Below are positions 1-49,812 of a DNA stretch of 49,812 nucleotides, piece by piece. The notes beneath the pieces were generated by a model. The model did no database searches, was not told where the DNA came from, and worked only from the letters and a program-made list of their open reading frames with translations. Numbering within the stretch: position 1 is the stretch's first letter; each line of letters starts with the position of its first letter. The translations under genes were made by a program, and so were the position numbers. Location of the stretch: sequence record PP740689.1; one strand, 5' to 3'. Source of the DNA: Pseudomonas phage vB_Pae_SG_WM_Sew_P27.

Positions 1-142
1 CTCGGCAGCGTCGAACACCGGCGACTACTCGGCAGCGTCGAACACCGGCGACTACTCGGCAGCGTCGAACACCGGCGACTACTCGGCAGCGTCGAACACC
101 GGCTACCGCTCGGCAGCGTCGAACACCGGCTACCGCTCGGCA
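1..142 (+). repeat. 27-bp in-frame tandem repeat array (coding nonapeptide units SAASNTG-x-x), continuation of the array at the window end
   Basis: Direct reading shows ctcggcagcgtcgaacaccggc(gactac|taccgc) units every 27 nt. The first 22 nt of the window are identical to the last 22 nt. Confidence 0.9.
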
Positions 143-355
143 GCCGAGGTCAGCGGCAAGGAGTCCGTCGCCGCATCCCTGGGCACCGAAGGCCGCGCTC
201 GCGCATCTGCTGGTAGCGCCATCGTCCTATGTCATCGTGACGACGAGGGACGCCTCATCCATATCCGCGCCAGCAAGGTCGGGGAGAACGGCGTAGAGCC
301 GGACACCTGGTACCAGTTGAATGCCGAGGGCGAGTTCGTCGAATTCGACGAGTGA
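2..355 (+). CDS. nonapeptide-repeat phage protein, C-terminal part (5' end lies beyond window start; same frame and repeat as ORF 48985..49812)
   Basis: Open frame from base 2 through TGA at 353-355 gives repeats SAASNTGDY/SAASNTGYR followed by a unique ~70-aa tail (...CHRDDEGRLIHIRASKVGENGVEPDTWYQLNAEGEFVEFDE). It lacks a stop so is absent from the ORF track. Confidence 0.7.
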   Translation, partial: SAASNTGDYSAASNTGDYSAASNTGDYSAASNTGYRSAASNTGYRSAAEVSGKESVAASLGTEGRARASAGSAIVLCHRDDEGRLIHIRASKVGENGVEPDTWYQLNAEGEFVEFDE

Positions 356-466
356 GCTGCCATCGAACAGCGAACGAGTCTAGGGGCTAGCGCAGCCAGA
401 CCTGACGCATCCGGGGAAGCGCCCGGCGTTCGCTCCATTTGCCCTGATACGGCAAGAGAGGAATCC

Positions 467-529
467 ATGCCAGACCTTGGCGAGTTCGCAGCGCTGTTCG
501 TTGTTCTGTTTCTGACTATGTATTGGTGA
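467..529 (+). CDS. 20-aa hydrophobic micro-ORF (MPDLGEFAALFVVLFLTMYW), speculative
   Basis: ATG preceded by GAGAGGAA RBS and placed just upstream of the next gene. Too short to judge. Confidence 0.2.
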   Translation: MPDLGEFAALFVVLFLTMYW

Positions 530-537
530 GGTGAGAG

Positions 538-975
538 ATGAGTGAGTGGATCAAGTGTAGTGATCATCTACCAAACGTTGGCGACAAATGCCTGATCATG
601 ATCCCGGTATGTGGGCGATATGAAATAGAAGGAGCAACTTACGAGGGAGAAGGCGAATGGTTAGGCGCATGGTGCCAACGTAAAGGCGAAAGCCAATGTT
701 ACAAGGTCAAATACTGGATGCCTAGTCCAGAGCTTCCGCTGGAGAACAGCGTAAATATCGACTGGAAGAGCGCCCCGGAATGGGCATCGCATGCGCTGAC
801 TACTGGCCCGCTTTGGGATGGAATCGCCGATATGAACGGTAAGATCGATTTCGGGCAAGAAGGTTCGGACGGCAACCTCTACGACGGCCCCGACGAAGAA
901 GCTTCCTGTGCATTTGTTATTGGAAATGATGCTTGGGTTGTTGTTTCAGTTCGACCAGTCAAACCAACCGCCTAA
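538..975 (+). CDS. phage protein with DUF551-like N-terminus (MSEWIKCSDHLP...)
   Basis: ORF track with RBS GGTGAGGTGAGAG upstream. N-terminal MSEWI..D.LP motif is typical of DUF551 phage proteins. The C-terminal half carries an IDWKSAPEWASH motif shared with ORF 2597..3127. Confidence 0.55.
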   Translation: MSEWIKCSDHLPNVGDKCLIMIPVCGRYEIEGATYEGEGEWLGAWCQRKGESQCYKVKYWMPSPELPLENSVNIDWKSAPEWASHALTTGPLWDGIADMNGKIDFGQEGSDGNLYDGPDEEASCAFVIGNDAWVVVSVRPVKPTA

Positions 976-1009
976 CCGCGCCCTGGCGCATACACACTGG
1001 AGGCGAGAT

Positions 1010-1387
1010 ATGTATAAGCACGCTTCGATTTCTGATCTTCTCGGAAAGACCATCAAGCAGATCACCGGGTTGGAAGCTGGCAGCGATTCTGTCGATTTCG
1101 AATGTGAAGACGGCTCTCTGTTTCGGATGTATCACCAGCAGGACTGCTGTGAGAGCGTTTCGATTAACGATATCGAGGGCGACACAAGCGACCTTGTTGG
1201 CCAGCCGTTGGTGGTTGCCGAGGACGTCAGTAGCGAAGACTTCCCGGCGCCGCCTGGGTATTACGTAGAAAGCTACACATGGACCTTCTACCGACTGGCC
1301 ACAGCCAAAGGCTTCGTCGTAATCCGCTGGCTTGGCGAGTCGAACGGCTACTACTCCGAATCGGTCGATTTCAGCCGCATCAACTGA
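1010..1387 (+). CDS. hypothetical phage protein
   Basis: In-frame ATG at 1010 with GGAGG RBS at 1000-1004 inside track ORF 908..1387. Acidic protein with a QDCCE motif. Confidence 0.5.
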   Translation: MYKHASISDLLGKTIKQITGLEAGSDSVDFECEDGSLFRMYHQQDCCESVSINDIEGDTSDLVGQPLVVAEDVSSEDFPAPPGYYVESYTWTFYRLATAKGFVVIRWLGESNGYYSESVDFSRIN

Positions 1388-1701
1388 CTTCCCCGGCAAG
1401 GACGCCACCCTTTAATGGGGATGACTCTAGTGCGCACCGGGGCGCGTTCGCGTAAGCCTGGAGACTAGAGCCATCCCCACCCTACCAATGAGAGTGATCT
1501 GCGCTGCTGTAGCGCATCTGTGAATCCGTAAACGGCCCGGCGGGGCGTGAAGGATTGCGTAGGCACGAACGAGGCATAAGCGGTGTGCACGCCGCTGACG
1601 TAGTAGTAGTGCTGATGCTTAGCGCACCACCCGTGGAGGGTGGAGGTAGCTCAAGTAGAGCCGGCAGCGCAGATCACCCTCTATCCCCATACCCCTCATT
1701 A

Positions 1702-1726
1702 GCCCGGCAAGTCCGGGCATTTTTTC
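1702..1726 (+). terminator. rho-independent terminator (GCCCGG-caagt-CCGGGC + ATTTTTTC)
   Basis: Perfect 6-bp GC stem followed by a T-run, read directly from the sequence. It sits inside the 400-nt non-coding gap 1388..1785. Confidence 0.6.
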
Positions 1727-1785
1727 GCCTGTATGACGACAGCGATTCGGAACGCTGCCGCATGCACGCGAACGCGAGGTGAGAC

Positions 1786-2226
1786 ATGAAAGAACTCGGA
1801 TATGAGGAAGGCGCCACCTGCAACCGAGACGGCTGCGAAGGCGTGATCGAATTGGAAAAGGTTGAGAATTGCAGTTGTCATATCAGTCCGCCGTGTGCGG
1901 CTCACACGAGCGCTGACATGTGTTGTCCAGATTGTGGTTGGCGCGCAGCGGACGATCCGCTCTGCGTACGCGAGATTCACACGATTACCCTCGATGTAGG
2001 TGGGTATGGGGCATTCATGGAAAGCAAGCCTCGCGTGCTTGACCCAACAAAAATCGACTGGACATGGGAGCCGCACACAGGCGCATCAATGATCAAGAAG
2101 GGAGTTTTCCCCATCGGCACTTCGCGCGCCGAGGTTGAAAAAGCCGTGATCGGGACGTTTGGCGGCCGCTTCGAGTACTTCAACGAAGAGAAAGGCCAGT
2201 TCAAGTACATCGCCTACACCGACTGA
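1786..2226 (+). CDS. Cys-rich hypothetical phage protein
   Basis: ORF track with RBS GAGGTGAGAC upstream. N-terminal C-x4-C...C-x-C...CC-x2-C cluster suggests metal binding. Confidence 0.55.
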   Translation: MKELGYEEGATCNRDGCEGVIELEKVENCSCHISPPCAAHTSADMCCPDCGWRAADDPLCVREIHTITLDVGGYGAFMESKPRVLDPTKIDWTWEPHTGASMIKKGVFPIGTSRAEVEKAVIGTFGGRFEYFNEEKGQFKYIAYTD

Positions 2227-2234
2227 GGTGAGAA

Positions 2235-2600
2235 ATGAACACTGCATTGAAATACGCCCAGGAGCGCTGGGACAACGCGCTGCCGCCAGACGATGACGGC
2301 GACCGCGAGTACGTAACCGCGCAGGTAGGGAAGCTCCTGAACTGCGAGGACGGTGATTGCGTGCCGTTCCATGATCGGAAAGAAAGGCCCTTTATCGGCC
2401 CTGAGTTTACGGTCTACGGATTCGCCGGATTCGTGCTTGAGTGGCTTGCCGAGGTCGACAGCAAAGAGTGCCCGATGACTCAGCTACTGCTTGCAGTGCG
2501 CCGAGGCGACCTGGAACTGGCACAACGCATCTGGTTCCGCGCATTCGAAGCAACGCTGATCGAGAACGCTGAACGACTGGTTAGGGAGAGACGAGTATGA
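2235..2600 (+). CDS. hypothetical phage protein
   Basis: ORF track with RBS GAGGTGAGAA. Stop overlaps the next start (ATGA). Confidence 0.55.
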   Translation: MNTALKYAQERWDNALPPDDDGDREYVTAQVGKLLNCEDGDCVPFHDRKERPFIGPEFTVYGFAGFVLEWLAEVDSKECPMTQLLLAVRRGDLELAQRIWFRAFEATLIENAERLVRERRV

Positions 2601-3127
2601 GCATTGACTGGAACAAGGCACCAGAGGGTGCGACGCACTACAACCAAAAACTCGCCTACCCGTGGCTGAAGGATGGCGAGATACCGATGTACTTCTGCCC
2701 TCCCTTTTGGATGAGGTATTGCAACCCAGAAGAAGGCAAGTCCCTCATTGAAGATTCCGTTCCGCGGCTTGTGCCTACCTCATGGGACGGCCAAGGCTTT
2801 CCTCCGATTGGCATTGAGGCCGAGGCCATCTGGGACGGCGCCGATATTGCGTACTTTCGAGCCAAGATACTCGCTCACGACGAGGGCCGTGTCGTATTCC
2901 GTTGGTGCGAAGGCAAAAGAAAGGGGCAGTACGGGTCATATGCCGTTTTGAAATTCGGATCTCTTCCTGCTTTCCGCCCGCTCCGAACCCCTGAGCAGAT
3001 CGCCGCCGAGGAGCGGGAGAAGGCAGTCGGTGATATGGCTATGTCAATTCAAGGAGTTCCATATCAGTACCCTACGCTTTACGCGCTATTTGACGCCGGC
3101 TACCGCCGCCAGGAGGAAGGGAAATGA
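2597..3127 (+). CDS. hypothetical phage protein (IDWNKAPEGATHY motif)
   Basis: ORF track. Translationally coupled to its neighbours. Shares an N-terminal motif with the C-terminal half of 538..975. Confidence 0.55.
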   Translation: MSIDWNKAPEGATHYNQKLAYPWLKDGEIPMYFCPPFWMRYCNPEEGKSLIEDSVPRLVPTSWDGQGFPPIGIEAEAIWDGADIAYFRAKILAHDEGRVVFRWCEGKRKGQYGSYAVLKFGSLPAFRPLRTPEQIAAEEREKAVGDMAMSIQGVPYQYPTLYALFDAGYRRQEEGK

Positions 3128-3513
3128 CAACCCCTATCGTGCAATCGATCAGTGATGAGCAATTGGCGGAGTTGGAAGAGTACTGCCACAAGAGGGCATT
3201 CGTCTGTTGTGGCAATTTCAAATCCGGGGCCGAATACATGAGCGCGCGCGAGGAAGTCTGCTGTAACGAGCCAGTGTTGACGGATGTAAATATCAACACT
3301 CCAGCAGAGGAGATACTTGGCCTGATCGCTCGCCTGCGCGCTGCTGAGGCTGATGCTAAGCGCTATCGGTGGTTGCGGGACAAGTCGGCGGACGCAGACG
3401 GGGTCTATCCGATGGTGTCGCTTACCGATGACTGTGGCGATCAGGTGTCTAACTGGCTTTTCGGGAAGGCCGTAGACAAAGCTGTTGATGAAGCAATGGA
3501 GAGCACGCCATGA
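3124..3513 (+). CDS. hypothetical phage protein
   Basis: ORF track. ATGA overlap with the upstream gene. Confidence 0.5.
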   Translation: MTTPIVQSISDEQLAELEEYCHKRAFVCCGNFKSGAEYMSAREEVCCNEPVLTDVNINTPAEEILGLIARLRAAEADAKRYRWLRDKSADADGVYPMVSLTDDCGDQVSNWLFGKAVDKAVDEAMESTP

Positions 3514-3623
3514 CCATCACCATAGACCTGAAAGAGGCCGCCCAAGTCCTGATCTTCGGCGGCTTTTTTGTGGGCAGCGTGTTCATGTTCGCCGTGGCGT
3601 TTGTTGAGGTGGCAGGGCTATGA
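3510..3623 (+). CDS. 37-aa hydrophobic peptide (MTITIDLKEAAQVLIFGGFFVGSVFMFAVAFVEVAGL)
   Basis: ATGA-coupled to the upstream stop. One predicted TM helix. Below the ORF-track length cutoff. Confidence 0.3.
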   Translation: MTITIDLKEAAQVLIFGGFFVGSVFMFAVAFVEVAGL

Positions 3624-3748
3624 ACACCAGACGCACAGCAATCTGGCTAGGCAGCCTCTTCGGCGGCCTGCTGTACCTGTTCATTCTCGCAGCCGGCCCG
3701 ATCTGGGGCGGGATCATCACCGCAGAATCTACGGCCACTGGCCAATAA
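3620..3748 (+). CDS. 42-aa hydrophobic peptide (MNTRRTAIWLGSLFGGLLYLFILAAGPIWGGIITAESTATGQ)
   Basis: ATGA-coupled to the previous micro-ORF. One TM helix. Ends TAA 3746-3748. Confidence 0.3.
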   Translation: MNTRRTAIWLGSLFGGLLYLFILAAGPIWGGIITAESTATGQ

Positions 3749-3805
3749 CCCCTCCCTTCACTGGCTGCGCATGCGCGGCCTAATCCTGATACCGAGGTAC
3801 GACCG

Positions 3806-4537
3806 ATGAGCAACGAAGTTGCACAGCGGCAGGAAAGTGCTGCCGTAATCCAAGCAAGCGAAGCAACGACAGTGCTTCAAGTGATTCAGAAGGCTGCATC
3901 CGATCCATCGTGCGATATCGAGAAGCTCGAGCGCTTGATGGCCATGCATGAGCGCATGCAGTCAAAGCAGGCGGAACAGCAGTACGCCGCAGCCATGGCA
4001 GCCATGCAACAGGAACTCCCTGCCATCGGAGAACGCGGGAACGCAGCGGGGCGATACACATACGCCCTGTGGGAAGACATCAACGAGAAGCTCAAACCGA
4101 TCCTGGCGAAGCATGGCTTCTCCATCAGCTTCCGCATGCCGCGCTGCGAGAAAGGCATCGAGGTTGAGGGTGTACTGACGCACCGCGCAGGGCACAGCGA
4201 GCGCACGACCATCGTGCTGCCGGCAGACACCAGCGGCAACAAGAACGCCGTCCAGGCAGTCGCCAGTTCCGTCAGCTATGGCAAGCGCTACACAGCGGGC
4301 GCCCTGCTGAACTTCACGACCCACGGCGAAGACGACGATGCGTTCACCACAGCGGCACCAGTTGTTATCACTGAAGCGCAGGCCAAGCAGTTGAAGTCGC
4401 TGCTCGATAAGTGCAGCGATAAGGCGCAGGCAGCTTTCTCTTCAATTCACGGAACGCCAGAGCAGGTAACCAAGGATGACTTTGACCGCGTTCTGGCCAT
4501 GCTTAAGAAGTCCGCAGACCAGAATCAAGCGGGGTGA
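3806..4537 (+). CDS. erf: ERF-family single-strand annealing protein
   Basis: Segment ...SSVSYGKRYTAGALLNFTTHGEDDDA matches the conserved S-Y-x-[KR]-KY...L......D core of P22 Erf-like recombinases. RBS GAGGTACGACCG upstream. Followed by an exonuclease and SSB. Confidence 0.7.
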   Translation: MSNEVAQRQESAAVIQASEATTVLQVIQKAASDPSCDIEKLERLMAMHERMQSKQAEQQYAAAMAAMQQELPAIGERGNAAGRYTYALWEDINEKLKPILAKHGFSISFRMPRCEKGIEVEGVLTHRAGHSERTTIVLPADTSGNKNAVQAVASSVSYGKRYTAGALLNFTTHGEDDDAFTTAAPVVITEAQAKQLKSLLDKCSDKAQAAFSSIHGTPEQVTKDDFDRVLAMLKKSADQNQAG

Positions 4538-4540
4538 ACC

Positions 4541-5161
4541 ATGCAAGTCATCCGAGAGATTGAGCAGGGATCAGAGGCGTGGCTACGTCTGCGCCTGGGC
4601 ATCGTGACCTGTTCAGAAGTGGACTTGCTGATGGTCAAAGGCAAGGGCGAAGCAGGATTCGGAGTCGGAGCGTTCACCTATATGGATCGCTTGATCGGAG
4701 AGCGAATCACCGGGGCTGAAGCCGAGCCATGGCGTGGTAACGGTAGCAGCGCCAGGGGGCACAAGCTTGAGCCGGTTGTGCGCGACCTGTACTGCCTGCG
4801 CACAGATACCGAGCCAGATCAGATCCAGCAGGCCGGGATCATTCTGAACCACGGGATCGGCTATTCGCCGGATGGACTGGTCGGCGACAACGGCCTGATC
4901 GAGGTGAAGACCAAAGTCCCCGAGAAGTTGGTCAGCGTCATTCTCGATGACAAGGTGCCAGCCGAGCACGCTGCGCAGTGCATGGGCGGCCTGTGGGTTA
5001 GCGAACGTGAATGGATCGATTTCCTCGGCTACTGGCCTGGCATGCCTCTCTGTCTGGTGCGCGCTTACAGGGATGAAGATTACATCCGCAAGCTCGCGGA
5101 TCGCGTTAAGACCTTTTACGAAATCATGGAGGCCCGCATGGAGCGGGTATTAGCAGCATGA
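4541..5161 (+). CDS. YqaJ-like (lambda-exonuclease fold) recombination exonuclease
   Basis: N-terminal EQGSEAWLRLRLGIVTCSEV, then GHKLEP and a GLIEVKTK catalytic-lysine motif typical of YqaJ viral recombinases. Sits between erf and ssb. Confidence 0.8.
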   Translation: MQVIREIEQGSEAWLRLRLGIVTCSEVDLLMVKGKGEAGFGVGAFTYMDRLIGERITGAEAEPWRGNGSSARGHKLEPVVRDLYCLRTDTEPDQIQQAGIILNHGIGYSPDGLVGDNGLIEVKTKVPEKLVSVILDDKVPAEHAAQCMGGLWVSEREWIDFLGYWPGMPLCLVRAYRDEDYIRKLADRVKTFYEIMEARMERVLAA

Positions 5162-5604
5162 GCAATCTGAACCGCTGGGAAGGCATTGGTCGACTAGGCC
5201 AAGACATTGAACTGCGCTACCTGCCGAACGGCGATGCCGTTGCCAGTCTTAGCATCGCCGTGGATGAAAGCTACAAGGACAAGCAGTCCGGCCAGAAGGT
5301 CGAGCGTACCGAGTGGGTGCGCTGCGTAGCCTTCCGCCAGACGGCCGAGTTCCTGGCCAAATGGCTCCAAAAGGGTGGCCGCCTCTACGCTGTCGGCAAG
5401 CTCAAGACTCGCGAGTATGAGAAGGACGGTAGCAAGCGCTACGTGACGGAGATTCACCTAGCACAGGGAACGGAGATTATCGACTGGCCGGCTAAGGTTG
5501 CCGAACCACGTCCACAAACTCAGCAACAGCAGTCGCGTCCGTCTCAGCAGGCACAACAGCCGGCGCCGGACTACGACAGCTTCGACGACGATATCCCATT
5601 CTAA
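5158..5604 (+). CDS. ssb: single-stranded DNA-binding protein
   Basis: OB-fold sequence MSNLNRWEGIGRLGQDIELRY... with a Q/P-rich linker and the acidic C-terminal tail DDDIPF. Confidence 0.9.
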   Translation: MSNLNRWEGIGRLGQDIELRYLPNGDAVASLSIAVDESYKDKQSGQKVERTEWVRCVAFRQTAEFLAKWLQKGGRLYAVGKLKTREYEKDGSKRYVTEIHLAQGTEIIDWPAKVAEPRPQTQQQQSRPSQQAQQPAPDYDSFDDDIPF

Positions 5605-5627
5605 ATCAACAAGTTACGCGCAATTAA

Positions 5628-5653
5628 AGGCCCTCAATAGGGCCTTTTATTTT
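5628..5653 (+). terminator. rho-independent terminator after ssb (AGGCCCT-caat-AGGGCCT + TTTTATTTT)
   Basis: 7-bp perfect stem plus a T-run, read directly. Confidence 0.7.
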
Positions 5654-5667
5654 GCCCGGAGAAAGCC

Positions 5668-6258
5668 ATGGAAACCGACATTCCAGAGATTCTAAGCGAC
5701 CTGAGAATCGGCGCTGATGCGTGGTGCGGCGTGCAAGAGCCGGTTGCCCATGCGCTGACTCACGATGACATTCAAGACGCCGTTGCTGAGTACCTGGCAG
5801 CGGGAGGGGTCATCACGAATATCCCTGCGGGCGTCTCTTCAAATCAGCCGGTCACGTTCAATAGCCGCATTACCGGAGCATCTACCGGAATGGAGCGAGA
5901 GCAGCAGAAGCGTGTTCAGGCCAAGCGCACGGCAAAGGACATCGAATACTGCCAGATGCTCGAAGACTTAGTGATCCTCGATTGCGGTCGATGGGAGATC
6001 GGCCCTGCCATGGGGATAAGCGATCACACCGTGCAGCGCCTGCTTCGCACTTATTTCTCCACCCGCGCCGAGTTCGACAAGTGGAGGGCATCCGGACATG
6101 GGAAATCGACGCTCATAAACGGCGAGAAACCATGCTCGAAGTGCAAGACGCTCAAACCTCTATCTGAGTACTACTCCAACCCGAGCAAGAAGGACGGCCA
6201 TTGCAGCGAATGTAAGGCCTGTGAAAACGCGCGGAGGCGAGCAGCAAATGCAAAGTAA
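5668..6258 (+). CDS. hypothetical protein with C-terminal Cys4 zinc ribbon (CSKC...CSECKAC)
   Basis: ORF track with RBS GGAGAAAGCC upstream. C-terminal KPLSEYY...GHCSECKAC motif. Confidence 0.5.
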   Translation: METDIPEILSDLRIGADAWCGVQEPVAHALTHDDIQDAVAEYLAAGGVITNIPAGVSSNQPVTFNSRITGASTGMEREQQKRVQAKRTAKDIEYCQMLEDLVILDCGRWEIGPAMGISDHTVQRLLRTYFSTRAEFDKWRASGHGKSTLINGEKPCSKCKTLKPLSEYYSNPSKKDGHCSECKACENARRRAANAK

Positions 6259-6433
6259 GCGGCTTGAGTTCCCCGAATCGACAGACGAATACCGCGAAGG
6301 CATCGAAGCACGCGACCGCGGCGAACGTCTCCAAGCCTGCCCCTACGGACTGCACATGCTCTATGAGCGTTCGTTATGGCTCGCAGGACATCACGACAGA
6401 GACATCGGCATAGCCCCGAGGGTAGCAGCATGA
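6248..6433 (+). CDS. Rmf/CrpP-like small protein
   Basis: Internal ATG with GAGG RBS. EARDRGERLQACPYGLHMLYERSLWLAGHHD parallels the ribosome-modulation-factor motif (RGYQAG...CPY...RSQWLGGW). Confidence 0.5.
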   Translation: MQSKRLEFPESTDEYREGIEARDRGERLQACPYGLHMLYERSLWLAGHHDRDIGIAPRVAA

Positions 6434-6654
6434 GCCTGCACGAACACGGCTGTTTCACCGACAGCTACCAAGTCCGACATATCAACGCGCAGTGCGTCGT
6501 CGGAAAGGTCTTCCGGCACAAGCCAACTAATCGCAGATACATCGCAGTGCTCGAAGCCGGCGGATCCGTTGAGCTTCAAGAGGCTAGCGGGCACAGCACG
6601 TACACATCAATCGAAGCGCTCGGCAATGCCGAGGTGTGGGAGAGCTTGAAATGA
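6430..6654 (+). CDS. hypothetical protein
   Basis: ATGA-coupled internal start of track ORF 6376..6654. Confidence 0.4.
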   Translation: MSLHEHGCFTDSYQVRHINAQCVVGKVFRHKPTNRRYIAVLEAGGSVELQEASGHSTYTSIEALGNAEVWESLK

Positions 6655-8753
6655 GCATGGAAATGAACAAAGCGCTGGACCTGCTGCGCGAAATCCGCCC
6701 GAGCATTCCGAAGGAAGTGTTAGAGCTTTGGTGCAAGGACCGCGATGCATTCCTAGCATCGCATCCTGCGGTAGAGCAGGCAGGCGGGGATGAGCGCGCC
6801 AAGTTCGAATACTGGGCCAGTGATGAAGGAATCTACCCGAAGGCGGTTGAGCGCTCCGGCAACTGTTACAAACTGGCGCAGACGCAATCGTACTGGATGG
6901 CCTGGCAAGCCCGCGCCGCCCTGGCGCAACCCTCCCCGAAGTGCTCGACCTGCGGCGGTACTGGCATGGTCGATGATGGCGAGATTGATTGCTACTCGGA
7001 CGGCACGCCATTCGAAAACGGCCCTGTGAAGTGCGTGAAGGATTGCCCGGCCTGCAAAGCGCAACCCTCCCCGGCGCAGGCCGAGCAGCCCACCGCCGAC
7101 GACTACGAGGAAGTCCTGGCAGATCACCGTCGTCTGGTACGCGAGATGGACGTGCTGCTGAACGGAGAGGCCTACGCAGCCAAGCAGGCGATGCTGTGCG
7201 ACCTGGTCAGCCAGGTGGAGGCCGAGGTTCGCAAGTCCGGCCAGCCGCTGCTGGTCAGCGCCGAGCGATACCGCTGGCTGCGCAATGACGACAACTGGGG
7301 CGCCGACGATTCCGAGGGGCAAGGTACCAGCAAGTGGGCCAACCTCGGCGAACTCTCCGGCACTGACTTCGACGCCTATCTGGATCAGCTGCGGGGCTAT
7401 AACCCGGTAATGGACATCGACCCCGAGCATTCCAAGGCCATCGCGAAGCGCGGGCGTGACGCCATCGTAGCGCAGGCAGAGGGCGCTCCAGTGATCGGAT
7501 GCCTCTGCGGTATGCCGATGACTGAGGGTCGCCATTCGCCAGGTGGTTGCACCAGCCTTGAAGAGTTCGCACCACACCTCTCCGCCCAGGCGCAGGCCAA
7601 GCAGGCGGAGCAGCCGGAGGTTGTGGCGCGCGTCGATGGTACGGATGAGGACTGGTTCATCCAACCAGAGGACGAAACCGAGCTGCACAACGAAGGTCTG
7701 CTGTTCGCCGGATGCGAGCTTGGCCGCATGATTGATTTCGACCGCATCGTCGGGGCGCTGCGGGCGGAGAACGCGAAGCTGAGCGAAGCGCTCGACGAAT
7801 GCGATGGAGACCGCTGGAAGCTGCGATCCGAGCGCGACGCCGCTAATGCTCGCCTGCACGAAGTAGCAACGGCCTGCGCTACGGCAGAGCAAGAGCGCGA
7901 CGCCGCCCTGGCCAGGGTCGCGGAGCTTGAGCAGAAAAGCGCAGGTTCCTGGACAGTCGATACATCCTGCGGACGGCCAATCCTCATGTACGAAGGCTGT
8001 AGCGTGATCGAGGATCAGACCGCCTATGAAGTTATCCGGATGATTAAGTGGATCGGGGAACTTGAGAGGCAGGAGCCGGTGGCGACCGTTGCGAAGGTGC
8101 CGGGTGAAGACTGGAACAGCCTTGATTTCCATCGCGACCTTCAACACATGCAGCCGGGCACGAAGCTCTACGCCGCCCCTGTAGCCCAGGCTCAGCAACT
8201 CAAAGACCTGGACAAACAGTGTCGCGATGACGTGGCACGTGCGCTCGGTTTGCGTCCGAACCAAGAGCGCGGTTTCGCATGGTCATATCTGCTGGCGTCG
8301 ATCAAGTCATGCGTGAAGGCCTCCGGGGATAGCGCCCAGGCTCAGCACAGCGTGCCTGATGGCTGGGTGCAATCACTGCCGCTGAAGGATCACCAGCCCT
8401 GCAAGTCGAACGAGGACAGAGCAAATGGATACGTAATCCCGATCTATTCCAGGCCGGTTCCGGTTGAGGAAGCCTTGCGCAAGTTGCGTGCTGTCCTCTG
8501 CGACCCAGTTGGCAACGTTGTCATTGACGGCAGTGATGGTGATCGAGAAGAGGTACAGCGAGCGCTCGGCATACTCGCCGCCGCGCCCGGCAACTCGGCT
8601 CAGCACAGCGGTCCGGAGGGCTGGAAGCTGGTTCCGATTGAGCCGCTTCTCAACATGATGAGCGACAAGGACCACGACACCCGAATTACGGCTGAGCGCC
8701 AACTGCTTTCCATACTCGCCGCCGCGCCCGGCAAGGAGGGGAACGATGACTGA
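6651..8753 (+). CDS. large (700 aa) early-region protein: Cys-rich Zn-ribbon-like segment, central coiled coil, degenerate C-terminal repeats
   Basis: ATG 6651 overlaps the upstream stop (ATGA). Contains CSTCGGTG...DC...CVKDCPACKA, the heptad-rich segment LRAENAKLSEALDE...ARVAELEQK, and repeated ...AAAPG[NK].. / SAQ(A)QHS(V/G)P(D/E)GW units near the C-terminus. Confidence 0.6.
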   Translation: MSMEMNKALDLLREIRPSIPKEVLELWCKDRDAFLASHPAVEQAGGDERAKFEYWASDEGIYPKAVERSGNCYKLAQTQSYWMAWQARAALAQPSPKCSTCGGTGMVDDGEIDCYSDGTPFENGPVKCVKDCPACKAQPSPAQAEQPTADDYEEVLADHRRLVREMDVLLNGEAYAAKQAMLCDLVSQVEAEVRKSGQPLLVSAERYRWLRNDDNWGADDSEGQGTSKWANLGELSGTDFDAYLDQLRGYNPVMDIDPEHSKAIAKRGRDAIVAQAEGAPVIGCLCGMPMTEGRHSPGGCTSLEEFAPHLSAQAQAKQAEQPEVVARVDGTDEDWFIQPEDETELHNEGLLFAGCELGRMIDFDRIVGALRAENAKLSEALDECDGDRWKLRSERDAANARLHEVATACATAEQERDAALARVAELEQKSAGSWTVDTSCGRPILMYEGCSVIEDQTAYEVIRMIKWIGELERQEPVATVAKVPGEDWNSLDFHRDLQHMQPGTKLYAAPVAQAQQLKDLDKQCRDDVARALGLRPNQERGFAWSYLLASIKSCVKASGDSAQAQHSVPDGWVQSLPLKDHQPCKSNEDRANGYVIPIYSRPVPVEEALRKLRAVLCDPVGNVVIDGSDGDREEVQRALGILAAAPGNSAQHSGPEGWKLVPIEPLLNMMSDKDHDTRITAERQLLSILAAAPGKEGNDD

Positions 8754-9261
8754 ATGGCGCGAAGTGGTTGGTTATGAAGGACTATACCGAGTATCAGAGC
8801 ATGGCGAAGTCATCGGGGTTATACGCAAAAAGATCAAAAAGCAATTCCCCAATACTAGCGGATACATGTCAGTAGGTCTGTGCGCCAATGGCAGGCAGAA
8901 GAACACCACGGTCCACAAAATTGTGGCCTTGGCGTTCCTAGATAAGGCCTTCGAGTCGCTAGAAGTAAATCACATAGACGGAGATAAGCTAAATAATCAT
9001 CACTCAAATCTAGAATGGGTTACGCGCTTGGAAAATCTAAATCATGCAAAAAAGATGGGGCTTCTTAGAGAGTCCACCAAGGTAGTCGCAATGCCCATAG
9101 ACGGCTCGGTTGGATATTTCTTCGTATCCATCAATCAAGCCGTTAAGAGTGGATTTAATAACGGAAACATTTACAACTCCATAAACGGGAAATCCCCAAA
9201 TCACAAAGGCTTCAATTGGGCGAAAGTGCCTAGTGAAATGCAGATAGGTGAACAGCCATGA
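8746..9261 (+). CDS. HNH homing endonuclease with NUMOD4 motif
   Basis: EWREVVGYEGLYRVSEHGEV (NUMOD4) and VNHIDGDKLNNHHSNLEWVTRLENLNH (HNH_3). Locally AT-rich relative to its flanks. Overlaps the upstream gene by 8 nt. Confidence 0.85.
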   Translation: MTEWREVVGYEGLYRVSEHGEVIGVIRKKIKKQFPNTSGYMSVGLCANGRQKNTTVHKIVALAFLDKAFESLEVNHIDGDKLNNHHSNLEWVTRLENLNHAKKMGLLRESTKVVAMPIDGSVGYFFVSINQAVKSGFNNGNIYNSINGKSPNHKGFNWAKVPSEMQIGEQP

Positions 9262-9857
9262 CCGAAGAAGAACATGATGCCAAGCTGCGCGCCGAGGCCC
9301 AGGCGCTAAGGGAGGAAGTCGAAAAAGCACAGAATGCGCTCGCTTTCACTGAACAGTGGCACGGGGTTCGGTATGAGCGTTTATGGCACTGGGCTCATGC
9401 CGAACTGGACGAAGAACAGAAGCGACGCTACTTCAACATCGTGGCGAACGGCACCGCAGAACATAGCGAGCCACCAACCTACGCGCAGCAACTTTGCCGA
9501 ATGAAACATCGGTACGAATGTGCAGAGAAGGAAGCCGCAGCACTGCGCGCAAGGGTGGCTGTTGTGCCGGATGGGTACGCGCTTGTGCCGGTTGAGCCAA
9601 CGCGGGAGATGTTCATTGCCATCAACAAGGAGGACGACAAGGCCTATGCCGGTGGCTGTCATCACGGCGCACAGTTTGAATGGCTGTGGGATGCTGCGAT
9701 TGAAGCCGCGCCTCGCCCCAACAGCCTGACGGTCAGCGAGGGGCTGTTGCGGCGGATCGTAACTCCGGCACTTACCAGTTCGGATGCGCACGACCGCATT
9801 GGCGCACTTGAAGAGTTGCGCGCCCTGCTGAGCGAGCAGGATGGAGGGAAGCCATGA
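9258..9857 (+). CDS. hypothetical phage protein
   Basis: ORF track. ATGA coupling at both ends. Confidence 0.55.
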   Translation: MTEEEHDAKLRAEAQALREEVEKAQNALAFTEQWHGVRYERLWHWAHAELDEEQKRRYFNIVANGTAEHSEPPTYAQQLCRMKHRYECAEKEAAALRARVAVVPDGYALVPVEPTREMFIAINKEDDKAYAGGCHHGAQFEWLWDAAIEAAPRPNSLTVSEGLLRRIVTPALTSSDAHDRIGALEELRALLSEQDGGKP

Positions 9858-10057
9858 GCATGGAGTTCATTCGAATGGCCTACAACGTTCCCTGCAAGCG
9901 AGGCGGAAAGGTCATCTACCGAGGTCGCGGCACCGAGGAGCACGGGACGATAACAAGCGCAAAGGGCGCCCACCTCATGATCAAGCTAGACGGCGAAAGC
10001 AGGCCAAGGAGGTTCCACCCGACCTGGGCGCTTCAGTACCTTCCGGAGCAGGCATAG
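9854..10057 (+). CDS. hypothetical small basic protein
   Basis: ORF track. Coupled to the upstream gene. Confidence 0.45.
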   Translation: MSMEFIRMAYNVPCKRGGKVIYRGRGTEEHGTITSAKGAHLMIKLDGESRPRRFHPTWALQYLPEQA

Positions 10058-10233
10058 CCACCCATCGCCATCCACTGTACGCACCGATGCCGGAATCCCG
10101 GCATCGCTTACAGGCCGCCTTAGCACCAGCCTGAAACCAGCATGGTTACTGGGTTTCAGCGCTTAAACCAAGCTACTTGGCACCACCTTACAGGCCACCC
10201 CAAACCAACGAATCCGCCCCCGGAGGACCAACC

Positions 10234-10383
10234 GTGGACAACGAAAACAAAACCTTAATCGCCCAGGCGCTGGTCATCGCGCTGATCGTCTTCGGCATCT
10301 TCCGGATAGTCGGGGACTTCCAGAACCTATACGAGCAGACCGAGTTGAAAGGACAGGAGTTGAGCAGATGGAGCAAGCAGTGA
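10234..10383 (+). CDS. small single-TM membrane protein (49 aa from GTG)
   Basis: GGAGGA RBS 6 nt before GTG at 10234, inside TTG-started track ORF 10177..10383. Hydrophobic LIAQALVIALIVFGIF. Confidence 0.35.
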   Translation: MDNENKTLIAQALVIALIVFGIFRIVGDFQNLYEQTELKGQELSRWSKQ

Positions 10384-10661
10384 GAGACGAGTTTGAAGCA
10401 GCCTACCCGCTGCCCGATGGAATGGAGCGAAACGGTGAAAGCTACACCGGAGGGGAAATGTGGTGGCTATGGGAGGAACGCTGGCAAGTGTGGCAGAGAA
10501 GCCGCGCGGCTCTGAGGGTGGTGTTGCCGGACGACGGCATCGAGGACTGTCAACGTGACTGGCCGAACTCCTGCCGTGACAACTTCGATACCGGCTACTG
10601 CTATGCGACTGACCGGATCACTCAAGCCCTCCAGCAAGCCGGAATCGAGGTGAAGGAATGA
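10368..10661 (+). CDS. hypothetical phage protein (Trp-rich)
   Basis: ORF track with GGAG RBS. Confidence 0.5.
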   Translation: MEQAVRDEFEAAYPLPDGMERNGESYTGGEMWWLWEERWQVWQRSRAALRVVLPDDGIEDCQRDWPNSCRDNFDTGYCYATDRITQALQQAGIEVKE

Positions 10662-10840
10662 TCGACTTCAGAGGAATCACCGTTTTTCGCATGGATGACT
10701 TGGCGCCAGGAACGATGATCGTGAGCCCGGACGTCTACGACATGCTCAAGGGCAAAGAGGCTGATCCGCAGTTGATTAGCGAGGCCAGGCGAAATGCTGA
10801 GAAGGTCGAGGAAATGCTGAAGGGAGTGAGGAAGCCATGA
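10658..10840 (+). CDS. hypothetical small protein
   Basis: ORF track, ATGA-coupled. Confidence 0.4.
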   Translation: MIDFRGITVFRMDDLAPGTMIVSPDVYDMLKGKEADPQLISEARRNAEKVEEMLKGVRKP

Positions 10841-11205
10841 CCGACCACGCAGAGCTGCGGAGGGTGGCTGCGCTGGCTCATCCAGACGCCGAATGGTTCA
10901 TCGCGCGAAACCTTGATCACCCGAATATCGACAAGCCGGCAGCGTCATTCATCGCCACCGCCACCCCCAAGGCCGTCCTCGCCCTGCTGGACGAGATCGA
11001 CAGGCTCAAGGCGGAGAACGAGGCGCTGAGGGGAGCGCTACAGGCCGTGGAAGCCGAAGTCGACGGGAATCTCCGCCCACTTACCCGCGACCTCGTGAAC
11101 ATGGTCAGCGGCTTGAATAACGGCACTCACCCGAATGACATCTACGACCACTGCGACGAGATCGAAAGGATCATCGACGCAGCCCTAGAAGGAGCAACGC
11201 AATGA
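10837..11205 (+). CDS. Ead/Ea22-like protein
   Basis: ATPKAVLALLDEIDRLKAENEALRGAL matches the conserved core of Ead/Ea22-like lambdoid early proteins. Confidence 0.55.
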   Translation: MTDHAELRRVAALAHPDAEWFIARNLDHPNIDKPAASFIATATPKAVLALLDEIDRLKAENEALRGALQAVEAEVDGNLRPLTRDLVNMVSGLNNGTHPNDIYDHCDEIERIIDAALEGATQ

Positions 11206-11516
11206 ACGACCGCGAACTACTCGAACTGGCGGCGCGGGCGGCGGGCTATCAGTTCTCATACCCGTACCACTCCATCTCCATCCCGTTAATCCTGGCAGAG
11301 ACTGGGCGGTGGCGACAATGGGACCCACGACACGACGACGGCGACGCGCTGAGGCTGGCAGTTCTGCTTAATCTGGAGATCCATAGCCCAAAGAGCAATC
11401 CGACAGTCATGTTTAGAACTGCTGAAAACGATGTCTTCTATCAGGACACGTGCATTCGACTAGCCATCGTCCGCGCCGCCGCCGAGATCGGCAAGTCTAT
11501 GGGAGGTGGGGAATGA
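11202..11516 (+). CDS. hypothetical phage protein
   Basis: ORF track, coupled. Confidence 0.5.
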   Translation: MNDRELLELAARAAGYQFSYPYHSISIPLILAETGRWRQWDPRHDDGDALRLAVLLNLEIHSPKSNPTVMFRTAENDVFYQDTCIRLAIVRAAAEIGKSMGGGE

Positions 11517-11947
11517 GCGAAACCGTAGAAGTGAAGATCTGGGATCTTGAGGGGGCAGCGCTTAATTGGGCCGTTGCAATGGCTGAAGGCGAAGAGGTCA
11601 TTGTCCATGACATTGGACAGTACCGTTATGACGTGAGAGGCGGCATTCACTGCTGCAAATATGGCTGCACCTTTGGCCCTCGCTCGATTACTGAAGAAGT
11701 CGAGCGATACGAACCTTCGGACTCATGGGCTCAAGGCGGACCACTGATTGAAAAGCACCGCTTTGAATTCGAGTGGATCGGTAGCGACTGGCATGGCGAA
11801 CCGCTGCGATTCTTCACAGCCTGCGGCTGCGATATGCCAGCTGATGCAGCATCGGCAGGTCCAACCCACCTAATAGCAGCCTGCCGCGCCATCGTTCGAG
11901 CGAAGCTGGGCGAAACCATCAACGTCCCAGCCGAACTCATCAAGTAA
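11513..11947 (+). CDS. NinX-like (DUF2591) protein
   Basis: Internal ATG with GGAGGTGGGGA RBS. N-terminus MSETVEVKIWDLEGAALNWAVAMAEGEEV resembles the NinX/DUF2591 start (...ALDWAVAKAEG). Confidence 0.55.
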   Translation: MSETVEVKIWDLEGAALNWAVAMAEGEEVIVHDIGQYRYDVRGGIHCCKYGCTFGPRSITEEVERYEPSDSWAQGGPLIEKHRFEFEWIGSDWHGEPLRFFTACGCDMPADAASAGPTHLIAACRAIVRAKLGETINVPAELIK

Positions 11948-11991
11948 CCCAGCCGGGCGCCACTAGCTCTCCCTGAGCTAACCCGGCTGGG
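11948..11991 (+). other. nested hairpin between nin-like genes and xis (10-bp outer stem CCCAGCCGGG/CCCGGCTGGG, inner TAGCTC/GAGCTA)
   Basis: Read directly. No T-run follows, so not a canonical intrinsic terminator. Confidence 0.5.
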
Positions 11992-12050
11992 CGTCTAAAT
12001 CCTACCATCATGCCCTCCCCGGCAATAGCTGGGGCGGAGAGGTATTGTCT

Positions 12051-12386
12051 ATGAGTACCGCAGAGCAAATCGAGTACGAAGACAAGGTGCCCGAACAGGT
12101 CATGGCGGCGCTGCTTGGGATAACCTACCGCGCCCTACAAACCAGACGGTCAAAGGGACAGATTCCAGAAGGCGTCTGGAACAAGGTCAACGGGAAAATA
12201 ATCTACAGTCGACGGAGATACGACGAATGGCTCGAAAGCCTTTGGGTATGCCCACCGGGGTGGAAGTCATCGGCAACTCTATCCGTATCCGCTTCATGTG
12301 GAACGGAACAAGGAAGTGCGAAACACTCCCCTATCCCGCGACGCAAAAAGGGATTAAGACTGCATCCGGTCTTAGAGATCAGGTAG
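12051..12386 (+). CDS. xis: excisionase/AlpA-like small DNA-binding protein
   Basis: ATG 12051 with GGAGAGG RBS. MAALLGITYRALQTRRSKGQIPEGVW resembles the winged-helix excisionase family. Lies immediately upstream of int. The ORF as read extends 160 nt into int in another frame. Confidence 0.55.
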   Translation: MSTAEQIEYEDKVPEQVMAALLGITYRALQTRRSKGQIPEGVWNKVNGKIIYSRRRYDEWLESLWVCPPGWKSSATLSVSASCGTEQGSAKHSPIPRRKKGLRLHPVLEIR

Positions 12387-13444
12387 TCCAGGCAATCAAG
12401 CTGGGCATCATGGATGAAGCCCGGTATGCAGAGTTCTTCCCCGGGTCTGCGATTGCGGAATCGGTCAGCAGCCAAATCCCCCTGTTCGGTGAGCATGCTC
12501 AACTCTGGCTAGACAGCCGAGAGATCGTGCTTGGGACACGCAAGAACTACAAGAGCATCCTCAACCAATACTGGATGCCACATCTAGCAGTAGCCCGGCT
12601 TGATCAGATCACCCCTACCCTCTTGCGCCGAATCATCAGCAGCATCGAGTGGACGTCGCCAGGCGTGAAGCGAAACGCGATGTTCAAGCTGTCGACGATC
12701 CTAGATTCCGCTGTGAAGGACGGTCTGATCAAGAAGAACCCGATGGCGCCCCTTGAGAAGCCTCGGGTGTCTAAGAAACTGGTAGATCCATTCACCCGGG
12801 ACGAGGCAGAACGCATCATCCAGCACCTGTACGCGACCCTTGGGAAGTACTCAAGGATCTACGCCGCACTGTACGAATTCCTGTTCTTCACTGGTCTTCG
12901 GCCTGGAGAGGCGTTCGCCCTTCGATGGGACGAGGTAGACGAAGAGGCACGACGTATTCATGTGTGCCGGATCGTCATAGATCGCGGGATCGAGGAACGC
13001 GTAAAGACCAAGCATGAGCGCGACGTGCTGCTCAATGATCGAGCATTGAATGCCCTGGTAGAGGCCAAGCGGATTGCGCGCCTGAGGCGCGTCGCATCAG
13101 TCTCGGAGTTCGCGGTCAGCCCGTTCGTATTCCCGCCCAGCAAAGGCGGGCTGTGGATCAAGGAGCCAAGTGTTACCATAAAGCACTTCCACGCCGCGCT
13201 TGATGCTCTATCCATCCGAAGGCGCCGGCAGTATGACACCCGCCACACATACGCGACCATGTGCCTGATGGCTGGCATGAACCCTGCGTTTATCGCTGGA
13301 CAGCTAGGCCACAGCGTGCAGATGCTGCTATCGACCTATGCCAAGTGGCTGAACTCCGCCTCGGATTGGAGCGAGTTGGAGAAGCTACAGACCAGGGTTA
13401 AAACTGGTACGGAATTGGTACAGGAAGCAGAGGAAGGCGCGTAA
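12227..13444 (+). CDS. int: tyrosine integrase
   Basis: Classic N-terminus MARKPLGMPTGVEVIGNSIRIRFMWNGTRKCETL. C-terminal catalytic region has R...HTYATMCLMAGMNPAFIAGQLGH...LSTYAKW (R-H-x-x-R-Y). Confidence 0.9.
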   Translation: MARKPLGMPTGVEVIGNSIRIRFMWNGTRKCETLPYPATQKGIKTASGLRDQVVQAIKLGIMDEARYAEFFPGSAIAESVSSQIPLFGEHAQLWLDSREIVLGTRKNYKSILNQYWMPHLAVARLDQITPTLLRRIISSIEWTSPGVKRNAMFKLSTILDSAVKDGLIKKNPMAPLEKPRVSKKLVDPFTRDEAERIIQHLYATLGKYSRIYAALYEFLFFTGLRPGEAFALRWDEVDEEARRIHVCRIVIDRGIEERVKTKHERDVLLNDRALNALVEAKRIARLRRVASVSEFAVSPFVFPPSKGGLWIKEPSVTIKHFHAALDALSIRRRRQYDTRHTYATMCLMAGMNPAFIAGQLGHSVQMLLSTYAKWLNSASDWSELEKLQTRVKTGTELVQEAEEGA

Positions 13445-13608
13445 CCATCCCGCAAAGCCCCGCAGGACAATGCCTTGATATCTACAGCTAACATCACCAT
13501 GCGATTTTTTTGGCGATAGCTAGCGCGCTGGAGAGCAGTAGAATCACGGCTTTCAGGCACCATTATTCGCCAGAATTCGCATCGATTGGTACAAAAACTG
13601 GTACAGGG
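13445..13608. other. candidate attP / integrase arm-site region
   Basis: Non-coding stretch downstream of int. Motifs ATTGGTACA and AAACTGGTAC each occur twice (13391-13418 and 13574-13597), and a T7 run lies at about 13503. Confidence 0.35.
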
Positions 13609-13872
13609 TCAGCGGTCCGACTCATAAGCCGCGACGCCGGTCCCTACCGCCCGCCATTCATCCTGCGGCATGCGCGAATCACAGATGAATACCTCGACCT
13701 CCCCGCCTTCTTTCGGCTCCGCCGGCCGGATCGCTGCATGCCGGAGAATCGTCTGCATGTCTTGGACGTAGCTGCTCTCCGAGCCGTGGAACGACCAGAT
13801 GCCGAACTTGCCAGCGCTGCCCACCTGGTGGTCGAGCTTCACCGACCAGCCCTTGAATCGAATCACCAGCAT
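13609..13872 (-). CDS. hypothetical 87-aa protein (MLVIRFKGWSVKLDHQ...)
   Basis: Internal ATG with GGAG RBS 9 nt upstream. The longer track ORF 13609..14154 is a GC-rich artefact upstream of this start. Confidence 0.45.
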   Translation of the reverse strand: MLVIRFKGWSVKLDHQVGSAGKFGIWSFHGSESSYVQDMQTILRHAAIRPAEPKEGGEVEVFICDSRMPQDEWRAVGTGVAAYESDR

Positions 13873-13907
13873 CACCGAGCTCCGTAGGAAAAGGCCGTAG
13901 TCTACTC

Positions 13908-14183
13908 CTAATCCTGACAGGCCTGATTCGCAGCCAGGAGCTGCGCCTCGTAACCGATCCGCTGCAAGCGTTCGGCGAGCAACGCGCGGACCTTGGTCTG
14001 CAAGTCGTCGCCTTTTCGCAGCCCAGTAGTTGCCCAAGCCGGCACCTCCACCGCCGGCACCCGGCACGGCACCGCCACTGGCACTTCTACGCGCACCGTG
14101 CGCGGCTCGGCTTCCTGCCTGGCGGCGCATCCCGCCAGCGCGACCGCAACCCACAATAGAGCAAAACCTGATTCACCTCTCAT
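13908..14183 (-). CDS. proline-rich lipoprotein (candidate separated o-spanin or superinfection-exclusion lipoprotein)
   Basis: RBS GAGGAAGGG. Signal peptide with lipobox LLWVAVALAG-C, then VEVPVAVPCRVPAVEVP and a C-terminal Cys. Confidence 0.6.
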   Translation of the reverse strand: MRGESGFALLWVAVALAGCAARQEAEPRTVRVEVPVAVPCRVPAVEVPAWATTGLRKGDDLQTKVRALLAERLQRIGYEAQLLAANQACQD

Positions 14184-14238
14184 TGCCCTTCCTCGACTTG
14201 ATATTTCGGTCGTTTAGCTGTCTATACTGGAAATGTCA

Positions 14239-14266
14239 CTTGACATGCCCAATATGGACGGGATAA
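14239..14266 (+). promoter_or_regulatory. sigma70-like promoter for hicBA (TTGACA-16/17-GATAAT) with 14-bp perfect palindrome ATGTCACTTGACAT over the -35
   Basis: Read directly. The palindrome is a likely HicB autoregulatory operator. The region is divergent with the lipoprotein gene. Confidence 0.5.
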
Positions 14267-14321
14267 TCGCGGTCCACCGGGGGAATCCTGTGGATAACTT
14301 GTGTAAGCCAGAGGAGGCGCC

Positions 14322-14639
14322 ATGAAACCAGTCCAATTCCTTCTCAGAGGGTATGCGGAGCACAAGGATGGCGTATGGCAAGCGTTCTGCATCGATCTGT
14401 GTCTGGCAGTACAGGGTGAGTCTCGTGAAGAGGTGATCCGTAAACTCCACGAGCAAACCTACGATTACCTGAAAGACATCTTCGAGGGTGAAGACTACCC
14501 ATACGCCGCTCAGCTCCTCGCCCGCAAAGCACCGCTGGTGCAACGCCTGAAGTATCACTACCTAGCATACAGGGAGCAGGTCAGCCGACTGCGCGATGTG
14601 TTCACCTTCAAAGACGCCATGCCTCTTAAGCTGGCGTAA
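14322..14639 (+). CDS. hicB: HicB-family antitoxin
   Basis: RBS GAGGAGG. N-terminal Y.E..DG.W.A.C.DL.L...GESREEVI.KL matches the HicB RNase-H-like domain. Its stop abuts the hicA ATG (TAAATG). Confidence 0.7.
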   Translation: MKPVQFLLRGYAEHKDGVWQAFCIDLCLAVQGESREEVIRKLHEQTYDYLKDIFEGEDYPYAAQLLARKAPLVQRLKYHYLAYREQVSRLRDVFTFKDAMPLKLA

Positions 14640-14882
14640 ATGGCAAGGCTCCACCCCGTCACATGCAAACAGGTCAAGGCAGCTCTAAAAGCGATGGGGT
14701 TCGAGCCAAGGCCAAGAACGGGAACATCTCACGAAAAGTGGGTGAAGACTGCGGGTAGCAACCGATGGATAGTAACAGTCGATTGCCCCAAATCTCCCTT
14801 CAGCAATGACCTGATCGCCTCCATGGCCAGACAGGCTGGAATGTCGACAAAGGCATTCCATAGGAAGTGCTGCGAATTCTAG
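14640..14882 (+). CDS. hicA: HicA mRNA-interferase toxin
   Basis: KQVKAALKAMGFEPRPRTGTSHEKWVK...VTVDCPKSPFSNDLIASMARQAGMS is the HicA/YcfA-like fold with the conserved His. Confidence 0.8.
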   Translation: MARLHPVTCKQVKAALKAMGFEPRPRTGTSHEKWVKTAGSNRWIVTVDCPKSPFSNDLIASMARQAGMSTKAFHRKCCEF

Positions 14883-14904
14883 CCCCGCCATCGCGGGGCT
14901 TTTT
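14882..14904 (+). terminator. rho-independent terminator after hicA (GCCCCGC-catc-GCGGGGC + TTTTT)
   Basis: Read directly. Overlaps the 3' end of the convergent spanin gene. Confidence 0.6.
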
Positions 14905-15271
14905 ACAATCCCAGTTCCCGATCAATCACCTGTTCAGTCGCACCACACTGCTCGCCGGCGGTGCGATCACGCAGCAGACGGTTGGCGGCGGAATACCGCT
15001 CGGCGGCCTGCTGTCGTCCCTGCTCCACCGCCTGGGCTGCATCCCGGGCCCGCTGTTCGCCGGCCAGGCGCAGCTCGGCAACCTGCCGGACCTGCTCCGC
15101 CACTGCGGACTCCAACTCTCCCCGGGCGGCACGGCAGGCAGCCAGATCCGCGCTCGCGGCATCCAACTGCGGCCGGTAGTGCCGCGCGCCGAGCCAGACA
15201 CCGCCGGCGGCGCCGAGGCCGACCAGCACCAGGCAGGCCAGCGCGATCGAGACAACACGGGCCGAGATCAC
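14903..15271 (-). CDS. Rz-like i-spanin
   Basis: GTG start overlaps the endolysin stop (GTGA). N-terminal TM segment VISARVVSIALACLVLVGLGAAGGVWLG followed by a coiled-coil periplasmic domain. Immediately downstream of the endolysin. Confidence 0.65.
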   Translation of the reverse strand: MISARVVSIALACLVLVGLGAAGGVWLGARHYRPQLDAASADLAACRAARGELESAVAEQVRQVAELRLAGEQRARDAAQAVEQGRQQAAERYSAANRLLRDRTAGEQCGATEQVIDRELGL

Positions 15272-15897
15272 GACAGCACCCTCTTCGCCCGCTCCCACAG
15301 CGCCAGGCGCTCCGCCTGGCCGTTCGTGCCGCCGTTGATGCGCCGAGTGATGGCGGCGAACTCGCCGCGGTCGGCCAGGTCGTTCAAGCCGTGACTGGCC
15401 CACCACCAGGCCGCCGATAGCGCAGCGAACTCTGGCTGCTCGAGCAGTTCCGGCTCCGCTTCCAGCGGCTGGCCCAGCCCGGCGCCGGCAGCGCGGTAGT
15501 TCGACCGGCCGGTGATCTGCAGCAGCCCGCGCCCGCGGAAGCGCCAGCCGTCGCCCGATGCCTCGTCGCCATTGCCGTTGCGCGAGGCGTAGGCGTTGTT
15601 GGCGATGGCTCGGGGGTTGCGCGCCAGGCGCTGCGCCAGGGCGTTGGGCTGGCCGTCGGCGCCGAGGTACCGGCTCGGCCAGGTCGCAGCCAGGCCACGG
15701 GCACTGTAGTTGAGGTTCTCCACCAAGCGGGTCAACTGGCCGCTTTCGTGGCCGACCTGGGCGAGGAACGTCGCCGCGCGCACAGGCGACGTGATACCGA
15801 AGCGCGTCATCCCGCGGTTCAGCGCACCAACAAAAACGCCGGCCCTCGAGCCGGCGTTCGGGAGGATATGCAGCAACTGCTGCTCAGTGATGGGCAT
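15268..15897 (-). CDS. glycoside hydrolase family 19 endolysin
   Basis: FLAQVGHESG and GRGLLQITGRSNY motifs of GH19 (chitinase class I-like) lysozymes. ATG 15897 with GGAGCGG RBS. No N-terminal TM, so a holin is required. Confidence 0.9.
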   Translation of the reverse strand: MPITEQQLLHILPNAGSRAGVFVGALNRGMTRFGITSPVRAATFLAQVGHESGQLTRLVENLNYSARGLAATWPSRYLGADGQPNALAQRLARNPRAIANNAYASRNGNGDEASGDGWRFRGRGLLQITGRSNYRAAGAGLGQPLEAEPELLEQPEFAALSAAWWWASHGLNDLADRGEFAAITRRINGGTNGQAERLALWERAKRVLS

Positions 15898-15990
15898 GTT
15901 CCGCTCCAATTGGGTATGATCTGCGCCGCCCTCGATGTGGCCACAGCACTAACAAACCTTCCCTCATCAGGGAACGAACAGGAAGGCATA

Positions 15991-17472
15991 ATGATCTTCA
16001 GTTCCGCTGCTTTCATACTGGCCTACTTGCCAATAGTGTTCTTTGTTTATTTTGGACTAAACAAGCTAAGGATGATCTCATTGGGGAAAATATGGCTAGT
16101 ATTAGCCAGTGTTTTCTTCTATGGATACTGGAGCGTTGACTATATACCACTCCTGATAGGGTCAATTTTATTCAACTTTGCAGTAGGGTGCGCGATCTCC
16201 CCGACCTCAAAGAATTTATCCATTGGTGGATACAGAAAAACAATACTAGCATTAAGCATTACTGCGAATCTGGCTCTGCTTGGATACTTTAAATATGCGA
16301 ACTTTTTTATTGAGAACCTGAATGCTGCGGCCGGATCAGAATTTGCGCTACATGAAATAATCTTGCCTCTTGGTATTAGCTTCTACACATTCACTCAAAT
16401 TGCATTCTTGGTGGATAGCTACAGAGGCGAAGCAAAAGAATACGACCTAATAAATTACGCTTTATTCGTTACATTCTTCCCGCATCTAATTGCCGGCCCA
16501 ATACTCCACCACAAGGAAATGATGGGTCAATTCAAGTCGAAATGGACATGGGCAGTACGCTATAGAAATATTCTTACTGGACTGTTTATATTCAGCATCG
16601 GTCTATTCAAGAAAGTTATGATCGCTGACACATTCTCTGTATGGGCAGATGCAGGATTTTCGAGCGGTGCCAATCATGATTTTTTCAGCTCATGGGCGAC
16701 AAGCCTTTCATACACGTTCCAACTATATTTTGACTTTAGCGGTTACTGCGACATGGCCATCGGCGCGGCCCTTCTCTTTAACATATGGCTCCCAATAAAT
16801 TTCAACTCCCCCTACAAGGCGCTTGATATTCAAGATTTCTGGCGGCGCTGGCACATGACCCTAAGCCGCTATCTGCGAGACTACCTTTACATCCCGTTAG
16901 GTGGAAACCGCTGTTCTTCCGCCAGAGTTTACTTCAACCTAATGGCAACGTTTGTTCTTGGTGGCCTATGGCATGGAGCAAGCTGGATGTTTGTGATATG
17001 GGGGGCGCTGCATGGTGGAGCGCTTGTCATCCACAGAATGTGGAAAAATCTCGGCATGTCTATGCCAAGACCTTTGGCTTGGGTTGTGACATTTCTATTC
17101 GTAAATATAACCTGGGTATTTTTCCGAGCCACATCCATGCAGGAAGCCATGTCAATCCTTGGAGGGATGATTGATGTTAGATCTATCTCATCGGAAAGCC
17201 TGGCTGAAATACCGACAAGCGATCTTGCATGGGCAGGGGTAATTTCCGACAAGCTTTTACAATTTCTGCCAATCGGTGTTGTTGCGAACTCGCTGTGCTA
17301 TGGAATGATTGCAGCAGCATTTTTGATAATTTCACAGAAAAACTCATTCGAGCTTTCAACGACCGGAAGGATCGGAAATTTAAAAGCAATATACATGTCA
17401 ATACTATTCTGCTTGGCAATGTACTCTACACTACAATCAACAAGCACCGTATTCCTATATTTCAATTTCTAA
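15991..17472 (+). CDS. MBOAT-family membrane O-acyltransferase (AlgI/DltB-like)
   Basis: Multi-TM protein with FYTFTQIAFLVDSYRG, FPHLIAGPILHHKE and LWHGASW (MBOAT His). RBS AGGAAGG. Strikingly AT-rich relative to the phage. Confidence 0.85.
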   Translation: MIFSSAAFILAYLPIVFFVYFGLNKLRMISLGKIWLVLASVFFYGYWSVDYIPLLIGSILFNFAVGCAISPTSKNLSIGGYRKTILALSITANLALLGYFKYANFFIENLNAAAGSEFALHEIILPLGISFYTFTQIAFLVDSYRGEAKEYDLINYALFVTFFPHLIAGPILHHKEMMGQFKSKWTWAVRYRNILTGLFIFSIGLFKKVMIADTFSVWADAGFSSGANHDFFSSWATSLSYTFQLYFDFSGYCDMAIGAALLFNIWLPINFNSPYKALDIQDFWRRWHMTLSRYLRDYLYIPLGGNRCSSARVYFNLMATFVLGGLWHGASWMFVIWGALHGGALVIHRMWKNLGMSMPRPLAWVVTFLFVNITWVFFRATSMQEAMSILGGMIDVRSISSESLAEIPTSDLAWAGVISDKLLQFLPIGVVANSLCYGMIAAAFLIISQKNSFELSTTGRIGNLKAIYMSILFCLAMYSTLQSTSTVFLYFNF

Positions 17473-17483
17473 GGATTATAGAA

Positions 17484-18602
17484 GTGAAAGGGAAAATATA
17501 TTCATTCATATTCATTTCTATCGCTGTTCTAGGAATAGCTCCTGCCGTAAACATTGAGCAAGCGATTAGCTCAAACAAACCCCTTCCAGAAACTATAGGA
17601 GGGTGGAAGGACCTTTCCTACAACATGGATTTTACACTACCCTACATCGGGATGATTTTCTACAAGCTAGGAATATCCATTAGTCCTGAAAAGGTTATTA
17701 TTGGAAGAGACGGATGGATGTTCCTCGGCGATTTCTTCGAAAACTCTGTAACCGCAAAACGAGTCGGAGTCACGGACTCCGACACTGCAAAAACAGATAT
17801 TATCAAAAACGTTTCTAACGGATGGCGTGAATGGTTTTCGTCAAATGGCGTTAGGGGCTACTATGTTTTAATTGGCCCTGACAAGTCCACGATATACCCC
17901 GAGAACCTTCCTGACTGGGCTGCACCTTCCGGTACAAGCATTGCCCAGCACATATACAGAAAATCTCCAGATATTTTTGTATATCCAAAAAATGAACTTA
18001 TTAATATAAAATCTAGATCCACCGCACCTTTATACTACAAGACAGACACTCACTGGAATACACTAGGAGCTTGGGTTTCTTTTTATGCACTGGCGAAGCG
18101 TATAAAATCTAACTCCCCAGATATATCTATACCTGAAGAACCAAAACCAGAGGCTGTGATTATAAGGAAACGGGGAGGCGGCGACCTTTCTGCATTCCAA
18201 AGGATACGTCCGTACATCACGGATGCAGAGGTGGATCTGTCGGACAGTTCCATACGTAAAATCCATGTTAGCCAAATAGACTTCGAAAGCATGGAGAAAG
18301 TCTACTCGGGAGACAATGTTCAAGTTACAGCTCCCGTTAAGCCACTATTGGTCCGATCAGAGGGCGCGCTTAACAACAAGCGTGTTCTGTGGCTTCGAGA
18401 CTCTTTCGGATCTGCTATATCCCCCTTTATGGCCGCCACGTTCTCAGAAACCCTACAACTGCATCATCAGCGTTCTAGCCATAAAGTAATTGCCGATCTG
18501 GTTGATAGGTACAGACCGGATATCGTAATAGTGACTATCGTAGAAAGAAACACAAGGATAGGAATCCTTGTGTCCCCATCTCCGAAACTGTCAGGTAAAT
18601 GA
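17484..18602 (+). CDS. AlgJ/AlgX-like SGNH-type O-acetyltransferase partner (signal-anchored)
   Basis: GTG start 12 nt after the MBOAT stop with AAGGA RBS. N-terminal anchor IYSFIFISIAVLGIAPA. The TDTHWN motif is characteristic of the AlgJ/AlgX/PatB families. Same low GC as its neighbour. Confidence 0.75.
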   Translation: MKGKIYSFIFISIAVLGIAPAVNIEQAISSNKPLPETIGGWKDLSYNMDFTLPYIGMIFYKLGISISPEKVIIGRDGWMFLGDFFENSVTAKRVGVTDSDTAKTDIIKNVSNGWREWFSSNGVRGYYVLIGPDKSTIYPENLPDWAAPSGTSIAQHIYRKSPDIFVYPKNELINIKSRSTAPLYYKTDTHWNTLGAWVSFYALAKRIKSNSPDISIPEEPKPEAVIIRKRGGGDLSAFQRIRPYITDAEVDLSDSSIRKIHVSQIDFESMEKVYSGDNVQVTAPVKPLLVRSEGALNNKRVLWLRDSFGSAISPFMAATFSETLQLHHQRSSHKVIADLVDRYRPDIVIVTIVERNTRIGILVSPSPKLSGK

Positions 18603-20753
18603 CCAAGTGCCTGATAGCACTCTGCCAACCCATTTCGTAGACGTTAACGGCTCAAACTCTATGAGAGAACCTACCTCAGTAGAGGTCGCCACTGCACTGG
18701 TCCTTGACCCGGAGGCACCGATCAGGAAGTTTGTTCCAGAGGTGGTTGCAATCGTCAGAGCATTTGCGCCGGACTTTAGAATGCGTATTGGCGCAGCCCC
18801 TGGGATCGGGGTTGGCAAGGTCTGCGTACCTGCAACAGTCACATTGTACGTGCGCCCAGCGTTATAAGGCGACAGGGTGGTTCCAGCAGTAGCAAGAGTT
18901 ATGAACCTGCTATCGCAGTTTGACATCCCAACCCTAGTAGAGGCGCTATAGTATTTACTATTGGAATTATCCTGTTCGAATGAGTAGTTAACTCTCCCAC
19001 TCAGCATCGAGCTATCTGCCGATATCCTATATGAGTAACCAGTGACGCCGGCTTTATGAATGTCAGGCCCGATGTCTAAAGATACAATTGCAACCGGAGC
19101 GACGTCTACAGAGTGGTCGGCATTGCTGTACTCATTCCCGCCACCGCGAACAACTCCACCGGTTATGGTTAGGCCGCCCTGGCAAGAAACCCGGTTATTC
19201 GACCACTCAACAGCAGACGGATTCGCCCCACCAATGGTTCCAAGTTTTGAGGAAAGTCCGGCAAAGGCGTTACAGGAAATCCTGCCAGTACTACCAATAA
19301 CCCTAAACCATTCCTGTGAAGGCTGGCTTCCAGTGCTAGGAGTGTGCTGACAACCATCGATAATCAGCCCCTCGACATTATCTATATCATGGCAGCGCTC
19401 GGGGGATGTATTGATGGGGTTAAAGTAGCTCGCAATAATGTTGAGGCTGTGCCTTGTGCGATTTCCAGCATGCAGAACCATGGACTTCGCGAAGTCGTAA
19501 AATGTGCAATTCAGAAAAGTCACACCCCAGCCGCCGAATGAAAGCCCTGGAACGTTTATCGTCCCATCAGAGTAGAACCCATATTGAGCCCCATCGAAAA
19601 CGACGTCCTCGCATCTGATGAATTCATCAAACGTCGCCCGTATACAGCTTCTCGCGGTGGTGAGACGACTGGCAAGAAATCCACCATAACAGCCAACCCG
19701 CACCCTTTGCAGAGTAAGGCCGGGAGAAGAGGTGGTTTCTATGATATCGCCGGTGAATTGGCTGTCATCATACACAACATCAATGTTGTTGAATGTTAGA
19801 TTCCTGCCGCCATTCCCATAGTGCCTGAAGAAGAAGCCAGAGCTTGTACCTCTCACTACCAGAGTAGTAGCCGCCTTCATCGCCTGGTTCTTGCCACGGA
19901 ACCCCTGGCCAACGATGGTCAGGCCGAGGTCCTGGGTAATATCGAAACTATCAGGCTGGAGTGCAAAGACCCCGTTACCGAAGTTCAGTCGCCCGGATGC
20001 ATACGCTGTGACAGTGGGACCGCCGATGTACTGCACGATCGTCTCCGGGTCGTGCCGGAGTGCGATGATTGCAGCCCACACCGCAGCAGTAGTTCCCGCA
20101 GCATCAGAACCATCATTGCGAGCGCCGAACCATTCGGCCCACACGCCGTGCGTTATATCGCGCTTCCAGCGGCCGGTGGTGATACCGGTTGCCTGGATGA
20201 TCGAGCCGCCGTTATCGTCCTCTGTCGAGGTTGAATCCCAGTGGAACTCTCCGCCGCCGACCCCCGGAGTTTCCGCGTAGTATCCGACAACCAGCGCGGC
20301 ATCCCCGGCGAATCGCCCTGCGATGGCCCGGAGGTCAGCAACCGAGTCAACCCGGCGTACGCCGCGACCGATTTCTTGCGGGAACCCTTGGTCTACTTGG
20401 ATAACAAGCAGGCTCTGGTCCGTCGCCCAGTTCCCGGTCAGATTGACGGGGAACGATGCAGGACGCTTGACGCTGTAGAGGTTTCCGTCGCGCTGGATCA
20501 GTTGGGTCGGACGGTCTACGGTCAGCGGTGAGCCGTCGACGTACTCCAGGACTCCGGGTTCGAAGCCTTGGGCGTCCAGCCAGCCGTTGAACTGTTCCTC
20601 ATACCCTTTCATCGTTGGGCGACTAACGCCGAAACGATCATTCCACGTAGTGTTTACCCGGTCATTCATCGCCGCATCGAAGTTCTCGGCGTTGTCATAC
20701 AGATCACGCGGGTCTTTTGAGCCCAGCGGGTTACCGGTGGCGTAGGTCGTCAT
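18591..20753 (-). CDS. tailspike/tail fibre with pectate-lyase-superfamily beta-helix (polysaccharide depolymerase-like)
   Basis: VWAEWFGARNDGSDAAGTTAAVWAAI (Pectate_lyase_3-type motif) and repetitive Gly/Asn-rich beta-helix-like sequence. Last structural gene before the lysis genes. Confidence 0.8.
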   Translation of the reverse strand: MTTYATGNPLGSKDPRDLYDNAENFDAAMNDRVNTTWNDRFGVSRPTMKGYEEQFNGWLDAQGFEPGVLEYVDGSPLTVDRPTQLIQRDGNLYSVKRPASFPVNLTGNWATDQSLLVIQVDQGFPQEIGRGVRRVDSVADLRAIAGRFAGDAALVVGYYAETPGVGGGEFHWDSTSTEDDNGGSIIQATGITTGRWKRDITHGVWAEWFGARNDGSDAAGTTAAVWAAIIALRHDPETIVQYIGGPTVTAYASGRLNFGNGVFALQPDSFDITQDLGLTIVGQGFRGKNQAMKAATTLVVRGTSSGFFFRHYGNGGRNLTFNNIDVVYDDSQFTGDIIETTSSPGLTLQRVRVGCYGGFLASRLTTARSCIRATFDEFIRCEDVVFDGAQYGFYSDGTINVPGLSFGGWGVTFLNCTFYDFAKSMVLHAGNRTRHSLNIIASYFNPINTSPERCHDIDNVEGLIIDGCQHTPSTGSQPSQEWFRVIGSTGRISCNAFAGLSSKLGTIGGANPSAVEWSNNRVSCQGGLTITGGVVRGGGNEYSNADHSVDVAPVAIVSLDIGPDIHKAGVTGYSYRISADSSMLSGRVNYSFEQDNSNSKYYSASTRVGMSNCDSRFITLATAGTTLSPYNAGRTYNVTVAGTQTLPTPIPGAAPIRILKSGANALTIATTSGTNFLIGASGSRTSAVATSTEVGSLIEFEPLTSTKWVGRVLSGTWSFT

Positions 20754-20813
20754 GCAAATTCTCCGGGCATGAAAAAGCCCGCTCTATGGCGGGCTCTGGA
20801 TTTGTATGTGCGG

Positions 20814-23543
20814 TCAGTTTGGTGCGCTGGCGTTGTCGTATGTGTAGACGCGCTCGTCGTAGTTCGTCGCGCGAACGGACGCCGCGGTATTGCCGCTGGG
20901 ATCGATGGAACTGATCAGGGCCGGGTATGGATTTCCCAGCAGCAGGTGCGGCGGTTCGATTTCCCACGAAACATCAGGGACGAAATCGATGCTGGGAATG
21001 CTCAGCCGGTAGTCGTCGATCCTCGACGCCGGATATCCACCGGAAACCGTTCCGTCTGGGCGCCGCAGGTAGAGCGCTGGCGAGTTCAGCAGTGACCAGT
21101 CGAGCGGCTCGCTGGACTCGATCAGGACCGAGTTTCCAGAGATAACGAACGATTTCAGGTATGCGCTCTGCGCCAGGCCAGGGCCGGGAACATCGCCGGC
21201 AAGGGCCACATAATCCCAGAACTCGCTGTTCAGCGCGTCTAGGCCGGTATCGAACGAATACTCAGTTCTCCGGTATCGCTGAGCCATCCGGCGGCGCATC
21301 CCGTAGCGCCAGGCGCGATCGCGGTTTGTGACACCGACAGCCGTGATCTTCTCGACCTTCCTGCCAACATCGCCGGGCAGGCGGCACTGGACGGTATCTT
21401 CGATCCAGCCGTTGGCATTGACGAACTCTACATCGACGCCGTCGTAGTCGTCCTCAGACGGCGCGCTGATGCTGATCCTCAGTGGACCATCCATGTTCTG
21501 CGGCGAATACATGTGCCCGAACGTGGTCCTAGGCTCGTCCCTGGCCGCAGAGATCACGCCGCGCTTAATGGTCTTCTCCGCATATCCGGCTGCAAGAACG
21601 TCATCCATTATCTGCGCGACCGTGACCTTGCCGTCCTCGTAGATCATGTCGAACGTGTCGCCGCGGGCCTTCCAGATTGCGTCCAGCCGATCGAGTTCCT
21701 CAAGATCGAGATCCGCATCGGTGTAGCCGCGTTCCTTCGCGATGTAGCAGAGGAATGGGACGATGTCTCGCGTTGCTATCTCGGGTGTCCATGCACCGTT
21801 CTGCCGAGTCGGTAGCATGCGGGTAGCCTCTACCGAGACGCGGCTTTCTGTCTGCGCCGCGATACGGTCAGACGACCGATATCGAACAGCCATTGTTGTG
21901 ACGCCGGCGTAGGACGACGGAGCCTGGAGGCGCGCGCGCATCCCGTACCACTGGGTGCGGTCTCGGTACTCGGATGTTGAGTTGCCGCCCTGGTTGACGA
22001 ACACTTTTCTGATGCGAAACTCGGGCCGCATCATGTACGGCAGCGAGATGCCGTCCGTAAAACCCTGCTGGTCGAGAGAACTGCCAGCATGGTTCTTACT
22101 GACCGTCGTCCATGCGCCGCCGATGGCCATGTCTCGCCACTGGATGTCGTAATAGGTGCGGATCTGGTAGATCTGCCCTTCCCTGCCTACACCGCAAAGC
22201 CCTTCCGGGCAAAATACGTCGATCTCGACGAAGTTGGTCTTCTCCGATACTGGGCACGCCGGGAAGGGACCGCGCCAGCCCCCTTCTAGGCTGGTCGGAT
22301 CAATGGTGACTCGGGACGTAGACGAATTGAGAGCGGTGAATCCTGGCCAGTCAACATCGACACCGCCCGCACTGGTCAGCCGCTCGACTGTGAGTTGCTG
22401 CGCGCTGTACGCCGTGATCCGATAGCGCAGTCCGCGCGGGCCGATTGCGGCGCTGCCGGACCCGGTCTGGAGCGCATTCGCCGGAGAACCGTTGCTGTAG
22501 TTGAGCGTCATCGACGTGGAGGTGATGTCGTTTACGATGTAGAGGCCGCCGTTGGTGCCAACAACCTCGATCTCATCGCCAACATCCAGCCCGAGCTGAG
22601 CGATATCCCCCGTCACGACGTCGCGATTCGTCCCGCCGCCATCGTTAACCGAATAGGGGTACATCGCCTCAACCCGCAGGATCGTCCCCGCAACCCAGTC
22701 AGAGGGGAACGACCCGGCTCCGGCAGAAATGATGATGTTCGTTCCGGAAAACGTGAACGTAGTTGCCGACGGGTTCGGGGTGAGATTGGAGCTCTCGGTC
22801 AGGTCCAGGCCGGCATTACCAGTTGAGCTCGCACCAACTTCCTCAACCAGGTGCCACCAGACCGATGCCGGGTGCCCGCTGACGTTCTGCCCTGGTTCGA
22901 AAATCTGGAAAGAGGCATCAGCGCCCAGTGCCAGGAACGACGTGTCACCGATTTTCGCTGCACCTTCGGCGATCTGGAACCGACCACGGCCAATGCACAA
23001 CAGCATTTCGGTCCACTGCTCACGCGGACCGGCGAAATACTTCCTGGGCGGCAGGATGTAGTCGGGATAAATCAGACGACGGCCAGCAACTTCGCGGATC
23101 GCATCGCCGAGTTTTACCTTGTTCCCGCGCGCGCTGGTTTCAGAGAGCGACGCGCCCTGCCCGGGGTTCGTCGGCATGCCGGGCAATTGAGGCATGAGCA
23201 TCCGAAAAACCGATTGCGCCCCCTTGAAAAGGGCCGCAGTAATCGTGAACGGATCAGTCCCGCGCGGGAGCTTGTAGATCCTCACAATGTCGCCGCGGTC
23301 GATGATGCGCTCGGCCCACTCACCGGGATGGATGAACTCCTCATGGGCCTTTTTCTGCTTGTCGGTGAGGTCATCGCAGAGCGCAACCTCAGCGGGGACA
23401 ACACCGATAGAGAACGGGTGGGCGTCGTGGCAGCGGTACCCGGGCGAATTCGCGGTCAGCCAGGCATGAATCGTCATCCGGCGGCCGATCGGATGCCGCT
23501 CCAGCGGTTCTCCGTCAAGGAGCGATGGGTAGATTTCGATCAC
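20814..23543 (-). CDS. tail tip / host-specificity protein (J-like)
   Basis: Size (909 aa) and position after the K-like NlpC/P60 gene and before the tailspike. The real start could be a few codons in. Confidence 0.65.
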   Translation of the reverse strand: MIEIYPSLLDGEPLERHPIGRRMTIHAWLTANSPGYRCHDAHPFSIGVVPAEVALCDDLTDKQKKAHEEFIHPGEWAERIIDRGDIVRIYKLPRGTDPFTITAALFKGAQSVFRMLMPQLPGMPTNPGQGASLSETSARGNKVKLGDAIREVAGRRLIYPDYILPPRKYFAGPREQWTEMLLCIGRGRFQIAEGAAKIGDTSFLALGADASFQIFEPGQNVSGHPASVWWHLVEEVGASSTGNAGLDLTESSNLTPNPSATTFTFSGTNIIISAGAGSFPSDWVAGTILRVEAMYPYSVNDGGGTNRDVVTGDIAQLGLDVGDEIEVVGTNGGLYIVNDITSTSMTLNYSNGSPANALQTGSGSAAIGPRGLRYRITAYSAQQLTVERLTSAGGVDVDWPGFTALNSSTSRVTIDPTSLEGGWRGPFPACPVSEKTNFVEIDVFCPEGLCGVGREGQIYQIRTYYDIQWRDMAIGGAWTTVSKNHAGSSLDQQGFTDGISLPYMMRPEFRIRKVFVNQGGNSTSEYRDRTQWYGMRARLQAPSSYAGVTTMAVRYRSSDRIAAQTESRVSVEATRMLPTRQNGAWTPEIATRDIVPFLCYIAKERGYTDADLDLEELDRLDAIWKARGDTFDMIYEDGKVTVAQIMDDVLAAGYAEKTIKRGVISAARDEPRTTFGHMYSPQNMDGPLRISISAPSEDDYDGVDVEFVNANGWIEDTVQCRLPGDVGRKVEKITAVGVTNRDRAWRYGMRRRMAQRYRRTEYSFDTGLDALNSEFWDYVALAGDVPGPGLAQSAYLKSFVISGNSVLIESSEPLDWSLLNSPALYLRRPDGTVSGGYPASRIDDYRLSIPSIDFVPDVSWEIEPPHLLLGNPYPALISSIDPSGNTAASVRATNYDERVYTYDNASAPN

Positions 23544-23922
23544 GATAGAAGGTCACTCTAGAGTATTGGTCGGAGAACTTCTGGAGCGGGGTGAGTGAAA
23601 CCCCGCTTCCCGGGTTGATTTCGAGAACCTGGAGGCGTCCATCCGCTTCGACCAGCAGACCTACGTGATCGAGCAGCCGCCCTCTGTAGGCCGCGGCGAT
23701 GACCCCAGGTCCTGGCTCGCATTGCTCGAGCGCGCGCTGGATCTCCGTATCGCACGCCCTTTGCATCGAAACCGGGGTGTGCCGCGTGACACCGCCGAAT
23801 TCGGCCAGCATCGGCAGCCCGAACAACTCAACTCGCGCGATGAGCGTCAGGCCCCAGCAGTCAAGGCACGGCAGGGACCGGCCGCCCTCGGTATAGATGG
23901 CGGTGAGGTATCTGTTCGGCAT
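23515..23922 (-). CDS. NlpC/P60-family tail assembly protein (lambda K-like)
   Basis: LPCLDCWGL (catalytic Cys) and HVGLLV (His) motifs. Sits between the L-like and J-like genes. Confidence 0.6.
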   Translation of the reverse strand: MPNRYLTAIYTEGGRSLPCLDCWGLTLIARVELFGLPMLAEFGGVTRHTPVSMQRACDTEIQRALEQCEPGPGVIAAAYRGRLLDHVGLLVEADGRLQVLEINPGSGVSLTPLQKFSDQYSRVTFYRDRNLPIAP

Positions 23923-23926
23923 GGGA

Positions 23927-24418
23927 TCAGGGCCAGTATTTGAGGCCAGGGAATTCGCTGACGTTGTAGATGCGGCGCAGCGCGGCAGTGTTGATGAGGT
24001 CGTAGTAGCCGGCCTCCACCTGGACAGTGAGACCTTCGAAACTCGACGTCTTGACCCTCATTCGGTACGGACGCTCAGCAGGTGCTGTGAGATCGCTCTC
24101 TAGGTACATCCGCAGGATCAGGGTGACATACTCGCCCGCCTCCATGGCTTCATTGATACGCTGCTGGGCGAATCCGGTCACGTTGTCGATTGCAAATCCA
24201 ACGTTCTGGTTTCCGCTGTTGTCTCGCTTCGGAATCGATACGTCGATCGCACCGGCGATGAACGTCAGCAGCCGCCCGTCTTCGGTCATGCAGGTGATGT
24301 CGTCATAGCCCTGACAGATCAGGATAGGCTCGGGCCACGCCGGGCATGACAACTCGATCGTGGCGAGCTGCAGGTCCTCACCGCCTGAGGCATAGAACCG
24401 CTCAAGAGCCGTCGCCAT
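23927..24418 (-). CDS. minor tail protein (L-like, positional)
   Basis: ORF track. Gene order is TMP-M-L-K-J. Confidence 0.45.
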   Translation of the reverse strand: MATALERFYASGGEDLQLATIELSCPAWPEPILICQGYDDITCMTEDGRLLTFIAGAIDVSIPKRDNSGNQNVGFAIDNVTGFAQQRINEAMEAGEYVTLILRMYLESDLTAPAERPYRMRVKTSSFEGLTVQVEAGYYDLINTAALRRIYNVSEFPGLKYWP

Positions 24419-24869
24419 GTCGAGGCCACTCCCTGTTCATCGCGATGTCGAAGATGTCAGCGAGGAGGATGTACTCGGGCAGAATCTCGGCCCACCCAGG
24501 ATCGATGATCGAGCGCTCTCGCATCACGACGGTCGCGTTGAAGCGCCAGTGGTCGCGCCCGACGAGATATCCACCGTCGTAGATCCCCTCGAAGTGCAGG
24601 TGGCACGGAACAATGCCTTCTTCCGTTCTGAGCTCGCACTCGAACCACTTGACGCCGTCTTTCAGGACGTCTCGGTACCACCCCTTGAACAGACGCGCCT
24701 GCTCAGCGGTGAACAGCCAAGAAACCTCCAGAGCAACCGGCACGCCGCTGAAGTTCCGTCGATAGCGTGCCCGGCCGCTCTGGAGGGCGGTCCTGGCCAT
24801 TGGTTCAACCGTCTTGAAGCCATAGCCCTCCCTGAGCGGGAAGGGAAGGCCATCAGGCCATTTGATCAT
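24402..24869 (-). CDS. minor tail protein (M-like, positional)
   Basis: ORF track. Start overlaps the TMP stop by 4 nt. Confidence 0.45.
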   Translation of the reverse strand: MIKWPDGLPFPLREGYGFKTVEPMARTALQSGRARYRRNFSGVPVALEVSWLFTAEQARLFKGWYRDVLKDGVKWFECELRTEEGIVPCHLHFEGIYDGGYLVGRDHWRFNATVVMRERSIIDPGWAEILPEYILLADIFDIAMNREWPRHGDGS

Positions 24870-27800
24870 CGCCCTGCCCTCTTGAATCCATAGGCGCCTT
24901 CGATTGCTTTCGGGTAAAGCCCCTGGCCAGACGAAACCTTGTTGGCAAAGTCCTGCTCGACCGCATCGAGAGTTACCCGCAGGTTGTTGCCGTCCATGGT
25001 GGCGGTGGCGGAAACCGGAGGACCGTTGTTGATGATCTGCAGGCTGATCTGCGGCGAGCCCTGCGCGGTGGCGTCGCCGTTGCTGATCACCTCGCCTCGC
25101 GTATTCGGCAGCATGTACTGCCGGCCATTCGCAGCCTGGAATACCTCTGGCGCGCCGTTCTCGTTGATCCGGTACATGCCGCCCGCTCCTACGGGACCGC
25201 CGTACTGGCGACCTCCAGCGAACATCCCAAGCATTGCCGGGATGGCGGCCGCCATTGCGGTAAGTCCAGCCGTTGCCGCCCCGCCGAATGACGCAACCGA
25301 AGCGGCAGCAGCGGCTGGCGCGTAGGCAGAAGCCATAGCGGCGCCGGTCGCTGCGGCTGTCGTCGCCGCAGCCGCCTGCTGGGCCTGACCCATGATGAAG
25401 TTCTTCGCCTGCTCGATGCCGACCTTGACGAGGGCACCGACGACTTGGTTCAGCATGGCGCCGGCCAGTTGTCGCATGGCGTCGGCACCATTGTTCGCCC
25501 CGGTTATCAGCCCTGTCAGAGCGTTCGTACCGGCCTGCTGCACTTGATCAAGGGTTGCCATGATCATCTCATTGCCGGCAGCCTGGCGGCGGAATCGCTC
25601 CTCCTCCAGTTGCTTCATCGTGGCATCGTGCTGTTGCTCTGCCTGCGCCTTGAGTTCCAGGTAGCGCTGGTCCTCGAGCAATTTGGCCTCGTTCAGCTTC
25701 TTCAGGTTCTCCAGTTCGGCCTGGTAGCGCTGATCTTCGCCGGCGATCGGGTCCATCTGACCCAGCAACTGCTTGTTGGCTTCGACCTGTTGCGCTTCAT
25801 ACAGTGCCGCGGCGAGCGCGCGGACCTGGGCGACCTGCTCCGGCGTGGCGAATGGATTAAGGCGAGATTGCGCCCCAGCTTCTGCCAGTTCCTTTCCCTT
25901 CAGTCCAGCCTGTGCCAGTTGCTGGGAAAGGTCTCCGATAGTCTTCTCATTGTCCAAGGCAGCGCGACGCTGATCCTCCATCGACTTTTTGACCGTAGAG
26001 GCGGTATCAGAGGCTGACTTCTTCTCTTGCTTCCGCGCTTCGCTGTTGCGGAATATCTGGACAGCGAGACGCTCCGCCTCCGCGATCTCCTCTTTTGTGG
26101 CATCAGCACTGAGCTTTTTGCGCGCGGCAAGCTTCGCCCGTTCTTCACCCGCGAGAGCAGATAGTTCAGCCTCGTCGCGAAGATTCTGGAGAGCCTTTGT
26201 ATCCTCCGGGTTTGCCTGGCGATCCGGGCCATTACCAGATGGGGATGAACTCTTTTTATCTAGGGCTGCGTCGACGTCTGAACGCTTTTTCTGTAACTGG
26301 TCAAGCTCCTGCGTAAGCTCCTCGACCGCGCCCTGGATACGCACGGCATCTTCAGCATATCGATTGGCCCTTCGACCAGAGCCTTGGGCTTCTTTTGCCG
26401 CGAACGCATAGTTTTCCCCAAGCAGTTTGAGCTTATCGCTCACTGCTTGGATTCGCTTGTCGATGTCCAGTTGTGCAACCTTCAGCTGTGCCTGTCCAAG
26501 TTTTTCAACGGACAGGGTTAGAAGGTCCGTAGGCTCTTTCGCCTCCCGTGCATTCGTTGCAAATGTTGCGATCGCGGTTGCTGCCAGCAGAACAACCCCA
26601 AGCGGTCCGCCGAGGAACGCCATTGCCGATCGAAGTCCACCCATCACCACCGTCCCGGTGGTTGCTACACCATTCAGCGTTGCTTGAGCAGCCGTTAGCG
26701 CTCTTGTGGCGGCCAAGTCGCGTTCTTTAGCGGCCAGCAGCGCGTTTAGAGCTGTTGCGTGGGCATTTGAACCCCTGGCAGCATTCAAGTCCGCCTGAGC
26801 CAGAGCGACAGCCGCGGCGGCGGCGGCCTTCTCTGCCTCTGCCCGCCTCAGTGCACCTATAGCAGCATTCCGATCAGCTGCTATCTGCTCAAGCGTTGCC
26901 CGCAATCTTTGCACTTGGGCCGCACCTGCTGCATACAGGGAGGTAACTAGACGCCCAGCCACAACAGAGGCCAGAGAAGCTGCTGCGACTGTTGCAGTGT
27001 CGAGAAATGCTGCCATTTTTTCCGAGTCAAGCCCGAACTCAAGAAGCGCATCAGCAGCCGAAATAAGACCATTGGTGAAGGTTTGAAGGGCGCCAGTCTG
27101 GTCTTCCAGCGAAACAAGGACTTGAGTAAATGCAGTCCGAATCCTGACCCCTGCATCGGTCAGGTTATTGGACATGCCGGCGGCTGCCTTTGAGTTCTCT
27201 TCCAAGGACTTACGTAGACCCTCGGTGAGCATTTGCGCCGTTAATTGCCCCTGCGCACCAAGACTCCTGACTTCCGCCCCCGTCTTACCTGCAGCGGCGC
27301 CGATATCCTCAATAACAGACGGAACTGCGCTGGAGATTGTTTCCCATTGGTCAGCCGAAACCTTGCCGGTGTTGATTGCCTTGGAGAACTGGCTGATCGC
27401 TGCCTCTGCTGCATCCGCCTTGGTCGCATTGGTCACGAATGCATACGACAGCGAATCCATCACATCCAGTGCAGACGTTGTGTCGTATCCGAGAGCTTTC
27501 AGGCCTGCAGAAGTGCGGATGTAGAGTTCCTGCGCCTCGGAGAGCGCTCGGTATGTCCCGTTGGCGGTACGGAGCAGTCTGGCCTGTACGTTTTCATACT
27601 CTTCCTGGCTTGCAGACGCCAGACGAACCCTGTCAGCCATCTCCTGATAGGACTGGACCATGCTGGCCATCTCGCGGAGCGCTGACGCCGCGATGATCGT
27701 CTTAATAGCCGACGAAAGCTTGGTGACAGTCGTGTTGAGACGTGCCGCCTCGCTATCAGCACGCCGCATGGTTGCCTGCATCTGATCCAATGAACGGTCA

Positions 27801-27877
27801 GCAGCATTCGTGCCGTTTACAAGGCCAGAGGTATCCGCCTCGACGGTGTAATAGATGCTGCCGACATTCTCAGCCAT
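24866..27877 (-). CDS. tail tape measure protein
   Basis: About 1000-aa Ala/Gln-rich protein with coiled-coil and Gly-rich segments. ATG 27877 with AAGGAG RBS overlaps the chaperone stop by 1 nt (TGATG). Track ORF start 27931 would be a longer alternative. Confidence 0.9.
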   Translation of the reverse strand: MAENVGSIYYTVEADTSGLVNGTNAADRSLDQMQATMRRADSEAARLNTTVTKLSSAIKTIIAASALREMASMVQSYQEMADRVRLASASQEEYENVQARLLRTANGTYRALSEAQELYIRTSAGLKALGYDTTSALDVMDSLSYAFVTNATKADAAEAAISQFSKAINTGKVSADQWETISSAVPSVIEDIGAAAGKTGAEVRSLGAQGQLTAQMLTEGLRKSLEENSKAAAGMSNNLTDAGVRIRTAFTQVLVSLEDQTGALQTFTNGLISAADALLEFGLDSEKMAAFLDTATVAAASLASVVAGRLVTSLYAAGAAQVQRLRATLEQIAADRNAAIGALRRAEAEKAAAAAAVALAQADLNAARGSNAHATALNALLAAKERDLAATRALTAAQATLNGVATTGTVVMGGLRSAMAFLGGPLGVVLLAATAIATFATNAREAKEPTDLLTLSVEKLGQAQLKVAQLDIDKRIQAVSDKLKLLGENYAFAAKEAQGSGRRANRYAEDAVRIQGAVEELTQELDQLQKKRSDVDAALDKKSSSPSGNGPDRQANPEDTKALQNLRDEAELSALAGEERAKLAARKKLSADATKEEIAEAERLAVQIFRNSEARKQEKKSASDTASTVKKSMEDQRRAALDNEKTIGDLSQQLAQAGLKGKELAEAGAQSRLNPFATPEQVAQVRALAAALYEAQQVEANKQLLGQMDPIAGEDQRYQAELENLKKLNEAKLLEDQRYLELKAQAEQQHDATMKQLEEERFRRQAAGNEMIMATLDQVQQAGTNALTGLITGANNGADAMRQLAGAMLNQVVGALVKVGIEQAKNFIMGQAQQAAAATTAAATGAAMASAYAPAAAAASVASFGGAATAGLTAMAAAIPAMLGMFAGGRQYGGPVGAGGMYRINENGAPEVFQAANGRQYMLPNTRGEVISNGDATAQGSPQISLQIINNGPPVSATATMDGNNLRVTLDAVEQDFANKVSSGQGLYPKAIEGAYGFKRAGR

Positions 27878-28494
27878 CAGGGTGCTCCTTTCGCCCGCGC
27901 CTTGCGCTTGGCCTCGATCTTGTCGAACCACTCCATCGTCGCGTCATGCTCTGCCGCGGTCGGGGCTCTGGCGCCCGGAGCGTTCGATTCGGTTGGGGGG
28001 TATTTCGCGCGCAGGGCGCCGATCAGGCCGGTCATGGTCATGGACCAAGCTTCGCGCTCGCTCAGCCCCAGGTGCGCTATCGCCGTCGCGACGTACTCCC
28101 GCGCAACGAACTCCCCCGAGTAGTTCGGCTCTTCGTCGTGGCGCCGGGGAAGCGGCGGAAGCGCTCCTGTGACGCCGTGCTTCAGCAGGCAGCGCGCGAG
28201 AGGCACAAGGTGCTCGACGTCCGCAGTTCCTGGCCGGTAGACAAGATCCTGGTCGTAGTAGCCAAACACGTCGGACAGGTCCTGCTCACTACAGGCCACC
28301 ACCACGGCCAGGGCGTCCGCGAACTGGTCCGCCTGATGCTTCTCAGTGATCGGGTCGCTCATGACGCGCGCGAAGACGTCGACAATCTCGGCCGGCGTAC
28401 CGAGCTGGGTCATGGCGTACAGGGACGGCCGCAGGAGAAAGAACTCCCCCGAGGCCGTGTGTACGCCTATCTCACCGATCTCGGTGAGGATCAC
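27877..28494 (-). CDS. tail assembly chaperone (positional)
   Basis: Lies between the major tail protein and TMP, overlapping both ends. No G-T frameshift partner is evident. Confidence 0.5.
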   Translation of the reverse strand: MILTEIGEIGVHTASGEFFLLRPSLYAMTQLGTPAEIVDVFARVMSDPITEKHQADQFADALAVVVACSEQDLSDVFGYYDQDLVYRPGTADVEHLVPLARCLLKHGVTGALPPLPRRHDEEPNYSGEFVAREYVATAIAHLGLSEREAWSMTMTGLIGALRAKYPPTESNAPGARAPTAAEHDATMEWFDKIEAKRKARAKGAP

Positions 28495-29486
28495 GGCGCA
28501 GTGACGGTTACCGGAACTGTCACGCTCACCGACGGCCGCGCCGCACTGGTGATTTTCACCGTGGTGGTGCCCACATCAACGCCGGTAACCAGGCCGGTAG
28601 AGCTCACGGTAGCAATCGCCGGCGCCGCACTTTCGTAGACCAGGCCAGGAGCCGCGCCAGTCGGAGATACAGCGGCGGTCAGTTGCTGGGTGGCACCTTC
28701 GGCGATCGAGACAGATGTCGGCGAGACGGTGATGCCCTGCACCAGCGGGATGACCGTGACGGTTGCGGTATCGGTGACGCCCGGGGCGACGCTGGAAGCG
28801 GCGGTGATCGTGGCGGTACCGGCCGACAGCGCGCTCACCTCGCCGGTAACCGTGTTCACTGCGGCCACGGTCGGCGCACTGGAAGTCCAGCGCAGGCCTT
28901 GCGGAGCGCCAACAGGCAGCACGACGCCCTCGAAGTTGAAGCCCTCGCCAACGGTCAGCGAGAGAGTCTCCGGCACGACTTGAATGCTGGTCGGGTCCGG
29001 CGCATCAGCGTCGGGGGTATCCTCGACGATCAGGCCGAAGTCCGAAGCGGTCGCCGAAGCCTCGAAGCTGTAGGTGGTGACATCGTCGTATGGTGCGGAG
29101 CGGCTGAGGTTGCTGATGAGCATGAATGCGGTGAACGTCAGGTCCGGGAAGGTCATGCGCATCCAGACAACAGGCTGCCCGCCGGTCGCGTCCGGCTTCA
29201 CGACATGCTTCGTCAGGTCGATCAGGTTCTGCGCGCCAGCACCCGAGGACTTCACGGTACCGTCACCGGAAATGGTCAGCGTCTGGAAGCTGGCCAGGTT
29301 CTCGCGCAGCGCGCCGACCGAGTCGGAATCGGTTGCGTCGATGGTGTCCCATTCGACAGTGAACTCCTTCGTGCGGAGCGACCCGAAACGGAGCCAGTCA
29401 GTCTCCGCCGGCAACACATCGCCACACCCGATGAAATACTCGAGCACGACGTCGCGGCCCGGAAATTTGAGCTTCTTGCAAGCCAT
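28491..29486 (-). CDS. major tail protein with C-terminal Ig-like (Big_2-type) domains
   Basis: N-terminal tail-tube-like domain, then Thr/Val/Ala-rich repeats (ATVTVIPLVQGITVSPTSVSIAEGATQQLTAAVSPTG...) typical of Ig-like decoration domains. Confidence 0.8.
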   Translation of the reverse strand: MACKKLKFPGRDVVLEYFIGCGDVLPAETDWLRFGSLRTKEFTVEWDTIDATDSDSVGALRENLASFQTLTISGDGTVKSSGAGAQNLIDLTKHVVKPDATGGQPVVWMRMTFPDLTFTAFMLISNLSRSAPYDDVTTYSFEASATASDFGLIVEDTPDADAPDPTSIQVVPETLSLTVGEGFNFEGVVLPVGAPQGLRWTSSAPTVAAVNTVTGEVSALSAGTATITAASSVAPGVTDTATVTVIPLVQGITVSPTSVSIAEGATQQLTAAVSPTGAAPGLVYESAAPAIATVSSTGLVTGVDVGTTTVKITSAARPSVSVTVPVTVTAP

Positions 29487-29500
29487 GTCTGGCCTCCTGA

Positions 29501-29875
29501 TTAATAGAGAACTTCAAGGTCCAGGCTGTACCAGGCCCGGTTTTCGGTGGTGTATCCGGGCCCTATCGGCGCGCCGATTGCCCGAACAGATGCGGCGCCA
29601 CAGGGGACGCTGTCACCAAGCGCTGCCTGCGCCAGGGTCTCGATTGAGTTGCCGACGTCGACAACGTGTTTCCGGACGCCCTTCGGGCCGAGGAGGATCA
29701 CCTTGAACCGCAGGCGGCGAATGTCGACCTGGGTCGGGGGACCGCCGGTTTGCTGGATCGCTGCGATGAATGCCGAGTCGAGCGAGGGGTGGTCGACCCA
29801 CATCCCACGGCTGTACTGGTAGCCCTCGCCCAGGATCGAAGCCAGCCAATCCTGGAAGGCGTCGTAGGGTGTCAT
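29501..29875 (-). CDS. tail completion/terminator protein (positional)
   Basis: ORF track. Coupled in the head-tail joining gene string. Confidence 0.4.
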   Translation of the reverse strand: MTPYDAFQDWLASILGEGYQYSRGMWVDHPSLDSAFIAAIQQTGGPPTQVDIRRLRFKVILLGPKGVRKHVVDVGNSIETLAQAALGDSVPCGAASVRAIGAPIGPGYTTENRAWYSLDLEVLY

Positions 29876-30276
29876 ACGCGGTAGGTCCTGCGGAGGATGG
29901 CCGGGATTGCTGGAATGATCTGGTCAAAGCCCTTCGTGAGAAATTCAGGCTCCGCATTCGGGTCCCAGTAGTCCCCCCGGCTAGGGTCGTTCTCGTCCCG
30001 CGGCTGGCCGGCGAGAGTGCCTGGCGCATCGTGGACTGCTGCTGCGTAGGCAGCGGTGTAACCGACGCTGCCCTCGACCCCGTTTGGGCCAACAGTGATC
30101 TGGGGGGCCGTTTGGCTGTTGACCAGAGTCGATGTGTCGATCGGTGTCATGGTCTGCGCCATTGCCGCTCCCTGGCTCAGCACCTCATAAACAGCGCGCT
30201 CGGAAACGCCGCCGGCAATGTTTTCGACAGCCACACGAAGATTCCGCCGGACGCGGTCGATGCCTTGGATTGCCAT
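29872..30276 (-). CDS. head-tail joining protein (HK97 gp10-like, positional)
   Basis: ORF track. 4-nt overlap with its neighbour. Confidence 0.45.
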   Translation of the reverse strand: MAIQGIDRVRRNLRVAVENIAGGVSERAVYEVLSQGAAMAQTMTPIDTSTLVNSQTAPQITVGPNGVEGSVGYTAAYAAAVHDAPGTLAGQPRDENDPSRGDYWDPNAEPEFLTKGFDQIIPAIPAILRRTYRV

Positions 30277-30277
30277 G

Positions 30278-30616
30278 TCAGGTCACCAGTAAAAAGTCCG
30301 GCTGCTCGCCGAAGAAGGACATGTCCCAGTTCGTCACCGAGCGAATCTCTTCCCAGCCGTTGGAGCCGTCGAACTGGATCAGGTCCAGGTACTTCGGCCG
30401 GCGGTCCTCGGTGAATATCTGGTGCCGCGATACGAACTCGGCACCTCGCGCCCCAGACTGACCACCCTCGTCCCGCATCTGCTCGCTCTTGGCGGTCCAA
30501 GTGCAAGCGATCTCGTACTCGGGACCGTAAACAGCCTCCTGGGTCGAAAGGTCGAAGTGCAGGAATGGCCGAACCGTCGCCGTGTTGGTGTAGCTCCAAT
30601 TCGCTGTCGTGCTCAT
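30278..30616 (-). CDS. head closure/adaptor protein (positional)
   Basis: ORF track. Confidence 0.45.
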   Translation of the reverse strand: MSTTANWSYTNTATVRPFLHFDLSTQEAVYGPEYEIACTWTAKSEQMRDEGGQSGARGAEFVSRHQIFTEDRRPKYLDLIQFDGSNGWEEIRSVTNWDMSFFGEQPDFLLVT

Positions 30617-31095
30617 GAGTCACCACACATGCAGCCACCGCGCGCGATCCAAAGACCGCCATGGGCGGTCTGGGTTGGGTTCGGAGGAATCAGCCCCGTC
30701 GCACATCCGTACTTGTCCAGGGCGTTCAGCAGGGCCAACTGCGCCTTCCAGCGATCAGCAAAGGCCTGGTAGCGAAACGATCGAGAAGCGCCGGATGGTG
30801 CCGTCTGGCTGCTGATGTACTTGTCGGCCTGGGCCAAGGCGAATAGCGCCAGCAGGTAGGCCTGAATCAGCAGTGCGGTCGATGCCGGGTAATGTGCATC
30901 CAGGCAGTCCTGGATCTGCTGCAATTGCTCGATCCACGCCGCAAGGATGAAATCGGGCACGTTGTCGATGCCCTGGCTCTGCAGGTACTGCCGGGCCTGC
31001 TCAACTGTGATCATGTCCGATTCCTGGAAGAAGAAGGCCCCATCGCTGAGGCCAGAAACGACGAAGCCGCCCGCAGGCGGCCTCTCGTCACGCAC
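30613..31095 (-). CDS. gp6-like head-tail connector protein
   Basis: MITVEQARQYLQSQGIDNVPDFILAAWIEQ resembles phage gp6-like connector N-termini. The real start may be the internal Met at about 31014. Confidence 0.5.
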   Translation of the reverse strand: MRDERPPAGGFVVSGLSDGAFFFQESDMITVEQARQYLQSQGIDNVPDFILAAWIEQLQQIQDCLDAHYPASTALLIQAYLLALFALAQADKYISSQTAPSGASRSFRYQAFADRWKAQLALLNALDKYGCATGLIPPNPTQTAHGGLWIARGGCMCGDS

Positions 31096-31098
31096 CGG

Positions 31099-31290
31099 TC
31101 ACTCGGTTTTCGGCGGTCGCCCTCGGCGTTTCTGCTCGACATCCGAACTTGCAGCCGGCGTAGCTGCTTCGAGGACAGAATCGCCGCCGAGGGGGCGCAC
31201 GTTGGGTTTTAGCGACGGGTGAAGGTGCTCCAGTTCCACCACGTCGCCCACGCTTACGCCATGCCAGGCGCGGGTCACTTCGTAGCGCAC
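31099..31290 (-). CDS. small hypothetical protein (63 aa, C-terminal KRRGRPPK)
   Basis: ORF track. Lies between the capsid and connector genes. Confidence 0.35.
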   Translation of the reverse strand: MRYEVTRAWHGVSVGDVVELEHLHPSLKPNVRPLGGDSVLEAATPAASSDVEQKRRGRPPKTE

Positions 31291-31299
31291 GTCGCCCCC

Positions 31300-32394
31300 T
31301 TACGCCAGGTTGGCGCCGTAGATCACGCCGGACAGACCTTCGTCGTCCTTCTTCACCTGGATGCCCATGGCGCTCATGATCTGGAAGTTGTAGTTGACCT
31401 GCGGCAGCGGGCGCGGCAGCGGGATAACACCGGTAGCCATGCCGACTAGCGGGGACACCACGTCACGACGTCGCTGATAACCCAGGAACTCGTTGCCCGA
31501 CAGGGCGAAGGTCTGGCGAACCTCGCGCGCCGGGATGAAGCGCATGACCGCATCGAGCACGGTGCCGGCCACCACCGCGTTGGCACCGCCGCCCATGGTG
31601 ATCATGTACGGCTGGGACAGGTTGGCGTTGATTTCCGGGGAAACCCAGAGAACATCGTAGGCGTCCACCTTGTTGGCACGCGCAGCTTGGCCGAATGCGC
31701 CTTTGGTGAAGAAGTCGATGATCTGCTGCGGCGTGGCGGTGGTCAGGTCGATGTTCGCGCCGCCGGCGCCGGAGCCCAGGTTGACCTTGATGGTGTTGCG
31801 GTGATTGCGCAGACCCTGAGCCGGGTAGTTCTCGACCTGGATGTTGGTGGCGCCGTCCAGGGTGTAGGCAACGATCCGCTTGTTGAACTTGCGGAGCTTC
31901 GCAGCCTGCGAGTCCAGAACCAGGTCGATGCCGACGGTGTTCATGCCGGCAGCATGGCGCCAGTTGACACCGTAGCCGGCGGTGAACACCGGAATGGGGT
32001 CGCCATCGGAGTTGTACTCGGTGTGATCGAAGGAGTACGGGGCCTGGCCGTCGATGCTCACCGACACGTCATCGGCGATGTCGCCGACCACGTTGTAGAG
32101 CTTGGCGGTCTTGCCGATCGGAAGCACGGTCTGCACCTGCAGGAGGTCGTTGACGATCTCCATGCCGGTCTCCTGGTTGCGGTACTGGATGATCTGGGCG
32201 TCGATCTCTGCCCAGAACTCACGCCCCAGGCCGGCCAGCGCATTGCAGGCCAGCATTCCCGGGGTCATGGCGCCGCGGTGCTCGGCGAGCATAGCGGCGT
32301 TCTGGTTGTTCCAGATGTTGCGGTTGGCCTGCAACTCCTGGTAGTGGCCCATCAGGCGAGGATGGGCGGCGGTTGCTTGCTGGGTGAGGAACAT
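31300..32394 (-). CDS. major capsid protein
   Basis: 364-aa protein directly after the decoration and protease-scaffold genes, with a small-hydrophilic-residue composition typical of coat proteins. Family not assignable by eye. Confidence 0.75.
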   Translation of the reverse strand: MFLTQQATAAHPRLMGHYQELQANRNIWNNQNAAMLAEHRGAMTPGMLACNALAGLGREFWAEIDAQIIQYRNQETGMEIVNDLLQVQTVLPIGKTAKLYNVVGDIADDVSVSIDGQAPYSFDHTEYNSDGDPIPVFTAGYGVNWRHAAGMNTVGIDLVLDSQAAKLRKFNKRIVAYTLDGATNIQVENYPAQGLRNHRNTIKVNLGSGAGGANIDLTTATPQQIIDFFTKGAFGQAARANKVDAYDVLWVSPEINANLSQPYMITMGGGANAVVAGTVLDAVMRFIPAREVRQTFALSGNEFLGYQRRRDVVSPLVGMATGVIPLPRPLPQVNYNFQIMSAMGIQVKKDDEGLSGVIYGANLA

Positions 32395-32409
32395 GTGTCC
32401 GTACTCCTA

Positions 32410-32859
32410 TTAGGGCGCCGGGGCGGCGACACTGCCGACACGGAAGCGGATGCGGATGAAGTCGGTTTCGCCGGAGGCGATGACTGCATCGTCCTGGCTG
32501 TACCCGAGGACCGTGTCGGTATCGCTCGACGCGATGGCACCCTGGCCGCTGGTGCCGAGTTTGATCGGCGTGTCTTTCTTGTAGGTGCCGGCCGGGCACA
32601 GCACGGCGAGTTCGCGACCCTCTTCGACGTAGTTGCCCACGGCCGAATGGCCGGCGGGAACCGCATCGCGGATGTTGAGTCCTTCGTGGTGAGCGCAGTC
32701 GATGACGTAGAGGCGGCCAACGCTGGCGCTTGCCTGGGCGAACAGGTCGCTGCCATTGATCACGGCGAACGTGCCGGGCAGGAGTGCCGCGGCGGTCTTG
32801 CGGGTTTCGGTCTTGAACAGCGACTTGCCGTCGATGTTCACGCGACGATAGCGAGACAT
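32410..32859 (-). CDS. head decoration protein (positional)
   Basis: 149-aa ORF between the protease-scaffold and capsid genes. Confidence 0.45.
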   Translation of the reverse strand: MSRYRRVNIDGKSLFKTETRKTAAALLPGTFAVINGSDLFAQASASVGRLYVIDCAHHEGLNIRDAVPAGHSAVGNYVEEGRELAVLCPAGTYKKDTPIKLGTSGQGAIASSDTDTVLGYSQDDAVIASGETDFIRIRFRVGSVAAPAP

Positions 32860-32862
32860 GGC

Positions 32863-34140
32863 TTACTCCTTCGGCAGGTTGGCGATATCGGCGGTGAGGC
32901 CGCCTTTGTCGGTGGCAGCATTGGCGCCCAGTGGAGCGGATTCGCCGCACTGCTTGAACAGTTCCTTGAGCGCGTCGCCGGCCAGGCTGTTGGCGATGAC
33001 CTCGCCAAACTTGGCCTTGACCGCTTCGCGCATGCTGTCTTCCTCGGCGCGCTGGTTGGCGGTCAGCGTGTCGGCCAGCGCCTTGTGATTGGCGACCAGG
33101 CCGTCGACCTTGTCGGCCAGAGGCTTGATGATGGTGTCCGCCAGTTCCTTGATGGCGCTGGAGGTGTTGGTGCCGATTTCCTTCACGATTTCGGCCTTTT
33201 CTTCGGGGGTCAGGGGCATGTCGCCCTCCTTCTCAGGTTGATCAGGCCGAGCCTGACGATGGGTGAAAATGTTCTTGATGCTGTTGGCCACCATGGCGAC
33301 CCAGGACTCTTGCCTGACAACGGGCTGGCCGGATTCGTCGAAGACGATCTTCCCTGCCTCGACCTTGTAGCCGTACACCTCGGTCACACCGCCATTGCGG
33401 CTGATCACAGCCTGAGAATCGGTGAAGTCGGCAACCCATGCGTACTGGTCGGGCCCGGAGGCGAATCGCTCCTTTGCGGCGCGATCGAGACGCTGCTCCC
33501 GCTCCCGGTAGGACTCGCCAACCAGAGCGCCGGAATTCGGCTGAAGCGGGACAGCCTGGTCGGCGTTTACCATCAGGCCGACGCCCTGCTCAGGAGTGGC
33601 CGCCCCTACTTCGTGCAGCAGGATCGCGTCGTGATCCATGCTCTGGATGTCGGCGACCCACTCCGCGCCCTGGGCACGCTGGCTTTCGTTCGGCTCGATG
33701 CGATTGAGGAATGCGGCAACGCTGGTATGGATCGGGGGGACGTCCTCCCCCTTCTCCAGCGCTTCGACGCGCTGCAACAGTTCACGGCCGCCCTCCGTGG
33801 ACTTGGCAAACTCGACGTCGACCCACTTCTCCATGTAGACCCGGTTGCCGGACTTCTTCACGTTGCGGTTCCAGGCGCCGACGTGGGCGGCGTTGATCCC
33901 CTCAGGCGAGAACGCAGACACGAACTTCCCGTCGACCATCGGGTGCCCGAGCGGCGCCAGCGTTCCCTCCAGGCCTGGGTAGTGCTTGTCGATCTGCTCG
34001 GCGGTGTAGAGACCACCGTTCATGATCACGCCGGCCGGCAGGGTGTAGCTCGGCAGAACCAGGTGTTCGCGCCCGTTGTGTGTCTCACGCCGAATGCTGG
34101 CGCTGTTGACCTGGGTGGTGATGTTGACCTGCATGGGCAT
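32863..34140 (-). CDS. prohead protease-scaffold fusion (DUF2213-like N-terminus, coiled-coil C-terminus)
   Basis: N-terminal IRRETHNGREHLVLPSYTLPAGVIMNGGLYTAEQI...GHPMVDG resembles the XkdF/DUF2213 prohead protease. The C-terminal half is Ala/Glu/Lys-rich and scaffold-like. Confidence 0.55.
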   Translation of the reverse strand: MPMQVNITTQVNSASIRRETHNGREHLVLPSYTLPAGVIMNGGLYTAEQIDKHYPGLEGTLAPLGHPMVDGKFVSAFSPEGINAAHVGAWNRNVKKSGNRVYMEKWVDVEFAKSTEGGRELLQRVEALEKGEDVPPIHTSVAAFLNRIEPNESQRAQGAEWVADIQSMDHDAILLHEVGAATPEQGVGLMVNADQAVPLQPNSGALVGESYREREQRLDRAAKERFASGPDQYAWVADFTDSQAVISRNGGVTEVYGYKVEAGKIVFDESGQPVVRQESWVAMVANSIKNIFTHRQARPDQPEKEGDMPLTPEEKAEIVKEIGTNTSSAIKELADTIIKPLADKVDGLVANHKALADTLTANQRAEEDSMREAVKAKFGEVIANSLAGDALKELFKQCGESAPLGANAATDKGGLTADIANLPKE

Positions 34141-34143
34141 GGC

Positions 34144-35103
34144 TCAATCCTCTTTCGCCCAGGGCCCGCGCCCTTTGGCTTTCATGACTTGGTAGTTGCG
34201 GCGCGCGCGCTCGACGATGGCCGGGACAACCGGATTCCCTTCGTCATCGACCAGTACCTCGACCTGGCTGCACTTGCAGTTGATCGAGTTTCCGTCTCGG
34301 CTGTACCAGTCCCTCACCTCGTCCGAGGTGTAGAGCCTGGCGTGCCTGGCCGCATGGGTTGCCCTGGTGCTGGGGGACAGGGCCGACATATGCATCAGCT
34401 TCGACTGAACGCCGTAGTCGGCCTCAGCAGCGTCTTTCTCGTCCCAGCGAGCCCTTCGGAGAGCGGTTGTGACTTCGGTGCGTGCGATGCGATGGCCGCG
34501 ACGCGCCTCGATGCCGGTCTGTGCGGTCAGGTCCCGTGCGATTTCGCGGGGATTCTTCCCGCGCCCCATGCCCTCGGCGAGAATGCGCGCCATGTCGGCC
34601 TTGACTTGGCCGGACAAGCCCTTCATCTCCTCGAACTCCCGGGCGCGAAGCAGTGCCATCCGCGCGCGGTAGGCGTCGGATCGAAGCAGGACATCCAGCG
34701 ATTCCCGGCCGGCGCGGTATGCAGGCGATTGCTGCGCCAGGTTGGCATGCGTCTGTGCGGTACCGCGGATGTAGGCAACCCCGACATAGGATTCGAAGAA
34801 CCAGAGGTCGCGCTCCCCGCCCTCCTGCAGTATCTCGTCGACCATCAGGTTGGTGTCGGCGAAGATCGCGGAGAGAAGGGCCTGGTCGAGACGGTAGGTG
34901 TACTGCTCATTCACCACCGGCTGGGCCGGGATTCGGTCCAAGGCAGCGACATAGCCATCCCGGATTTTCCGCATGCGCCTGTCGAACTCGCGCATTGCGC
35001 CCCTTTCCAGTCGATCTACCCCGGTCGGGTCACTGCTGCTCGCCGGTAGGATCGGTGCGCGCGGCATCTTCATCCTCCGGTTCGGTATCAGGCAGCGGGT
35101 CAC
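34144..35103 (-). CDS. head morphogenesis protein (Mu gpF / SPP1 gp7 family)
   Basis: Central region LWFFESYVGVAYIRGT ... GRGKNPREIARDL matches Phage_Mu_F minor head proteins. Start is uncertain; several in-frame Met overlap the portal 3' end. Confidence 0.75.
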   Translation of the reverse strand: MTRCLIPNRRMKMPRAPILPASSSDPTGVDRLERGAMREFDRRMRKIRDGYVAALDRIPAQPVVNEQYTYRLDQALLSAIFADTNLMVDEILQEGGERDLWFFESYVGVAYIRGTAQTHANLAQQSPAYRAGRESLDVLLRSDAYRARMALLRAREFEEMKGLSGQVKADMARILAEGMGRGKNPREIARDLTAQTGIEARRGHRIARTEVTTALRRARWDEKDAAEADYGVQSKLMHMSALSPSTRATHAARHARLYTSDEVRDWYSRDGNSINCKCSQVEVLVDDEGNPVVPAIVERARRNYQVMKAKGRGPWAKED

Positions 35104-36481
35104 CGCCCACGAGCGGGTCGTAGCCAGCCTCTTCGCGGATCTCCTCCGCGGTGAATACCGGCTCGCCAGTGCCGATTGCGGCGCTGTTGATCTCGCTCAT
35201 GGTCTTGGAGTTGGCCAGGCGCTCGGCCTTGGTTGGAACGGTGAGGTCATCCCAGATTGCCGTGAACTCGGCCTTCAGAGGGACCACGCCGATGCGCATC
35301 AGGTGCCCGAACAGGTCGTTGATCTCGAACGTCAGTTCTTGCACCCGGCGCGCCTGGCATCTGGCGTTGTGGTACTTCTGGTCCTCACTGCTCGCCCGCT
35401 CGCCGGTCTGCATGCCCACCAGAATCTTGGTCGGGATGTCGACCCCGGCGGCGGCGGTTTGCAGGTTGACGTTGTAGGTTGGGCTGGGGTCCGAAACGGC
35501 GGACACCATCTGCGTGACGGTCGCCCCCTGGGTTGGAAGCAGGACATCGTTGCCGCGGTTTAACTGACGCGCCGCCTCGTTGAAGCGTTCGTTGAGCGCA
35601 TCGATCGTCACGCCGTAGGTGCTGGCGATCTCGCCGAGCTGAATCTCCTTGTCGAAGTTCAGCAGGAGCTGACGTGCGGCGTTCTTGAGGAACGATTCGC
35701 CACTGCCTCCCTCGACCTTCTCAAGGCTGATGAAGGAGTTGTAGGCAGGCTCCAGGAAGCCGATTGCATCGCCGGTCCAGTCGCCGAGGATAAACACCCG
35801 ATCCGGATGGATATCCCGCACCAGGCCAGGGCGCCCGGCTTGGGAGGCCTCGGTGTATTCCCACATGGTGGGCTGCCCGTAGGTCTCGCTATCTAGCTTT
35901 TCGTCGAACGACTTCGGCTTAAGGCACCCAGCCCAGGCCGGGGTGACCTTCGCCAGGCCATTGACCTTTCCCGTGACAGGCATATCCCACGGCTGGCTAT
36001 CCCTGATGTGCAGGAGCAACCCGGAATACCGACCCACCAAGCGGCGCCGGTCGGCTTCGGAGACAGCCCGCCAGAACCTGCCGCCTGCGATCAACGGCTT
36101 GTTCTTCCTCTCCCACTCGGTTTCGTCCTTGGAGCGGTCCTGATCGTCGCCCTCGATGACCTGCGGATTTGTCTTCCAGCACGTGGTGACGATCTTCTCG
36201 ACCGCGCCATGGGCAATACCGCCCCGCCGGTACATGGTGTACAGGTCGTTGAACGTGATTTCCTGAGGGAAACCATACTCGCACCATGCCTGCGGCCGCT
36301 TGGCGTCATGGCCGATGCCCTGGTTCAGCAGGCTCATTCGCGCACGCGCGACAGCACTGCTCATCGCGTGATTGACCGCGAGGTCGAGTTTGTCAGTCAT
36401 GGTCAGTCCGATTTCAGGATGAGGCCTGGCTTGTCCGTCTCGCGGACCAGTTCGACAGAAGAGAGGTTGGGGTCGCGCCAT
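35030..36481 (-). CDS. portal protein
   Basis: About 480-aa acidic protein between TerL and the Mu-F-like gene. AAGGGA RBS before ATG 36481; alternative start at 36400. Confidence 0.75.
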   Translation of the reverse strand: MARPQPLFCRTGPRDGQARPHPEIGLTMTDKLDLAVNHAMSSAVARARMSLLNQGIGHDAKRPQAWCEYGFPQEITFNDLYTMYRRGGIAHGAVEKIVTTCWKTNPQVIEGDDQDRSKDETEWERKNKPLIAGGRFWRAVSEADRRRLVGRYSGLLLHIRDSQPWDMPVTGKVNGLAKVTPAWAGCLKPKSFDEKLDSETYGQPTMWEYTEASQAGRPGLVRDIHPDRVFILGDWTGDAIGFLEPAYNSFISLEKVEGGSGESFLKNAARQLLLNFDKEIQLGEIASTYGVTIDALNERFNEAARQLNRGNDVLLPTQGATVTQMVSAVSDPSPTYNVNLQTAAAGVDIPTKILVGMQTGERASSEDQKYHNARCQARRVQELTFEINDLFGHLMRIGVVPLKAEFTAIWDDLTVPTKAERLANSKTMSEINSAAIGTGEPVFTAEEIREEAGYDPLVGGDPLPDTEPEDEDAARTDPTGEQQ

Positions 36482-36599
36482 ACCATCGTCCCTTCAGCGC
36501 CAGCGTTCTCGACCGCCACGGTGCGGGCGCAGGACGTGCAGCGAGCACGGACCACCATGGAGCGGCTGGTTGCGCGCTCCGTGAGGATGAAGATGGCCA

Positions 36600-37856
36600 T
36601 CAGCGGGCTCCTGGTAGCAGCATACCGACCGCGCCGCGGCGCTTGATCAGCGGGCCCAACGCGTAGCGTGTGGCGTCCCAGTAGTGGTTGTTCTTGTCGA
36701 CGATATCGGTAAGCACATCCCCGGTCTGCCGGTCTACCTTGTAGCTGTATAGCCTGGCCTCGCGGAGGGTTTTCGTGCATCGCTCATGGATCACGATCTC
36801 GACATAGCTGCGAAGGTGGGCAATGCCGTCCTCGACGCTGCCTTTCCATTTCTCGACACCTTCGATCCTGGGCAGACATGCACGACTGCCATCTTTCCCT
36901 TTACTCCTGACGTGGCTGATCGTCTCCGGCCTGGCCGAGTCGGCTCGGACTGCATGTCGTTCGATCCCTGGCAAGCGCCTGATCATGTACTCAGCGATAT
37001 CGTCGTTCTCAAGTCCAACCTTTCCGGCTTCGTGCTCAATCCAAAGCCTGCGGTCGTAAATCCAGCATTTGACGCCGACAGTCGGGTCCTGGCTGAACCC
37101 CCAGTCGATGCCGTAGTAAGGGCCATCCCAATCGGGACCAGGCTCGAACTCGGCCACCCGGTACTTGCCAGCAAGGATCTGAGCGTCGCTGTTCTCGCGG
37201 TAGGCGCCATCCCAGATCCAGGCATAGGTCTGGTCGTCCAGCGTCTGCCGGTCGTTCAGGCGCTCCTGATCGAGCACATCGGGAAACCACGGATTGTCCG
37301 TGTAGTTCATCTCGACGATTTTTGCGCCTGCCGGCATGTTCTTCCGGAACCGGGTGTCGGTGGCGCTTCCATCGCGCTCCGGGTTCCAGGTAATCCAGAC
37401 CTCCGAGTCGTTCTCACGAACCGTCGGCAGGAGCTTTATCCACGCCGTTTCGCTGACGTTTTCAGCCTCGTCAACCCAGGCGATCAGGATTCTGGCCTTC
37501 GACTTGATGCTGTCGAGGTTATGGCGCAATCCGCAGAACACATACGAAATTCGGCGATTCTTGGTCCGAATGTACTTCTCACCAATGTCAAAGTACGCGT
37601 CCAGCCATGGCTCGGATCGAATTGCCTGCTTGATTTCCTCCATGGAGGACTCTTCAAGCGAGTTCATGTACTCGCGCGCCCCGAGGATCACGCCACTGAT
37701 TCCAGCCTCCGCGTACATGTACGCCCTTACTGCCGTCATCTTGGCGAACGTGCGCGTTTTGGCACTGCCTCGTCCACCATGGGCGCCGCGGTACCGGGCA
37801 GGGCCTGAGAAGACTGGTATCAGCTTTGGCGGAAGTTCAATCTTCGCCGTGGTCAT
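36600..37856 (-). CDS. terminase large subunit
   Basis: ATG 37856 (MTTAKIELPP...), then ATPase and nuclease regions (ILIAWVDEAENV, EVWITWNPER). Track ORF 36600..38231 carries an Arg/Ser-rich N-terminal extension that is read-through of terS in another frame. Confidence 0.85.
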   Translation of the reverse strand: MTTAKIELPPKLIPVFSGPARYRGAHGGRGSAKTRTFAKMTAVRAYMYAEAGISGVILGAREYMNSLEESSMEEIKQAIRSEPWLDAYFDIGEKYIRTKNRRISYVFCGLRHNLDSIKSKARILIAWVDEAENVSETAWIKLLPTVRENDSEVWITWNPERDGSATDTRFRKNMPAGAKIVEMNYTDNPWFPDVLDQERLNDRQTLDDQTYAWIWDGAYRENSDAQILAGKYRVAEFEPGPDWDGPYYGIDWGFSQDPTVGVKCWIYDRRLWIEHEAGKVGLENDDIAEYMIRRLPGIERHAVRADSARPETISHVRSKGKDGSRACLPRIEGVEKWKGSVEDGIAHLRSYVEIVIHERCTKTLREARLYSYKVDRQTGDVLTDIVDKNNHYWDATRYALGPLIKRRGAVGMLLPGAR

Positions 37857-38322
37857 GGCCTGGCGCCACAAGCTGGATGGTGGTCGGCATTGTCGGGATC
37901 GGACCTCCGCCAGGGCCAGAGTGCTCGAGCTGGTGCTTGTTGCTGTACATGCCACCCGACTCCTTGGCGGCCTGCTCGTAAAGCTGGGCAGCCAGGGCCA
38001 TGTTTCGCATGCCCTCGGCGCGCTCAGCCATCCGGCCCAATGCCCTAAGTCGGTAGGCGCGGTTGGCGATCGGGATGTCGGCGATCTCCTCGCGGAAGCG
38101 CTTGCGGGTGTCCTCGAAGAGGATCCGCCACTTCGCGGCAAGGCCCTTGCTGCACACCTTGTTCGGGTCGTGCGACTCGATCTGCTGCCGACTGACCTCG
38201 ATGCCGAATTCCTTCTTGACCGATTCCGCAACCTGGGATGGCGTATCGAAACAGGCCAGCGCCTGAACGATGAACGCCTTCACGTCGCTGTTCAGGGTTG
38301 CCATCGTTTTTCTTCCTGTCAT
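37837..38322 (-). CDS. terminase small subunit (DUF2280-like)
   Basis: MATLNSDVKAFIVQALACFDTPSQVAESVKKEFGIEVSRQQI matches the DUF2280 putative TerS family. Overlaps the TerL start by 20 nt. Confidence 0.65.
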   Translation of the reverse strand: MTGRKTMATLNSDVKAFIVQALACFDTPSQVAESVKKEFGIEVSRQQIESHDPNKVCSKGLAAKWRILFEDTRKRFREEIADIPIANRAYRLRALGRMAERAEGMRNMALAAQLYEQAAKESGGMYSNKHQLEHSGPGGGPIPTMPTTIQLVAPGHDHGED

Positions 38323-38335
38323 GGGCCTGTCGTGG

Positions 38336-38965
38336 CTATGCCGACTTCAGCAGGCACGTACCGCAGGCTCTCGAAATGTTAATTTTGGCCACCTCTGGAG
38401 GCCTGCTAGCAGCGTCGATGAGATACTGCACGTCCTTGCTTGGGCCGTACCGCCTCACCACGCCGACGAACTCCTCGACGTCATGCCCGCGGAGCTTCAG
38501 CTTTGGAAAGCCCTCCTCGGTGAACTTGGGCTCGCCATATTGGTTGTGCTCTTGGCAGATGTGGTAGAGCTCATGCTCGACCAATGCGCAGAACTCCGCG
38601 TCGGAGCACTGGGAGCAGTAGTCAGCAGCCAGGGTGATCAGAAACCTCGGCAGGTATCCGAACCAACGGATCATCTGCTGTTCCTGCCTACCCTTCTGCC
38701 AGGCTCCACAGCGGAACGTCACCTCTTCGCACTGACCCAGTACCGTCCTCCCCTGCTTGGTGAAGCTGGAGGCAGCCCATAGGAAAGCGAGAGGAGCGTC
38801 TTGTAGGTGGGCGTGGTCTTCATTGCCCAGGATTCCGTTCGGATCGATTAACACCGACTTCGCCCAAGCCAGAACATCCTGAGCGGGGACAAAGGCGTCC
38901 GCCCAGTCTTCGCCTTCCGCGAACTGCCCGATCGTCTCTGGAGGGTGAGGTCTCTTCAGTTCCAC
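38336..38965 (-). CDS. HExxH-motif protein (putative phage metallopeptidase-like)
   Basis: VEHELYHICQEH motif. Tightly coupled downstream of two small membrane-protein genes and upstream of terS. Confidence 0.4.
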   Translation of the reverse strand: MELKRPHPPETIGQFAEGEDWADAFVPAQDVLAWAKSVLIDPNGILGNEDHAHLQDAPLAFLWAASSFTKQGRTVLGQCEEVTFRCGAWQKGRQEQQMIRWFGYLPRFLITLAADYCSQCSDAEFCALVEHELYHICQEHNQYGEPKFTEEGFPKLKLRGHDVEEFVGVVRRYGPSKDVQYLIDAASRPPEVAKINISRACGTCLLKSA

Positions 38966-39228
38966 GACCAGTCGCTTCCGAATATCTGCCGGCGCCGGGA
39001 CCAGGCGTAAAGTACGAGCCCAGCATGGAGGATCACCGAAAATGGATTAACCGGTGCGCCCTTCATGATTCCGTACAGGATTCCGAATGCACCACCAGCC
39101 ACCAGGTAGAAGGAGATACCCAATAGCGGCTGCCCAGACAACTGGACGGTGCGCAGGAACTCCAGAGCAGCTACAACGACAAGCACACACAGCAGCGCAT
39201 CCAGCGCAGCCAGAATCGACATGATCAT
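38956..39228 (-). CDS. small membrane protein (2-3 TM), holin/antiholin candidate
   Basis: Hydrophobic ILAALDALLCVLVVVAAL and GISFYLVAGGAFGILYGI segments with a charged C-terminus. Adjacent to the holin candidate. Confidence 0.45.
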   Translation of the reverse strand: MIMSILAALDALLCVLVVVAALEFLRTVQLSGQPLLGISFYLVAGGAFGILYGIMKGAPVNPFSVILHAGLVLYAWSRRRQIFGSDWSWN

Positions 39229-39230
39229 GA

Positions 39231-39563
39231 TCAGGTTCCTCTCGTAGGAAGGAACCGCTCTGTGATTGCCGTTACTGCCGCCTTCAGGCCGGGGATGATA
39301 TTCATCGCCAGCAAACCGATGGTGAATGCGACACCACTCAGAAATGCGTCATCGAGTGGAATCTCGTACTCACGCGAAAGCCATGCGGCAACCGGAGCAG
39401 TCCAATAGGTTGAGCACCCGAATCCGGTTGCTACAGCGAGCGCGGCTTGCCAGCGGTTCAGGCCGCTCAGGAATCCAAGGGACAGAATAGACCCCCAGAA
39501 CCCGGCAATAGCGACGCTGTACTTGGCGAAGAGACCTCCGCCAACGGTCGTCATCGGGTCCAT
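39231..39563 (-). CDS. holin candidate (three TM segments)
   Basis: GGAG RBS. Three hydrophobic segments with a charged C-terminus (ERFLPTRGT). First gene of the late operon after the Q-like gene and tRNA. Confidence 0.5.
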   Translation of the reverse strand: MDPMTTVGGGLFAKYSVAIAGFWGSILSLGFLSGLNRWQAALAVATGFGCSTYWTAPVAAWLSREYEIPLDDAFLSGVAFTIGLLAMNIIPGLKAAVTAITERFLPTRGT

Positions 39564-39582
39564 TTGCTTACTCCAGATGCAG

Positions 39583-39607
39583 AAAAGCCCAGGTCATTGC
39601 CTGGGCC
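39583..39607 (-). terminator. terminator-like hairpin between tRNA-Thr and holin (GCCCAGG-caatgac-CCTGGGC + TTTTC on - strand)
   Basis: Read directly from the reverse complement. Confidence 0.5.
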
Positions 39608-39615
39608 TTGTAGTG

Positions 39616-39691
39616 TGGTGCCGGCAGCAGGAGTCGAACCCGCAACCCTCTGATTACAAATCAGCAGCGCTCCCTGTTGCGCCATACCGGC
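39616..39691 (-). tRNA. tRNA-Thr (anticodon UGU)
   Basis: Reverse complement GCCGGTATGGCGCAACAGGGAGCGCTGCTGATTTGTAATCAGAGGGTTGCGGGTTCGACTCCTGCTGCCGGCACCA folds as a cloverleaf: 7-bp acceptor stem (one G-U), D-stem GCGC/GCGC with G18G19, anticodon loop TTTGTAA, T-loop GGTTCGACTCC, discriminator A and encoded CCA. Confidence 0.9.
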
Positions 39692-39857
39692 GTACTTCAA
39701 TGCCGAGCACCTTTACTGGCGCGAACCGGCAGATCTTTCTTGCAGATTGGATATCGTCGGGGTGGATGAGAATTGCGTGGATCGGCTTGCCACGTCGCTC
39801 AGCCTGAAGAAGCCAGCGTCTTATGCGATGCTCGAGATTCATCCATGCCCCGGAAAC

Positions 39858-39883
39858 GAAAAAGCCCCGGCAGATGCCAGGGC
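39858..39883 (-). terminator. tR'-like rho-independent terminator downstream of the Q-like gene
   Basis: On the - strand, GCCCTGGCA-tc-TGCCGGGGC followed by TTTTTC. Sits between a palindromic leader (39891-39919) and the tRNA. Confidence 0.55.
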
Positions 39884-39955
39884 TTCGGTGGTGACTTTCG
39901 CCAGAGGCGAATTTGTCACGATGGAGATAAGTCTGCCTCAGCCGCACATTTGTCG

Positions 39956-40642
39956 TCAAGCAGCATTTTTCATCATTTTTATCGCCGAAGAGACAGGCAC
40001 AAGCGCGGCCTTGTCGAGATCGTTGCAGGCATCGAAACAGGCCTGGATAAAGCCGTCCCATTCCCTATCCCAGTTTCTTGGGTCAAGTTCAATGCCATGC
40101 ATACGGTCAAGCCAGGCGCGGAACGACTCAGGGCTTGGGCAGGGATCAACGCCTTCGCTCTGGCCGCCCTGGTGCATGCGACGGTACCGGAACAAGACTC
40201 CCGCAGCGACATAGCGCGCCTTCTCGAATTTCTTCGTGTACATCCTTGGGCCAGTTTCGTACGCGACCCTGAACACGATCTCTTCCGCTGTCTCTTTGTC
40301 GTCTTCGCCGGCCATCGGGCTGTACATGTGATTGCCGAACACCTTCAGGTGCGCCGGGAGGGTATCGATCGCCTTTTGAATCACGCCGGCGAGCGCCTGG
40401 TGAACAGCCCGAGGAGTGCTAATGTCGCGCTCAGTCCTGGTCTGGTGGATTCCTGGCACGAAGGTGTGCTGGCTGTAGGAGACAGCATCCCCATCATCGT
40501 CGATCTCGGTGATGCGGCGCCGGACATATCCGCCAGCCTCGACAATTCCAAGAGCAGCTCGCTCCGCCGCCTCAGCCATTCCGCTGTTCCAAGGGGTATA
40601 GAACGCATCGTGCCAGGCAATGCGTGCGCTGTTCAGATTCAT
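39956..40642 (-). CDS. hypothetical protein in the Q (late antiterminator) position
   Basis: Last gene before the late leader (promoter-like region, palindrome, terminator). No recognisable motif. The assignment is positional only. Confidence 0.5.
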   Translation of the reverse strand: MNLNSARIAWHDAFYTPWNSGMAEAAERAALGIVEAGGYVRRRITEIDDDGDAVSYSQHTFVPGIHQTRTERDISTPRAVHQALAGVIQKAIDTLPAHLKVFGNHMYSPMAGEDDKETAEEIVFRVAYETGPRMYTKKFEKARYVAAGVLFRYRRMHQGGQSEGVDPCPSPESFRAWLDRMHGIELDPRNWDREWDGFIQACFDACNDLDKAALVPVSSAIKMMKNAA

Positions 40643-40712
40643 TTCCCTTCCCCCTTAATCAGCCCATATTCACGAAGGATTTCCCATTGCTGGGCGATGT
40701 ATTCGGCTAGCG

Positions 40713-41030
40713 TCATGCAGGTTTCGCCTCCTTTCGGAAGGCGGTGGCGACGATCAGGAATTGCACCATGAAGGCAGATGCGCCGAGCATGGGATGCCCA
40801 CTGAAGATCAGCGCGTAAACGTAAAAAATTGAGGGAAGGAGTTGAATCCAGAAGGTCCGGCGGATTCGCTGGCTGATTTCGTCCTTGACCATGCCGCAGA
40901 GCACGCCTATCCAGGCCAGCACGTTCATGATGACGCAGACGTAGAAGGCGAACTGCGATAGCTGGCCGATGCCGGACAGCAGGGAAAGGCTCAGCGTCAT
41001 GCTGATGATGATCGAGATGGTGGTTTTCAT
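40713..41030 (-). CDS. small multi-TM membrane protein (105 aa), lower GC than neighbours
   Basis: 3-4 hydrophobic segments. Its stop abuts the NinG start. Confidence 0.5.
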
Positions 41031-41671
41031 CAGGCAGTCCTCTTTTTCAGTTCGCGCAGCTTGGCGCGGTACTCGGCGGTGATCGCCTTCAGTTCGTCGT
41101 TGGTGTACTTGCGGGGACGGTGATCGGTTTCCAGAGCCTCTACAGCTTCCAGGCCGATGCGTTCGATCAAGCCCTCACGGAAGCCCTGGGAAACGGTAAG
41201 CCCCTTCCTGGCGTACTTGCTGGAGCCGGCGTTACAGGCCTTGCATTGAAGCCATATGTTGGATGGCTCCAGGCGGTGCTCGGGCCTTGCCCCCTTGCCG
41301 AGAAAATGCCCTGCGTCGAATGCACCTCCAGTCTTCCAGCCTTGTTCGGCCAGTACCTCGGCCTGAGACTTGCCGCAGCTTATGCAGCCGCTGCCGATGG
41401 AAAGTTCGTAGGTTCGCCGGTAGTCCCGAACGGCCTTCTCTGCATCTTTGATGTGGTCGCTGTGCGTCTTCAGCCTCTCCTTCCGAACCTTGATCTCCCT
41501 CCGCTCGCGGTCAGCGATGGCCTTCCGCGCCGGCTTGGCGTGCTTGTCCTTGATGGCCAGGGCGCATGCCGGCGAGCAGACGCGCTGCCCGAGGCGCTGA
41601 GGGACGAACGTGGTGCCGCACTCAGGGTTCTTGCACTTGCGGGGCTTGGGCTGGCTGGTGGAAAGCGTCAT
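41030..41671 (-). CDS. ninG: NinG/Rap-like recombination endonuclease
   Basis: [11 protein letters not shown]...CSPAC N-terminal zinc motif, then CISCG...DAGHF...QCKACN...[11 protein letters not shown]...[17 protein letters not shown], collinear with lambda NinG. ATG 41671 with AAGGTGA RBS. Confidence 0.8.
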
Positions 41672-41916
41672 GCCGTCACCTTGGGATCTACAAGGATCAA
41701 AACCGGGCCCCCCATGAACCAAGTTGAATGCTGCCCACACCTCCCGCACGTCAGGCGGTCATGCATCTGATCGACCTCAACCGATTCCACCCAGCCACCG
41801 CAGTTGCCCTGCCAAGTGTTGCAATGCGGACACATCTGGTCGCTATATCGCGTTTCAAGCCAAGCCTGGCGCTCCTTGCGTTCGGCGAAGCGCTTTAGCC
41901 AAGTCCAGAACTTCAT
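41668..41916 (-). CDS. small zinc-finger protein (CPHC...CGRCG), NinD/NinF-like
   Basis: ORF track. Two CxxC pairs. Located in the nin region. Confidence 0.45.
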
Positions 41917-42221
41917 GCCTCCACCCCCTTCGCCTTCTGCTGCTCGGGCTGGAAGTCGCCGCGCAGGGGCATGAGATACCGTTCAGGTATGTAGAGCCGG
42001 TCTCCTTCATGGAGCACCCACCAAGCTGGCCGAATCACCTGAAAGGTCTGGCCGTCTTCGGCAAACAGATCACCAGGGGCAAGTCGAGACATCAACTCGA
42101 CTACCACTCCCGCACTGATGCAGCTGGGGATGTCTTGCAGATTAAGAGCGAGATCGCCCGCCTTGAACTTGCTCATGCGACCTCCTGCATCATCAGCGGC
42201 CACCCTTGCTCGGCGGCCCAC
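41913..42221 (-). CDS. hypothetical nin-region protein
   Basis: ORF track. Likely real start is the internal Met at about 42176. Confidence 0.4.
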   Translation of the reverse strand: MGRRARVAADDAGGRMSKFKAGDLALNLQDIPSCISAGVVVELMSRLAPGDLFAEDGQTFQVIRPAWWVLHEGDRLYIPERYLMPLRGDFQPEQQKAKGVEA

Positions 42222-42610
42222 GCTTCGATCTTGGTCATGTAGATTCCAAACTCGTCTACGGTCAGCTTCGTGGTGCTGATGCCGCGCAACTCGGTCGAGC
42301 CGTCCGGCAACTTCACGTCCTCGCAGCCGATGAACCAGCGCTTGAACTGTTCGTGCCAGACCTGATCGTCGAACTGGCGGTTGTCGACCCAGGCGACGGC
42401 GGCCAGCTCGCGCAGAAGGGACCAGTACCGCTTGTTCTGCTCAATGGAGCGCTTCGACTTGAGAGGGCGTAGAACCAGCTCGTAGCCACCCTGTGCTTCT
42501 TTCATCAGCCCCTGGATGAGGTTCCAGGCCGCGACGAAAGCCGGACGGATGCCGGCAGCGCCTTGGATGCGGAAAGTGCGGTCAGCCACAGCACACCCCC
42601 AAGCTATCAA
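42173..42610 (-). CDS. ninB: NinB (Orf-family recombination mediator)
   Basis: RSIEQNKRYWSLLRELA matches the NinB ERNRSLDQNRKLWA core. Size about 145 aa. Confidence 0.7.
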   Translation of the reverse strand: MIAWGCAVADRTFRIQGAAGIRPAFVAAWNLIQGLMKEAQGGYELVLRPLKSKRSIEQNKRYWSLLRELAAVAWVDNRQFDDQVWHEQFKRWFIGCEDVKLPDGSTELRGISTTKLTVDEFGIYMTKIEAWAAEQGWPLMMQEVA

Positions 42611-42797
42611 TCATCACGTCATTGCGCGCAGTGCAGACGGCCTCAGTTACCGGGTCACAGTCGTACACACCGATCAGTTCGCCGTTTACGATCTCGCCGT
42701 CGCGGCATTGCATCTCTGCTTCGCGCCATGTATTGGCCTCGACCTGGCGACCGTAGGTGCGCAGGCCTTCCATGCGGATCAGTTCGAAGGTCTTCAT
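42582..42797 (-). CDS. hypothetical small protein
   Basis: ORF track only. Confidence 0.3.
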   Translation of the reverse strand: MKTFELIRMEGLRTYGRQVEANTWREAEMQCRDGEIVNGELIGVYDCDPVTEAVCTARNDVMIDSLGVCCG

Positions 42798-42909
42798 GCC
42801 TCAACCCTCCCCTGCGGCCAAATGCTCTTCACGACCGCGAGCGGGTCGCAGTCCTCCATCAGAATCATCGTGAAGCGCTTGGCGCCTACGACTACGGTCA
42901 AGGAGCGTT

Positions 42910-49812: not shown

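Follow-up and report, generated by a model that had tools for sequence, protein, structure and literature searches.

The window analysed here, the entire 49,812-nucleotide stretch of Pseudomonas phage vB_Pae_SG_WM_Sew_P27 (record PP740689.1), comprises the complete genome of a temperate phage of Pseudomonas aeruginosa, a close relative of Pseudomonas phage JBD44. A prophage flanked by host DNA was considered and rejected, since matches to phage genomes span the full window. The slot between its endolysin and tailspike genes holds only two open reading frames, which encode a protein of the MBOAT family and an AlgJ/AlgX-type SGNH-like protein (Table 1). The start codon of the MBOAT gene, ATG 15991, is preceded by AGGAAGG, and this gene is divergent from the endolysin gene. 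An 11-nt spacer separates the two cassette genes, the second start lying 12 nt on when counted from the final base of the preceding stop codon; the SGNH-like gene in turn converges with the tailspike ORF, with a 12-nt overlap at the tailspike stop. These ORF positions agree with a first-pass annotation, made from the sequence alone, that had placed two genes here between tailspike and endolysin, on the opposite strand and in convergent overlap with the former.

Table 1. Features of the cassette locus, in window coordinates
Feature	Position	Strand	Details
GH19-type endolysin gene	15268..15909	-	PF00182 (E = 1.7e-06); JBD44 annotation, endolysin; bounds the cargo slot on the left
Spacer between the divergent endolysin and MBOAT genes	15910..15990	+	81 nt; carries ribosome-binding site AGGAAGG
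MBOAT gene	15991..17472	+	493 aa; ATG 15991, TAA 17470-17472; equivalent of JBD44 gp41
AlgJ/AlgX-type SGNH-like gene	17484..18602	+	372 aa; GTG 17484, TGA 18600-18602; equivalent of JBD44 gp40
Tailspike / receptor-binding protein gene	18591..20753	-	720 aa; equivalent of JBD44 gp39
Exchangeable module	15882..20808		4.9 kb; GH19 endolysin gene (short 5' stub), spacer, MBOAT gene, SGNH-like gene and complete tailspike gene

The same annotation had described the cassette as more AT-rich than the phage around it, and base composition bears this out (about 43% GC against about 59%). The MBOAT and SGNH-like genes have GC contents of 0.431 and 0.438, compared with 0.594 in the remaining window, and GC3 is likewise lower in the two cassette genes (0.47 and 0.42) than in J (0.735) or the endolysin gene (0.888).

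We infer that the cassette probably has its own promoter in the spacer at 15910..15990. This spacer is 97% conserved in JBD44, in a phage with a second cassette allele (L004) and on a different phage backbone (L012). A sigma-70-like match, TGGGCA-18-TATGAT, is present at 15891-15920; such matches are no commoner than in shuffled sequence, and a scan of 15200..19200 for promoters and terminators gave counts at or near chance.

Cassette proteins

We found that the product of the first gene matches Pfam family PF03062 (E = 1.6e-38; 133.3 bits against a cut-off of 27), as expected of the MBOAT proposed in the first-pass annotation. All Pfam families listed for this gene are MBOAT families, and those listed for its neighbour are ALGX/DHHW; the AT3 domain (PF01757) was found by Pfam search in neither protein. 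The motifs on which the original assignment was based are all present, FYTFTQ at position 131, HLIAGPI at 165 and WHGASW at 327 in the MBOAT protein, and TDTHWN at 187 in the partner. A hydropathy scan gave at least six hydrophobic segments in the MBOAT protein, and alignment to the DltB structures 6bug and 8jem (E about 1e-26) matched its WHM (His288) and WHG (His328) motifs, GLWHGASW aligning with GFWHGITW of 6bug. The WHG histidine is kept in all of the eight to nine other MBOATs checked, which comprise JBD44, six prophage or viral-contig relatives and two chromosomal copies. The C-terminus, F488-L-Y490-F-N-F493, fits the FxYxxF acyl-shuttle motif, and the terminal VFLYFNF is identical in nine relatives; the tyrosine-shuttle mechanism of MBOAT-SGNH pairs has been defined elsewhere (PMC12148441). 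By analogy, the MBOAT protein is predicted to take acetyl from cytoplasmic acetyl-CoA and to present it on C-terminal Tyr490. A DltB-like role in D-alanylation was rejected, the score against the NCBIfam DltB equivalog TIGR04091 (155.3 bits) being below the cut-off of 375; the partner has no NCBIfam match. As neither protein matched any PHROG family, phage-family libraries are unable to place the pair.

The second protein matches PF16822 ALGX (E = 6.7e-13; 49.3 bits against a cut-off of 26.5) and has a single hydrophobic segment, at residues 5-23, corresponding to an N-terminal signal anchor. Among 40 homologues of this protein, T187-D-T-H-W-N192 and D306-S-F-G309 are invariant, which makes D188, H190 and S307 (conserved in 40/40) candidate triad residues by alignment. 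Its AlphaFold model has a pLDDT of 92.5, and the best Foldseek matches in the PDB are AlgJ (4o8v), Bacillus cereus PatB1 (5v8d/5v8e), a DHHW protein (4nzk) and AlgX (4knc/7ula). Similarity to AlgJ is remote: the sequence match has E = 1.9e-4, and the structurally aligned residues are 16-17% identical. Profile score, predicted AlgJ/PatB1-like fold and aligned triad residues thus uphold the AlgJ/AlgX-type SGNH identity first suggested by the TDTHWN motif. The motif and fold checks all fit a predicted MBOAT-SGNH acetyl relay formed by the two gene products.

Tailspike linkage and the JBD44 counterpart

The tailspike is identical to JBD44 gp39 at 713 of 720 residues and matches the tail spike and EPS depolymerase families in PHROGs. 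The first-pass annotation gave it a putative pectate-lyase fold, for which Pfam returned no match; PF27114 Phage_tail_beta is assigned, in precomputed form, to relatives at least 96% identical to it, and only one PDB sequence match was obtained below E = 0.1, a short one of residues 134-202 to 6c72. For JBD44 gp39, plaque halos and a depolymerase phenotype have been reported, and position 289 has been reported as critical. We presume that the tailspike is a reader or depolymerase of non-acetylated O-antigen.

The cassette and the whole tailspike gene move together between phage backbones as one 4.9-kb recombination module. By blastn, window positions 15882..20808 are shared with one phage (L011) at 97%, and 15822..20849 with another (L012); outside the module these genomes differ from the window, J being only 49% identical and the lysin a different one. 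GC3 within the tailspike gene is 0.705 in the first 600 nt and 0.50-0.59 in the distal part. A second cassette allele, with genes 78% and 87% identical to those in the window, accompanies a 96% identical spike, and related phages carry Wzy-like O-antigen polymerase genes in the same slot. In every other Pseudomonas or enterobacterial prophage examined, the pair converges on a tail fibre or spike gene, and distant versions of it adjoin tailspikes in enterobacterial prophages. Chromosomal homologues in other Pseudomonas adjoin a gene of the UDP-GlcNAc 2-epimerase family, and the phage pairs may derive from such chromosomal LPS-locus pairs.

The feature is already known, as 99% identical genes have previously been reported, and deleted, in JBD44. 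JBD44 gp41 and gp40 are identical to the cassette proteins at 491 of 493 and 369 of 372 residues, and both phages have the same gene order, strands and 12-nt overlap. Elsewhere the two genomes are mosaic, only 44-74% of the flanking sequence being covered, at 96-98% identity; one stretch not covered by the JBD44 alignments is in the lysis region, where the window carries a HicA-type toxin pair. Taylor et al. (bioRxiv 10.1101/2024.03.05.583538) site JBD44 genes 40-41 between tail spike and endolysin, call them a 'two gene Sie system' and attribute to them an anti-Kronos effect. In the same preprint, lysogen cultures of JBD44 deleted for 40-41 had their free phage reduced about 10^4-fold, with a normal burst on induction, a loss restated in a 2026 review (PMC13434031). 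The genes are described in the literature as acetylating O-antigen and conferring serotype O10, and the Methods of the preprint call them 'proposed serotype converting genes' (bioRxiv 10.1101/2024.03.05.583538). The published receptor of JBD44 is O-antigen/LPS.

Probable O-antigen acetylation and self-exclusion

We consider, with a probability of roughly 0.85, that the pair is a prophage-borne two-component MBOAT-SGNH O-acetyltransferase which acts on the lysogen's LPS O-antigen and spares the phage's own progeny. The first-pass annotation had proposed a lysogenic-conversion module that excludes the phage and its relatives; the JBD44 40-41 literature, together with the HMM and fold results, supports that proposal. 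Comparative support comes from the Wzy-like genes found in this slot in related phages, from the constant convergence of the pair on a tail fibre or spike gene, and from the 2-epimerase family gene beside its chromosomal homologues. It had left the target glycan open, and here the JBD44 literature points to LPS O-antigen and away from alginate or another exopolysaccharide.

The cassette would be transcribed opposite the late-gene strand, probably from the promoter proposed above in the 81-nt spacer. Following the PatA/PatB paradigm, His328 of the MBOAT protein would move acetyl from acetyl-CoA to Tyr490 at the periplasmic face, and the AlgJ-like partner would then take it onto Ser307 of the putative Asp188/His190/Ser307 triad and pass it to the substrate. 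On the basis of the literature, this substrate would be O-antigen and the site O-2 of L-rhamnose. Acetylated O-antigen would escape binding or cleavage by the phage's own tailspike and, being unread by it, would cause neither released progeny nor related phages to be lost on lysogens. The outcome would be superinfection exclusion, the 'anti-Kronos' effect reported from the deletion of JBD44 40-41.

The rhamnose position is named for one reason, namely that the repeat units of O10 and O19 differ solely in a 2-O-acetyl group on L-Rha, present in O10 (PMC11200240). Conversion of O19-type to O10-type by the cassette is as reported for JBD44; in silico typing does not separate the two serotypes, and a literature search on O10, O19 and prophages returned nothing specific. 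PA14, the propagation host of JBD44, is conventionally called serotype O10; conversion to O10 is hard to reconcile with this, unless the chemistry of PA14 resembles that of O19. A 2026 preprint suggests that JBD44 remains able to form plaques in a PA14 waaL::Tn background; on that evidence, O-antigen may be a barrier for the spike to process rather than the terminal receptor.

The cassette would explain both the O-serotype change of lysogens and the non-adsorption of the phage's progeny and relatives, and is relevant to the distinction of O10 from O19 in P. aeruginosa serotyping, to phage-therapy host range and to prophage ecology, all of which has already been stated for JBD44.

Alternative functions and known systems

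Among the alternatives, the one that survives best accepts that LPS is acetylated and places the main benefit in protection from heterologous O-antigen-dependent phages, R/F-type pyocins, and antibodies or host immunity. Serotype conversion generally changes susceptibility to other phages and antibodies, as with D3, and the occurrence of two cassette alleles (78% and 87% identical) beside a 96% identical spike may reflect diversifying pressure. We nevertheless regard this as improbable for the main benefit, since the strong, direct phenotype reported for JBD44 is a self-adsorption loss of about 10^4-fold, and the close genetic coupling with the cognate spike is in keeping with self-exclusion. 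One benefit does not preclude the other.

Acetylation of alginate or some other secreted exopolysaccharide, with a change in biofilm rather than in the phage receptor, is a very unlikely function of the pair, even though the GenBank records of LC3I3 and JBD44 bear the label 'putative poly(beta-D-mannuronate) O-acetylase'. The alginate machinery AlgI/AlgJ/AlgF/AlgX likewise combines an MBOAT with an AlgJ/AlgX-fold protein carrying DxHW and DSF motifs, and the phage partner belongs to the AlgX/AlgJ Pfam family with AlgJ as a top structural match, remote though that similarity is. However, the window contains no AlgF, separate AlgX-type partner or alg operon context, and the pair is instead always coupled to a tailspike. 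JBD44 itself depends on LPS/O-antigen, and its 40-41 deletion phenotype is a loss of free phages on lysogens.

PatA/PatB and B. cereus PatB1 are similarly two-gene systems, with an MBOAT histidine, a C-terminal FxYxxF tyrosine shuttle and an extracytoplasmic Ser/His/Asp partner; PatB1 is among the partner's best structural matches at only about 15% identity. PatA/PatB act on peptidoglycan and PatB1 on secondary cell wall polysaccharide (SCWP), whereas the phage-carried pair would act on LPS O-antigen. A PatA/PatB-like peptidoglycan O-acetyltransferase that modulates lysis or shields lysogens from muramidases is suggested by PatA/PatB being the other known self-contained two-gene MBOAT-SGNH system and by the abutting endolysin gene, but we hold it to be very unlikely, as the partner is of the AlgX/AlgJ/DHHW type (Asp-x-His, then Ser), the module boundaries tie the cassette to the tailspike while the endolysin is replaced by unrelated lysins on other backbones, and the published JBD44 phenotype concerns the receptor and not lysis, the induced burst being normal.

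O-antigen acetylation with self-exclusion, the reading we prefer, has counterparts among temperate phages. D3 (Iap, Wzy-beta, Oac) and the oac/gtr genes of the Sf6/P22 type are likewise cargo that alters the O-antigen receptor and excludes superinfecting phages, and in relatives of the present phage the slot is occupied by Wzy-like genes. The Oac proteins of D3 and Sf6 are single acyltransferase-3 proteins, whereas the cassette consists of an MBOAT and a separate SGNH-like protein with no AT3 family in Pfam. The first-pass view that such a pair is unusual as phage cargo holds for the enzyme class and not for novelty, the pair having already been reported in JBD44. The wider interest now lies partly in enzymology, in a proposed MBOAT-SGNH relay that would acetylate O-antigen, where AT3 enzymes usually do the work; a 2022 review gives peptidoglycan as the only process with a known overlap between MBOAT and AT3 enzymes. 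Of evolutionary interest is a modifier genetically joined to a tailspike presumed to recognise the glycan in its unmodified form.

We suggest, tentatively and at somewhat less than even odds, that the JBD44-type pair belongs to a broader, uncatalogued class of phage seroconversion systems, comprising self-contained O-antigen acetyltransferases that pair an MBOAT with an AlgJ-like protein, share an invariant VFLYFNF shuttle and are physically linked to a cognate tailspike, and which hop between unrelated temperate phages. If this is true, MBOAT-SGNH pairs would be a general second route to O-antigen acetylation beside AT3 enzymes, and spike plus modifier would be a unit of host-range evolution.

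Carriers that would fall within the proposed class are Pseudomonas siphophages with two or more different backbones, one enterobacterial prophage of the P22 type and a siphophage contig. The last of these has distant similarity to Klebsiella phages, and its spike has a GDSL esterase domain.

Composition of the cassette and its predicted acetyl relay

The two cassette genes are found on the same strand, 11 bases apart (see table), and a third gene such as AlgF is absent from the cassette. GC content is 0.431 in gene 1 and 0.438 in gene 2, against 0.594 in the remainder of the window, and GC3 is 0.47 and 0.42 respectively, against 0.735 for tail-tip protein J and 0.888 for the endolysin; cassette GC is below flank GC in all backgrounds compared. 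The start of the SGNH-like gene differs between alleles: in L004, a locus with a second allele of the cassette, it is an ATG two codons upstream (8001..8009, MEVKGK...), and in the window (17478..17486) the matching codon is ATA, which moves the start to GTG 17484.

Coordinates of the cassette, its neighbours and other features discussed in the text
Feature	Sequence	Coordinates	Strand	Remarks
Gene 1, MBOAT	window	15991..17472	+	ATG 15991 to TAA 17472; AGGAAGG 5' of start; 493 aa
Gene 2, SGNH-like	window	17484..18602	+	GTG 17484 to TGA 18602; 372 aa
Tailspike ORF	window	18591..20753	-	720 aa; convergent with gene 2, 12-nt overlap
GH19 endolysin	window	15268..15909	-	divergent from gene 1, 81-nt spacer between
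HicA-type toxin gene	window	14640..14882	+	PF07927; PHROG 'toxin'
Toxin partner gene	window	14322..14639	+	105 aa; directly upstream of HicA-type gene
tRNA-Thr (anticodon TGT)	window	39616..39691	-	within phage genome
Wzy-like slot gene	L008 (phage PP9W)	2483..3637
Wzy-like slot gene	L010 (phage Marin)	1611..2765
Wzy-like slot gene	L009 (phage BUCT566)	2456..4098

We found that the product of gene 1 matches Pfam family PF03062 (E=1.6e-38) and aligns with DltB structures (E ~1e-26), His288 (WHM) and His328 (WHG) pairing with the DltB histidines; judged by its sequence, gene 1 encodes an MBOAT. As a DltB equivalog it scores far under the cut-off (155 bits, cut-off 375). Its last six residues, F-L-Y-F-N-F, fit the C-terminal FxYxxF acyl-shuttle motif, the tyrosine of which, in PatA, is auto-acetylated and then serves as acetyl donor to the SGNH partner (PMC12148441). 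All relatives examined end in the same VFLYFNF; they range from Pseudomonas prophages to enterobacterial viral contigs and the chromosome of a Nitrosospira.

The product of gene 2 matches PF16822 (Pfam, E=6.7e-13) and has one hydrophobic anchor, at its N-terminus. TDTHWN (D188, H190) and DSFG (S307) are invariant in 40 homologues of 38-78% identity, and in alignments of sequence with solved structures these blocks correspond to KTDHHWN and KDSF of B. cereus PatB1 and to TDTHW of AlgJ. An AlphaFold model built from the homologue alignment was confident (pLDDT 92.5, pTM 0.87); its top Foldseek matches in the PDB were AlgJ, PatB1, a DHHW protein and AlgX (probability 1.0 each), with no other match under E=0.01. 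Gene 2 thus encodes an AlgJ/AlgX-type SGNH-like protein, and at the level of sequence every hallmark of an MBOAT-SGNH acetyl relay is present in the cassette. The first-pass annotation, which had proposed an AT-rich MBOAT and AlgJ/AlgX-like pair from motifs, was right as to ORF bounds, motifs, strand and overlap, and its assignments are borne out by base composition, by both profile searches and by the predicted fold of 17484..18602.

Correspondence with JBD44 and the likely target glycan

The entire window matches temperate P. aeruginosa siphophages, and its phage is a mosaic relative of JBD44, vB_Pae_LC3I3, DO4 and JBD88b. Across window 15000..21000, identity to JBD44 and LC3I3 is 98%, and the products of gene 1, gene 2 and the tailspike gene are identical to JBD44 gp41, gp40 and gp39 at 491/493, 369/372 and 713/720 residues. 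In GenBank, gp40 is a hypothetical protein, and the label of gp41 is either 'MBOAT family protein' or 'putative poly(beta-D-mannuronate) O-acetylase'. The receptor of JBD44 is O-antigen/LPS, and gp39 produces halos around plaques, as a depolymerase would. A JBD44 lysogen without genes 40-41 yields ~10^4-fold less free phage overnight and a normal mitomycin-induced yield (Taylor et al., bioRxiv 10.1101/2024.03.05.583538); the Methods of that preprint name them 'proposed serotype converting genes', and the account is restated in a 2026 review. The cassette is therefore not new: in JBD44 its genes have a published description, a deletion and a phenotype. The first-pass reading, in which the spike's own glycan undergoes lysogenic conversion and the phage and its relatives are excluded, is supported, being essentially what is reported for JBD44.

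The O10 and O19 O-antigens have a common trisaccharide, the sole difference being a 2-O-acetyl on L-rhamnose in O10 (PMC11200240); the two are not separable by in silico typing. In the mechanism we propose, domains, catalytic residues, acyl-shuttle motif, fold, signal anchor and JBD44 identity come from this analysis, and O-antigen acetylation, the O10 and self-adsorption phenotypes and the tyrosine shuttle chemistry from the literature. Acetyl-CoA would be the donor, the acetyl group would pass from Tyr490 to Ser307 to Rha O-2, and the lysogen would transcribe the cassette from the divergent spacer; acetylation of the O-antigen would then stop spike binding or cleavage. JBD44 apparently still plates on a waaL::Tn background; if so, acetylated O-antigen may be an uncleavable shield above a deeper receptor rather than a lost receptor, and the spike would be defeated in both cases.

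Besides self-exclusion, the cassette may well also bring protection against other phages, pyocins or antibodies. A role in acetylating alginate or another EPS would match the database label; however, it is unlikely, as the pair resembles AlgJ only distantly and comes with neither AlgF nor AlgX, and genetics and phenotype both point to LPS and the spike. PatAB-like acetylation of peptidoglycan is also unlikely, given a partner of AlgJ type, a module that goes with the spike and not with the lysin, and a normal induced burst. For O-antigen acetylation, MBOAT-SGNH is indeed unusual as an enzyme class: peptidoglycan was the sole process that a 2022 review still gave as common to MBOAT and AT3 systems, and neither gene product has a PHROGs family.

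The tailspike-cassette block and its slot

What this analysis adds to the JBD44 account is modest: a spike-plus-modifier module, which occurs in enterobacterial prophages as well. By blastn, window 15882..20808 is common, at 97% identity, to prophages with different neighbouring genes; what they share is a brief remnant of the GH19 endolysin gene together with the spacer, the two genes of the cassette and all of the tailspike gene. Two copies on other backbones (L012 8339..13366 and L011 8399..13324, against window 15822..20849) have 97% DNA identity across spike and cassette and keep the first ~30-90 nt of the endolysin gene as a stub, and their backbones have a J 49% identical, another tape-measure family and another lysin. 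Because the block is shared at this identity amid differing neighbours, spike and cognate modifier form a single 4.9-kb recombination module. The tailspike gene has a GC3 of 0.705 in its first 600 nt (the virion-attachment end) and 0.50-0.59 beyond, a drop which fits the one-module reading; the reach of the low-GC block into this gene suggests a common foreign origin for the receptor-binding part and the cassette.

Other P. aeruginosa prophages have, at this position, a second allele of the pair (MBOAT 87%, partner 78% identical) beside a spike that is 96% identical. In Pseudomonas sp. CCM 7891, a prophage has a 53%-identical pair with endolysin on one side and tail fibre on the other. In the related phages PP9W, Marin and BUCT566 the cassette is replaced by Wzy-like genes, labelled 'O-antigen ligase family', 'polymerase' or 'oligosaccharide repeat unit polymerase', each beside a different spike; the endolysin-tailspike slot is therefore a general O-antigen-conversion cargo site.

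In IMG/VR, a pattern-limited scan gave only seven loci, in three of which the pair is again convergent on a tail fibre or spike. One of the three is a P22-like enterobacterial prophage (L018 1..5099), where the pair follows immediately after a tailspike with Head_binding and Beta_helix domains and the flanks are like those of Escherichia phage Gally and Shigella phage Sf6; gtr or oac genes are the usual cargo of this region in P22-like phages. In another, a siphophage contig distantly similar to Klebsiella phages (L017 1770..6854), the pair is convergent on a 720-aa tailspike with Tail_spike_N and GDSL esterase domains, and here an acetylating conversion module adjoins a spike with possible deacetylating activity. 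Stand-alone chromosomal copies also exist: pairs of ~40% identity in other Pseudomonas species (L021 695..4573, L022 661..4695) have as neighbours a comEA-like gene and one of the UDP-GlcNAc 2-epimerase family, surroundings that may mark the border of an LPS locus and from which the phage cassettes could plausibly have come.

In two P. aeruginosa contigs (L011 1..8367, L013 1..2626), a Bro-N domain gene lies directly upstream of the MBOAT gene, and the prophage end adjoins conjugative type IV secretion genes (TrbL, VirB8, TrbI and others) with no lysis genes between. Within the lysis/spanin region of the window is a two-gene pair (14322..14882, +) that falls outside the alignments to JBD44. 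The 105-aa partner of its HicA-type toxin, without a match in a Pfam search, is presumably a HicB-like antitoxin, and the LC3I3 annotation has a CDS where it falls.
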